DNA of 60,964 nucleotides from Cladosporium halotolerans. Lineage: Eukaryota. Below the pieces are notes generated by a model. The model did not search any database and was not told where the DNA came from. It saw nothing but the letters and a program-made list of their open reading frames with translations. The stretch is from contig NW_027191472.1 of NCBI RefSeq assembly GCF_011745625.1, positions 372,001 to 432,964 on the forward strand. The letters are read 5' to 3'. Position numbers and translations under genes: made by a program. Below, in pieces: positions 1-60,964 of this stretch. Position 1 is the first letter of the stretch. Each line of letters starts with the position of its first letter.

Positions 1-668
1 GGGAGCCAGGTGGATTTGGAGGGGACAAAGGGGTGTGGGTGCCAGAGGGCGGAGTGGTGGCCGGTGGTGGTTTTGGAGGGTTGGGTGGCGGCTAGGAGGA
101 GGCCAAGTAGGAAGATGCTCAGGGCGTAGGGAACTCTGGGGAAGAGGGTGGTGAGGATGAGGAGTATGAAGGCGGCGATAGCGAGGAGCCTGTTGTCCAG
201 AGCAGGTGTGTGCCATCCTAGGGGTTGGATTAGGGAGGTTCCGGCGCTGATTGCCAGGCTGAGTCCGGCGCCGACTTGGATGCCTTTGACGACAGGGACA
301 GGCACCACCCTGTGTAGCCAGTGTAGTAGACCAGTCACACTGAGTAGTAAGACAGCGAAGGAGACTATCAAGCCAGCGGCGGCGGTCTCTTCTTTGCTGA
401 ACTTTTGGCTGATTGCTACGGCGGCGATGGCTTTCATTGGCTGCACCGGCAGAGGTACTCCGAAGAAGGCGCCAGTGAGGATGTTGGCGAGGCCGGAGAA
501 AACCAGTGTGCTGGCCAGATCGATTGAACCGCCTATGCTCAGAGCGATCATCAACGGCAGAAGGGTGCCAAGATCACCCAAGGAGCCGGACAGCTCCGCC
601 AAAGGTGCATCGCGCAGGGTTCTGAGGTTGTGCTTCGCTACCGCCTGCAGACGCGAGCGGAGTTCCAT
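1..668 (-). CDS. Molybdate transporter, MOT1 family (3' end runs off the window)
   Basis: Not in the ORF track because it is open-ended. Reading from ATG at 668 gives MELRSRLQAVAKHNLRTL...ELSGSLGDLGTLLPLMIAL...GVPLPVQPMKAIAAVAI, which contains the GDLGT and PVQPMK motifs of MOT1 transporters and is hydrophobic. Confidence 0.85.
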   Translation of the reverse strand, partial: MELRSRLQAVAKHNLRTLRDAPLAELSGSLGDLGTLLPLMIALSIGGSIDLASTLVFSGLANILTGAFFGVPLPVQPMKAIAAVAISQKFSKEETAAAGLIVSFAVLLLSVTGLLHWLHRVVPVPVVKGIQVGAGLSLAISAGTSLIQPLGWHTPALDNRLLAIAAFILLILTTLFPRVPYALSIFLLGLLLAATQPSKTTTGHHSALWHPHPFVPSKSTWL

Positions 669-1128
669 GGTTGCTGCAGGAGCTGAGCAGCGCTGCGAGA
701 CACCGTTATGATTTCAGGAAAATAGTTGTTATAGGAAATACCGCCTTATCTCCATCTCCCGGAGAAAGCAATTGAGGTTACGGAAGTGACTAAAGATAAG
801 ATGCGAGAGTCAGACTGATGAATCGAGCCCGGCGTCACGCGGCATTTGACGTGGTGTCTCCACCTGCAAGCTGCATGTGCCATGGGTGCTGACCGCACCT
901 GTGCTTTCCCACCATGACTTTGTGCAACACCGAGCGGTACACAATGCGAGACGTCGCGATCGTTACCAGAGCCACTGAAGTTGTTCATTCATTGCCTTTT
1001 GACCCATGTTTTAGCCTAGCAGCGAATGCAGATGCGGAGGGCTACTTCCGCCAGCTACGTCCACCAGCGACTGTGCCCACACTCCGACCCAGCACTCATC
1101 CACGTGACAACCTCCCAACAGTCCTGCA

Positions 1129-1932
1129 TTAGGGTAACGAATCGTCGCCCTCTCCACCCTCGCCTCCATTCTCATCCTCACTCTCGCTGCTACCCTCCTC
1201 CCTCTCCTCTTCCAACCCCATCAACTTTCCAGTCACCCCCAGCACGCCCTCGCCCTGCTCCTTCCCAAGCACTCCCTCCTCGACTGCGAGTTTGATACAG
1301 TCGCGCGCTTCTGTCATGTGCTCGTAGCAGTCCTCGCGCTCGCTGCACGCCAGCACCAAGCTGGCGTGCGCACGCATCATGAGCGGTAGGTCGGCGTGCT
1401 TGCCGTGCGCGGTGAGGAGCGTGCTGGCGATGTGCGCGGCGTCGGTGGAGGGTGTGGTGGTCTTGGAGTCGTTGTTTCCGGAGGTGGTGGCGGACTGGGA
1501 TTGGGCGAGCATCATCTAGCGATGGTGGTTAGTATGATGGTTGGGGTGGGAGGGGGGAAGGGAGAGGCAGGGACGTACGGAGTTGTGCAGATCGATGTAG
1601 GTCTTTAGGCGGGGGCTGGTCTCATCTTCGGAGGTTGAGGCCTTTGATTCATCCTTGCTGTGCGTTGCTGTCTCGATCTTGACAGGAGTGATGGTAACGG
1701 TGGGCTGCTGGTTTTCGTCCGTCGGAGGCATATCATTGGTAGAGTGGTCAGATAGGCTGGTGCCTTTCGCGTTGCTGTTCGCGATTTGCTCGTTCTGTTG
1801 CTGGACCTTATTACTGGCGTGAGGTTCCTTCGTGGTTGACGGTTCGTGGGCGATGGCAGTTGCGTCTGTGGCAGGTTGAAGGCAACGCTCCTTCCCTTTG
1901 TCAGCCGGAGCTTGGTCGTTGGAGGTGTTCAT
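1129..1932 (-). CDS. Hypothetical protein, 2 exons (intron 1516-1578)
   Basis: Two abutting in-frame ORFs are joined by a 63-nt intron (GTACGT...CTAAC...TAG). The N-terminus is low complexity and the C-terminus is helical and acidic. Confidence 0.65.
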
Positions 1933-2416
1933 GTCGGCGGCGGGTCTTGATACTGCAAAGAGTGAGAGAAACAGACTGAGAGCTCGTTTGCTGAATTCCG
2001 GCGATTGGGGCTTGTTGTTTATCGAACGAATTTCCTGAGTTTAACAAGAGGCATGTGAAAAGCGTCCGCACGTGACATGCGACGGCGGGCTCGACGGCAG
2101 TCTTGTACATGAGATATAAGTACATGAGATCGAGAGTTGACAAAAAACGTACGTCCACAAATCGGTCACAAGACGCGCTGGTCTCGACCGCTGTGCTCGC
2201 AAGGTGAAGTGATTTGAAGATCTCAGCTCTACCGAAACGAGTCTCGCGATTCATCGGTAGTACGTATACTCAAATATGTACGAGCTCCCAACAACAGCCA
2301 AGGAGCACAAAGTGAAAGTGGGTATATAACACCAGAACGACGAAGACCCCTATTGCCTCTGCAAAAGAAATTCCCAAACGCCACATCATGCATAAGCCAT
2401 TGGCAATACTGTCCAT

Positions 2417-4039
2417 CTAATCCTCCCACGGGAAGTCCGCATCCTCCACTCTATTGCAAGTCAAGTAACCCAACCCAGCCGGTCCGAACATGGTCAGGTC
2501 CAGCTCGAGGAAATTGCGCATCAATGGCCTGACAGCGTCCCGCGCCAAATTCTTCACCTCGTCCATTCTTCGCTCAAAGCGTCGCAGGTTGTCGCGCGTG
2601 TAGAGGTCTGGCGAGAGCTTGAGGAAGCGCTTGAGCTCGTCGTGCGGTAGGTACGAGGAGGCAGACGTCGAGCCGATGAGGCGGTATATCTTCCCTGTGT
2701 TGAGGGGACCGCTGGGCTGAGGATTGCTAGGCGGAGGCGGGACGCGCTGAGAGGCGAGGTGGTTCGTACTCCTACTTGCATTGCTCCTCGAATTGCTGCG
2801 GGATTCAGATGCGTTAGGTCGGACGGGTTCTTTCAGAATGCCGCTTGGGCCTGGTGTGGTATTCTCGGCGATCCATTGACGGAACAGACTCATAGCTAGC
2901 CAACTTAGGTAGTCGTTCGCTGGGGTGACACGCTCACCCCGGCTTGTTGTCAGAGTCAGACGCCAGAGCTTCATCTCCACGCGAGTCTTGCTCTCTTCCA
3001 GCTCATCGTACTTGTCTTCGATCAAGTCCATTACTGCAGCGTCGACTTGGTTGTTGAGTTGCGGTCGCGCTAGAGGCCATTGTCCGACCACATGAATGAG
3101 TGCTTCAGCGAAAATGGTGCGTGATCGGGCAAGGTAGCCCAGCTTAAGGTACGAAGGTGGATACTTCGCTATCTGCTTGAGCAACCTGGCGCCGAAGCGG
3201 AGCAGATGATGATCGACGCGCGTGCCAACAATCTCCAGCGCGTCGTACATGTCCGCCAAGTGGAGAAGGGCCTTGCATTCGGTGTAGGCGGTCGCGATAT
3301 TTACATTATCCAGAACGGGCGGGTACTGATACATCGTGCGAAACAAGTTGTCGTAATCCTTGAGTACTTCATCGCCAGGCTCAGTGGTAACACTCTGAGG
3401 TGTGCTTTCATTCAGATTCAGGGCCGAGAAATTGGTCATGCTCCGGAAAAAGCCTTCGTTCGACGTAGGGGGCTTATTGCGCACAGCTGGCGGGCCTTCT
3501 GCGCCGCCAAAAATCGAAGGCGGAGAGATATCCTGCACGAGCATAGGAACATCCTCGTCTCCAGCCGAGCGCCAATCCAAAATATAACTCCAACGCTTCT
3601 TCGGCTGCTCAATCGACGGCCTCCGATCCGTACTGCTGGTGCGCGTGCTGCTGCTGCCGGCCACGCTGCTTTCTCCAATAGGCGGCAGCCCATTTGCGCT
3701 CCGTATATCGTCCATGGCCCCTACGCGACTCCACTCGGCTCGCATACCAGCTTCGAAGAATCCTGAACATTGGCTCAAGATAAGACGGTGCAGCAAGTAT
3801 CTGTATTCCCTCCTGCCGCTGGCGTTTCTGAGCACGATCTCGACGTCGCCCGAGTGAGAGAAGACGGGAAACTCATTCTGTGGGACATGTCCGTTTGCGC
3901 CGCCATGATGTGTGCGCGCATGTCTGTGCCGTCTTGTCGCCGACCTGCCGGATGCGACTGAGGATGCGCGAGGCGCCGGAGCGCCGGAGGTGGGCGCTGG
4001 TATGTCGCCGTAGACCGGCGCCGGGTGTCGGGAGACCAT
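2417..4039 (-). CDS. Conserved fungal BTB/POZ-like domain protein
   Basis: 540-aa ORF with a BTB-like start (SGDVEIVL...YLLHRLILSQCSGFFEAGM) and later LLHLADMYDAL / IFAEALIHVVG helices typical of fungal BTB proteins. Confidence 0.7.
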   Translation of the reverse strand: MVSRHPAPVYGDIPAPTSGAPAPRASSVASGRSATRRHRHARTHHGGANGHVPQNEFPVFSHSGDVEIVLRNASGRREYRYLLHRLILSQCSGFFEAGMRAEWSRVGAMDDIRSANGLPPIGESSVAGSSSTRTSSTDRRPSIEQPKKRWSYILDWRSAGDEDVPMLVQDISPPSIFGGAEGPPAVRNKPPTSNEGFFRSMTNFSALNLNESTPQSVTTEPGDEVLKDYDNLFRTMYQYPPVLDNVNIATAYTECKALLHLADMYDALEIVGTRVDHHLLRFGARLLKQIAKYPPSYLKLGYLARSRTIFAEALIHVVGQWPLARPQLNNQVDAAVMDLIEDKYDELEESKTRVEMKLWRLTLTTSRGERVTPANDYLSWLAMSLFRQWIAENTTPGPSGILKEPVRPNASESRSNSRSNASRSTNHLASQRVPPPPSNPQPSGPLNTGKIYRLIGSTSASSYLPHDELKRFLKLSPDLYTRDNLRRFERRMDEVKNLARDAVRPLMRNFLELDLTMFGPAGLGYLTCNRVEDADFPWED

Positions 4040-4631
4040 GACGGCGATATGAAAGCGTGCACACGGCGGTGCAGGCTATGCGCTGGAGGTCTAGGTGCCT
4101 TTGCGATCGGGTCCTGGGAGACTTCTCGTTGCGAGGCGCATGTCTTTCGGCTGGCGGATCATAGTCTGCCGTGCGTCTTCACGGGCATATGGCGGTAGTG
4201 GCGAAGCGACGACATGGAGATCGTGGCGAGAGGACTCGGTAAGGACAGGGTGGGAGGAAGAAGGCCAGTGTTAGCAGGGAGGACGAGGTGGACTCAGTGC
4301 CGACCATGGCCTCGTGCGAGGCGCCGTCCGTTAAGCGAGTCAAGGCCCCGCAGCAGCCAAACAGCTGCTGGGTGGCGTTGCCCTGCGCCTGTCCAGACGC
4401 CGTCCCTTGCATCTGACTGGCTGCAGCCAGGCACGCCGTCGAAGCCAACCATACCACAACCTGCTATATACTGATCCGTCGTCGAAACAGGCGATACTTG
4501 AGAGCCGTTCATTGCGAATTGGTACTATCCGACGGCGACATATCAGCTTGAGCCTATTTGACAACAGCATCGACACACCATACTCTACACAGTTCCTCAG
4601 ACACTCTGAGCCATCCATGTTCGATCTCCAA

Positions 4632-5522
4632 TCAGATCCTCTTACCAGCTCCCCTGTTCAGCATCGCGCGATAGTCTCCCCATACATCCTTCACAGTACC
4701 AGCTTTGCAACCCCTCCTACCCTCAAGATCAACGGCCCGCATGCTCTCAAGCAAATCTGTCTCGCTAACCTCTCTCGCCAACGCTTTCCGCTCCTGTCCG
4801 GGAAGCGTGGCAGTCTTGTACTTGGGCGTGTAGAACTCGTCGAACGGCGCTTGAGGTCCATCCTGTAATTCCGACACACCTATGTCTCCCTCGTCAGCAG
4901 CAGGCGGACCATAAAACACCTTCGTCCCAGCGGGCACTCTCTCCAAAATCTCCGTAGCAAGACGAAAGAAGCCAGGAAACTTCCGCGTCGGATTAGCCGG
5001 CTCCGTAACCCCAAAGCCACCATCACCTCCATCCCCATCCCCATCCTCATCCTCATCCTCACCCTCCTCCCTCTCCTCCACATCCGGCAACACCAGCGCC
5101 CTCAACCTCAACCTCCTCAGCGCCGTCAGCGCCGTGAACGCCTCGAAATCCACCGTATCGTACCCCCTCCACAGCACCGCCGTGCAATCCAGCAGCACGC
5201 ACAGGCGCTCCAGCTTCCCCAGCACGCGCTGCGGCAGCCGCGCCTCGTTGATCGCCGGCCACGCCGTGTCGTGCGCGTCGACCGCGATGTGCACCGTGTT
5301 CTCCACGTACAGGGTGCTGGCGGCTTCGGAGTGGATTTGCCGGTTCGTGGCGAGCAGGGCGGGCGAGATGGAGGGGGTCACGGCGTGGCGTTTGCTGGGC
5401 GTGCGGTGGAGGTAGAGGGTTCCTGTGGGGGCTAGGGCGAAGGAGTAGATCCGCAGGCGGAGCTCGGCGGGGAGGGAGAGGAGGCGGCAGGGTGGTGGGG
5501 TTTGTTCTTGGGCGTCCATCAT
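4632..5522 (-). CDS. F-box-like domain protein
   Basis: PCRLLSLPAELRLRIYSFAL N-terminal motif and PALLATNRQIHSEA motif. The likely start is MMDAQEQ (ATG 5522 or 5519). Confidence 0.7.
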   Translation of the reverse strand: MMDAQEQTPPPCRLLSLPAELRLRIYSFALAPTGTLYLHRTPSKRHAVTPSISPALLATNRQIHSEAASTLYVENTVHIAVDAHDTAWPAINEARLPQRVLGKLERLCVLLDCTAVLWRGYDTVDFEAFTALTALRRLRLRALVLPDVEEREEGEDEDEDGDGDGGDGGFGVTEPANPTRKFPGFFRLATEILERVPAGTKVFYGPPAADEGDIGVSELQDGPQAPFDEFYTPKYKTATLPGQERKALAREVSETDLLESMRAVDLEGRRGCKAGTVKDVWGDYRAMLNRGAGKRI

Positions 5523-6226
5523 TCGGAGGAGGTTTTGGTCAAGGCTGGAGTTTCGGATTGCTGTTGCGCTGTCGAGAAGTGGTGTACGGTCCGTGGTGGG
5601 AAACACGAGTACGGATTCTCTCTTGATGCTTTGCTAATTTCGACGGCGGTTTTGGAGGCGAATGCAAGGGCACCGGTAATGCAGTCCTGAGCTGGATATT
5701 CCTGATCGTAAGAGGCCTCTATGAGGTGTTCGAAATAGTGGAAGTGTTGGGCGGGGGCGTTTGTTGATACTTTGCCAATTTGGGCAGCGTCGAAAAAGGC
5801 GAGCGGACGCGAAGGATCAAGCTTGCTTCACAAGGGCGCCACTCAAGCATAGCACATCGTGAACATTGGAATGGGTCCTCCGGGTGCTTGACACCTAGTT
5901 CACGAGTTTTAATGATTGTTCGAAAGAGAGGGAAGTTATGCGAATGAATAGATCAGGTATGTTAGGTATCTTATGCATGCTTTAAAGCTCCAATGCGCCT
6001 CGCTCAATGATATGTACAATTGTCTGCCGTGTCGGATGCCATGCCATGGCTGTGAATCTGTTTCTTCTGTGAAACCGTACTGTAAGTTCCGTATCGCGCA
6101 ACGGATGATCGACGGTATGGTAAGCAGCCCTCGTGTCCTTCCCTCGGACACATGTCACCGGGCAGCAGGCCACCAGCTTTCATGTTAGCCGTGACCTGGT
6201 CGTCGGCTCGATGTCTCTGCGCGAGC

Positions 6227-6790
6227 TCAATTGGCAGGCCTCGAACCGCTTGCGTCACTGCCATTTGGCTGCACAGTCTGCTCATAGTCCGGAGGCTTCA
6301 AGCCTGCCTGCTCCCGCGACAAGGCCTGCATCGGTATCGCCGGCTCCCCAGGCCTTGCCTGCCCTTGCGTATTCGGTCCACCCGCTTGCGAAGCACCATT
6401 ATTATCCGTCGCTTGATCGTCTTTAGGCATGTACGGCGGAGGCGCCTCGCCGTTCTCGTCCAGCCCTTCCTCTCTGCTAGCCTGCGCGGTCCTGAACCCG
6501 TTGTTGTTCCAATATCGCCTTCGGTAGCGCATGTTGTCCCATTCTCGCGAAACGCTTTGAGGGAAAGCAGAGTTCTGGTGGTTCTGATAGATCTGCAGCG
6601 CCGCTTTCCTCCTCCGCCAAACGAAGTAGGCGCACAAGCCTGCGATGCATACGAGTAGGGCGAAGAAGACGAAATAGTAGTTCATGATACCGCGATTGTC
6701 GTCGCTGTCGCTGCCGCCCTCGTTGTTTACGTCATCGATGGACGTTGGCGATTGCCTAGGGAAAAGGAAAACGGGAGTCGGCGGCGCCAT
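6227..6790 (-). CDS. Small single-pass membrane protein with PY motifs
   Basis: One TM helix (YYFVFFALLVCIAGLCAYFVW) followed by RRRK, then EEGLDENGEAPPPY and KPPDY motifs. First ATG is at 6790. Confidence 0.7.
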   Translation of the reverse strand: MAPPTPVFLFPRQSPTSIDDVNNEGGSDSDDNRGIMNYYFVFFALLVCIAGLCAYFVWRRRKAALQIYQNHQNSAFPQSVSREWDNMRYRRRYWNNNGFRTAQASREEGLDENGEAPPPYMPKDDQATDNNGASQAGGPNTQGQARPGEPAIPMQALSREQAGLKPPDYEQTVQPNGSDASGSRPAN

Positions 6791-7415
6791 AGCCTCAGCA
6801 CTGGCGGATGTGGCGGGTGTGAGGGATTGAGGTAGTAATGAGAGGTCGGTTGACTGAGGCAAGCCTCAGTCGTACAGAGGAGAATGCGTAGACGGTGTCA
6901 GGTCGTTCAAGAGAGGGACCGTTCGACTCAGGGATCCCAGCTCGCTTATCGGTGCCACGAGGTCGATCCAGGGACAAAGATCATTGTCGAGCTCGACAGC
7001 GGTCGATGCTGGTGACGAGCGTGTGCCGACGACAGAACGGTCGGGCACAGGCCAGGCTAGGAGGATTGGTATGTCATCGTGGTCGAGTGGCGAGAGGGCG
7101 CGAAAGAACGTCGCGGGAAAGCAAGAAACGGGCGGTGCATGGCAGAGGCGTTGCGTAACGGGCGGCCAGAGTCAAGCGACGAAGGATCGGCGGCGGGGAG
7201 AAGCTTTGCTTGGCTCCCGCTTTGCCGGCCCGGCGCAGGAGCTGCCACTGCCATCCGGGCTCCGGCACGCTGCGAGATGCTGTAGGAAGCATTTGGTGCA
7301 TGTGATATCGAGAGATTACAGAGCTACTCCAGCCTGCCCGCCAGCCAGCCCAGCCACGCTCCCAGTATCATTCCTGCACCGGTCGTCGATCTCCACCTTC
7401 GCAAGCCTCGTGATC

Positions 7416-7748
7416 ATGCCCCGCGCCTCCGCAGGTACAACAGGCCCTTGCTACAAATGTGAGCCAGCATGCTGACATGCAGTGTCTTCCAGGTGTGCTG
7501 GTAGAGTGTGACGCATCCATCAAGGCTATCATAGTCAAGATCAACTCCGAGAACCAGAACATCTACATCATCGAGGACATCGACGACGAGCACGTTCTCA
7601 TCCAGGCTGCAAAGCACGATGAGCTGAAGGCAAGACTGAATGCGGTGTGTCTAGATTCTACTTTACTCACGATCTGTCGAATAGTACTGACACAACGCAG
7701 GCACTCAAAGACACCGTCCGCGAGCCTGAGGAGTCTGAGTCCGAGTGA
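7416..7748 (+). CDS. TFB5: TFIIH subunit Tfb5/TTDA, 3 exons (introns 7435-7492, 7645-7700)
   Basis: Spliced product MPRASAGVLVECDASIKAIIVKINSENQNIYIIEDIDDEHVLIQ...ALKDTVREPEESESE. Both introns are canonical with CTGAC branch sites. Confidence 0.92.
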
Positions 7749-7916
7749 TGAGAGCACCAGCGGAAGCCGCCAGCTGCAAGGAGACATGCTCGCCACTCTC
7801 CTGGTCGACTTCTCAAACAATACCGTGCAGAAATTCTATCATAGGACACGGCATACTGTGATCACGGATTGATTTCAATTTGGTCTACATTCACGAAATA
7901 CCCTCAGCATCGTCGC

Positions 7917-8402
7917 TTACGCAACCTCCTCGCTACCAGGCATAGCCTTCAACTGCGCAGCACCCTCCTGCTTCTTCAACCAACTCACGCGCTCAGGCGC
8001 GTAAAGCTCCACAGCCGGCTCAAAGCTGTTGAGAACGCTCAGGTCGTCCAGAATGCCGACCTTGACGACCCTGTTCTCGCCGAACGTCGGCGTCGTGCGC
8101 CACATGTTGGTGCCGCAGTCGCCGCAGAAGGAGGTCGTGACGTCCGCGCCGGAGTCGGCGCGCTTGGCCCACGTCTTGGGCGAGCCGGACGTGATCTTGA
8201 AGCCCTCGTTCGGGATGATGATGTTGGTGCTGTACGCGGAGCCGGAAATCTTCTTGCAGTCGGCGCAGTGGCAGAGGGCCTGTGGAAATAATGTCAGATG
8301 GGTTTTGGGCCATGTTTGCGCGAAAGAGACGCATACCTTAGCCGAAGGCTCGCTGTCCCACTCGACGCGGACCTTGCCGCAGGCGCATCCTCCCTTAGGC
8401 AT
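7917..8402 (-). CDS. GFA / CENP-V (Mss4-like) Zn-binding protein (intron 8280-8336)
   Basis: GGCACG...CHCADCKK...FCGDCGT cysteine pattern. The 57-nt intron reads GTATGC...CTGAC...CAG. Confidence 0.9.
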   Translation of the reverse strand: MPKGGCACGKVRVEWDSEPSAKVCVSFAQTWPKTHLTLFPQALCHCADCKKISGSAYSTNIIIPNEGFKITSGSPKTWAKRADSGADVTTSFCGDCGTNMWRTTPTFGENRVVKVGILDDLSVLNSFEPAVELYAPERVSWLKKQEGAAQLKAMPGSEEVA

Positions 8403-9186
8403 TTTGAATATAAAGCGTAGATGAACTTGAAATGTGATTGGGCAGGCGTGTTCAGAAGAAATCACCACAATGAAAGGACCTCGATGGCCACGCAATCGCA
8501 CCCCGAGTACTTATACCTTCACTCGCTCGCACCCACATGGCGGGGCTACGTTTCGCTTTGCTCTCGCGCGCGCGAGAGCAGGCGGGGTAAAAGCACCGAG
8601 GGGGAACAGAGCGCGGCGATGTCATCGCTCTCGCTCAGCAACTGGCCCACCCTCACGCCCGAAAGCGCTGGCGGGTGGAGATTGGCGCGTGCGAGATCAG
8701 CGCGCGATTGGAGCGTAGCAGCGTAGGCGCTGCGATGATTTGAGATTGTGAGAGAGCTGCTGACTGACCCCGCGGCTTGGAGGATTGGGCATGGCTTTCG
8801 GTGCGCCTCGGCTGCTTGGACGCTGGTGGTCGCTGACCGCTTCGCGTCTTTGGGAGGGACGGCTTATGATTGAGGGAATACAACGCATGTAAGAGTCGTC
8901 AAGGGGAGCGAAAGAGCGACATCGAGGAGCGAGAGGATGGTCAGCACGCGTGGGAAGATGCGCATTTCCGCGGTGGCAGATGATGATCGCTGCGGACAGC
9001 TTTGACGTCGATTCTTCTGGAGCCGTGAGGCGAGTCAGATCAACTACGACGCAGGTAATTTATCTTTCACGATTTTCTTGAAGTTATACGAACTATTGTA
9101 CAGTGCCATTCGATATGCTTTCTTTGCGCCGCGAGTCAAAGTAGACGTGATAGAATCGACCGAACAGGAACAATCCAAGGACGACA

Positions 9187-12100
9187 TCAGTCAAGCAAGC
9201 TGAAATTTTCCGACGAGATGCCCCCAGTGCCACTGTGGTGTCCTTCATTCTTGCCTCCCTCCTTCAAGGTCATTGCATCAACACCCTCCGCAGCATCATC
9301 AATGTCAACAAGCTTGGAGCCTGCCGCGGACTTGGCCGTAGGAGACAGGCGAACATCCGAAAGAGGTCTTGCCATTGCGGCAGCGTAGCGAGCCGACTCC
9401 GACTCCGCAAATGAGTGCCAGGATTCGCAAGACTTGGACGACTCAGACGAGGGCCGCTGTGGAAGATATCCCTTCTTCTTGCATGCGTTGCAAACGCAAG
9501 TTTGACCGCAAAGAGCGTTGCATTTGTGCCCACAGGTGAGAGTGCGCTCACAAGTGTGATGGCAGAGAACACCGGAGTGATCAAAAGGATGGCATGAAAG
9601 CGGGCACAAGTGGCCGCACGGCAGCGCCGCCTCACACTTCTTCTCGCAGCCACCCATAATCTTTTCCCAGTCGCTCGCGTCTTCGATCTCCGTCAACTGG
9701 TTGTGATTCCTGCAACGTAACGGCAGCTTCTCGGCGATTCTATTGGGCTCGATTGCTGGGCGTTCAGCCTTTCTCTTACTCCCGCCGACGATCTCGATGA
9801 CATTCTTCCAGAGCTTGGTGCTGTTGGAGCGGTAGAGAAGCATTCCGTTGCCGAAGATGTAAAAGCCACATTGGGCGCGGGACAGCGCGACGCAGACGCG
9901 ATTCTCGACGCCGAGGAAGCCGATCTGATTCTTCTCGTTGCTGCGCACGAGGGACAAAATGACGACTTTGTTCTCCTCGCCTTGGTAAGAGTCGACTGTC
10001 ACAACGTTGAAGCGTCTGTTGTCAAGAGTGGGAGATCTGCGCAGACTGCTGAGAATGCGTTTGCGCTGACCGTTGTAGAACGTCAACACAGTGATGTCTT
10101 CGCTCTCCAAGCCGTTGTAGACAAGATACTCGACAAAACCGGTAATCATGTCCGCTTCATCCGCGTTGACACATGACATCTGATTGTCCCTGGTCTCCGG
10201 CCATTGATGGGAGAAGAAGAAAGAATTGATGCCACCCATTCCGGGCACATCTGGGCGGTTGGCTGGATTGGAGACGCTCGCGTGGTCCTGAATGAGGTTT
10301 CCGTAGATCGGATACAGCAGGCGGCGAATCTCGGGAATCATCCTGCGCTGCTTCGAAAGTGTATCGAATTCGACTCCATTGGTGACCATACGCTCGAACA
10401 GAGATATGTTGAGAAAGTAAGGTTGGTCCTCGTGTTCTTTCACGTGGCAGTGAGGTCGCAGCTGCTGGTGATCTCCGACGAGAATCAACTGGTGAAGCGA
10501 AGGCACGCATGCAGCGATGACAGGTGCTTCCAAAGTTTCCGCGGCCTCCTCAATCAGAACGATCTTAGGTTGAAGAGCAGCTATCAGGCCCCGGTATTTG
10601 CTTAAGCCAGTGGTTGTCAAGCCGATGATCTTCTGCTCACGCAAAATGTTTTCGTCGTTCTCCCAACCACCTATGCGACGGAGAAGCGATTGCTGATCGT
10701 AGGCCTTGACTTTCTCGCGTAACTTGTCGCGGATGTGCTTCTTCATTTCGGCCTGAAGGTGGCGGTAGACTGCTCCCCTGACGTTCTCCGGTATCTTCCA
10801 GAAGTCCTTCTCTTTGAGGTAGTCCTTCACCTTCTTCTCCGTCATACCAACAACCTTACGACCCGTGAAGTGATCGGCGATGTCGTAAGACACACCCTTT
10901 AGCTCATCAATTTCTTCGTCGTCTTTGGCGAAATTCTCAGCTTCGATCTCTTTGAGTTGTTCATACTCCAAGTCTGCTTCCTCGAAATCGAAGCCGAAGT
11001 CTTGATGCGACTCCTTTGGGTGTGGGACGTGTTCAAGTCCACGGCCGATCCATACTGTAAGAGGAGAGCGATTTGGGTCGCCTAGCGTTGTTTGAACCCA
11101 TTGCGAGGCGCCGCTCTCCAGAGATGCTACTTGCTCCGCGGTGATGAGTCCAAAGTATTCGAACACACGATGGTCAATTGCTTGCTTCTCGAGAGCTTGG
11201 AGAGGCTTCAGTATCTCGACGATCTCTTTTTCAAGGTCCCTCATCTTCTTTCTTGCCCCTGCTCCCGCGCTACCGGCCAGCGCATTGCTCGATTGGGATT
11301 TACGAACTTCGAAGAGGGTTCGCTTCTTAACGACGTCTCTGTCCTTAGATCTGCCGCCGAGACGAACGAAAGATTCTTCAAATGCGGCGATGTGCCGCAA
11401 CAGCTGGTCCAAAGCATGGTTGGTTTGGCAGGTGACGATGATCGGTGGGTCTCCATGCTTCATGTTGGCCAGCATGATTTTGATGGCCTGCACTGAAACA
11501 AAGGTTTTGCCGGTACCTGGAGGTCCTTGGACGATAGCCAACTTCTTCGTCAAGATCCGCCGCAAGGCTGCGGTCTGAGACTTGTCAAGGTCACTCTGAG
11601 GTTGATCCGGCCACGCCCGAAGCATGTCGATGCTCTCGTAAGTTTCGTGCTTATTGTTGACGAACACAGGAGTCAAGTCCATATTCTGCTTGTCTTTGAC
11701 GTAGTTTGGCGCTTCAACGGAAGGTTCGACCTTGACCAGATGCTCTGACAAGGGAAATGGCTCGGTGGCGATCTTTTGGAGGGCCAGTAAGGTGTGCCGC
11801 TCTGCCTCGTAGTAACCAGAACGCTCTTCCACCATTACAAATTTCAATGCAGGATCAATTTCTAGGTCTGAGGCGCACGCAATGAAAAGGTCCAGTTCCG
11901 GTGAGTCGTGGTTGATCAGCGCAAGGGGGCGCGCTGCAACTGTGGCTACGATCGCCTTGTTTTGGAACATGTCGGAAGCAGGGGTGAGTACGACCAGACT
12001 CCCGCTGATGAGCCGTTTGGACTGTTCCCAAATGATCTTCTTTTGCGCGCGAAAGGTGCTGAATGTCACTCGTAATGCGACACCTCTTGTAGAACAAGTG

Positions 12101-12643
12101 ACAGCAGTCACAAAAACCTGTAGCACCACATCAGCTTAGATCTTGATGTGTTGCGATTGAAGATAGAGCTTACGTCTTGATAGATTCCGAGAGTGCCGCG
12201 GAAAGCATCTTCATTCTGATCAGGATTCTCGCGGACGTCACGAACAGCCTCGCGGAGCGGACGAAGAGCGTCTTCGCGCAGTAACTCGTAATGAGCGGAC
12301 AGGTATTCCTCTGCATTCTCACATTAGTACGGGCACAATAGCGAGGCAACTGAGTGGGCGATGTACCCGTCGATTCCCAGGCACCTTCAGTGCGGTTAGG
12401 GGCGAGCTCGATGATGTTCGAACTCGAAGATCCGTCGCTGTCCAGATCCAGCACTTCGGTGGGCGTCGGCAGCTCAGGGCGGTCAAACCACGGACCAGCT
12501 CCCGCCGGCCTTGTTGTTGGCTCGTAGTAGTCCCGTACTAGGTGGTTGAGTTTCTGTGGGAGTAACCAGACGTCTGCCTTGGCCTTTTGCGGCGCAGCGA
12601 CACGATTGGAGCGCCTAAAACGCTCTAGCAGGCTCTCGTTCAT
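9187..12643 (-). CDS. ZNFX1/Hrr1/SAD-3-type SF1 (Upf1-like) RNA helicase with NF-X1 zinc fingers (introns 12311-12366, 12118-12173)
   Basis: QGPPGTGKT, IEEAAE, LVGDHQQLRP, TVDSYQGEE and RVCVALSRA helicase motifs. After splicing it reads EYLSAHYELLREDALRPLREAV. The C-terminus has LPCGHLCPLSCH / LTCGHKC repeats. Confidence 0.9.
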
Positions 12644-13867
12644 GTTGAAGATCGAGTGGGCGATGAAAATTCGCCTAAGGGGGAGGTGGGAGGAGGTGAG
12701 GAGAGGCAAACGCGGAGGGAAAATAGCATGCGCCCTCAAGGCACACGCAAGCAGCCACGCTTCTCCTTCGCCGCAGATCAAATGCTGATGGTGTTACCAG
12801 CACGCTCCGTCTCAAGCAGGGGGTGTCAGAGGCGAAGAGAAAGGCTTGCCAGTGGTGTTGTTGACGATCAGCTGGCGGATAGTGAAGAGCAGAAGTGGCG
12901 CGTTTGTCTGTTGCGCTTGGGATCAAGTTTGGGCTTGCGAGAGCAAACGGAAGGAACGCGCCACTCGCATTGGGAAGGCGCGTCTCACGCCTTGGAGCGC
13001 TGGGGTACCTACATCTCGGGCCAGTGCAGCCTCAGGCTTTGAGAAAAGTGAGGTGCATGTGGAATCACCTAGGGAGAGGACATATCCTGTCACGTGCTCT
13101 GCGCCAGACGAGAGTGCCCACGGCTACCTGAGCAAACGAGACCGTTAGACGCTTGACGGCATCATCTCGCGGAGGCTTACTCTTGTACAGCAGACTGCAA
13201 AATCCTAGATACTTTCTCAGTACGCAATCACGGCAAGGACTTACCTCACCTGCATCATCCTAGAACGAAAGGCCCCGTTGCGTGTGGACCTTAGGCCAGG
13301 CCGTAGACTTGCACAAGCTCGCTTCAGCACATTCAATTCGCATCTGCAAGCGGACGAGAGGCCTCTTTCGCAGGCTCAGCACTCTCGGATGGAGGATGGG
13401 GGATGATCCACCACGATTTTCACACATATGAAACGGAAGGTAATCATCGACAACGATGGTGTCAGGGACGAAGCTCGACACTTTCGAAGCTTGACTAGGA
13501 GATGGCGTGATGCGGCTCTGCGGGCCGAACCCAGTCTCCCACCTCGCCAGGGTGGATGCAGCAGGCGTGTGGAGTTGCGGAGGAGGTTCGGAAGTGTGCT
13601 GGTGACTTCGAGAGCTGGGTGCGGATGCGCGACGCCGACGCCGACCTGCGCCGCACAGTAATACGCATTGTACAGATTCCCGCAGGACGTCGCACGGCTT
13701 GCGAAGGTGGGAGAATCTTCGACCATTTGCTTGCTATTTCCGGCAAACCTAACTACACGACTGCGGCCCAGCCGGCGCAAAGCCGACGCATCAGACCCCG
13801 AGATCTACGCGACAATTAATTCCACACGCAGTCCTCAGCAAATACCCAGCGCCTCTCGGTCGCGACA

Positions 13868-15992
13868 ATGGTCTCTTTCGATGACGACATGGATCCCACT
13901 GCTGGCTCAGGGGAGGAAGACGAGGATGAGGAGATGGAGGATGTGAACGATCCCAACGACGACCAAGACCAAGATCAGGACCAGGATGACGATGCAAATG
14001 GAGATGAGGATGAAGAGGACGAGAACGATGACAACGATAATGACGAGGATGACGAGGGCGATCAAGACGAGCCAGACACTGCTACGCGCCGAGCTAGTCA
14101 GCCACAGCGTCCTTCCAGCAGAGGAGAGCAACAATCCAATCCTGCTGTAGTACTCACATCGCCCTCGCCACGGGGAGGGCGATCGCCAACTGGGGCAAAC
14201 TCGGCTCCTTTCATACCACCTACGCGACCGGAAGCACTGAGCGCGCAAGCGTACGACATAGTCCCTACAATGGCCGCACCTCAGAGCACATCGATCAATG
14301 CTGTGGCAGTGACCCCAGACATGCGCTGGGTCTTCAGTGGTGGCACAGATGGATACGTGCGAATGTACAATTGGGTAGACACAGTAAACGGCAAGGTGCC
14401 GCTTACGGTCGCGCAAAAGCATCCCTTCGTGGACAGCGTCATGAAAGCCGGATCTCTCGTCACATACTGGGAGAATGAGGAGCACGCGATCCGGACACCG
14501 CCGGCGGCCGACGAGGGCAAGTGGACTTCGCCCGTGTACTCTCTGGCTGTGCAACATCAGGCGACATGGCTGTTATCAGGACTCGAGAGTGGAGGCATCA
14601 ACTTGCAGACTTGCAGGCACCAGGCAGGAACCAGGATCACGACGCTGAAAGAGCACACGAGTGCAGTCTCTGTGCTGAGCCTTTCGCAAGACGAGACAAC
14701 ATTCCTTTCTGGTAGCTGGGACAAGACAATACACGATTGGGATCTCAACACTGGCAAAGTCAAGCGATCATTCCGAGGAGCTGGAGGGCAGATCAGTGCC
14801 ATCGAGGTGCGCCCAATGAGCGATTTACCTGTGCCTGAAGTCACGGACAGCCTGCCTGAGCCCACGAACGGGACATACTCAAGCAATAACGGCGCACCGT
14901 TTGCCAATGGATCGCTGTCGAACGGGGTTAACAATCAGGACGGCGAGGAAGATGCTCTGGGCTCACCTACAGGCAGCCTTTTTGGCGAAGACCACGGATC
15001 GCTTTTCGGCGAGGACACCGGTAACGGCGGCGGTACTGGTGGGGACAACGTATTTGGTGACGACGATGATGAATTGACCAGAGCACTTACGAGCGGACTT
15101 CAAGAAGACGACGCGCCTGGAGAAGAGGACACTGACATGACTGGCATGGGCAGCGGGGGTCCTGTACAACCACCCGATCAATTAAATGAAGCACAAGAAG
15201 CTAGCAACGGTGGCGCCGCTGATCCATCAACAAAAGAAACAGACGAGCAAGTCAACGGTCAACCTCAGCAATCCTCCTCGAAACCCTCAAGTCCTCTCGC
15301 AAACGGCCTTCCACATTCGGACGAACCGCTCACTGCGCCACCTACGAACGAAGAAGAGAAGTCTGCGTCCGATCTACCGCCCCAAAGCGAGTCCACATTC
15401 CTCGACGCTTCTCAAGACGGCACCCTCCGCATCTGGGACCGCCGCATGGCCTCACCCATCGCCACAATTGTCCCACAAGGCGGCACGCCTCCCTGGTGCA
15501 CAGGTGCATGCTGGAGCCCAGACGGCAACTTCATCTACGCAGGACGGCGCAACTGCTCGGTCGACGAATACTCGATTCACCACTTGGGCAGCAAGCGCAG
15601 CGAAGCGAACCGCAACTTCAAGTTCCAAGCCGGCAGCGGGCCCGTGTACGCCGTGCGCGCGATGCCCAACAAGCGCCATCTCGTTTGGTAGGTCAAAATT
15701 GCTCAGCTCTCACGTACCATGTATTCTGCTAACCACATCTTCCCACAGCGCCTCGAACGACATTCTACGCATCTACGACGTCAACCAATCCGAGTCTTCT
15801 CGCCACCGCACAGTTCCTTTCACCATCGTCCCCGGCCACCGCGGTGGTGTCATCTCCTCTATCTACGTCGACCCCACATGCCGCTTCATGCTCTCTGCTG
15901 CCGGCAACCGAGGCTGGGAAGGCGGTGGAACGGAGGTCTTGCTGGGCTACGAAATTGGTGTGCAGGATGGGAGCGGCGTGTGGCATAAGTGA
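13868..15992 (+). CDS. SPT8: SAGA complex WD40 subunit Spt8 (intron 15688-15748)
   Basis: Acidic N-terminus, YDIVPTMAAPQSTSIN, PLTVAQKHPFVD, SGSWDK WD repeats, and C-terminal VPFTIVPGHRGG...AAGNRGWEG. Confidence 0.9.
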
Positions 15993-16859
15993 TGTGGGCT
16001 CGTACGGAGTATGTGAATTGGAAAAGTTTGGACACGGCGATGTTGCGGCTGCATTGTTATTTGATACCCAAGGTTGTTTTGAATGGGCGATTTATTTCTG
16101 TCGTGAGGGATATACCATGTTGAGTAGGCAGAGGCGTATAAATTTATTAGAAATTCGCTACGCGGTTTGTGGAATCGTCTGTTTCTTCGCAATTTGATTG
16201 ATGGTGAAATTGAAGATCAATGCACGCACGCGGCCTGCGATGCAACAGTTGCGTGCTGCCTGCATGTTGATTTGGCGTTCGACCTGACAGGTGGTATTCG
16301 AAAAAGTGGGTGTCAAGATCGTTTGGTGGGTCAGGGTGCCGAAGACGCGGTCGTGATCAGGCTCTCTGCTCATGGTGTAGGAGCAAACCCAAAAGGCCGG
16401 TCGTCAACATGGTGCGTGTGTCACGACGAGTATTTCGAAAAAATGGTGATGGAATTTTTCTTGTTCTTAACAGCATCAACTCCTGCAAAATTGAACGAGC
16501 ATACATACATCTGAAGATCAGTGGCCAGCACCTGTTCAGTGCAAGATGATCCCTGGTTGGGGTAAGTAGGGTTGCTCGACGCCGTTGATCCCGGCTTGCA
16601 GGTTTCTTCGGCGCCGCGGTACCCCGGCTTCCGGCTGGTCGATCGCCGACTAGCGCGCGCGTTGCCCTCACAACAACGGCTGTGTAAACTTAGCGCGTTG
16701 TTTGGCCGTGCCCACACCTGGATCATCATCAGACATTAACCACCATTCGCGGCCGAGTGCTAGTCGCCCTCTCAGCTGATTCACATCGCTCTGCCATCGC
16801 TAGAAGAAAATTATGTTCGCTTGATATCGTTGCATCGCACATTCCGCTCGCTACACACA

Positions 16860-19800
16860 ATGGACCCGAACTCTCCGCCCGGCTATGGGCCGCCTCCAGG
16901 TTACGAGGACGAGACCACACCTACCCATAGCCCCAGCATGCGCCTATTGAATGGTGCCGACAATGCTTCTCCCACAAGACCAACACCACGCTCCGCAGCA
17001 CGCGCTCGAGCAAACGATGCCTTCGAAGCCGCGCGACAGCGATTCGCGCGAGCTGCAGACCCGAGTCCCACGAGACCGTTAGTTTCCCTCTCCGATGTTT
17101 CGACCGATGCAAACCTCAGCCCACGCGTCAATGACCCTCCGACGGCTACGAGTAGCCAGGTCTCCGCGGACGACCGACAGGACGGCCGCCAGAACAGTGT
17201 CGAGGATCCCTTCTCCGACACAGCCGGACCGTCCGGGCCACGAAAGAGGCAGCTGAAAGTCCGCTTCCAAAGCAGTCCACGTAGTTCTCCAGACTTACCC
17301 TCCTCCTCCCACAGACCGAGTCCTCCCTCGCGTGCCTACCAGCCTGCATCGGCTACAGGAAGGCCCTCCTCAAGACAGACGTCAATTCTAGAGAATGCGC
17401 CCGACCTTACGCCCTCCGCTGCGGAGGCTTCAACATATGCTCCTTCATCCTTCACACCCTCATACGCACCATCATACTACCCAGATGCGTCTGCGTACAG
17501 ACCATCTTCAAGAGGATCGGAGACGCGGACGATGTCATACTCGCCTTCTCGGGTGTCAAACGAGTACAGCAGGCCACCTCCGAGCAGTGTGCCTTTTGAG
17601 CCGGCGGATATCAACGGGAGTCCGAGACCAGGAACACCTTCATCACATTACGGGGGCTCTCCCAAGCGGCCGCTCCCTCCACAGCCCCTCTTTGCAGCAG
17701 GGAGACCGCTACCTACCGAAAGTGACAAGGACCCGGACATGACAACAATCCCGATCGAAGGCGACGTCGACGATGTGTTTGGACCAGCGGCTGACGATGA
17801 CGACCTCTCACGACCAGAACTGAGGAAAACGGACAGCTACATGTCAGAGTCGACATTCACAGAATCGCTCTATGATGAGAAAGATGATGTTGACGACGAG
17901 CTCTACGGTCCGGCTCCCACAGGAAAGCAGGCCCGGCGTGGGGCGAGAGAAGCACAACTTTCGAAAAAAGAAGTCAAACTCATCAACGGCGAACTGATTC
18001 TGGAGTGCAAGATCCCGACGATTCTGTACTCATTCTTGCCGCGACGCGATGATGTTGAGTTTACACACATGCGGTACACGGCCGTGACCTGCGACCCGAA
18101 CGATTTTGTCGAGAGAGGATACAAGCTGAGGCAGAACATTGGCTACACCTCGCGAGAGACAGAGCTGCTGATCTGTGTCACCATGTACAACGAGAACGAG
18201 ATCGACTTCACTCGCACGATGCACGGTGTCATGCGCAACATTGCGCACTTTTGCAGCCGTTCGAAATCCAGGACTTGGGGCAAGGACGGATGGAAGAAGA
18301 TTGTCGTCTGCATTATTTCCGACGGTCGCTCCAAGGTCCATCCTCGAACGCTCGACGCACTGGCGGCAATGGGCTGTTACCAGGAAGGGATTGCGAAAAA
18401 CCAAGTCAACCAGAAGGAAGTCGCCGCTCACGTCTACGAATACACCACGCAGGTATCGCTCGATTCAGATCTCAAATTCAAGGGTGCAGAGAAGGGCATC
18501 GTTCCTTGTCAGATGATCTTCTGCCTGAAGGAGAAGAACTTGAAGAAGCTGAACAGCCACCGATGGTTCTTCAACGCATTCGGCCGCGCCCTCAACCCCA
18601 ACGTCTGTATTCTTCTCGATGTTGGTACCAGACCCGGAGACGACTCTCTCTACCACCTCTGGAAGGCGTTCGACAGAGATTCTAGCGTCGCAGGTGCTGC
18701 AGGCGAGATCAAAGCAGCAAAAGGCAAAGCTTGGAGCGCTCTTCTCAACCCGTTGGTCGCAAGTCAAAACTTCGAGTACAAAATGTCGAACATCCTGGAC
18801 AAGCCTCTGGAGTCGGTTTTCGGATACATCACTGTGTTGCCCGGCGCCCTGAGTGCGTACCGATACCACGCACTTCAGAACGACGAAAATGGACATGGCC
18901 CTCTCAGTCAATACTTCAAAGGTGAAACACTCCACGGCCAGGATGCAGACGTCTTCACCGCAAACATGTACCTCGCCGAAGATCGAATTCTCTGTTGGGA
19001 ACTCGTCGCAAAGCGCAATGAGCGATGGGTGCTGAAGTACGTGAAGAGCGCTATCGGAGAGACTGATGTTCCAGACGCAGTGCCAGAGTTCATCTCTCAG
19101 CGTCGTCGTTGGCTGAACGGTGCTTTCTTCGCAGCCGTGTACTCTCTTCTGCACTTCAGCCAGGTCTGGAAGACGGATCACTCGTTCGCTCGCAAAGTGC
19201 TGCTGCACATCGAGTTCCTTTACCAGTTTCTGAACCTTCTATTCACATTCTTCTCGCTCGGTAACTTCTACCTGACATTCTACTTCATTGCTGGCTCGCT
19301 TGCCGACCCGAAGATCGATCCATTCGGACACAATATCGGAAAAGTCATCTTCTACATCTTGCGCTACACCTGCATTCTGTTGATCATGATGCAATTCATT
19401 CTCTCCATGGGCAACCGACCTCAGGGTTCCAAGAGGATGTATATGGGCAGCATGATCACGTACGGAATCATCATGGCCTACACGACCTTTGCCGCTCTAT
19501 ACGTCGTTGCAATCCAGCTGACAGGCGACGAGGACATCGAACTGGGCAACAACATCTTCACCAACATGATCGTCTCCACGCTCTCCACCATCGGCCTCTA
19601 CTTCATCATGTCCTTCCTGTACCTCGATCCCTGGCACATGTTCACATCCAGCGCGCAATACTTTGCTCTTTTGCCGTCTTACATCTGCACTCTGCAAGTC
19701 TACGCCTTCTGCAACGCCCACGACGTCTCCTGGGGCACGAAGGGTGACAACGCGAGCAAGGCCGACCTCGGTGTAGCAAAGGGCTCCAAATCCGGCGTCG

Positions 19801-20333
19801 TCGAACTCGAGATGCCGTCCGAGCAACTCGACATCGACTCCGGCTACGACGAAGCGCTCCGCAACCTCCGCGACCGCGTCGAGGTCCCCGCCCCAGGCCC
19901 GAACCAGACGCAAATCCAGGAAGACTACTACCGCGCCGTGCGTACGTACGTCGTCATCGTCTGGATGTGCTGCAACGCCGTCCTCGTCATGGCCGTCAGC
20001 GAGGCCTACCCGACCAACAGCATCGGCGAGAACTACTACCTCAAGATCATCCTGTGGTCTGTTGCCGCGCTTGCGCTCTTTCGCGCTGTGGGCTCAAGTA
20101 CGTTTGGCATTATCAATATTATCCATTCGATCATCGAGGGCAAGGTCAAGTGGGGCGCGAAGAGCGAGGCGGGTAGTGCTACGGCTAGTAGCCGGAATGG
20201 CATGAGCACCTGGAAGGGCGGGCAGTCGAGCAGCTTCAGCATGCCGAGCTGGATGAGTAGCAGCGGAAGCTGGGTGAGTAGTAAGGTCAGCAGTTTCACG
20301 GGGAGTAGCGCGGGCAGTGTGTTCAGGCGATGA
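16860..20333 (+). CDS. Chitin synthase, division I (probably class II)
   Basis: TMYNE, LLDVGT, QNFEY, LPGA, LAEDRIL, QRRRW and HDVSWGTKG motifs. The segment [26 protein letters not shown] resembles class II enzymes. Long Pro/Ser-rich N-terminus. Confidence 0.93.
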
Positions 20334-20569
20334 GAGCACGATGATATTGATTTGGGGTTTCACGGCGTTTAGCGGTCCGGGCGATTGGGCTGCCACGATT
20401 ACGAACTAGAGGTGGTATTTGTATATTCGCACAGGACATCAGGACTTTTCCGTATTCCATACATGAGAGAAAGTTTTCTATTTCGCAGGTATATCAATGC
20501 TTTTGGGTAGTGTACTTTGCTGAAAATGATTGCGCATGGCTGACTGAGAGGCCACAATGCTCGCATGAG

Positions 20570-22185
20570 TGCAGCACCGAGTTCGGAGGCCCTGCGTATG
20601 GGCGGCTGGGGGAACCTATCCGTCCAGAAGACGGCACAATGATCCTCATCCCTCGACTCTCAGGTGAGCAACTTCTGTCGTCTCATAACGGAAGTGAAGG
20701 TGTTAAGCCTCAGCAAAATCCGTTCGCGGTATACTTGACACGAGTATTGAGCAACTCGTCCTGGCTGCGGTGTACTTCGACTTGAGCTCGATCGCACCAC
20801 GGAAGGGGATCGGAAGACCTCATTACTGATTTGGTGGACATTACGCTGACCGAGATCTGGTTGAGGGTACCTCAAGCCCTGCACAGGGGACCTCAGTTGT
20901 TAACTCTTTTCCTCGGCGCTAAGAAGAGCGCGGTGCGCCACAGGGGGAGTCAGTGGACCTCCATATTGGTTCGGAAGATCCAAGAATGAGCTCGGTGCAC
21001 CGTGGCAGGAGTGCGGTAAGCCTGCGTATTGGCCCAAAGGACCCCTTCCCGCGCTCGGCGCCCCATGCCAAATGTTCGGGGTACCTGCGTGATGATTCGG
21101 AGGACCTCAGCCCGGGCTCCGTACACTATGGCAAAAGTTCGGTGGACCTACCTGCCAATCGTGGGATCTTAGCTTGTGTGGGATATGGCTGAGGGTACCT
21201 CAGATTCTGCGCAGGGGACCTCTATTGTGAAATTAGTTGGGAGGTACCCTCAACAGGAAAAGAGGTACCCTCAGCCATATGCTCCAGCTTGGGCTCGGTG
21301 TACCATGACGAGAGGTCGATGCACCACGGCAGTGGACTTATGTAACACTTCTTGGACCTCAGGCTGTGCTCATTGCACCATGGCGAGAAGTCGGTACACC
21401 ATGGCTTCAATTCCGGGATACGGCGTACTCGCTCGAAGGGCCTCAGGCTGACCCCAATGCACTACCACAAGACCTCGATTCTAAGGGCCTTAGCCTGTGC
21501 CTGGCGGAAGTTCGGGGGCCTGCATCGTTCGAAGGACCTTATGCTGAGGTCGGTGTACCACGGCAGAAGTTCGGTGGACCTCTACAATCGTTCAGAGGAC
21601 CCCGGGTTGAGCTTGGTGTATCATTCTAGGAGTTCGGGGTACTAGTCCGTAGGACCTCAGCTTGTGCTCGGTGCACCATAGCGGGAACTCGGAGGACCTC
21701 AGGCTAAGCTCGGTGGACCCAGCTCAAAGGAGTATACGGCTAAGGGTACCCCAAATTCTTCCACAATCGAGGTCCCCCGGGCAAAAATCGAGGTGCCCTC
21801 AACCACATACTGAGCCGAAAGTTCGGTGTACTCAAAGGACAGGTCCAGTCAGCCGCGAGGCTTCTTATGGTGATCTGTAATGGGACATGGGTGCAGCGTT
21901 AGTACAGAGCGAAGGAATCCTCCATCCGAGCCTTCAAGCACCCTTCAATGAGGATGGCGTCCCGAGAAACGTTTTTCGGCCTAGCGACAAGATCCCAATA
22001 CCCCTCGACGAAACTTGAAGGGACCTGACTGCGAGCTCAGTGCACCTCACCAGAAGCTCGGCGTACCTCAATCAAAGTCTGGAGTACCTCAGTCTAACCT
22101 CGGTGCACCTTTGTACAAGTTCGGAGCATACGCACAGACACAAAGCTGAGGGGACCTCGTCGATAGCATAGGGGACCTCTCGCAC
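20570..22185. repeat. Degenerate composite tandem array (21-bp monomer, 63-bp higher-order unit) with interspersed hairpin modules
   Basis: Units start at 20988, 21051 and 21114 (63-bp spacing), at 21546 and 21609, and at 22033 and 22096. Each unit is three 21-mers similar to nnGYTCGGWGNACCnnnnnnn. Boundaries are approximate. Confidence 0.85.
21183..21280. repeat. 98-bp element with perfect 19-bp terminal inverted repeats
   Basis: ATATGGCTGAGGGTACCTC (21183-21201) is the exact reverse complement of GAGGTACCCTCAGCCATAT (21262-21280). Confidence 0.9.
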
Positions 22186-22457
22186 GGACGGCATCTACAG
22201 GTCCTGTGAATTCTGAATGCAGTTTGTCTGATTTTCATTGGCGGAAAGAGCGCCGGAAAAGTTGAGTGGATCTGGGATCGACGAGGTCCGGCCAGCTTGG
22301 GAAGGTCCGGGGGACTCGAAGTGAGGTCCTGCGGAGTAAACCCACGTGATATCCGAATGATGCCAAAATTCTGCAGACTTTGCTAGTTGACTTCAGTATT
22401 CGGTTCAGGGAGAGTCAGCTTTCGTGTGAATGGCGCAAAGTCGTATCATCAGTCATC

Positions 22458-24347
22458 TCATTCACTCGCTATGCTAAGATTCCCGAGCAAGCCTGCATTG
22501 CTCTCTAGAGATGCTGCCGCCTCGAAATGCAAGAAATGATTTTCCCAGAATCTGACGCCATCCAGGGTCTGATCGCGACAAATCGCGCCAGTATCCTCAG
22601 CCATCTCGAGCTCCTCGCTTGCCACACCGACGCTCCATCCGAACCTTTCTGCCGTTTCTTGAGGCGTGATGCCTCGCCCGAAACCCTGCAGCGCGTCTGC
22701 TCCAAGAGCCGTCCGACCAGCCAGACCGGCATCCCGTAGCCAGGCCAAAAGCGAGGCGATCGTCTTCTCGTCCGTCCGACTCCTCTCCTGCACTACCAAG
22801 AGGCCTGATTTGAAGCGGCGGAGGCGGATAGGGAGCTGCAGCGTCTCCCACATCTGCGCGGCTTTCTCAAAGTCAAGCGGTGAGACGAGGTCGATGCCAT
22901 TGCGCAAGCGATTGAAGACGGCCCAGAGGTCGACGAGTGAGATGATTCCGCCTTCGCGCTTGAGCACGCCTCTGCGGTCGTCCGTGAGGAACTCGGCGAG
23001 ATTGCGCGAGAGCTCGGTCAGGTAGAGATTCTCCGACGTTGAGCCGGAGCCGAGCATGTCTTTCGTTGTTGTGAGCCCTAAAGCGGAAGCGGATTCGTTG
23101 AGGAGGTTGCGCGCTTCGGGAGTCAGTGAGTCTGCGGAGGAGGACTGGGCGCGGAACTGCTCGGCCATGGCGATGACTTCTTTGGCGGACGTCATGAGGG
23201 CTTCCAGGTCTTCGAAGGCGGTGCCAATGACGGCCTGGTTGTTGGCGCGCAGCTGTGCGCCGCGGCGCTCGAGACCGGCGATGCCGACAACTCGAGGCGG
23301 TGCCGCGGTTTGCTGTGCGGGCTCATTGGACTGTCCAGTGGGATCAGCTCCGCTCTGGCCCGACGGTGTCGGTACAGGAGGTGCGCTTTGGAGAAGCCAT
23401 TTGCGTTGGACGAGCGCGCCTTTCAGGCGGTCGTGGAACACCTTGTCGCCGCCGGCTCGGAATGAAAACTTTATAGTCTCGATGTTATCATTGCCGACTA
23501 TCGATTCGGTGCTCGTGGGGCCTGGTGACTCAGGCCGCTTCACGCTTTCGCTGATGAGCTGCGAACGTCTGTCGCCGCCTGATGTGAGTGGTGCGCCACA
23601 AATCTCACAAGCCGTGAGAGAAGGGTGATTCTCAAAGGTGCATCTTGGACAGACAGTGACGCTACCAGTCTGATCGCTAGGCGTTGAAGGCGCCGAAATC
23701 TGACCAAAAGTGCCATCCGGCTGCAAAGGCGACGGAGGCACTGAGGTCTGTGTCTGGCCGGAGGGCCTATTGGACATCGCAGCGATGGCCGCTTTTACCA
23801 TATGGACCAGAGGCGGCTTGATACCGCACGCTTGACATGGAGGCAAAATAGTATGCTGATTTGCCGTCGATGGATCAAAGTTGGGAGGTACAGGGTTCGA
23901 GAACCCGCATATGGGGCATATCCAGGTGGCATTGATGTCTCGAGCAGGTGCTGGCGAGGGAGAGTACGACCGCGGAGGCGGATTGGGAGACTTGATTAAA
24001 GCATCTGCTGGAGAGCTGTATCGAGGGACAGGGCTTTTCAATCCCTGCGGTGCTCGTGTTGATGCTTTGGGGAAAAGAGTGATCTTCGGGCTAGACTTCA
24101 AGAACCCGGCATAAAATTCAGTTCTGTCAATTTGTTTGAGATCCACGGCAACAGAGTATTTTCTCGGCTCATCATTGTCGACATAGCACACTCTGTGCGA
24201 CGTCAGATAGGCGTGGCCATTCTGGTAGTTCGGAATCTTGTATTTGCCTTCGTACAAGCCGACATTGTCTTGAACGAATAAGAGAGTCTCGTCATCGTAG
24301 AGTGATGGCCGCAGAGCAGTCGTGAGATCTAGCTGACGAAGGAACAT
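22458..24347 (-). CDS. VPS36: ESCRT-II subunit Vps36 (GLUE domain, two NZF fingers, EAP30)
   Basis: GHAYLTSHRVCY, WICPICGFSN, CPRCTFENHPSLTACEICG, IKFSFRAGG, GIAGLE and AFEDLEALM motifs. Confidence 0.93.
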   Translation of the reverse strand: MFLRQLDLTTALRPSLYDDETLLFVQDNVGLYEGKYKIPNYQNGHAYLTSHRVCYVDNDEPRKYSVAVDLKQIDRTEFYAGFLKSSPKITLFPKASTRAPQGLKSPVPRYSSPADALIKSPNPPPRSYSPSPAPARDINATWICPICGFSNPVPPNFDPSTANQHTILPPCQACGIKPPLVHMVKAAIAAMSNRPSGQTQTSVPPSPLQPDGTFGQISAPSTPSDQTGSVTVCPRCTFENHPSLTACEICGAPLTSGGDRRSQLISESVKRPESPGPTSTESIVGNDNIETIKFSFRAGGDKVFHDRLKGALVQRKWLLQSAPPVPTPSGQSGADPTGQSNEPAQQTAAPPRVVGIAGLERRGAQLRANNQAVIGTAFEDLEALMTSAKEVIAMAEQFRAQSSSADSLTPEARNLLNESASALGLTTTKDMLGSGSTSENLYLTELSRNLAEFLTDDRRGVLKREGGIISLVDLWAVFNRLRNGIDLVSPLDFEKAAQMWETLQLPIRLRRFKSGLLVVQERSRTDEKTIASLLAWLRDAGLAGRTALGADALQGFGRGITPQETAERFGWSVGVASEELEMAEDTGAICRDQTLDGVRFWENHFLHFEAAASLESNAGLLGNLSIASE

Positions 24348-24854
24348 TCAGACATTTGGAGTGTGGTTGTGTGGATGATTTCGAGATGAAGACCAGTCAG
24401 AGGTCCGTGAGTCGTGGCCTAGTTGTCGCTCGGTCAAGCCAACATGTGAAGAAGTTGATGCTGGTGTGACGAAACTTGAGTGAAGAGACAAAAAGTGAGG
24501 AATACAGCTCAAAGAGCAGATGTTCACATTCACACTTTCAGCGGGGTGTCATTCGCGGTGTTGTAGGCAATGCGTTATCTCATGGTGAAAGTCGAGGTCA
24601 CGTTACTCAAGCATGCCGCTAGCCACCGCTTGGCACAAGACCCTCGCACTGCGCTTGTCTTTACCTCCTTCTCCATCCTCCTACATCAACGTCTCACCAA
24701 CATCAAGTACATCCAACCGTGCAACTTTCCAACTTGCGAGAAGGACAATCTACTCCATTACATATCTCAACCGCGTTTTCACGTGCTCCCGCTCGAACCC
24801 GCGCCTTAGCGCCGTCTCCCGTACTCCGCGCGCGCGCGCCCGCACACGTCCCTC

Positions 24855-26399
24855 ATGGCTTACAGCATGCAACCGGCTTTCACGCCGGTTCAAGCGCGCC
24901 AAACGCTACAGAAACCAAATCCATCACAAAATCAAGCACAACCTTCCGCGCAGAAAACCTCCTGGGGCCAGAACGTGAGAGACTGGGTGCAACGTGCTTT
25001 CGCAGAGGAGAACGCGATACACGGCATCCCTGAAACGGAGTGGCGCGAGTATCTCCTCACATTCCTGCCCAAATTGCAAGCGGCTGGTCAACTCGACACT
25101 ATAGATTGGAGCACCTACCCCACACCGCAGGAGTTGATCGTGGCAGAGCGCCAGCAAGCTGCGTACGCTCAAAGCGTACCAAACACTAACATGAACGGCT
25201 ACTCACCTTTCTCCTTGTCCATCGACGGCAGCAAAAAGCGCAAGAGCGGAGACTTGGAAGTTCCGGACCGTGAACCAGTGACACCCCCGTGGAAGAAGAA
25301 CAAGCGCGGTCTGGAAGATCGCATCACTAGCAAAAGCAAGACCCAAGAGAAGAAGCAAAAGAAGGCAAAGGCTTTCCAGGACGACCTGGCTCACCACCAG
25401 TCCAACGACGCGCTGGAGAGGCGGAGACAGCGGTTCGGCCATGTGTCTCCGGTATCCTCTCCGATGCGCTCACGTGACGACACCCCATCCACAGAAAACC
25501 CCACTGGCCCCGTCGTTGGCACCTGTCAGAGGCTTGAGAAGAACTACTTCCGCTTGACTTCTGCTCCGAAGCCAGAGGAAGTCCGACCAGTCCCTGTTCT
25601 GGAGGAAATGTTTACTCTGTTGCGCAAGAAGTGGAAAACCGAGCACAAGTACTCCTACGCTTGTGACCAGTTCAAATCGCTTCGCCAGGATCTGACCGTG
25701 CAACATGTCAAGACCGACTTCACTGTGCGCGTATACGAAGCCCATGCCCGGATTGCTCTGGAGATAGGAGACCTTGGTGAGTACAACCAGTGCCAGACGC
25801 AACTGCGGGCACTTTATAAGATGGGTCTGAACGGAAAGCGCGATGAGTTTACTGCTTACCGAATCCTGTATTTCATCTACACTTGCAACCGCACGGATAT
25901 GAATGATGTCCTTGCCGATCTAACCCCAGCAGAAAAACGAATGGAGAGTGTTGCGCATGCACTGCAGGTGCGTGCCGCACTGGCGAGCGGGAACTTTGTC
26001 AAGTTCTTCCGGCTGTTTCAAGCCACGCCTTATTTGGGCGCTTACCTCCTGGACATGATTGTCCCTCGCGAGCGCCTTGCTGCCTTATCCACGATTTGCC
26101 GATCGTAAGTCAAACATGCACAGACACTGAGACCGTTCAATTGCTGACATTTGATTAGGTATAAGCCAGACATCAGCCTCGACTTTGTTGTCAATTCGCT
26201 CGCCTTCCATGGCGAAGACGATGATTCTGACGCTGCATATCGGAACTGCATACAGTTCATCTGCGATCACGGCGGCGAGCACCTGATTGAGCGCAAAGAC
26301 GACGGTCGCGTCCGCCTCCTCACCGGGAAAGCGGGCAACACATTCGAAACCGCGAAGAAGGCTGCGTTCCGCACCGTCGACATCAAGGGTCAGAAGTGA
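24855..26399 (+). CDS. SAC3/GANP/THP3 family protein (Thp3/LENG8-like; intron 26105-26158)
   Basis: VVGTCQRLEKNYFRLTSAP, YACDQFKSLRQDLTVQH and VYEAHARIALEIGDLGEYNQCQTQL motifs. The C-terminus is VDIKGQ. Confidence 0.88.
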
Positions 26400-28529
26400 G
26401 CTTCATGCTGTCGCCAGCAACCTTGTCTACCAAGGATTTCACTTGCCCGAGGGTATCACTCGATCAGCAGCGCTTCGTTGAAGCAACCTCACTCACGTCG
26501 TTCTCGTGCTTCGACGAGCATTGCCAAGTTCTCACCCTTCGTGCTGCATTCACTCTATCACACCTGTTTTTCACCCCACCCACTCACCCACTTGCACCTC
26601 GAGCTACATAGCACGCCAGCCACGAGATCGTATTCGGCACAAGTTGATTCAGAATCGCACCAACCCGGCGATGCCCACCGAGGCGACCAGCATGGCATGG
26701 CGATCGAAGTCACGCCACACGACACCTGGACGAATCGAGAACCAAAGGTAATTACACGTCTTCTCTTCCTCCACGACGACACGACTTGCGAAGGGCGGAC
26801 ATTTGGGAGGAGTCACGGGCGTTTGCTATGGGTTTACAAGTTTTCGGTTTGCTATGGCAGAAAGTAGCTGAGGTCTTTGAAGGACCGGAGAAACGGGATA
26901 CCGGGTTTCAGCCAGATTCAGTTTCCTATGAAATGCGATTATTCCATTAAACTCGTGCTATACGTGTCTCTTCATATCGCCGCTCACCAAGCAACAAGTA
27001 GAGCACCAGCCACACCTCGGCCTGCAGTCGCGGTTGCGGTGAAGAGCAAGACATGCATAAGTCTATGTAAGTTTTGTCGCATACGCTTCTGCATGATATA
27101 CCTTAGGTGCTCCACCATGGCCACGCCGAGCGGCTGTGCCAGAGCCACTCGATCGGGTTCGCCAGTGGGGTTTTCTGCACTGCGCCTTGCAGCGCCGGCC
27201 AATGACGCGCGCCGGGGAGAGACATTTCTGCCATACAATTCTCCATGCACATGCGGGGCCTCTTGGTCGCGGCCGTCGCGCATTAGTGTCCAAGGCGTGC
27301 AGCTGCGACCCATCGAAAAGTGCCGTGAGGCGCGCGGTTTTGCTGTACCTGCTGAATGTAGGTAGGTCTGGAGGTGATTCTTTTTTTGTCGGTTCTTGAC
27401 GTGTTCGTATGCATGTCGTTGGTGTGCGTGATGAATAGGTATATAGAAGTCGATGAAGGGGAAGAACTGGCAGAGACCTTGCGTAAGCACTTCCCTTGAG
27501 CTGCCTTCCATACCATACTGCACTGCGCTTTCTCTGTCCGCGCTCTCACTCGTCTGTCATCATCAGTCGCCGCCGCCGCCGCCGCCGTGTCAGTGCTTTC
27601 CGGTGGGGACAACGACGTAACGGCCGGACGATAAACACATTCGCCCTAGGTATCCTCGGCCGCATCCACGTTCCGCACTCTCGCCCACGATCCCCGTGCG
27701 CGCTGAAGACTCGAGGCCCAAAGCACGACACGCACGCACGCACTCATCAATCGCAGCGCTCCCCACCAGGCCGGGCGATCGAGACCGGCGGCCAGTGCTT
27801 CGGGCGACAGGGCGTCGCAGGGCGTCGAAACGCGCCAGGCAAAGCAACGCGCGCGCACTGGGCAGGGCAGGCGGCGTGAGGCGCATCGCGCGACCGGGGA
27901 CCCGCGTGTGCCAGACGGCAGGCAGGGCCAGCTTTGCCTGGGAGTGCCTGGGTGCCTGGCACGGCTGGGTGTGTGGGGTGGGGTGAGTGAGTGAGTGAGG
28001 GCAGGTGGTTGACGAGAGGCCGACTGGACGAGAGGCCGACTGGCCGACTGGCCGACGGGCTGCTGGCTGGCGAGGCTGGCTGGTACGCACTGAGGTGCAT
28101 ACCTTACCACCCATCCATTCCCAGCGTCCACGCGCCCGCCGTTTCGCCTCGACATCCTCTTCTTGCGCCCAGACAACACGCGCCGTCCACGCTCTCCCTC
28201 GCAGACACCTCCACGCCGCGCCGCCGTGTCGCCACGCTCTTTTCGCCCGCCCGCTCCTTGACGTGTTTCCACCACGCCGCCGCCTGCGCCTGCGCCTGCG
28301 CCCGCGCCCGCCGCTCGCCACGAGACGACGCCGACTCACGTGCGCCGCACCCTCGTATTGTCCACGCACGCTCGCAGTACACACTGCCTGCTTGCTGTAC
28401 CTGCTTGGGTAGGCCGCCACTCCGCCAGGCACTCCCTCGCTCACTCCCTTCCCGCTCGGTGCTGCCCCGCGACACCGCGCGCGCGCATTCCCCGACGACG
28501 TTGAGAAGCGCCTGCTTGCCAGCGTGGTC

Positions 28530-28581
28530 TGCTGCCCGCCTGCCTGCCCGCCTGCCTGCCCGCCTGCCTGCCCGCCTGCCC
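28530..28581. repeat. Minisatellite (GCCCGCCTGCCT)n upstream of BEM1
   Basis: About four 12-bp units are read directly. Confidence 0.8.
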
Positions 28582-28723
28582 GTCCTTGAGCAGCAACACG
28601 CCCGCCTTAACCTTTTATTAATTACGCAGCGCCCGACCTCGCAGCTGTGCGGCTCCACGCATAGCTGGCTTTGCTTAATTATTGCTTGTCTCGTCCCGCC
28701 GCACGGCTCGCGCGCCAGCAGCA

Positions 28724-30803
28724 ATGGTGAAGGTGCGTCGCGGATATGGTGCGACCGACCGGGGTCCGTGAACGCTTGCGCTGACGGTGGAGCAGTTTCG
28801 ACGATCCCTCAAGAGCGACGGTGGGAAACACGATTCCGCCAAACCCGTGCAGATCTCCATCCCGCAGAAGGACGCAATTGCCATTGAGCCTCCCAAGAAG
28901 GTTTGTCCTCGCACCGCTCACTTCTCACCTCAATTAAACACCCGCCGCCCACCACCGCCCACGCCCCTCCGTGCCCCGCTGACCCGACCGGGACCCGCAG
29001 GTCATTAAAGCCCTCTACGACTATAACGCGCCCGCCGGCGAACCCTCGCACTACCTCTCCTTCTCCGCCGGCGACTTCCTGCACGTCGTGAGCCGCGAAA
29101 ACGACAGCGACTGGTACGAAGCCTGCAACCCGCTGCAGAACACCCGCGGCCTGGTCCCCGTCAGCTACTTCGACAACGTCGGCAAGACCGTGCGAGACAG
29201 CGCCGAGTCCACCAAATCCGCCAGCGCGACCCACGACAGCGGCTACGCCGAGGGAGCACACACGCCTGCTAGGAGCATTGGCGCTGGAAGAACGAGTGGC
29301 CCGAACGGACACCCTGGCATACCGCCAATGCCTGGACACAGGTCTAGCAAGTCCATTGGCAAGTCGGGCGGCGTCTACGGCATTGTCTCCTATGACTTTG
29401 TCGCGGAGCGCCCGGATGAGCTGGATGCGAAGGAGGGCGAGGCCATCATCGTCATTGCGCAGTCGAACCCGGAATGGTTCGTCGCGAAACCGATCACCCG
29501 GCTGGGAGGGCCAGGCTTGATTCCTGTGTCCTTCATTGAAATCCGAGACATGACGACCGGCAAGGCCGTGGAGGATCCTTTGGAAGCCGTGCAGAAGGCA
29601 GGCATACCGCGAGTGGAGGAGTGGAAGAAGATGGCCGCCGAGTACAAGAACACTAGCATTCCCCTCGGCAGCGTCTCCAGCAGCCAGCAGCAAGCGCAGG
29701 GTCTGGCACAAGGAATAGACCGCATGAGCTTGCAAAGTGGCCACCCACAAGCATCTGAAGGATATGGACATCAACGTACACCGAGCAACTACGGCTACCA
29801 GCAACAGCAAGCGCAGGGCCTTTACGCTCCTGTGCGAGCAGCCGTGCCGAAATACATTTACGTGGACGACAAGTTTCACTTTGTCGTGGAGTGCAAGCTG
29901 ACTAACAACGCTCATTGGGACCTGTCGAGAATATATGAAGATTTCTATGAGCTCCAGATTAACCTCATCAATGCCTTCCCCGAAGAAGCCGGCCAGGTGC
30001 CCGGCAAAGCGCGAACGCTGCCATACATGCCTGGACCCGTCAAGTTCGTCACCGACAACATCAGCGAAGGCCGAAGAGAAAACCTGGACCAATACTTGCG
30101 CGAGCTTCTCGGCATGGCCCAACACATCACCTGCTCCTCACTCGTCCGAAATTTCTTCGCACCCCGCGAAGGCGACTACGAAGTCGACCCCAGCGTCGCA
30201 GACCTCAACGAACACGCCCGATCAGCCGAGCCCCAGCAGCGCTACTCGCAAGCATCCCAGAACTCCTACGGCCAGGGCGCCTACTCCATGCACAGCCACT
30301 CCCAGTCCCGCCAGGGCTCCAACGCCGGCATGCACCAGCACTCCCAGAGCCAAGCCTCCAATAGCCCGTACACCCACCAGCGCGGCCAACCCTCCCTCTC
30401 CGCCGCCCCGCCCCAGCAACAACAAGGCGGCCATTACCGCTCCCCCTCCGAATTCACCCAGAACCCCGCCGCCGCCGCTCAGCAGGCGCCCACCGCCGCC
30501 CCCAGCTCCGGCCCCGTCAAGGTCAAGGCCTGGTTCGACCGCGAGACCTGCGTCGTCATCCGCATGCCGCCCCGCCGCCAGTTCAAATTCGACGACCTCT
30601 ACCAGAAGATCGTCGACCGGCGGAAACTGGAGTTCCGCGGTGCGGAGGGCGAGGGTTCCGGCGAAGAGGACCCTCAGCTAGACATCGAGTACCGCGACGA
30701 GGAGGCTGGGGAGTACTATCGTCTCGAGGGTGATGAGGATTTGGATATCGCTGTGGAGCGGAATGAGAAGTTGACGCTTGCTGTGAGGGTTGCGGGGTCT
30801 TGA
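28724..30803 (+). CDS. BEM1: Polarity scaffold Bem1/Scd2 (SH3-SH3-PX-PB1; introns 28733-28795, 28901-29000)
   Basis: Spliced product MVK-FRRSLKS...PPKK-VIKALYDY (SH3), then YDFVAERPDEL...AKPITRLGGPGLIPVSFIE, a PX domain (RIYEDFYELQ..LPYMPGP) and a PB1 domain (VKVK..IEYRDE). Confidence 0.93.
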
Positions 30804-30843
30804 TGATTGAATGCTGATGATGAGATGGGATGAGGTTGGGAAG

Positions 30844-30890
30844 GAATGGGATGGAATGGGATGGGATGGGATGGGATGGGATGGGATGAA
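30844..30890. repeat. Pentanucleotide microsatellite (GGATG/GGAAT)n in the BEM1 3' region
   Basis: Read directly. A (CAGAC)n run also occurs at ~31211-31245. Confidence 0.85.
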
Positions 30891-31662
30891 TGGCGTGCGC
30901 TTCCCGCCCTCTCCCTCAGCGAAGGGTGGACGTCTTACTCCGGTCTTCCACTTTTTCTTCTTTTTCTTTTTGATGCGATGCATGATGATGATATTCTGCT
31001 TGTTTTGATTTTGGACACGAAGATTATGGAAAAATGGGAATGCTTTTCTGATTTCTTTTGCTTGCTTGCTTTCTTGCTCCCTTGCTTTCTTTGCTCGTCT
31101 CTGTCCGAGTTCCAACTTTTCTTCTCCCCTCCGTTCTGTCGACCGGCTGCTGTCTGTCGCCTTCTCTTCCGCACTGGCTGGCTGGCTTTCCTTGCTCCTT
31201 TCAAGCCGAGCAGACCGAGCAGACCAGACCAGACCAGACCAGACCGGGATATTCTGGGTACCTATTTTTTACATTTTGGTTTCATTCTTCCTCTAGGTGG
31301 CTATGGACAAAATCGAAGGGCGTGCATGTAGGGCTATCTTTTTCTTTTCCTTTCTCTTCGATCCGATTCGATTAGGTATTGGTGTCTGCAGACAATTTGG
31401 GAATAAGATTGCCGGCTTTTCTTTTCGGTTTCTTTTTTTTTCAGATTGGAAGCTTCCCGGGTGTCGTCTTTCGTAGTGGGATTGCGGTTGAGTGTCGGTG
31501 ACGAGATGTTGGTCTTTGGGATACTACCTTCGTAGTGATGGCGAGTCTGCTGTGGGCGGAGAGAGAAGTAGTGCTGTGCAGGGCGGGCTGCGTCCAGGTG
31601 CTGTGCTGACCTGCCGTGTAGGGCGCGCTACAGTAGGGGAGAGGCGGGCGGGTGTTGTTCGT

Positions 31663-32008
31663 TTAATCGTAGAAGATGACTTCTTCTCCACTGCATGCGC
31701 GACGAAGCCATCCATCATCTCAAGACTCGTCCGCCAGACTCGAAATGGCCCCCTCACCAACACCTCGCTCTCCTCCCCACCGACACTCCCCACGCCAGCA
31801 GCTTGCCGCGCACTGTCGTCTGCACGGGCGGGTCGTAGGTCGTTTCCAGGATGAAGATCCCGTCGACCTTTTTGACTGTGACGTTCGGGTCGTTGGGGTC
31901 GAGGCGGAAGCGCCATTCGCGGAAGGGGGCCCAGGGGTCGATTTCTTCGAGGGTGTAGGGACAGGGGTTTGAGGGGGGTGGGTGGGGTGGTTTTGATGGG
32001 GGAGACAT
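31663..32008 (-). CDS. Possible small hypothetical protein (putative intron ~31691-31757)
   Basis: ORF MSPPSKPPHPPPSNPCPYTLEEIDPWAPFREWRFRLDPND... A GTGAGG...CAG splice would give the C-terminus RARCCGEEVIFYD*, but the branch point is weak. Confidence 0.35.
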
Positions 32009-32877
32009 TTCTGTTGGATGAGATGGTATTGTAGGAGGTCCGTTAGGATGAGGTGGAGGTTGTGGCTTTGTGGTAGCAGGTGTTCTTTTGGGGTCGGATC
32101 GAAGGCTGCATGGGATGAAGGCTGGGTGACTTTGGAAGGTGTTCTTCTTGAGGTCGGGTCGAAGGCTGCATGAGAGGAAGGCTGTGGCTTCCTAAGGTGA
32201 TCTTATAGGGTCTGATGGATAACCCAGCGACTCTTATTCGCTACATGCCAGCAGGCGGACTACCTCGAGGTGAAGGGTGAGGGTCGCCATATCACGCGGC
32301 GTAGATAAGTATGGTCAGAAACCAGCAACCAACCAGTACGAAGCCATCTACGCTCTCTATCGCAATAGCCAATCGAGTCTGTCGTATAGTGAAGTTTTTC
32401 CGCATTCAGACAACGAATCCAGGTACATGGGACATGATAAGAATTATGCGCTGCACAATGGCACATCATCTCACGTGCATTATCGCTAGAAGACCCGCAT
32501 CTTCAGAGCGCATCGGTCGGACGAAAGCGATAGCGTTTTGACAAGCCGCTAGGGCCCAGACTGCCATGGCCAATCCTCGCGAGGTGTTCGTGATGTGAAG
32601 TGTCGAGAGTTTGCGGCATCTCCGTCCAGGGCCGAACCCTGTTTTGCTCGATGGTCGCAGCGTCTGAGCCGGGCCACTTTGGACGTCATCCCACTCCATA
32701 TGGCCGGGTACGGGCGACAGCCAATCACAGCTGGCCTCGTGCCCCCAGTGAATGGCATTCGGGCGTTTGTTTAGGCAGCCGTGACTTCACCGCCAGCCGC
32801 CATCAATAAATCGTCGCCATGGACAACATCACGCCTACACCCCGTCTTCCGTGTCTGACAAGCCCAATGCAACCGTC

Positions 32878-34446
32878 ATGATCAACGACTCACCGGGCAG
32901 CCTCGTCTTCATCCGCATTTGCATCGTCGCCCTGCAATGCATTGGCCCGTGCTCCCTCGCGTGGACAGTATGGCTGGCATTCAATGTCATCACAAACAAG
33001 AAAGCCATTGGAAGCCTCCATTTGCCGGGACTACAAGCCTACGTTGTTGCGGAAGCAGTCTTCTATCTGTTCTTCCTATGGTTTCGCAGCCACCTCCAGC
33101 GTGAGGCGGTCCATCCGCCACTCAGTACGCGCGAAGAACGTCAGGCATTGGCTCAGAAAGTGCGTGGCGAGATACATGATCCGGATCGCTTCCTCTCCGG
33201 CTGGTTCCGGGGAGCCGATCCTGAAGACATTGGACGGGATGATCTGAGAAGTTTCTTGAACTGGTGCTTTTGGGAAGGGAGAGCTACCAAAGCAGATGCA
33301 GAGGAAATGGAGTCCTACGTCAATCTGGTTGAGGATATCACTGGTCGTCAGTTTCAGGAGAGCAAAGGCGGCGCTCACGCGCTGCGTCTGACACTTGATC
33401 CGATCGAGATGGATGCGAGGAGCTTGCTCTGGTACGGGATTGTCATGCTGATGGACCATGTTACTTCGGTACGATTTTGGTACTCGGGCTTCTCTTATCG
33501 CAGGACAGGTTTCATAGGTCCCTGGACCTTCCCACCTCGTCCCGGTACCCTGCTTGCCGGTGGTCGATCCCCAGCCAAGTCTCTCAGTTATTGGGTCCGT
33601 CCTCATACTTCGAAGACCAGGTTGCCAGTGCTCTTCATTCATGGCATTGGTATCGGGTTACATCCCTACGTTGAGTTGCTGTCGGGTATCAATGCGAACA
33701 ACCCAGCGGACGAATCGGTCGGTGTCCTGGCGCTCGAAATCCTACCCATCAGCTCCCGGATCACACACCCTATCCTCAGACGAGAGGCCTTCATTCAACA
33801 GATCACTCAGATCCTCGACTTGCATGGCTACGACAAATTCGTGCTAGCCTCACACTCGTACGGCTCGGTCTTTAGCACCTACATGCTGACCGACGACGAC
33901 CTGACATCCAGGATCAGCGCGACAATCCTGATCGATCCCGTCACAATTCTACTGCACATGCCTGATGTCGCCTTCAACTTCACTGTGCGAAAGCCAAGGA
34001 CGGCAAACGAATGGCAACTATGGTATTTTGCGTCGAAAGACCCCGGCGTCGCGCACACGCTTGGTCGGCACTTCTTCTGGTTCGAGAATTGCCTCTGGCG
34101 ACAGAGGATCAATCAGCTGGTCCAAGGTGGCATGCGCATCACGGTCTCCCTGGCCAGCAGGGATCTTATTGTTGACACCAAGGCCGTCGCACGATATCTG
34201 TTCAACGAGGAGGTCCCGGATCCAGATTTGATCGACTTACATGGACACCAGCACATGGAGCTCGAAACGCAACACCAGGAAGATGGGCTGGAGCCTTGGG
34301 AAAACAGGACGTGGCGAGGAAAGGGACTGGACTTGTTGTGGAACGTCGATCTGGATCACGCACAAGTCTTCGACGATGCTCCTGCGAGGGCGAAGCTTGT
34401 TCGAATCATCAATGAGTATTCTCAGCCTTGTGAAGACGGTGCTTGA
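32878..34446 (+). CDS. Alpha/beta hydrolase fold protein with N-terminal TM segments
   Basis: PVLFIHGIGIG oxyanion motif, SHSYG nucleophile elbow, LIDPV, and DLDHA catalytic His. Confidence 0.85.
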   Translation: MINDSPGSLVFIRICIVALQCIGPCSLAWTVWLAFNVITNKKAIGSLHLPGLQAYVVAEAVFYLFFLWFRSHLQREAVHPPLSTREERQALAQKVRGEIHDPDRFLSGWFRGADPEDIGRDDLRSFLNWCFWEGRATKADAEEMESYVNLVEDITGRQFQESKGGAHALRLTLDPIEMDARSLLWYGIVMLMDHVTSVRFWYSGFSYRRTGFIGPWTFPPRPGTLLAGGRSPAKSLSYWVRPHTSKTRLPVLFIHGIGIGLHPYVELLSGINANNPADESVGVLALEILPISSRITHPILRREAFIQQITQILDLHGYDKFVLASHSYGSVFSTYMLTDDDLTSRISATILIDPVTILLHMPDVAFNFTVRKPRTANEWQLWYFASKDPGVAHTLGRHFFWFENCLWRQRINQLVQGGMRITVSLASRDLIVDTKAVARYLFNEEVPDPDLIDLHGHQHMELETQHQEDGLEPWENRTWRGKGLDLLWNVDLDHAQVFDDAPARAKLVRIINEYSQPCEDGA

Positions 34447-34591
34447 AATGGATCGACTACATACTACAAAGTGACATATAACTAATTAAAAGCGCCTTGG
34501 CGTTTCTCTTCCCAGGCCGTAGACACGTGCAGGGTCATGATGAGGAGACGATTGGCCTCGTAAAACCAACTCTGACAGCTCACTCGACCGA

Positions 34592-35404
34592 CTAGTCGTC
34601 AAGCACATACGTGCCGCCGTACTTGTTTCCGTTGTGCGCACGCGCATTGCCCAGAGTCTTGATATCCTCGTACGTGTTGGAAGATGACATGATCTGGCCC
34701 TTGTAGTCCTTGTCGACGTGATCTCCTTGGAGCGACTTGGCAGTGTCAGCTGTTGTGATGCCAGCGTATCTATGCCCAGTCGTCTTGGTCAAAACAGCTT
34801 CATAGAAGACCGGATCAACCTTCCTTGCCACGTCTTGGAGAACCTGGACGTTGGGATCTGACTTCTCCGCGTCGGTCTTCATCAACTCGCCAGCGTCCCT
34901 CTGCGCTTGCTTCTGGAGCTCCGGCTTCAGGCTCGCTGCGATGCGTTCCAGCTCCTCAATCTCGAACTGCACGCCTTCGGTAATCTTCACGACCCTGTCC
35001 TTCTCATGCAGCGCCCAAACGACCTTCCTGCCAAATGACACCTTCACCTTCCGCAAACTCAACGTCTGCACTTTGTCCGTCAGATTTGCAACGCCATCGT
35101 CGCCAGACGACTGCCCCTGATACTTCTCAGCAGTCTCGCACATCCTCTCCAGCTTCACATTGATGCTCTCCAAGGCTGTCTTGGCCAACTTGCCGTCCTT
35201 GGCTTCGCCTTTGGTCGCGCTGTCTTTGTACACTTCTTCCCAGCGCCGGAGCCGCGCCCCGAGCAGCGCGATGTGCAGTGCCGCTTCTTGGTAGTCTTTG
35301 CTGCAGTTCTTGCCGGCGTCGAGGCGGGCGAAGGTGTTCATGCAGATGTCGAAGATCCCCGCGAGCCCGATGCCGCCGATTACGAGGCCTGCTGCTTCGG
35401 CCAT
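34592..35404 (-). CDS. HET-S-like protein: HeLo membrane-targeting domain plus C-terminal HET-s-related amyloid (prion-forming) domain
   Basis: The N-terminus MAEAAGLVIGGIGLAGIFDICMNTFARLDAGKNCSKDY...ARLRRW is colinear with HET-S as recalled. It contains the HeLo KVVWALHEK motif, two C-terminal 21-aa pseudo-repeats and a GNKYGG tail. Confidence 0.88.
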   Translation of the reverse strand: MAEAAGLVIGGIGLAGIFDICMNTFARLDAGKNCSKDYQEAALHIALLGARLRRWEEVYKDSATKGEAKDGKLAKTALESINVKLERMCETAEKYQGQSSGDDGVANLTDKVQTLSLRKVKVSFGRKVVWALHEKDRVVKITEGVQFEIEELERIAASLKPELQKQAQRDAGELMKTDAEKSDPNVQVLQDVARKVDPVFYEAVLTKTTGHRYAGITTADTAKSLQGDHVDKDYKGQIMSSSNTYEDIKTLGNARAHNGNKYGGTYVLDD

Positions 35405-36166
35405 GGTGTTTGATGAATGGGTACTAACTTTGGCTGAGGTAGGAGTATGTCGAGGGAGTATAGATAGTGTCAGGGACTGTTGATAGCAGAGGTGGGACCG
35501 GGCGAGATCAGCCAAACAGCACCAGACCAGGTACTATATATGTCACATCAAGCGGCTCAGCCTCTTTCAAGGTTGCCTTGTCTTGCGGTAACTGCATCGT
35601 TCCCCTCAGCCTCGTCGACGCAGCACGGCGCTTGCGGCGAGGCTGAAGGATGCGCTGGCAGTCTAGGCGCGCCACAGCGCCTTAGGCCCCGTGAGAGGAG
35701 GCACAGCTTGAATGCAGCACCTGGGGAGGAAAGCTAGGCTTGTTCCGACGGCATTAATGAGACGGTGGGGTGAGATAGCTGTGTAGGTATCCTGCATGTA
35801 CGCGGCGTACAGCAGCAGCAGTCGACTTCAGACTGGGAAGAGAGGCAAACACAGGGTGGTGCCATGGGCAGACAGCTGAAACAGCATTCGAGAGGCGTCG
35901 TTTTCCATTAGTTTTTGCAAATGTCAATGATAGGCTGGCGTGAACTTTATCCGATGAGCGCAGCAAGCACACGGCAACGATACCTAGAAATACGGAATGG
36001 AAAGGATGGGTTTCTTCCAGCATGTAAATTCGTTGTTTGCTGACATCACCGCGGAAGGCCAGACAAAGCTTTCCGTCATCGGACTGCACCTTTGCCAACA
36101 ACACAACACGAGATATTGTGGTACAAATTACGGTGGGACCTCCCTTTGCAAATCAAGAGTGGAAGA

Positions 36167-36994
36167 ATGTCTAAGATTGACGGTGGCAAGAATGTTGCCG
36201 ACGACATCAACATCGTCTCTCATTTCCTCGCCTTCGAGCAGATCAAAAACATCCAAACTCACAACCCGGTAGACTGCATAGTCATCTGCGCATCTTCAGT
36301 CCTCTACCAAGCTTCGCACGTATTCTCAGCCCTCGAGAAACGACCCTCGCTGGCGAAAAACCTAGTCCTTGTTGGCGGCATTGGCCACTCAACCTCCCTC
36401 ATCTACGAAGCCGTAGAACGACATCCGACCTTCCACGCGATCAAAGACCATGTGACAGGTCTGCCGGAAGCTCAAGTTCTGCTGCAAATTCTCGAACGTT
36501 TCTTCGATCTGGACGGTATCGAGAACAACGGCTGCCGCGTCTTGATCGAAGATCGATCGACCAACTGTGGCGCGAATGCCGTCGAGACTAGGAAGGTGCT
36601 CGAGGGAGTTAGGATTCCAGATCCAGGTTCCTGTATCTTTGTTCAGGACCCGACGATGTCTTTGCGGACGCTCGCGAGTTTCGAGAAGGCGTACGGAGAT
36701 CTGCCGGTGGACAAGCGCCCGAGGTTTTCGGCTTGCCCGGTCATCGTGCCCCGGATGCGGATGGAGGGTGAACAGCTGGAGTATGTGTTGGATGAAAGCC
36801 GTGAGATCAGGAAGGAGGATATGTGGGAAACTAAACGATTCTGCGAGCTGCTGGTCGGGGAGGTGGCAAGGCTGACAGATGATGAGAATGGGTACGGGCC
36901 GAGGGGTAAGGGGTTCATTGGGCATGTTGACGTGCCGGTTGAGGTGCAGGAAGCAGCGAAGAAGATCAGGGAGAGGCTTGGGGTGAGTAGATGA
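36167..36994 (+). CDS. DUF218 / YdcF-like protein
   Basis: GGIGHST, EDRSTNCGANA, VQDPTMSLRT and RLTDDENGYGPRGKGFIGHVDVP motifs. Intronless. Confidence 0.85.
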   Translation: MSKIDGGKNVADDINIVSHFLAFEQIKNIQTHNPVDCIVICASSVLYQASHVFSALEKRPSLAKNLVLVGGIGHSTSLIYEAVERHPTFHAIKDHVTGLPEAQVLLQILERFFDLDGIENNGCRVLIEDRSTNCGANAVETRKVLEGVRIPDPGSCIFVQDPTMSLRTLASFEKAYGDLPVDKRPRFSACPVIVPRMRMEGEQLEYVLDESREIRKEDMWETKRFCELLVGEVARLTDDENGYGPRGKGFIGHVDVPVEVQEAAKKIRERLGVSR

Positions 36995-37346
36995 ATGGGA
37001 TAGGGCGCGTCTGTCAATAGATACGCGTGATCCCACATATCGCTGGCGTCTTTACAGTGCCTTCGAAGACAATGTGAGGTCCAGTCCCATCGCTTGGCGA
37101 AGTCACAATAGGCACTCATGATCGCGACTGCAACGGGCAGAACAACACACGATTGGGCTGCGTTTGTGACGAATCAGGCTAATTTCATACTGGGAGCAGT
37201 TCAGATACCACCTGCCTGAAGTGTACACCCAGATCAAGGCCGAATACAGATACCTTTGATCATCCTTTGTTGCTGGTATCGTGAGCATGTCTGCGATCGA
37301 ATTTGTGTCTGCCGATGTTGCCTATCATCCTCATCAATGGCGTCTT

Positions 37347-38057
37347 TCAGATGTCCAACTGCTCGTACTCCTCCTCCTGCGGGAACCCGAGGTGAAACCT
37401 CCCACACTTGGCCCAATCCACCTCCAGCGCCTCGCCAGCCTCAAACTCCTTCACTCGCCCACCGGTCTTCTTGTCCTCGCTGAGGAAGCAGCACACCAAC
37501 CCGTCACCACTAACCTCCTTCTGCCATGGAGGAATCACAAAGCCAAAGATTGTGCCCTTGACATCGCTGTACGTCTTCTGCTCCGTCTGGATGCTCTTGA
37601 AGCCACCCGTTGCGCGGAATGGCATCGGCGTATTCCGGCCCATGCTGAACACCTCTTCCTTGACCTTGGAGCTCGATGTCCCAGGCGGGGCTTTGAAGCG
37701 GTATGTTGGCTGGAAGACGACGACGGAGGTGTGCGGCATGCATGCGCTCTTTTCTGCCGGCGCAGCGCTTCCGGTGCTGTCAATGCTGTACGCGATGCTG
37801 TCTAATTGGATCATGTCGTCCGGTCTGCCGCTGCCTGACGAGGACTCGAAATAGCCGGTACCGTGTGTGCCATGGTTCGTCAAAAAAGCGACTGGAGGGC
37901 CGCCGAATGTCAGGCCAGCACGGTAGGCGGAAGAGAGGGAATACTGATATATGTCGTTGGGTATTGAGTTCGGCATCGTGCTGGCAAGTCGTGTTTGGGT
38001 AGGCTTGGAGAACAGAGATGCTGGGGATGTGCGAATGGGAAACAGACGAGAAAACAT
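37347..38057 (-). CDS. Alpha-acetolactate decarboxylase homolog (metal ligands altered)
   Basis: IYQYS...HGTHGTGYF...GTIFGFVIP...FLSEDKKTGGRV follows the ALDC layout. Possible starts are ATG 38093, 38057 or 37976. Confidence 0.75.
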   Translation of the reverse strand: MFSRLFPIRTSPASLFSKPTQTRLASTMPNSIPNDIYQYSLSSAYRAGLTFGGPPVAFLTNHGTHGTGYFESSSGSGRPDDMIQLDSIAYSIDSTGSAAPAEKSACMPHTSVVVFQPTYRFKAPPGTSSSKVKEEVFSMGRNTPMPFRATGGFKSIQTEQKTYSDVKGTIFGFVIPPWQKEVSGDGLVCCFLSEDKKTGGRVKEFEAGEALEVDWAKCGRFHLGFPQEEEYEQLDI

Positions 38058-38454
38058 GTATACAGAGTTTGAGAGAGCAACACCTACCGACATAATCTTA
38101 ATGCTAGCATGCGCACATTATTGCATGCTCGTGCATGCTTGGTGAACGGTGATGGGAGTGGAGGTTGGAGTGCGGAGCCGATGAAGCTGTCGTCCGAGAT
38201 CGCGGGTCAGCTCGGCGTCTCGCTCTTTGAACCTAATGCGAGCGAAGGATGTGTGCGCCCTCGAAGACGGCGTACAGTTGTCACGGATCGTGAGTTACTG
38301 CAAGGATAGACATCAATCTACCATTGGTTTGAGCTGGCCATCTCAGTGAAACATTTTGACATACAACTCACGAGTGATCGGAGGCTTCGTTGGTATCACA
38401 GGTATATCGTACATTGTCGTGCTTTACAGATTAAATGCCAACCTCTCGCGTAGA

Positions 38455-39972
38455 TTATCGGCGGATGATTTTCTCGATCTCGTTAGGCATCCATTTTCTC
38501 AGGACTTGGGGTACAATCACTGCCTGCTCATCCTCCCTCCACCCGTTCTCCAATATTGCCGCGAGAACGCGAGGGACAGCCATCGCCGTGCCATTGACAG
38601 TGTGCGGCCAGTGCAGATGTTGATCCGAAGCTCCCTTGTACCGCGTACCCAAACGTCTGCTCTGGTAGTCAGTGCAAATGGAGGCACTGGTAACCTCTCC
38701 ATAACCGTCGTCAATGCTCGTTCGCGAGGGGAAGAAGGCCTCAATGTCAATCTTTCGGGTCGCAGAAGCGCCGAGATCGGTGGATGGCATTTCCAGGATA
38801 CGGGCGTGTAGGCCAAGAGAAGAGAGGATCTCAGTCTGGATCGAAAGCATTTCTTCGAAGGCAGCCTCGCTGTCTGAAGGCATGTTGAAATCGTCTTCGT
38901 CCTCCGTTCCGAAACGGTCACCTCCTTCGGCTTTGGGGGGCGGCTTCGTCCAGGCGAACATTTCCACCTTCGTGAACTCGTGCACACGGTACAGGCCCTT
39001 GGTGTCTACTCCGCGGGCGCCGGCTTCCGCACGGTAACAACGTGATGGACCGATGACCTTGAGAGGCAGTTCACTTTCACTAAGCGTCTTGTTTGCTTGC
39101 GAGCCAGCGAAAGGGATTTCTGCGGTTCCGGCAAGAACGAGGCTTGGCTTGTCGTCGCTGTCGCTTTCCGAATGCGCAATGTTGTAAATCTGTGTCTCGC
39201 CATTCTGATCACGAGGCATGAACCCGCATGCGCTCGCGATGTGGCTGTAGACCAAGCTAGGAGGTGTCATGACTTTCCAGCCGCGAGACATGGCGACGCT
39301 CAGAGCGTACTGAATCAACGCCTGTTCCAGCAGCGCGCCCTCGTTCTTGAGGAAATACCAGCCCCAGCCGCTTGTCGTCGCGCTGGCCTGGAAGTCCAAA
39401 ATGTCCAACTCCCTACCAATATCCACGTGGCTCTTCACACCCTCGCCGGCGAGCTCAGGCCTCTCTTCACCATTGATGTACCCGACTTTTGTCGCATCCG
39501 AGCCCACAGGCGTCTGGAGCGAACTAAGATTAGGCAGCTCCAATGCCAGTTTCTCCATCTCCGCCTGGGTATCTTTCTCCAACTTCGCGATCGCGGCTAT
39601 GCTCGCTTTAAGCTCCTTTGCCTCCCTGTGCGCCTCCTCTTTACCCATAATGTCATCTCCCTTCGCGAGCAACTTGCTCAGCGCTTTGTTCCTCTGCCTG
39701 AAATCCACAGCTTTCGCCTGCTCGTCCGCCAATTTCCTATGCAGCTCCAATATGCGCCAGCCATTCCTCGCGGAAGCGGCGTAATTGCGGTCTATGCAGT
39801 TTTGTTCGTAGAGTCCGGGATTTTGGCGGATGTGCTTGAGGTCTAGGACGGGCTTTGGCGCGAAAGACGGCCTGCTGAAGTGTCGCTTGGAAACGACATT
39901 GCAATTGAGTCGCCTGCTCAATTGAGCGCGGACGGCTATGCGACAGCCTGTGCAGACGTATGGAGACGGCAT
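38455..39972 (-). CDS. Seryl-tRNA synthetase, mitochondrial (Dia4-like)
   Basis: Presequence-like N-terminus, LAGTAEIP, CYRAEAGARG..GLYRVHEFTKVEMF, GEVTSASICTDYQSRRL and HTVNGTAMAVPR motifs. Confidence 0.9.
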   Translation of the reverse strand: MPSPYVCTGCRIAVRAQLSRRLNCNVVSKRHFSRPSFAPKPVLDLKHIRQNPGLYEQNCIDRNYAASARNGWRILELHRKLADEQAKAVDFRQRNKALSKLLAKGDDIMGKEEAHREAKELKASIAAIAKLEKDTQAEMEKLALELPNLSSLQTPVGSDATKVGYINGEERPELAGEGVKSHVDIGRELDILDFQASATTSGWGWYFLKNEGALLEQALIQYALSVAMSRGWKVMTPPSLVYSHIASACGFMPRDQNGETQIYNIAHSESDSDDKPSLVLAGTAEIPFAGSQANKTLSESELPLKVIGPSRCYRAEAGARGVDTKGLYRVHEFTKVEMFAWTKPPPKAEGGDRFGTEDEDDFNMPSDSEAAFEEMLSIQTEILSSLGLHARILEMPSTDLGASATRKIDIEAFFPSRTSIDDGYGEVTSASICTDYQSRRLGTRYKGASDQHLHWPHTVNGTAMAVPRVLAAILENGWREDEQAVIVPQVLRKWMPNEIEKIIRR

Positions 39973-40233
39973 TGGAGTGCGAGGGGTTGGGAAAGAGACA
40001 ATTGCTTGAGAGCTTCGGCTTGCTTCAGCGGGCGAAGTTCCGCTGGCGATCACTTGCGGGCAAGCTGTAACGGTCGTTCCCAAAGCCGACCGTGGATGAA
40101 CAGACTCGATGAAGCCAATGTCCTGCTGAACTGATGCAATCCAGCAATTCCTGACGGCAAAGAAAAGGTTGCCATTGGCGGTAAAATTCGGGTGGCTTCG
40201 CCGGGTATTGCTATACAATGAACTACCATTACA

Positions 40234-42224
40234 CTAGTCATCAAACCCCTCGAACTCCTGCTCCTCGCCGGCCTCTTCTTTCTTCGCATTTCTTTCTCTC
40301 ACCTGCGCGATCATAGCCTGCAGCTCCATTTCTTTCTGCTTCTCCGCGTCAGACATCTTGCCTATTCGGTCTGCCTTTCTTCTGACGTCCTTCCTTTCCC
40401 TTCTCGATTCCCTCAAAGCCTTCGCCTCCTTCTTGCCACTCCAAGCCTTTTCTAATCGCTTCTGTTGCTCCATCAATTTGCCGCCCTTCTTACCCTTTAG
40501 TTCAGGGTGCTCGCCGCGCGCTCTTGCCGCATTGTCTGCCTGGCGTTTCTCCTCCTTGGCTTTATCCGCGTACGCAAGCGCGCTGAGGTCGAACTCTGCG
40601 GGCATGTCGAGGCTCAGGGTGCGATTAGCCGCTGCCTCAGGGTAATGACGCTTGAGCTCAGGCATCTTGGGCCAGCGTAACAGACCCCACGCTTTCCCTG
40701 TTTCCGGCCAGTCGATCTTGCGAACGTCAAAGATATCGGCAGGGATGGTCTTGTTGTAAGCTTGGATGGAAGACACAAATCCTTTAGCCGCACGGTCGTG
40801 CAGTTCGCGTTTCTGCATGACTAGAGATCTGATGGCTGATGTCATCTGGGAGGCTTCTGATTCGGAGATGGTGGGTGTGTTGGGGTAAGGCTCGAGCTTG
40901 ATGCCCTGCACCTCCAGATATTTGATGTAGTCTTCCTCGTTGCCTTGGCTGAAAAATGTTATGGCCAGGCCACGCTTGCCTGCGCGTCCTGATCGGCCAC
41001 ACCGGTGGATGAAGTCCTTCGGTTGGCTGGGTAGATCTAGCTGGACAACCATGTCAACATCAGAAATGTCGATACCACGGGCTAGCACATCTGTTGTGAG
41101 GAGAATCGCTGGTTCTGTGGCGTCCGTGAATCGTTGCAGGTTCTTGCTGCGAATCTCTGTCTTGTGATCACCATGCATCGGGTAGACGAGAACACCAAGC
41201 AGGGCTGGTAGGATGCGGTCCCAATAGTCCACGCCGGCGCGGGTTGAGACGTATACGATTGTCTTCTGTGCTTTTGTGTCCGCCAGGACACGTTTAAGCA
41301 TGGGAAGCTTGTGCGTAGATTTGACGATGGCATAGCAGAGCTTCAAGGCTTCCGGTGTGCGCTTGTCCAAGGCTCCAGATTTACTTCGAACCTTAGCGCT
41401 GATCTTGAAAGGATATCGCATGCCAACCCGGACAAGCTCGTCGACAGCTGCTGACACTGAGGCACTGAAAAGACCAGTCCGGCGCTCTTTAGGTATTGTG
41501 TCGAGGATCTGCGATAGGTCTGCCTTGAAGTTCGCGTCCAAAAGTCTGTCTGCCTCATCCAACACCAGCAAGTCGAACCAGTGTCTTTTGATGATCACTC
41601 GCGACGAGTTAAGCACCTCGACGAGACGCCTTGGTGTCGCAATGAGAACGTTCGGGTTGATGTCCGAGAAGGTCGCAAGATCCTCCGGTAGTTTCGTTCG
41701 TCCTCCTGTGAGAAGCTGTGGAATAACGTAAGGGCCAGGTGGCGGTCTTGAAGCTTCCTCGTCGTCGATGTCCAGCATCATTGTATCTTTCGAGTGAACC
41801 TTCTTGTACGCGAGGTATGCGGCCGAAGGCTGGTGGAACTCAAGCAATCCTTTCATTACATCGTAGATTTGTGTTGCAAGCTCCTTCGTCGGGGCAACCA
41901 CTATTGAGCGCACGAAACCTTTCTTGTTCGGCTCGTCGGCTTTGAGCAAGCGCTCCACGATCGGGATGAGAAAACTCAGGGTTTTGCCACTTCCGGTCAC
42001 TGCCTAGGGGGATGTTAGTAGAATGGCCATAAGCTTGTTGTGTCCATCCATACCTCGACAACGAGATCTTTGTTGCCCATCAAGAGAGGAATTGCCATCG
42101 CCTGCACCGGTGTCGTACGCTCAAAGCCATTGCTTTGCGCAAAATCGAGGATCCATGATGAGAGCTCCGGTGTCAGCGCCTCAAATGACTTAGGCTTTTT
42201 TCCTGCAGCCGCATCTTGCGCCAT
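40234..42224 (-). CDS. SPB4: DEAD-box rRNA helicase Spb4 (intron 42004-42053)
   Basis: Q motif GFERTTPVQ, spliced DLVVE|AVTGSGKT, DEAD, PKERRTGLFSAS and HRCGRSGRAG motifs, and a basic C-terminus with KAWS. Confidence 0.9.
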
Positions 42225-42836
42225 CTCCGGTACTCAGTTGCAGCCCAAAGAAATCACAAAAATGGCGCAAATGCAACCAGTATATGGTTGCTCCACCTTC
42301 GACAACGAAAAATGTTGGACGAAGTCGAGACGCCAGTCCGGGGAAGGTTGCGGAACGAGCGGGCCGCGCCGGAACTCCGAGATCCGAAGCCCAGATGTGA
42401 TGACTTGCTCTTCAAAATCTCCGGAGGTGTTGTGAAGTCTCTCGGGGTTCATGTTGATTGTCATGCTCTAACAAAATCGATTCTCCGAGGCAGATGGGAG
42501 GAATGCTAATTCGCTGTGACTTTCTGAGGTTTGCTTAGGGCAATTTATTTCTGCATGCCCCTGGTCTCCGCCGGTTGCTTGCTAATGCTGCGGATGCAAA
42601 AACTCCACCGCTGCACAGTAGACAGCATGATTGTGCGCGATTTTCATTGAAGCCTCCTGCTCTCAAGTCCTACATTGAAGTCAAGGCGGTTTCAGTGCTT
42701 GGGGAAGTCCCTGGAGAGGTTTGCTTCATCAAATCGCGCGGAATATCATCAAGAAAGTCTTCGTTACAGCTCCCATAACTCTGCCCAGGAGCGACTGGCA
42801 TACTTGAGGTCACCCCTTGATGTATTCAAACATAGC

Positions 42837-44040
42837 CTAAGTACCACCCAGTAATCGAGATGCCTTGTTATCGAGCTCCACCTTACTGAACCACGCCGCG
42901 CCCATCATTGTCACAAACATCCCGGTAGCATTCGTTACACCAATCGGCACACTGAACACAACAATGCCCAGAAGAATAGTCAAAGCTTGTTTTACGTTCC
43001 CGCACACCGTCACAGCGAGCGCTCCGACCAGTTTGTTCGTCTGGAACGATATGACATTCAGAGCAAAAGCCACGCAAGCATTGAGCAGAAGCGCAATACT
43101 CAGCGACCAAGTGAACCCGCCGTCCAGTTGCGTAAACCTCCGTAGTGCGGAAAGTTCACCTGTGAGTGCGGCGTAGGCCATGCATTGTATGGCGGCCAGT
43201 GGTGACATTCGAAGGAGCAGCTCCATGGCGGATAGATCCAGTGGTCCGGTCATGAGGCGATTCGTGGCGATAGTCTTGATGCATGCTAGGAAGACACCGA
43301 GCAATGTGAGCAGGAATCCCAGTCCGGAGGCCTGATAGTCGCCAGCAGTAGCCAAGCCTGCTCCGAGTACTAGTGGTACGATCGATACGTACGTTCCTGT
43401 ATTATAGGAGCGAGAGTAGATGGTGCGGTAGAGAAGTATGGTGACAACAGGACAGGTGGATCGCATGATCTGATGGAAGGGTACTGATACCATTGCAAGG
43501 GAGACATTGGAGATTGCGATGTTGAGCGTGAAGAGGATGGAAAATGCAAGGAGGGTGAGGTGCGAGCGGAGACTGAGAGGTGTGAGATTGAGGTAGCCAG
43601 TCCCCATTAAAGCAAATGTGCCGATTGATGTTGCAGTAGTGTGCGATACGGTCAACAGCCATGGTAAGCTGAGCTGATTGGATGTCAGCAGAAGGATTTT
43701 GGTGGCTTCCGAAGAAAATACCAACCTGACTCAACACGGACTTGTTCGACAGCGTGAGTGACAAATTTAGGAAGAGATACAACGCTATAAATATGATCTT
43801 GGTTCCGCGAGGCACTTGGTTCTCTGGGGCATCTTGTACGAGCGACGAAACCTGTGCCTCCAGCTCTGGAGACCCTTGCAGTAAAGTTGAAGTCAATCCC
43901 GAGGAGGATGAGTCGAGACTGTCCTTCGTGTCCTCGTCGCTTTTGCGAAGGCTATGGTATGAGTCGCTGCCTGTGTTATCGGGTGATAACCCAGTAGGCT
44001 GTGGATGTGAGAGACTCGGTTGCGGTTCACCCATGGCCAT
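42837..44040 (-). CDS. Triose-phosphate/nucleotide-sugar transporter (TPT/DMT) (intron 43674-43725)
   Basis: NLSLTLSNKSVL|LSLPWLLT, SNVSLAMVSVPFHQIMRSTCP and TVCGNVKQ motifs, with multiple TM helices. Confidence 0.88.
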
Positions 44041-45948
44041 GTCGATTTGTACAGCTTTCCTCGAGTTGAGATATTGGGCATCAATAAAATGTCTTCAATG
44101 ATGTTGCGCTGTCCAGGATGACGGAAGAGATGGATGTGCTGCGACCAGCTTTGCGGTAGTCCACCCTCGGAATGAAGCTGTCTTGACCGCGCTTTCGCGA
44201 TGCTCCAAGACTGATGACTGATGATGAGAATGCCGTTGGGTGCTCCAGAACGATGTCGTTGCCACCTTCCAACTCCGGTTCATGCATCAAGGCACGACAA
44301 GGGAAACGACCCTGACTTGGGAAGGCGAGATGCACGGTCGTTGCTTTGATGATGATGATGAAAAACGACTTGGGGTAAGAAAGACAGTAACGATGGTCTG
44401 CACACTACCACCTGGACTGGGTGGACCGGGAAGTGCTCATAGAATGTGAAAGGGGAGCCCAGCGTGTCGCTGAGCTTGGCGCCTGCCTTATCGCATGAGG
44501 TCCAGGGCTCTTTTTCATACCGGGGACTCCCACTGCGCCTCACTCTCGTTCCGATGACGCCGGGCGCGCGCGAGGCATACCCCATTAGCTGGGTCCCTTA
44601 CAGTGCTTACCTGACCTCACGTTTGGCGAGCAGGCATAGCTCCAGCATCAGCCCATGAACGCAAGACTCATGCATCGGCGTTTGAGAGTCCGTAACCAAT
44701 GCGCATGGACGGTACCAGCACGCATGCTTTTGGCGGAGCTTGGCCATCTGTACGATATTCCTTCGCCTGGGCACAAACGACCCACTCGCCATTCGTCAAT
44801 CAGCGTGAAACCTGGTCGGGAAGCCGCGCGTGTGGAAGACGTAAGCTCCTGACCTTTGTTTGCATTCCAGCTTACCAGCCTGGTTAAGTCCCGGTGAGAA
44901 CAACCCCTGCGGTACCTGATTGCCAACACGTCGCGAGCGGCGAATGCTTCGACACTTGGACGGGACATCACGAACACATGCCCTCCCCGGATGTATGTCA
45001 GCAGCCCCTTCTTGCGATACGCTCCACTCGCGTGACAGGGGTCACTTGGCGGTACAGTATAGCCGCAGCCCTGCGCACCAACCGGCTGCCGGCTTGGCAA
45101 GGGTGTTTTATGCAGGGCAACCTGTAGTGTGTCACAATCGTCTGGACGGGCAGCGCTTCCGAATCCGACCACCATGCGTGAATTTGACGGGACGCTCGCA
45201 TGCTGGATGTCCGTGGATCACCACACATGACGCTGATCGCGTCAGGTTTGTGTTTCTCTCTAAGATCGTATAGTCTTTCGACCTTTCAAGCTCCTGTTGC
45301 ATCACGGAAGCCTTCACCCATTTCAAACCAAATACTCTGTCCGATCGCATCCGCTCTTACGAGTTATTAATGATGTTGCTGTTGGGTGGCGATGTGACGC
45401 CATGGAATCAGACCCTTGGCCATGATTTAAAAAATGCGAGAAATATCCGCGAGCTTCCAAACCACAGATGTCGGTAGACTACCTTACCTTTACCCCTCGA
45501 ACGGTTCTTTCACAAACATTCTATTAATCCCATGGTATCCCATTCATCAAACGGTTGTTCGCAGCTCCGGGCATGTTGTAGAAAGGTTTTGCTTGCCGTT
45601 TTCGGCTGATGAGTCCGGAAGATCGAGTTCTCGGAGCGCCCGTAACGAACAACTGATTACCTGGCAAAGAGTGCGGTCTTTGATCCATCGAGACGAGGAA
45701 CACGAATGCAAAGTCCAGTGATTGTATTGATCATTGGGTTGTAGACAGGACCTCGGCCTGAGAGCCCCATTTCATCACTGCCGAGTGTGAAAGCTTATCT
45801 TATCTTTGCAGACAGCGCAAGTGGGCCTGAGACATCGCGTCATCCATGATCGCCGAAGCACGTTACCCGTCAGCGGTAATACTCTTCACGCTTCTTGCGC
45901 TCGAGATGTCGCACGACCAGACCACACGGTTGCGACATTCTCCTTGCC

Positions 45949-48301
45949 ATGGCGCCGGATAGAGGCGACGCACCTGCGCACGATCGTGCCCCCGACGCTC
46001 CTTACCATGACTACCAAGACGACAATGACGATGTCGATGTCTCACGCGCCATCTCTCACGAACCCATCGGCCATGAACCTGACGCTCGATTCCTTGCCCG
46101 CCGATCCGAACAGCCTCAATTCACCCTTCGCGCGCTGTTGCTGGGGTTGCTCATCGGCATCTTGATTGCCTTCAGCAACACCTACTTCGGCCTGCAGACA
46201 GGATGGATCTCTGGCATGGCGATGCCCTCGGCGCTGATCGGTTTCGCGTACTTCAAAGGCCTGCGCGCGTTGATGAGCCGGCTGGGTGATGGCTTTGCTA
46301 GTTTTGGATTTGGCGAGGGGTTCAGCGAGGTGGAGAATGTTCTTGTGCAGACTGTTGCAGGAAGTGTCGGGACAATGCCGCTCGGATGTGGTTTCGTGGG
46401 AGTTGTGCCTGCGCTGGAGTTCTTGCTCAAACCGAGTGAAACTCCGAGCTCAACTTCGGGCGATCCGGATATTGTGAACGCGCTCGCGGCCGCGGAAGAG
46501 ACAGGTGGACTCAAGCTTCCTACTGGAAAACTAGTGCTTTGGGCACTCGGAATATGCTTCTTTGGCGTAGTCTTTGCTGTGCCATTGAGGAAAGAGGTCA
46601 TCGTGCGCGAGAAACTGAAGTTTCCGTCAGGGACAGCAACCGCTCTGATGATTGGAGTGTTGCATGGTGGTGAAAAGCAGAGAGATCAGAAGCCGGAAGA
46701 GCACGAGGATGAAGAGGAAGGAAGAGCCTTGATGGGCGAAGCACGCCGCGACAGCTACGATGGCGATCATAACAGAGCACAAGATGAAGCGGCAAAACGC
46801 GATTGGAGACGACAGATACGATTGCTCACTTTTTCCTTCGCTATCAGCGGTGTATATGTAAGTCTTCGATTGTTAACCGTCTCTTCTCGGTATGCTAATA
46901 CAGGTTGCAAAGACTCTTCTATCTTACTTCCTTCCACAACTGCACAGTATTCCTTTCCTTGGAACATACATGGCGAACACTTGGCTCTGGTCACTCAATC
47001 CTTCACCTGCTTACGTGGGCCAAGGTATCATCATGGGCCCTGCCACGACGATACACATGCTTCTGGGTGCTCTTCTTGGATGGGCAGTCCTTTCACCTTT
47101 AGCCAAGCACCAAGGATGGGCGAGTGGTGATGTTAGCGACTGGAATACTGGCTCCAAGGGCTGGATCGTGTGGGTCAGTTTGGCAATCATGCTTGCGGAC
47201 GCTATCGTAAGTCTAGGATGGCTGGTCATACGTCCTCTAATATTCTACGGAAGACAATACGGTCCTGGCTTCATTGACGCTGTCCGGACTAAAGGCATCA
47301 AGCGACATATGAGAGACATCGCCAACTCCAGAGCTCACGGATATGCTCCAGTAAATCTCTCAGACAACATCGCGGACGCCAGCCGTGGTAACGCAGCCTC
47401 GAAGCCGCCAAAGGCAGGCGACGATCCAGACGAAGAATACGACGCTCCGCCCGAACACCTTATCGGTGTCAAGACAACATTGATTGGGCTTCTACTCTCG
47501 CTCGGATTCTGTGTTTTCTCCGTCCAGTTTTCCTTCCGGGGCATGATTTCGATCTCTTTGACGCTGTTCGCTTTGCTCCTGGCCTTGCTACTCAGCATCA
47601 TGGGCGTCCGTGCGCTTGGAGAAACGGATCTAAACCCCGTCTCAGGCATCTCCAAACTCACGCAACTCCTCTTCGCGCTCGCCACACCTAAAGATCATCC
47701 CAATTCTGTCGTCATCAATCTCCTTGCAGGTGCCATTTCCGAATCTGGCGCCCTTCAGGCCGGCGATCTCCTCCAGGATCTCAAGACAGGCCATCTCCTG
47801 GGCGCCTCGCCCAAAGCGCAATTCTATGGCCAACTCATCGGCTCCGCTGTCGGCGCCGTGGTCAGCGCACTCGTCTACAAACTCTACACCAGCGTTTACA
47901 CCATCCCATCCGGCCTGTTCCAAGTCCCAACAGCCTACGTCTGGATCTTCACCGCGCGCCTCGTCACGGGCCAAGGACTCCCGCCCATGGTTCCGAGCTT
48001 CGCAGCCGCGGCTGCGGCCATCTGGGCTATTCTTACCGCCATCCGGATCTACGGGACTGCGAAGAAAGCGTCTTGGGTACCGTACGTGCCTGGCGGCATC
48101 GCTGTTGCGGTAGGAATGTATAATACACCCTCCTTCACGCTGGCGCGGACGGCTGGCGGGCTGATCGCTTACTATTGGACTGGATGGAGACAGAGGCCTG
48201 AAACGCCCATCATTGTTCTTGCGAGTGGGCTGATCCTGGGAGAAGGTCTGGTAAGCATTGTCAACCTTGGGTTAGCGAGTGGGAAGGTGCCGCATTTGTA
48301 G
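45949..48301 (+). CDS. OPT-family (YSL-like) oligopeptide/metal-chelate transporter (intron 46858-46912, alternative acceptor 46903)
   Basis: QFTLRA..NTYFGLQTGW, ENVLVQT, LKFPSGTATA, SPAYVGQG, GETDLNP and DLKTGHL motifs. Confidence 0.9.
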
Positions 48302-48932
48302 TTCTCTGTTAGCATCAATTTCCCGATCTGGTATCAGAGCACACCTTTGAATGAACGCGCTTGGGTGCTTTACGTGCAAATTCCCGATAAAGTCACAGTA
48401 CGTAACACTTGCAGTGTAATCATATGTCGATTAACATCGAATGTAATTGTATGCAGTCACGCACCTGACATGTTAATCTGCTGCGTCTAATGCTCGAGTT
48501 ACCTATGCAATGCCCTTCGTCATCAAATCAGGGACTGAGACTCTTGACAGGAGGGAATCAAACTGCAAAAGAGAATGCAAGCATTTCAACGATCATCGAA
48601 GGGCATGGAGTGACGATCGGCAATGGAGGGATTCCCCACGATGTCCCTGGAGAAAGTTGTGGGATCGGCGACTTCACATGCCAGACCCTGGGAATCCTTC
48701 CATTACCAATCCATCTCACAGCTTCCTATCGCCAACCTCTGGAGGATTACCTCTGTCTCTCCGAACAAATCCACATGCCTTGAATCGAAGATTGGTCTTC
48801 TAGTTATAGCATAGAGAGGCAGAGAACTCCAGCGATGCTCCAAATCTATTGCTAATACCCAGCCGCGACCGCATCTACAGACGCGCAACAACCATCCCCT
48901 ACTCCTGTCCTGATCTACTCCAAAACCTCACC

Positions 48933-50126
48933 ATGGCTCCTCTCACATCCCTATTCGCCTTCGTGGCGCTCTTATTTGCCTTCGCGATCGCAACACACAC
49001 CTCGAACTGGGCCGTCCTCGTCAGCACATCGCGCTTCTGGTTCAACTACCGACACCTTGCGAACGTGCTCTCCCTCTACCGCACCGTCAAGCGCCTAGGC
49101 ATCCCTGATTCCCAGATTATCCTCATGCTCCCCGACGACATGGCGTGCAATCCGCGTAACAGCTTCCCTGGAACAGTATTCAATGACAAGAGTCGGCTGC
49201 TAGATTTATACGATGACAAGGGTCAGGGCGAGCAGAAGGGCATGGGCGGTATCGAGGTGGACTATCGCGGAAACGAGGTCACAGTGGAGAACTTCATCCG
49301 CTTGCTGACCGACCGCTGGCCCAGCAGCCAGCCTTCCAGCAAGAGGTTGATGACGGACGACAGGAGCAATATTCTGATCTACATGACGGGCCACGGCGGC
49401 AACGAGTTCCTGAAATTCCAAGACGCGGAGGAAATCTCCTCGTTCGACCTCGCGGACGCTTTCGAGCAGATGTGGGAGAAGAAGCGGTACCATGAGTTGC
49501 TGTTCATGATCGACACCTGCCAGGCGAACACTATGTACCCGGCCTTTTACACGCCCAATATCATTGCCACTGGCTCCAGCGCGAAAGACCAGAGCAGCTA
49601 CTCACACCATGCGGACCAGGACGTTGGCGTAGCGGTCATTGATCGCTGGACGTACACGAATCTGGAGTTTCTGGAAGCGCGGCTGAACGGGACGGCGTCA
49701 GACGTGCGGCTGGGAGAGCTGTTTGACTACTACACTTTCGATCGCGTGCATAGCGAAGCGGGCGTGCGGTACGATTTGTTCCCTGGCGGAGCGGAAGCGG
49801 CGCGGGACAGGCGCATTTTGGACTTTTTTGGGAATGTGCAGGGCGTTGAGGTGGATGATGGGGATGCGGAGGATGGAAGCTGGAGGGAGGACTTGGAGAA
49901 GCTGAAGCGGTTTGTTGAGATTGCGGAGGCGGAGGAAAAGAGGATGGCGGCAAAGGAGAGCCCATCTGAGCCTGCGAGTGCTCAAGATGGGTCTATCGCT
50001 GAAGGACGGCAGAAATCAGGCAGGCCCGCGCGGGATATGGCTAAGGGAGGCGAGAGCTGGCTCAAGCAGGCGGTGGGTGTAGGGTCTTTGTTGGCGCTTG
50101 GAGCTGCATGGGTTGTGATTAAATGA
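48933..50126 (+). CDS. GPI8: GPI-anchor transamidase catalytic subunit (peptidase C13)
   Basis: Signal peptide, NWAVLVSTSRFWFNYRHLAN, MTGHGG (catalytic His), IDTCQA (catalytic Cys) and a C-terminal TM helix. Confidence 0.95.
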   Translation: MAPLTSLFAFVALLFAFAIATHTSNWAVLVSTSRFWFNYRHLANVLSLYRTVKRLGIPDSQIILMLPDDMACNPRNSFPGTVFNDKSRLLDLYDDKGQGEQKGMGGIEVDYRGNEVTVENFIRLLTDRWPSSQPSSKRLMTDDRSNILIYMTGHGGNEFLKFQDAEEISSFDLADAFEQMWEKKRYHELLFMIDTCQANTMYPAFYTPNIIATGSSAKDQSSYSHHADQDVGVAVIDRWTYTNLEFLEARLNGTASDVRLGELFDYYTFDRVHSEAGVRYDLFPGGAEAARDRRILDFFGNVQGVEVDDGDAEDGSWREDLEKLKRFVEIAEAEEKRMAAKESPSEPASAQDGSIAEGRQKSGRPARDMAKGGESWLKQAVGVGSLLALGAAWVVIK

Positions 50127-50511
50127 GAGGCCTTCATGTGGTCAATATTTGCTGTTCCCGAAATGTCGATCCGACTTTCTGCGCTGTGATCGTGGGCGAG
50201 GTTGCACGCTGTATTGTGCCCAAGTTTTTACCGTGCATCAGAACCAGCCGCTTTCTGCGGTCCATCAAAGGCGAGAGGGTTATAAAGGTTTTGTGAAGGA
50301 TACAACTGTGGCATTCGAGAAGGGACATTGTGGATTTACCATAAGACGAAGACTGTGAGACAATCATACTTCAAAATTGATATTTACAGGGATGTATGTG
50401 CTGCGATTGGCTGTAATCTTCTCCTAGCCTCTAGTGCACCTTTCCTCTACATGTGTGCATACACTTTTAGAGCCACGCAAGATTCATGAAATCGTACCAT
50501 TTGTTCATCAA

Positions 50512-51852
50512 TCAGTCATACTCATCACCGTCATCGTCTTCCATGATCACCGGCAGTGAATCGAACACAACCTCGTTCCGCTCATAGTGCGTCAGAAAGC
50601 CGCCCTGCAACAGCCGCTTGAGAGTGTTGAGCCGCGACAGCTTCCACCACTTGTCAATGAGCATTTTGCCGCCGCCGTGAATAGAAATGCGCAAGCGTGA
50701 GCCGTACTCACGGCCATCTTCGTCCAGCGCTGTGGAGTAGCGCGGGCCGCGGGTCGGCTTCTCGACTGTGTGCAGGACGTCCTGGAAGGCGTTGTGGATA
50801 GCCTTGCGGTCCTTCTTTGACATGCGCTTCGATGAGGCGCGGGTAAGCTCTTCGAGCTGTCGCATCAGGTTATGTTGTTGGCGATAGACGGTGTATCGCT
50901 TGATCATGCGGGTGCCGCCACCTGCGCGGCGCGCTTCTTCTTCCTCTTCTTCATCGGCAGATTCGTCGTCGGACTCGGCCTCTGTGTAGGATTTCTCAAA
51001 TAGCAGAGCGATGTTCTCGCCCGCAGCAATCTGCACCCGCGACTCACTGCTATCGAGCTGGTCGACGAAGGTGTCCATGGCAGGCTCCGTGGTGTCCTCC
51101 ATGTCGTCCAGTTGAGTTGCGAGGAAGCCCCATTCCTCCAGCGCAGCAGTCACGCAGTCTGCGTTGTCCGCCTCTTCGATGCTCGCACCGTCTGAGGAGA
51201 CAATTTCGAGCAGAAAGTCCATGATCTCTTCCGTCTCTTCCGTGCTTGCGCCACCGTAGAAAGTGGCAACGCCCATGGCGTGGATGGCGGCGACTTTGAC
51301 GGTTGGGTGTTGCGAGTCGGTGATGGCAGCTTTGATCGGATTGGCGACAGCGTCGTAGATGGTGTCGCTTGGGACGGTGACGATCATGAGGGCAATGGCT
51401 TTCAAGCTCAGAGCAATTTCGCGCTCAGACTGACCACCCTTGAGCGATTTGAGGACAGCCGGCAGCAAATCGCTCATCCTGGATTGGATCTCAGGTTTTG
51501 CATAGTGCCGGATGAGATCGGAGGTGAAGGCGTTCAGGGTCAGCTCTCTGCCGTCGACAGAGCTGCGCTTCCTGTCGAGAATCTGCTCGATGCGCAAGTG
51601 AAGGTCGGCGGTCAAAGCATCCTGAGGTACGTCGTAGCCGCCTTCGGAAAGCAGGTCGTCGATGCTGTTGCTGCCCCACTCGCTTGGCTCGCTCTCGTCG
51701 TCAGACACGTTGCGAGAGGGTGCGGCGGAGCCTCCACGCGAGTGCGTCGGAGACGTGGGCTTGCTGCCCGACGGTGTGTGGGCTCTCGAGGCGGCCTTGC
51801 GGGAGGTTGTCTTTTTGCTCTCCAGGAGCACTTGCTTGCGCAGGTCGTGCAT
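50512..51852 (-). CDS. IFRD (interferon-related developmental regulator) domain protein
   Basis: MHDLRKQVLLESKKT start, DRKRSSVDGRE, AALEEWGFLAT and VQIAAGENIALLFE motifs. Confidence 0.82.
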   Translation of the reverse strand: MHDLRKQVLLESKKTTSRKAASRAHTPSGSKPTSPTHSRGGSAAPSRNVSDDESEPSEWGSNSIDDLLSEGGYDVPQDALTADLHLRIEQILDRKRSSVDGRELTLNAFTSDLIRHYAKPEIQSRMSDLLPAVLKSLKGGQSEREIALSLKAIALMIVTVPSDTIYDAVANPIKAAITDSQHPTVKVAAIHAMGVATFYGGASTEETEEIMDFLLEIVSSDGASIEEADNADCVTAALEEWGFLATQLDDMEDTTEPAMDTFVDQLDSSESRVQIAAGENIALLFEKSYTEAESDDESADEEEEEEARRAGGGTRMIKRYTVYRQQHNLMRQLEELTRASSKRMSKKDRKAIHNAFQDVLHTVEKPTRGPRYSTALDEDGREYGSRLRISIHGGGKMLIDKWWKLSRLNTLKRLLQGGFLTHYERNEVVFDSLPVIMEDDDGDEYD

Positions 51853-52338
51853 GGCGGGAGCTTGGCCTATGTGGCGGTGGCCGAGGGAGTATGTCTATCG
51901 GGTCGCTGCCCGTGGGGTGCTTTTGTATTGTCTTTTTCCTGTCCGCGACTTCTGTTTGCTGACAGAGTTTGTGGTAGTGTTCACTGTATCGGGGTGTGGG
52001 ATCTGTCGTTATGGCAAAGGTAGATGCTGAACGGCAACATGGAGTGGCCACGCGGGTTGTTTGGGTGGGTAGGCCTTGTTGTGGCAGGTCGGTGTGAGCA
52101 GCAGGAGGAGTCAGGAAAAGTAGGAAGAGGAGTTAAGCGAGCGGTGGGCGGAGTTTGGCGAGCGAAATGCAGGCTCGCGGACATGTCACATGCCGGGTTG
52201 GGCTGCAAACAGCGAGGCAGGCGGGCGCCTGGCCAAAAATACAGCGGGGCAGGCGCCGCAAATGACGTATGGCCTGAGGCAGGCGGGTCAGCCGAGAAAG
52301 CGAGAAGCTGACACGCGCATTCTGTGGCACGGCGGGCA

Positions 52339-52433
52339 GCACATCCAGGCACATCCAGGCACCTCCAGGCACTCCACCAGGCACTTCCACCAGGCACTCA
52401 GCCAGCCCAGCCTTACCATAACCCTAACCCTAA
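52339..52433. promoter_or_regulatory. Divergent IFRD/Cyp40 promoter with ~10-bp CCAGGCAC repeats and a telobox (TAACCC)2TAA
   Basis: Five CCAGGCAC copies at 52339-52397 and TAACCCTAACCCTAA at 52419-52433. Confidence 0.5.
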
Positions 52434-52541
52434 GGAAGGCTGCCCCGCAGTGGGCTTACCTAGTGGGCTGCGTGGGCTGTTAACGCGGCGCGAGAGAGCG
52501 CGCGAGAGCCTCAGGGCCCAAGCACTCGAGGCTGGCGAGCG

Positions 52542-52567
52542 GCTCTGGAAGCTTCGACGAAACCTTC
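52542..52567 (+). promoter_or_regulatory. Heat-shock-element-like motif upstream of Cyp40
   Basis: cTCtgGAAgcTTCgacGAAaccTTC lies ~110-130 bp before the ATG. Cyp40/CPR6 is an Hsp90 co-chaperone gene. Confidence 0.45.
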
Positions 52568-52673
52568 ACGCCTTCACTTACACCTCCTCAATTGATCACT
52601 CGCTGCGTTTACCGTGCTTCCTTGGCCAATCGCCAACACCTTCTGTTTACTGAATTCAAGAACCCTCCACACC

Positions 52674-53792
52674 ATGGCCGCCAACCGCTCTCGCGTCTGG
52701 TTCGACATTACCATCGGCGGTGCTCCCACTGGCCGTGTCGTTTTCGAGCTCTACAACGATGTCGTTCCCAAGACCGCCGACAACTTCCGCTCGCTCTGCA
52801 CCGGTGAGAAAGGCACCGGCGAGGCCGGCAAGCCCCTCCACTACAAGGGTAGCAGCTTCCACCGAGTCATCAAATCCTTCATGATCCAGGGCGGTGATTT
52901 CACTGCAGGCAATGGCACTGGCGGCGAGAGCATCTACGGCGAGAAGTTCGCCGACGAGAACTTCGAGCTGAAGCACGAGAAGCCCTTCCTCCTCAGCATG
53001 GCCAACGCTGGTCCCGGCACCAACGGCAGCCAGTTCTTCGTCACCACCGTTCCAACACCGCATCTGGACGGCAAGCACGTTGTCTTCGGCGAGGTTATTA
53101 GCGGCAAGAGCGTTGTGAGGCAAGTGGAGAACACGCCCGTCGGCGACCAGGACAAGCCCACCAGGGCCTGCGTGATCGCGGACTGTGGTGAGGTGCCCCA
53201 GGGCGTCTCCCTCGAGGAGTTCACAAAGAAGGAGCCCGACTCCACCGGCGACACCTACGAGGATTTCCCCGACGACCAGCTGGCCGACGGCGAGGAGTGG
53301 AATGGTGTGGATATTGCCAAGGTCGCCGATGAGCTCAAGGGCATGGGTAACAAGGCTTTCAAGAACGGCGAGCTCGCGCTCGGCCTCAGCAAATACCAGA
53401 AGGCTCTCCGCTACCTGCAGGAATACCCGGCTCTGATCGAAGGCGACCCCGCCGAGCTTGGCCCTCAGCTCCAGAAACTGCGCATCAGCCTGCACACAAA
53501 CTCTGCCCTTCTGCAGTACAAGCTTAGGCAGCTGGATGATGCGACCCGCTCTGCCGACAACGCGCTGGCTATTCAGGGCATCTCGGACGCAGAGAAGGCC
53601 AAGGCCCTTTTCAGGAAGGGTGTAGTCGCCAAGGAGCAGAAGAACGAGGAAGATGCGCAGAAGTTCCTCGAGGAGGCCGGCAAGCTCGCGCCCGCCGACG
53701 CCGGTATCAAGAATGAGCTCGCTGCTGTCAAGAAGGCTACGGCCGACCGCAAGGCGAAGGAGAGGAAGGCGTACTCGAAGATGTTTGACTAG
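52674..53792 (+). CDS. CPR6: Peptidyl-prolyl isomerase D / cyclophilin 40 with TPR domain
   Basis: [31 protein letters not shown] and [15 protein letters not shown] motifs, TPR helices ([17 protein letters not shown]), and an EKKAYSKMF-like end. Confidence 0.93.
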
Positions 53793-54410
53793 AGGATTGT
53801 GAGAACATACAACGATCGGTACGTGCAATGATTACTTCGGATACCTCAGAGGGTGCGGTGGGTTGAATCACTGCCGCGTTCAGCGAATGGCGCTAGAAGC
53901 TAGCAGATAGGGAGGAATGGAAATGAGTTTATGATCAATATCGTTCGGAGTAGCACGTCTCGGCGGCATTTGCTCACTTGCAGGCTCTTCCGATTGGGCA
54001 CGATCCTGATGGGCGTCGTATTTTCATCCATCATCGAAGCGATGCAGCCAACGGCTTGCACTGGATCGAACTTCAAAAATCCATTGCTTGAAGGATTGCG
54101 GTATACTGCACGAACTCTGTGATATCTGTCTCACAAAACCATCGAAGACAGTGGTAAAAACATACGAGACATGGCTCCTAACCCACTATTAGATGCCTGG
54201 CAGCCGTAGCGCGTGATGTCATGTGCCATCAATGACGCTTGTAGTAAACATATGAACCAACGCTGGACTGTGTATGCAACAAATACATGCAAACCCTATA
54301 TCTGAGACTTCAGAGGGTGCCGAAAGTTTTCTGACTTGGATTCTCCTGCCCTTGAAGGATCAGTCTTCCATGAAAAGCATTGTTCTGGACAAGTTCACCA
54401 CCATCGATCA

Positions 54411-56136
54411 ATGGCGACCGCAAATACATTCCACCACCCGACCCTGGGCTCCATTAAAGGCATCCTAAGGGACGGACTCTTACGCTTCACTAACATCCCC
54501 TATGCTACAATACCTCACCGCTTCGCCCGCTCGTCTCTTCTGCAGCAGCTCCCAAGAACAGCTTCAACAAGCGTTGGAAATGGCCTACACGACGCCTACG
54601 ACGCAACGGGCATCCCGCCCGCCAGCATTCAGCCCTTCGACGCCCCCGCCAATGAGGTCAAAGGCTGCCAGATCCCTCCCGAGATCTTAGATGGCTTCCA
54701 CGAAGAGCAATCCGAAGACTGCCTCCGACTCAGCATCACCGTTCCCGCGCATGCGAGGCCAGGAAACGACTTGCCCGTGCTTGTCTTCGTCCACGGGGGC
54801 GCGTTCTTTCTCGGCTCCACAACGAGGCCTTACTACGATCCTTCCACTCTGTGTCGGCAGGCCTTGGAGCAGGCGGAAGGCTGTGTGTTTGTCGGCGTCA
54901 ACTACCGCCTCGGCGCGCTAGGCTTTGCGCATTTACCTGGAGCACATAGCGTGCCGGAGAATAACGGGTTGTATGACCAGAGAATTGCTTTCGAGTGGGT
55001 AAGGAGGTTTATCGCTGGTTTTGGAGGGGATGCTGGCGAGATCACAGCGCTGGGCCAGAGTGCGGGCGGGATGAGTTTGACGGCGCATGATTATTCTGGG
55101 CTCGAGAATGTCTGGAGGCGGAGGGTGGTCTTCAGTGGGAGTTTGGTTACGATGCCTGTAAAGGATGGGAAGGAGAAGGAGGCGGAGTTTTGGAGCTTGG
55201 CGGAGAAGACGGGGGTGATGGGGGTCGGCGTGGGGAGGGAAGAGGCTGTAGAGAAGTTGAAGGAGGTTGATGTTGGAAGGATCAGAGATGCAGCGGGTGT
55301 TGGGCTGCTTTGTGTTGAGAGCGAGATGTTGCCATACTCGGATGCCAGCATGAAGAGGATGAGCACTCCTGCGGCTTGGAGCAACGTGTGAGTGAGAATT
55401 TGCGGTTTGCGACCTAAGCGATTTGTTGGATATCTTGCTGACGTTGTCTCACAAAAGCGGTGACTCTGCTGGTCTAGAGTCTCAGATCGTTTCTTCGACC
55501 ACGTATGACGGCGGAATCTCGTACAACCTAATGATTGAGAACAAGGATCGAAAGGGCCACGCCAAAGCTTTTTTTGACATCGCCAACAGCTCCGGTCTGT
55601 CGCACCCACAAGAGCTCCTAGATCTTTACAATATCACAACAACCGACGACGATCCCGTGGCTCTCCGCAAGATCTGCCAATTCGAAACTGATATTGGCTT
55701 TTTCGCCGCTTCTCTGGCCCAGGTCAGTGGCTTTCCCGGCAAGAGCTACTTGCTTTTGTTTGATTTGGGCAGCCCTTTCGAAGGCTTCTTGCCCGCCGGG
55801 GAGTGTGCGACGCACACTTGGGACATTATCGCGATGTTGGGGTCTTGCGAAAAGTGGCTGGAAGACGAATACAGAACCGCGATTACGGACCTCAGAGATA
55901 GGGTTTTGAGATTCTCGGTCAAGGGCGAGGAGCCTTGGCCCGCGTGGACGGAAGATGAGGGCAAAGCCATGGTCGTTGGGAAGGAGGGTCTGAGCGTTGT
56001 AGGGTTTGATGAGTACATGGGTGCGGAGACCAGACGGGGAAAGATGTTGAAATTGGCGGAGAAAGAGGCTGGCGATGATGGCCGGGATCTGCTGTGGAGT
56101 GAAGTTTGCAGGCGGTTTCTCATGGCTGAGAAGTGA
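54411..56136 (+). CDS. Type B carboxylesterase (intron 55388-55457)
   Basis: SEDCLRLSI, VFVHGGAF, NYRLGALGF and GQSAG nucleophile motifs, with THTWD as catalytic His. Confidence 0.9.
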
Positions 56137-56709
56137 GGCTCTGCTGTTCTAATCTTATAGACATGGAAGGCAGGAGAGTAACCTGAAATGTTGCAGTGAG
56201 GGAGCCTCAAAGAGTTCTGCAGCAGTTTCTTCCCTGGCGATGATCGTTGTCGATGGGATCCACAGCCTTACCTAAGGTCGCCAGCATACGGCGAGCAGGG
56301 CCAGCTTATAACCTGGTGGTTGCCGGCTTACTTGAGGAAGCAGCAGCGGCAGCAGCGGCAGCAATATCGCCTTGGCCTATTGCTTGCATGTGATATCACA
56401 GGCATTGCCTACACTGGGATAATGAAAACCCGCAGAATGTTCCGATGTCCGTCCGTGAACCAAATTTCCATGCGTCCAAGGCTTCGAGATACTTGATCTG
56501 CAGCAAATCTGGCAAATGAAGCTCACGGGTTTCCCGGAAGAAATCGGATATCGCATTATGGCCGTCAGTCCTCGATTTTCTTCGAAGCCAGCGAGTGCGG
56601 AAGAATGATGTGAACTCATTGATTGATCGTCTATCGTGTATAGGAAGCGACCCGTCACCAGGATACCGCTTTTCATCTCGTGAAAACAGTCCCGAACGTC
56701 GCGAACGAA

Positions 56710-58207
56710 TCACACGGAATTGCTGTTATCTGCACAACTCCAGGCGGCAGACCCGTCGGTCTCAGCAAACGTATTGATCAGTCCAACGACGGAACCGTAT
56801 GTGCCTGCGACCATCAAGAAGGTTCCTAGCACGATAACAAAGATGCTCCAGCAAACCATAGCGGTCCACCGCGTAGAGCCCCGATCATGTGAGTGCCAAT
56901 TGTCATAGATCCACATGATGCCTTCCGGCTGAAAACAAAGCAGGGTTCCGAATAACGCTCCGACGAGTGACACGAGGCCACCGAAGGCTGGAATGCCACT
57001 TGCAATGCAGTATGCGATGATGGTGGTGATAGCGGTGCATGCGAGCCAAGTAGCCCAGTGGGTGAATGAGTTGGCGGTGAGATGCTTGGAACCGCGGAGG
57101 AGACGGATGAAGATGTACTTCGCAGTGATCTTTGACTTGTTAGCGAGCGAATAGAGCTTGCCGCGTCTCCATCAACTTACGTGGAGATAGAGGGTCATGG
57201 ACATTATGAGGCCAGGGAGAGCTAGACCGTAGCACACTTTTTTCATTAGAACGCCAGCAGACCCTAGTGCAGGAGATGCAACGTAGTCGCCGCAGTAGTA
57301 GTAAACGACAATGCCGATGGTCACATAGACGCCTGTCGCGACGCCGCGGCACAGAGCCAGAGAATAGGGGTACTGGCGCGGGTCTGCCATCTCGGAGACG
57401 ACAGAAAAGTAGGCCGGAACGCCACAGAATGCGAAGATGATCGAGGCAATGGCTGCCATTGCATCGGCAAAAGTAGGGTTGCCAAAAAGCTTCCAAGTCG
57501 AAACGTAGGGTCCCTCCTGGGGTGCCTCTGCAGGCCGGTCTTGTACACCAACGGCGACAGTGAGAGAGAAGACTGAAGTATGGATTAGCTAGCGATCAAA
57601 TCGGCGCCTCGAAACGACTGTACGGACCTGCTGCTACGATGCTGATCATTCCCACCCAGGCAAGCCAGCTCATCTTGCTAAGTGTTCTGACACTCGAGAC
57701 GCCAAAGCCCATTATTGCAGACACGGCAACAAGCACGGCTGTGCAAGTGCCATGGGTAGAGACCGCATTAAGCCCAATAGAAACACCAAGCAATCCGGAC
57801 GCTGCGACGAAAATCCAGAGCAGGCAGAAAGCAACAGAGGCAACTTCACGTCCCACAGGTCCGAAGATGATCGCAGCAGTATCGGCGAAGCCATAAGCCT
57901 GAGGATGCTTCAGCTTGAAGACACCGACAACGTAGGACGACCATGTAGTGACGCCAGAGATAGCGAGCAAGACCAAGATCCCTGGAATAAGGCCGAGGGT
58001 GCCGAAGGCTTCGGGAATGGACAAGATGCCAATGCCCATCTCAGACTTCATCATAAGGATGGAGGCTCCGACCCAGGTGACACTGCGATAGTTAGGTCCT
58101 CCCTCTTCGGCAGCTCCAAAGACAGCATCCTGAACTTCGCCGCCATTGTTGGAGCCAATGGCCGCAAGCTCTTCGTCAATGTCTGGCTTTTCGGGGTGAG
58201 ACGTCAT
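56710..58207 (-). CDS. Amino-acid transporter (Aa_trans, Mtr-like) (introns 57573-57627, 57130-57180)
   Basis: GPNYRSVTW..MKSEMGIGILSIP, AVGVQDRP, SPALGSAG and WSCADNSNS motifs. Both introns are canonical. Confidence 0.9.
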
Positions 58208-59825
58208 TGTAGAGATGGATGGTAGAAGGAGGGCAGGAGCATAAGGTCGGGACGAAAGAAGGGCAGCGCAGCCAAGTCGTACGCGCAGTCCAACGCCGTT
58301 GCCGCCATGGTGCTGACTTCGACTTTGTCTTGTGCTTGTTCAATGGTACTTTCGCTCAATGGAATATTACCAGTTACCGCCTGTCAACGGCGAACGCAGT
58401 AGATGATTGGGCACGATGTCGGGTTTTGCTCCACTTGGCTAAGCCATGGTCGGCACGCGCTTCTTTTTCGAGTAACGCGGCGTCTGGGCGTTGGTAGCCG
58501 AAGCTTTATCTTCATGTCTTGGTGCTCCTTCGACGGGAGTCACGGCGCCGAGAGAACGGGCGTGTGACGACGAGCGCTTGTTCCGAGGCTCCGGTGAGGT
58601 CTCCCGCAACCCCTTATGCCGTGGCAAAGCGACTCCGAAGTCAGCACTCGAGGAGATGAGAAGAGCCCTTCTCTCTAGGCGATCGGCCAACGTTCCCAGC
58701 GAACGGCTAGTGCCAAACGTGCTGTCTTGAGTTTCCCCCAGGGCTGGAGAATTTGCGGGCACACGTAATTGTGTGGGCCAAGGAACACACACCGAGCCGA
58801 ATGGAGTTTTGCGCGCCATTTCTTCGCGTTCTAGAGTCTTGTCATTAGCAAAGAGTATCCGCTGAGGTGAGCGAGCCCCACGGGGTTCGTGTTTCGCAGA
58901 GCGAAGAGGCGAGCGAGGGAAGACGCAGCGAACGCCAGACACGTGGCCGAGGTGTGTCCCGGAGCCGGAGTTGTATGCGGAGTGTTCCAGACAACTTCCA
59001 GACCGAGGAGGTTGTGACGGCCGTCGCGTGCGACACCTACAGTACCTACTGAGGAGATGAATGCGAATGCGCGCAAATGCACACGTTGCTTGCGAGCGGA
59101 TAATTGTCACGTAGGAGCCCAAGCGCATCAACTTGCTGGGAGAAAAGACCGGCAAGGTGACTGAAAGTTGCGCGAAGCCACGTGATCGTCAGCTGCCCGT
59201 CGGCCACTTCAGAAGCGCTGCTCTCCCCACCAATATCAACCTTCATCGCATAATAATCCGTAATGTGAACAGCAACATTACCCCGGCACTGCTTGCTACA
59301 TAATTAGGTCCATTGAGCCTCATGCTGGTGGGTGGATGACCAGTGGTGCGGAACTCGAAGCAGGAGGCAGGACTTCTTGCGCGAGAATGACCGGTTCTGT
59401 GAAGCATGTTTCTTGCCCTGTACAAAGGCGCTTCGACCGCACGACCATGGGAAACATATTGCAAAGCGACGAACAGCCGTTACCTGTGCTGCGCATTCGG
59501 CAGACTTGCGAGGTGGTTTACAATTACAGCGCTACATGCTCCCCAGTCGCTTCATCCAGACCGCTGCTCTTGCGAGAGCAGATGACGACAGGGCACCGTC
59601 TTGAAATAGCCGCATTGAGCCATGAGTATCCGCCTTTCGACCTCTGGGAAGACTGACACATTTCGCCAAAACGGATCCACCGGCTTGAAGCGCTTAGCTA
59701 CAAGTCACACTGTCCAATCCTCGTTCATTATCCCAGTCGCGTGTCCCCTGCTTGCCGACTGAAGCTAAGTCGTGTGTTAACGCGCTCCGGACTTTTTCTT
59801 GGATCATGTTTCTGCGGCTCTTTTC

Positions 59826-60662
59826 CTAAGTGACCGACCAGTTCTTGGACACATGGATGACCGCGGGCTGGTCCCTAGTCAACTTGCGCTCCGAACTTCC
59901 ATCATCGTCGTGACTGCTGTCATTCTCCTGGTCGTCCTGGTAAGCTATTAGACATCGAATGTGGGAGATGCTTATCTCGACTTACGAGTTCGATCCACGT
60001 AGTGTGTCCTTGTCCATGCCTGCCCTCCTCCAAAGGGTTCGTCCGGGATGCTTTGAGGGCCGCCGAATGGAAGTCTTGGCTGCCAGCCGCAGAAGACTTG
60101 TGCTTCGCCCTCCAGCGTAGGTAGAATGGCCGCAGCATTGGGATGTTGATGCACAGCCCAGCAAGCATCAACTCTATGGAGCAAAGCATGAACGTCGTGA
60201 GCGACGTGCCCGTGAGGTTGCCGATCAGGTCGATGACGAAGATCTGCCAGAAGCGGACAATGCCGATGATCACGCAGCTGCATTTGTTAGTTTCTCTGCG
60301 ATCTCGGTTGGCCTGTTGGTAACTTACGCTGCGCCGAGAGCGAAACAGGAGATGACGGCCAGCTTCTCTGTTTTCCGCATTTGCAACTTCCATACCGATC
60401 TGATCGGGAGCACGAAGATGAAGAGGTCCGTCAGGATGTTCGTCATGATCAGCGACTTGAGCACGACGATCTGATCCATGCAGTGGCCGATGCGCTCCAA
60501 TGACCACTGCTGCTGCACCGGATTGCAAAGGAAGATGAAGACAAAGGTAAAGATCAAGGCCCAGACAACGATGATGGCGAGTCCGGCGTAGATCCAATTG
60601 CAAAGGTGGACGGAGAAGACCCGCAGATACAGGAACAGCTGACTTGCTTTCAGGGCTGCTAG
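59826..60662 (-). CDS. PTH11-like (fungal rhodopsin-domain) receptor, 5' part missing or interrupted (introns 60278-60327, 59937-59985)
   Basis: LKASQLFLYLRVF, LCNPV, NILTDLFIFVLPI..VWKLQM and IELMLAGLCINIPMLRP motifs. An in-frame TGA lies immediately upstream at ~60663-60665. Confidence 0.8.
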
Positions 60663-60663
60663 T

Positions 60664-60964
60664 CAGGGTGTTCATCAGACAGACACAGACAGACTGTCTG
60701 TCTGTCTGATCACGTAATCAGACAAACAGACATTGGCAAAGTCATTATATAAGCAGACCAGACAATTACTTGTTGTCTGCAGACTGTCTGCAGACATTGT
60801 ATTTTTCTTGGAATTGAATGTGATCAATTCCAGATCTCGTCTCGTAACCCCAACCCTGACCCTATCAGCGCGCAGCCGAGACCTGTGCCCTTCTGGTGGG
60901 TTGTGACGCAATGCACGCGACGCGGCGGCACGCGACGCGGAGACACGCGAGTCCCGCAGCGTTG
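60664..60964. mobile_element. Probable terminus of a DNA transposon (hAT-like) with CAGAC subterminal repeats
   Basis: Starts CAGGGTGTTCATC exactly where the PTH11-like frame breaks. More than ten CAGAC/GTCTG copies follow in both orientations. The other end is not seen. Confidence 0.5.

What the first reader, a model, noticed from the sequence alone, without database searches (positions are those of the whole stretch)
34592..35404. HET-S-like amyloid-activated cell-death executor with a divergent two-repeat prion domain
Seen: a 270-aa intronless protein. Its first 38 residues align without gaps to the HET-S pore-forming helix region as recalled (G10, G13, A15-G16, F18, C21, F25, G31, D37-Y38). 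Position 33 is Asn, not the Pro of the inactive HET-s prion allele. The C-terminus has R1 GHRYAGITTADTAKSLQGDHV, an 11-aa loop, R2 SNTYEDIKTLGNARAHNGNKY, and the tail GGTYVLDD. Established: HET-s/HRAM domains form beta-solenoid amyloids from two 21-aa repeats and end in GGKGFWDN. Here both repeats have Tyr at position 4 and the tail lacks the F-W pair important for HET-s prion propagation. Inference: a functional HeLo toxin with a possibly distinct amyloid signalling specificity.
Basis: partly seen in the sequence, partly recalled or inferred. Interest (0 to 1): 0.75.

Follow-up and report, generated by a model that had tools for sequence, protein, structure and literature searches.

The report
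HET-S-type fungal cell-death protein, HRAM3 class
This fungal gene encodes an ordinary member of a known family of suicide proteins, a membrane-attacking domain held in check by a short tail that probably switches it on by folding into an amyloid, and here it sits without the usual neighbouring receptor gene.

Summary
Window 34592-35404, minus strand, is an uninterrupted 270-aa ORF. Residues 6-175 match Pfam HeLo (E 1.2e-14) and residues 1-205 align to the HET-s/HET-S crystal chains from residue 1. Its last 62 residues are two 21-aa pseudo-repeats, an 11-aa loop and a YGG tail.

The tail is not a new motif. It has the published features of HET-s-related amyloid motifs (Daskalov 2015) and fits the HRAM3 subfamily best: His at position 3 of r1, Tyr at position 5 of both repeats, Gly at position 19. 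Most of 150 relatives from a 1.84-billion-protein search carry the same tail. One of them, Dothistroma DOTSEDRAFT_73817, is already in the published HRAM dataset. The exact protein is already in NCBI and UniRef.

An AlphaFold2 model (pLDDT 87) matches the HET-s HeLo domain (Z 18.5-19.1). Its tail is a two-rung solenoid like HET-s and HELLF fibrils (Z 5.3-6.1).

No NLR gene or single-repeat r0 motif lies in the 61-kb window, nor within ±10 kb in two relatives. This arrangement is known from 57 of 155 published cases.

Strain variants are 18 synonymous to 2 non-synonymous, and contigs from RNA libraries cover the gene unspliced.

Verdict: a real, probably functional, new member of a known kind, of low interest.

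The parts
34592..35404 (-). Complete intronless CDS of the 270-aa HeLo + HRAM protein (P0001); stop codon at 34592-34594
   Evidence: It aligns end to end with 8 homologues. A 1083-nt contig from a library guessed to be RNA is collinear with it, with 0 gaps and no joints.
35303..35404 (-). Residues 1-34: Gly/Ala-rich hydrophobic N-terminal segment, equivalent to the HET-S region that becomes the membrane-inserting helix
   Evidence: Ungapped alignment to 2wvo_A from residue 1. The most hydrophobic 19-mer of the protein is residues 4-22, Kyte-Doolittle 1.94. In 99 relatives: G10 in 90, F18 in 80, C21 in 79, F25 in 78.
34880..35389 (-). HeLo domain (Pfam PF14479 match, residues 6-175); the helical bundle continues to about residue 207 in the model
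   Evidence: E 1.2e-14, 55.1 bits; 2wvn 9.6e-13; helices H9-27 to H198-207. Z 18.5-19.1 to 2wvq, 2wvn and 2wvo.
34718..34780 (-). Pseudo-repeat r1, residues 209-229 (TGHRYAGITTADTAKSLQGDH): H211 = position 3, Y213 = 5, I216 = 8, T218 = 10, K223 = 15, G227 = 19
   Evidence: Predicted strands at 210-214 and 223-226.
34685..34717 (-). 11-residue loop between the repeats (VDKDYKGQIMS), residues 230-240
   Evidence: Eleven residues is the commonest loop length, in 35 of 120 relatives with two repeats. The published range is 6-18.
34622..34684 (-). Pseudo-repeat r2, residues 241-261 (SSNTYEDIKTLGNARAHNGNK): N243 = position 3, Y245 = 5, I248 = 8, T250 = 10, R255 = 15, G259 = 19
   Evidence: Predicted strands at 242-246 and 255-258, exactly 32 residues after those of r1. 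Weak PF11558 match over r2 plus tail.
34595..34621 (-). C-terminal tail YGGTYVLDD, residues 262-270: aromatic plus diglycine, then YVLDD
   Evidence: In A2, 262 is Y/F in 84 of 99 and G263 is in 89 of 99. Position 268 is F in 58, W in 19 and L in 13. Similar tails occur in P0024 (YGGKYVLDD), P0016 and P0017, and FGGKSVLDD appears in the published table.

Best explanation
The gene encodes a HET-S-type regulated cell-death effector of an ascomycete. The nearest named relatives are Cladosporium and Dothistroma proteins, so it is probably a Dothideomycete. An N-terminal HeLo domain is the executioner: a helical bundle whose first ~34 hydrophobic residues can insert into the membrane. It is held inactive until the C-terminal 62 residues fold into a two-rung beta-solenoid amyloid built from two 21-residue pseudo-repeats of the HRAM family, closest to subfamily HRAM3. 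By analogy with NWD2/HET-S, the trigger would be an NLR receptor carrying one copy of the same motif (r0) at its N-terminus. That receptor oligomerises on ligand binding and templates the effector's tail. Here the NLR is not next door, so it must be encoded elsewhere in the genome. Shown here: the ORF, the HeLo family and predicted fold, the HRAM repeat architecture and its conservation, the absence of a linked NLR, purifying selection, and presence in RNA libraries. Inferred: amyloid formation, pore formation and cell death, the existence of an unlinked NLR partner, and a cross-seeding barrier towards HRAM1 (HET-s).
For: HeLo domain:
- PF14479 E 1.2e-14, 55.1 bits against a cutoff of 23.2.
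- phmmer to the HET-s and HET-S crystal chains gives 9.6e-13 and 8e-12, aligned from residue 1.
- AlphaFold2 model: pLDDT 87.4, pTM 0.80.
- Foldseek top 4 hits are all HET-s/HET-S N-terminal domains, E 8e-6 to 3e-5.
- VIA-align gives Z 18.5-19.1 for these; the next unrelated chain is 8.4.

Tail, against the published HRAM criteria (PMC4518210 Results):
- Two 21-aa repeats with an 11-aa loop (published range 6-18).
- Gly at position 19 in both repeats, 99 of 99 relatives.
- K/R at position 15; Y, I, T at positions 5, 8, 10; an aromatic plus GG tail.
- His at position 3 of r1, which is the HRAM3 mark.

Fit to subfamily: with position 3 masked, r1 and r2 fit the His/His group (n=47) at 34.4 and 41.9 bits. 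They fit the Asn/Asn group (n=10) at only 25.2 and 20.8 bits.

Relatives:
- 385 relatives at E<=1e-3 in 1.84 billion representatives.
- Of 157 session proteins, 120 have a two-repeat tail: 53 His/His, 14 His/Asn, 10 Asn/Asn.
- P0015 is DOTSEDRAFT_73817. Its tail is the row jgi_Dotse1_73817 of the published HRAM table.

Predicted tail structure:
- pLDDT is 81-96 per 10-residue block. Four strand segments per repeat sit at an exact 32-residue offset.
- It superposes on HET-s fibril models 2lbu (Z 6.1, rmsd 2.8, 61 aligned) and 2mus (Z 5.9), on HELLF 6eka (Z 5.7, rmsd 2.1, 52 of 53) and on 2rnm (Z 5.3).

Gene in use:
- 20 distinct CDS variants in contigs of three runs are 18 synonymous and 2 non-synonymous.
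- Contigs from two metatranscriptome libraries and one guessed-RNA library lie only within 34439-35521, with no gaps or joints.

Pairing with NLRs: HRAM3-type HeLo proteins of other species do have adjacent NLRs with matching r0 motifs, for example the rows Coclu2_34207, KFZ24429 and Wesor1_271730.
Against: - No partner was found. None of the 20 longest of 148 listed window ORFs is NACHT or NB-ARC.
- A six-frame pattern scan for an HRAM3-like repeat found only r1 and r2 in the 61-kb window, and only the HeLo tails in L001-L007 (15 hits, all in HeLo tails).
- The scanned ORFs within ±10 kb in two relatives (13 of 27 in L001, 8 of 27 in L002) include no NLR.
- A word-based search for longer proteins sharing the tail found nothing, but this is weak because a 21-aa motif cannot reach the E cut-off.
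- The tail fails Pfam PF11558: E 0.1, 13 bits against 32.2.
- r2 has Asn, not His, at position 3.
- Core positions 16 and 18 are S/Q in r1 and A/N in r2, not hydrophobic. N/Q at position 18 is, however, the commonest state in relatives.
- The tail has Y266 and L268 where HET-s has F and W.
- All structural evidence is prediction. AlphaFold2 was trained on HET-s fibril structures and may reproduce them from memory.
- Foldseek E-values for the tail alone are weak, 0.24-1.3.
- No experiment on any HRAM3 motif turned up in the library search for 'HRAM3'.
Confidence: 0.75

Rival explanations
1. Same protein, but not NLR-controlled. The unlinked HeLo-HRAM gene acts as a self-propagating prion or allorecognition element like het-s/het-S, or is triggered by a non-NLR amyloid seed.
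For: No NLR and no r0 motif in the 61-kb window, nor within ±10 kb in two relatives. The published Dothistroma relative also has no r0 listed. 57 of 155 published HRAM effectors lack an adjacent NLR. Natural variants exist: T114M and V120M.
Against: The two amino-acid variants lie in the HeLo linker region, not at position 33 or in the tail. 18 of 20 variants are synonymous, so there is no sign of the balanced, diversified alleles expected of an allorecognition locus. Unlinked NLR-HeLo pairs are described, for example 95 kb apart in Sphaerobolus (PMC9815663 passages).
Confidence: 0.12
2. The tail is a relic or an ordinary folded cap, not an amyloid switch. The HeLo domain would then work constitutively, be regulated some other way, or have lost its death function.
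For: Polar residues at core positions 16 and 18, and no F-W pair in the tail. PF11558 is not reached. AlphaFold2 folds the tail in a monomer with high confidence, which could be read as a stable intramolecular beta-domain.
Against: The two position-19 glycines are the only invariant columns across 99 relatives at 22-49% identity, not counting the 88% near-copy P0003. The repeat pattern, loop length and tail are conserved. Six of the 18 synonymous variants lie in codons 206-268, the tail region, and no non-synonymous one does. N/Q at position 18 is the family norm. HELLF keeps the fold at 17% identity to HET-s.
Confidence: 0.08
3. The tail is a new HRAM class with a private signalling specificity, outside HRAM1-5. 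This is the strong form of the first reader's 'divergent' reading.
For: The mixed signature His3 (r1) / Asn3 (r2) and the YVLDD tail are minority states: His/Asn in 14 of 120, and Leu at 268 in 13 of 99.
Against: Both repeats fit the His/His (HRAM3-like) matrices best with position 3 masked. The 44-47% identical orthologues have His in both repeats. The paper itself reports a blurred HRAM1/HRAM3 border, with 11 sequences moving between groups. Similar tails appear in the published table.
Confidence: 0.05

Closest known systems
HRAM3-subfamily HeLo proteins (Daskalov, Dyrka & Saupe 2015, Sci Rep, PMC4518210), e.g. Dothistroma septosporum DOTSEDRAFT_73817; exemplar pair Cladophialophora psammophila W9WR11/W9XJW2 named in PMC5485727, Fig. 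3 legend
   Same: Same architecture: a HeLo domain of about 200 aa followed by two 21-aa repeats. His at position 3 and an aromatic at position 5. An 11-aa loop of the type x-x-x-G/D-Y/W-x-G. A tail of the type YGG-x-x-[VI]-[FL]-DD. P0015, the Dothistroma protein, is a full-length hit at E 4e-34.
   Different: r2 has Asn (the HRAM1 state) instead of His at position 3. The tail has Thr265 where 72 of 99 relatives have K/R, and Leu268 where most have F or W. No adjacent NLR is present, whereas the Cladophialophora exemplar is a HeLo/NLR pair.
HET-S/HET-s of Podospora anserina with NLR NWD2 (HRAM1; PDB 2wvn, 2wvo, 2rnm)
   Same: HeLo domain homologous from residue 1, with predicted fold Z 18.5-19.1. 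Two-repeat tail with Gly19 and R/K15, an in-register predicted two-rung solenoid (Z 5.3-6.1), and a YGG tail.
   Different: About 22-24% identity. The tail fails PF11558. It has His3/Tyr5 rather than Asn3/Ala-Val5, an 11-aa rather than 15-aa loop, and no F-W in the tail. The gene is not adjacent to an NLR, and no het-s-like Pro33 allele was seen.
HELLF / FNT1 of P. anserina (HRAM5; PDB 6eka)
   Same: The predicted tail superposes on the HELLF fibril rung pair (Z 5.7, rmsd 2.1, 52 of 53 residues). It shows that divergent HRAMs keep the solenoid fold while not cross-seeding (passages).
   Different: HELLF has a HeLo-like (HELL) domain, not HeLo. The HRAM5 marks (the QxFG and QG sub-motifs) are absent here.
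MLKL four-helix-bundle executioner with RHIM amyloid signalling (mammalian necroptosis)
   Same: Analogous logic: an amyloid motif upstream of a membrane-disrupting helical bundle. The MLKL executioner domain 6d74 aligns to the model at Z 7.0, which is in the range the tool calls unspecific for helical bundles.
   Different: No sequence homology was detected here. In that system the amyloid motif is on separate kinases, not on the executioner.

Membership tests
HeLo domain (Pfam PF14479) | Score above Pfam's gathering threshold | tested here: met
   55.1 bits against 23.2, E 1.2e-14, residues 6-175 matching profile positions 1-197 of 205.
HeLo domain (Pfam PF14479) | Helical-bundle fold of the HET-s/HET-S N-terminal domain | tested here: met
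   On a predicted model only. Foldseek top 4 hits are 2wvn, 2wvq and 2wvo, E 8e-6 to 3e-5, TM(target) 0.68-0.73. VIA-align Z 18.5-19.1, rmsd 3.1-3.4 over 184-190 residues, with the next hit at 8.4.
HeLo domain (Pfam PF14479) | Hydrophobic, Gly-rich N-terminal ~34 residues able to form the membrane-inserting helix | tested here: met
   Ungapped alignment to HET-S residues 1-38 with 13 identities. Residues 4-22 are the most hydrophobic 19-mer. That this segment inserts into membranes is recalled from HET-S work, not tested.
HeLo domain (Pfam PF14479) | Pore-forming or cell-death activity on activation | not testable with these tools
   Needs expression and seeding assays.
HET-s-related amyloid motif (HRAM) superfamily, Daskalov 2015 | Two 21-aa pseudo-repeats at the C-terminus of a HeLo-type protein, joined by a 6-18 aa loop | tested here: met
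   r1 209-229, loop of 11 aa, r2 241-261. Criteria taken from PMC4518210 Results.
HET-s-related amyloid motif (HRAM) superfamily, Daskalov 2015 | Conserved Gly at position 19 of each repeat | tested here: met
   G227 and G259 are the only invariant columns, 99 of 99.
HET-s-related amyloid motif (HRAM) superfamily, Daskalov 2015 | Hydrophobic residues (or Thr at position 10) at positions 5, 8, 10, 16 and 18; R/K preferred at 15 | tested here: inconclusive
   Positions 5 (Y/Y), 8 (I/I), 10 (T/T) and 15 (K/R) fit. Position 16 is S/A and position 18 is Q/N, which are polar. N/Q at 18 is the commonest state among His-type relatives: 29 of 76 in r1 and 26 of 76 in r2. [quoted passage not shown]
   YGGTYVLDD. 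Y/F at 262 in 84 of 99, G263 in 89 of 99.
HET-s-related amyloid motif (HRAM) superfamily, Daskalov 2015 | Beta-solenoid amyloid fold with r1 stacked in register on r2 | tested here: inconclusive
   The AlphaFold2 monomer gives strand segments at an exact 32-residue offset with pLDDT 81-96. It superposes on 2lbu, 2mus, 6eka and 2rnm at Z 5.3-6.1. This is prediction only and possibly memory of HET-s. Fibril formation was not tested.
HRAM3 subfamily | His at position 3 of the repeat (Asn in HRAM1, Gln in HRAM2) | tested here: inconclusive
   r1 has H211 (met). r2 has N243 (not met, the HRAM1 state). The 44-47% identical orthologues have His in both repeats. In A2, r2 position 3 is His in 51 and Asn in 26 of 99. 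With position 3 masked, both repeats fit the His/His matrices better than the Asn/Asn ones. The paper reports a blurred HRAM1/HRAM3 border. I therefore file it as an HRAM superfamily member, closest to HRAM3.
Pfam HET-s_218-289 (PF11558, canonical HET-s prion domain) | Score above the gathering threshold | tested here: not met
   E 0.1, 13 bits against 32.2, over r2 plus tail only; no hit on the full-length protein. Only 38 of 155 published two-repeat HRAM proteins match this model.
NWD2/HET-S-type NLR-effector gene pair | Adjacent gene encoding an NLR whose N-terminus carries one matching repeat (r0) | tested here: not met
   The neighbours are an alpha/beta-hydrolase (32878-34446, +) and a DUF218 protein (36167-36994, +). 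There is no NACHT or NB-ARC among the 20 ORFs scanned and no third repeat in any frame of the window. The rest of the genome is not held.

The most novel reading that the evidence does not exclude
In this Dothideomycete lineage (the window, the relatives L001/L002, and Dothistroma), the HeLo-HRAM3 effector has been uncoupled from any linked NLR for a long time. It has stayed under purifying selection in a housekeeping neighbourhood and appears in RNA libraries from environmental samples. It could therefore be a stand-alone amyloid-gated death switch whose trigger is not a cognate adjacent NLR. The trigger could be one or several distant NLRs sharing the motif, or a non-NLR seed. The His3/Asn3 hetero-repeat with a polar Gln/Asn ladder at core position 18 would give it a private seeding specificity.
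Probability: 0.15. Interest if true: 0.45.

Novelty: new member of a known kind. Interest (0 to 1): 0.2.

Why it matters
It matters little for discovery. The gene adds one more HeLo/HRAM effector to a family catalogued in 2015, and the exact protein is already deposited in NCBI and UniRef. It has modest value in three ways. (1) It is a clean, expressed, selected example of an effector with no adjacent NLR, useful for asking how unlinked effectors are triggered. (2) In the library searched, HRAM3 has no reported fibril structure or prion assay, unlike HRAM1 and HRAM5, so any well-behaved HRAM3 tail is a reasonable candidate for testing fold conservation and cross-seeding barriers. (3) It corrects the idea that Tyr at the core position and a tail without F-W mark something new.

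Tried and rejected
- Own-genome search: no genome is held for this window, so NLR N-termini could not be scanned.
- Word-based search for longer proteins sharing residues 205-270: 23 candidates, none at E<=10. A 21-aa motif cannot reach that cut-off, so this is not informative. The first attempt had an out-of-range E-value and was corrected.
- Searching the whole metagenome contigs behind L001-L003 for NACHT: the records are not held.
- Complex prediction with three copies of residues 205-270: no verdict, score 0.00 in two runs. The alignment was not used and the chain's fold was uncertain in at least one run. This counts neither for nor against self-assembly.
- Earlier-findings look-ups by sequence, by relatives and by HeLo words: nothing. 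By HRAM words: only unrelated bacterial or phage motif pairs.
- Weak Pfam hits on the full protein were rejected as below cutoff and lying on coiled helical regions: PTPlike_phytase at 22.3 bits against 27, and PI3K_P85_iSH2.
- phmmer of the tail alone against PDB gave only a ribosomal protein at E 0.33, rejected as chance.
- Chance ORF: rejected on family membership, conservation and the 18:2 synonymous bias.
- Assigning the repeats by re-clustering with the 310 published repeats was not done, because that needs sequences from the paper's supplement that are not session sequences.
- The PDF supplement (file 1) of PMC4518210 was not read. The HRAM logos are figures and were not seen, so the HRAM3 criterion comes from the Results text only.
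Full report
THE OBSERVATION

Translating 34592-35404 on the plus strand gives stops. On the minus strand it gives one open 270-aa frame from ATG to TAA. The finding gave no strand, so the feature is real but on the minus strand.

The frame needs no intron. It aligns end to end with eight database homologues, and from residue 1 with the HET-S crystal chain. A 1083-nt contig from a library guessed to be RNA covers 34439-35521 with no gap or joint.

The phmmer alignment to 2wvo_A (HET-S) is ungapped over residues 1-38. Residue 33 is Asn, against His in HET-S and Pro in HET-s. The repeat strings are as quoted.

WHAT THE N-TERMINAL PART IS

Pfam HeLo (PF14479) matches residues 6-175 at E 1.2e-14, 55.1 bits against a gathering score of 23.2. 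The three HET-s/HET-S N-terminal crystal chains are the only significant PDB sequence hits, at 9.6e-13 to 2.4e-10.

An AlphaFold2 model was built on a 99-sequence alignment (A2). It has mean pLDDT 87.4 and pTM 0.80.
- Foldseek's top four PDB hits are those same HET-s/HET-S domains, E 8e-6 to 3e-5.
- VIA-align gives Z 18.5-19.1, rmsd 3.1-3.4 over 184-190 residues. The next unrelated chain is at 8.4.

The most hydrophobic 19-mer of the protein is residues 4-22. G10, F18, C21 and F25 are kept in 78-90 of 99 relatives. In HET-S this segment becomes the membrane-inserting helix; that point is recalled knowledge, not tested here.

In A2, position 33 is N in 36, H in 19, S in 9, R in 7 and K in 7, with other residues making up the rest. 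It is Pro in 0 of 99. Pro33 is therefore a special feature of one Podospora allele, not a general off-state.

WHAT THE TAIL IS

I read the Results, figure legends and tables of Daskalov, Dyrka & Saupe 2015 (PMC4518210), plus part 1 and a term search of its supplementary table. [quoted passage not shown]
- two 21-aa repeats joined by a 6-18 aa loop;
- Gly at position 19;
- hydrophobic residues at positions 5, 8, 10, 16 and 18 (Thr allowed at 10);
- R/K preferred at position 15;
- a following segment with aromatics and a diglycine.

Position 3 separates the subfamilies: Asn in HRAM1 (HET-s), Gln in HRAM2, His in HRAM3.

In that numbering the window protein reads:
- r1 = 209-229, with H3, Y5, I8, T10, K15, S16, Q18, G19;
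- an 11-aa loop;
- r2 = 241-261, with N3, Y5, I8, T10, R15, A16, N18, G19;
- the tail YGGTYVLDD.

Aromatic residues there, together with His3, are what the published table shows for many rows. Examples are the tails SGHSF...AGNY | VAHGYTGPISN | AQHRF...FGNQ | YGGKHIFDD (jgi_Dotse1_73817) and ...FGGKSVLDD.

The canonical Pfam model PF11558 is not reached: E 0.1, 13 bits against 32.2, over r2 plus tail only. That agrees with the paper's statement that only 38 of 155 two-repeat proteins match it.

RELATIVES

A word-indexed search found 8 homologues. One is 99% identical, one 88%, and six are 44-47%. All have both repeats, and the 44-47% group has His at position 3 of both.

A full HMMER scan of 1.84 billion representatives gave 385 hits at E<=1e-3, 110 at <=1e-10 and 11 at <=1e-30.

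I applied an ad hoc two-repeat finder of my own to all 157 session proteins. It rewards the HRAM pattern, so it is partly circular. 120 proteins have a two-repeat tail. The other 37 are fragments, have longer C-termini, or were not resolved. Among the 120:
- position 3 of r1/r2 is His/His in 53, His/Asn in 14 (including the query and its two near-copies), Asn/Asn in 10, His/Ser in 7, and other in 36;
- position 5 is aromatic in both repeats in 74;
- the commonest loop length is 11 residues, in 35.

From these rows I chose 99 for alignment A2 (98 of the 120 plus P0020, which the finder had mis-placed). In the independent MAFFT alignment of those 99, G227 and G259 are the only invariant columns. 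Further counts from A2:
- r1 position 3 is His in 75;
- r2 position 3 is His in 51 and Asn in 26;
- tail position 268 is F in 58, W in 19 and L in 13.

With position 3 masked, the query's repeats were scored against matrices from the two groups.

| Repeat | His/His group (n=47) | Asn/Asn group (n=10) |
|---|---|---|
| r1 | 34.4 bits | 25.2 bits |
| r2 | 41.9 bits | 20.8 bits |

Each repeat fits its own repeat order best, and 0 of 5000 shuffles reach the observed scores.

P0015 (E 4e-34) is DOTSEDRAFT_73817 of Dothistroma septosporum. P0011 (46% identity) is from Cladosporium fusiforme. The exact window protein is already held by NCBI and UniRef.

The tail is therefore an HRAM, closest to HRAM3. 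The Asn in r2 is the HRAM1 state. The paper itself calls the HRAM1/HRAM3 border blurred.

PREDICTED STRUCTURE OF THE TAIL

In the AlphaFold2 model the tail has pLDDT 81-96 per 10-residue block. Its strand segments are at 210-214, 217-218, 223-226 and 229-230. They repeat exactly 32 residues later, at 242-246, 249-250, 255-258 and 261-262. This is the in-register two-rung arrangement.

It superposes on:
- HET-s fibril models 2lbu (Z 6.1, rmsd 2.8, 61 aligned) and 2mus (Z 5.9);
- the HELLF fibril 6eka (Z 5.7, rmsd 2.1, 52 of 53);
- 2rnm (Z 5.3).

Foldseek E-values for these short matches are weak, 0.24-1.3. This is prediction by a network trained on HET-s, so I count it as compatible, not as proof.

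SURROUNDINGS

The gene lies among housekeeping genes.
- It lies tail to tail (convergent) with an alpha/beta-hydrolase gene (32878-34446, +), 145 bp away.
- It is divergent from a DUF218 gene (36167-36994, +).
- Further out are acetolactate decarboxylase-like, seryl-tRNA synthetase, SPB4 helicase, chitin synthase, Vps36, SAC3 and SH3-PX genes.

I scanned the 20 longest of 148 listed ORFs. None is NACHT or NB-ARC. Two had no family: 2417-4075 (-), and 28809-30137 (-), which is antisense to the SH3-PX gene.

A six-frame scan of the whole window and of seven related metagenome loci for an HRAM3-like repeat found 15 matches. All of them are r1 or r2 of the HeLo genes.

In two relatives with ±10 kb of flank (L001, L002; HeLo 45% identical) the neighbours are HIT, EF-hand, methyltransferase, amidase and zinc-finger transcription-factor genes, plus ORFs with no family. 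There is no NLR. I scanned 13 of 27 ORFs in L001 and 8 of 27 in L002.

The hydrolase neighbour has a 68% identical orthologue about 8 kb from the HeLo gene in L001. The gene is therefore an old resident of this region, and it evolves faster than its neighbour.

The published table lists no r0 for the Dothistroma relative. Lack of an adjacent NLR is known: only 98 of 155 cases had one. Unlinked pairs have also been suggested (PMC9815663 passages).

I could not see its sequence.

IS THE GENE IN USE?

Twenty runs hold the stretch or a part of it, 14 of them half its words or more. Contigs of two metatranscriptome libraries (X15, X16) and one guessed-RNA library (X12) lie only within 34439-35521. 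A DNA-like contig (X1) runs through the whole 1.6 kb laid. The tool warns that such contigs do not prove transcription, so this is a weak hint.

Their 20 distinct differences inside the CDS are 18 synonymous and 2 non-synonymous (T114M, V120M). Six of the synonymous ones lie in codons 206-268, the tail region. That is strong purifying selection, with the caveat that some contigs have low depth.

MECHANISM

By homology with HET-S, the tail is unfolded in the resting protein. A seed with the same motif templates it into the solenoid. This destabilises the HeLo bundle and frees the N-terminal helix, which inserts into the membrane and kills the cell. The seed would normally be the r0 repeat of an oligomerised NLR.

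Work on HELLF (HRAM5) shows that HRAM subfamilies keep the fold but do not cross-seed, and that subfamily-specific side chains set the barrier (bioRxiv 10.1101/2020.07.06.188508, passages). Specificity distinct from HET-s is therefore likely, but inferred.

A full-text search for 'HRAM3' found six papers. Only three are relevant: the 2015 paper, the 2017 review PMC5485727 and the 2022 survey PMC9815663. By listing and passages, none reports an HRAM3 fibril structure or prion assay. Subscription journals are not covered.

VERDICT

The 'divergent' domain is the known HRAM3-type motif, and the architecture without an adjacent NLR is also known. This is a new member of a known kind, and interest is low.

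Noticed in passing
window 32878-34446 (+) and L001:212-1816: The alpha/beta-hydrolase gene lying tail to tail with the HeLo gene has a 68% identical orthologue about 8 kb from the HeLo orthologue (45% identical) in a related metagenome contig. There is loose microsynteny, and the HeLo gene evolves faster than its neighbour.
   Followed up: partly
P0003 (88% identical homologue, 301 aa): It carries a 31-residue N-terminal extension absent from all other homologues. This is probably a mis-called start codon in that record.
   Followed up: no
P0061 (1012 aa; representative search): A long protein whose residues 3-202 match the HeLo domain (E 3.8e-16). It is presumably a HeLo domain fused to an NLR-type protein, the alternative architecture described in the literature. 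Its domains were not scanned.
   Followed up: no
window 2417-4075 (-): A 552-aa stop-to-stop ORF with no Pfam family at E<=1e-3. Unexplained.
   Followed up: no
model of P0001, residues 11-196: Beyond HET-s, the HeLo model aligns to the MLKL executioner domain (6d74, Z 7.0) and to the coiled-coil domain of the plant NLR NRC2 (8xuq, Z 6.4). This is consistent with the proposed HeLo/MLKL/CC relationship, but it is within the Z range the tool calls unspecific for helical bundles.
   Followed up: no
window 34300-35900; runs X7-X20: Near-identical copies of the gene occur in urban, root, sediment and plankton metagenome or metatranscriptome runs from several studies. The fungus or close relatives seem environmentally widespread.
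   Followed up: partly
It is a candidate to check for an N-terminal r0 repeat matching this effector.
   Followed up: no
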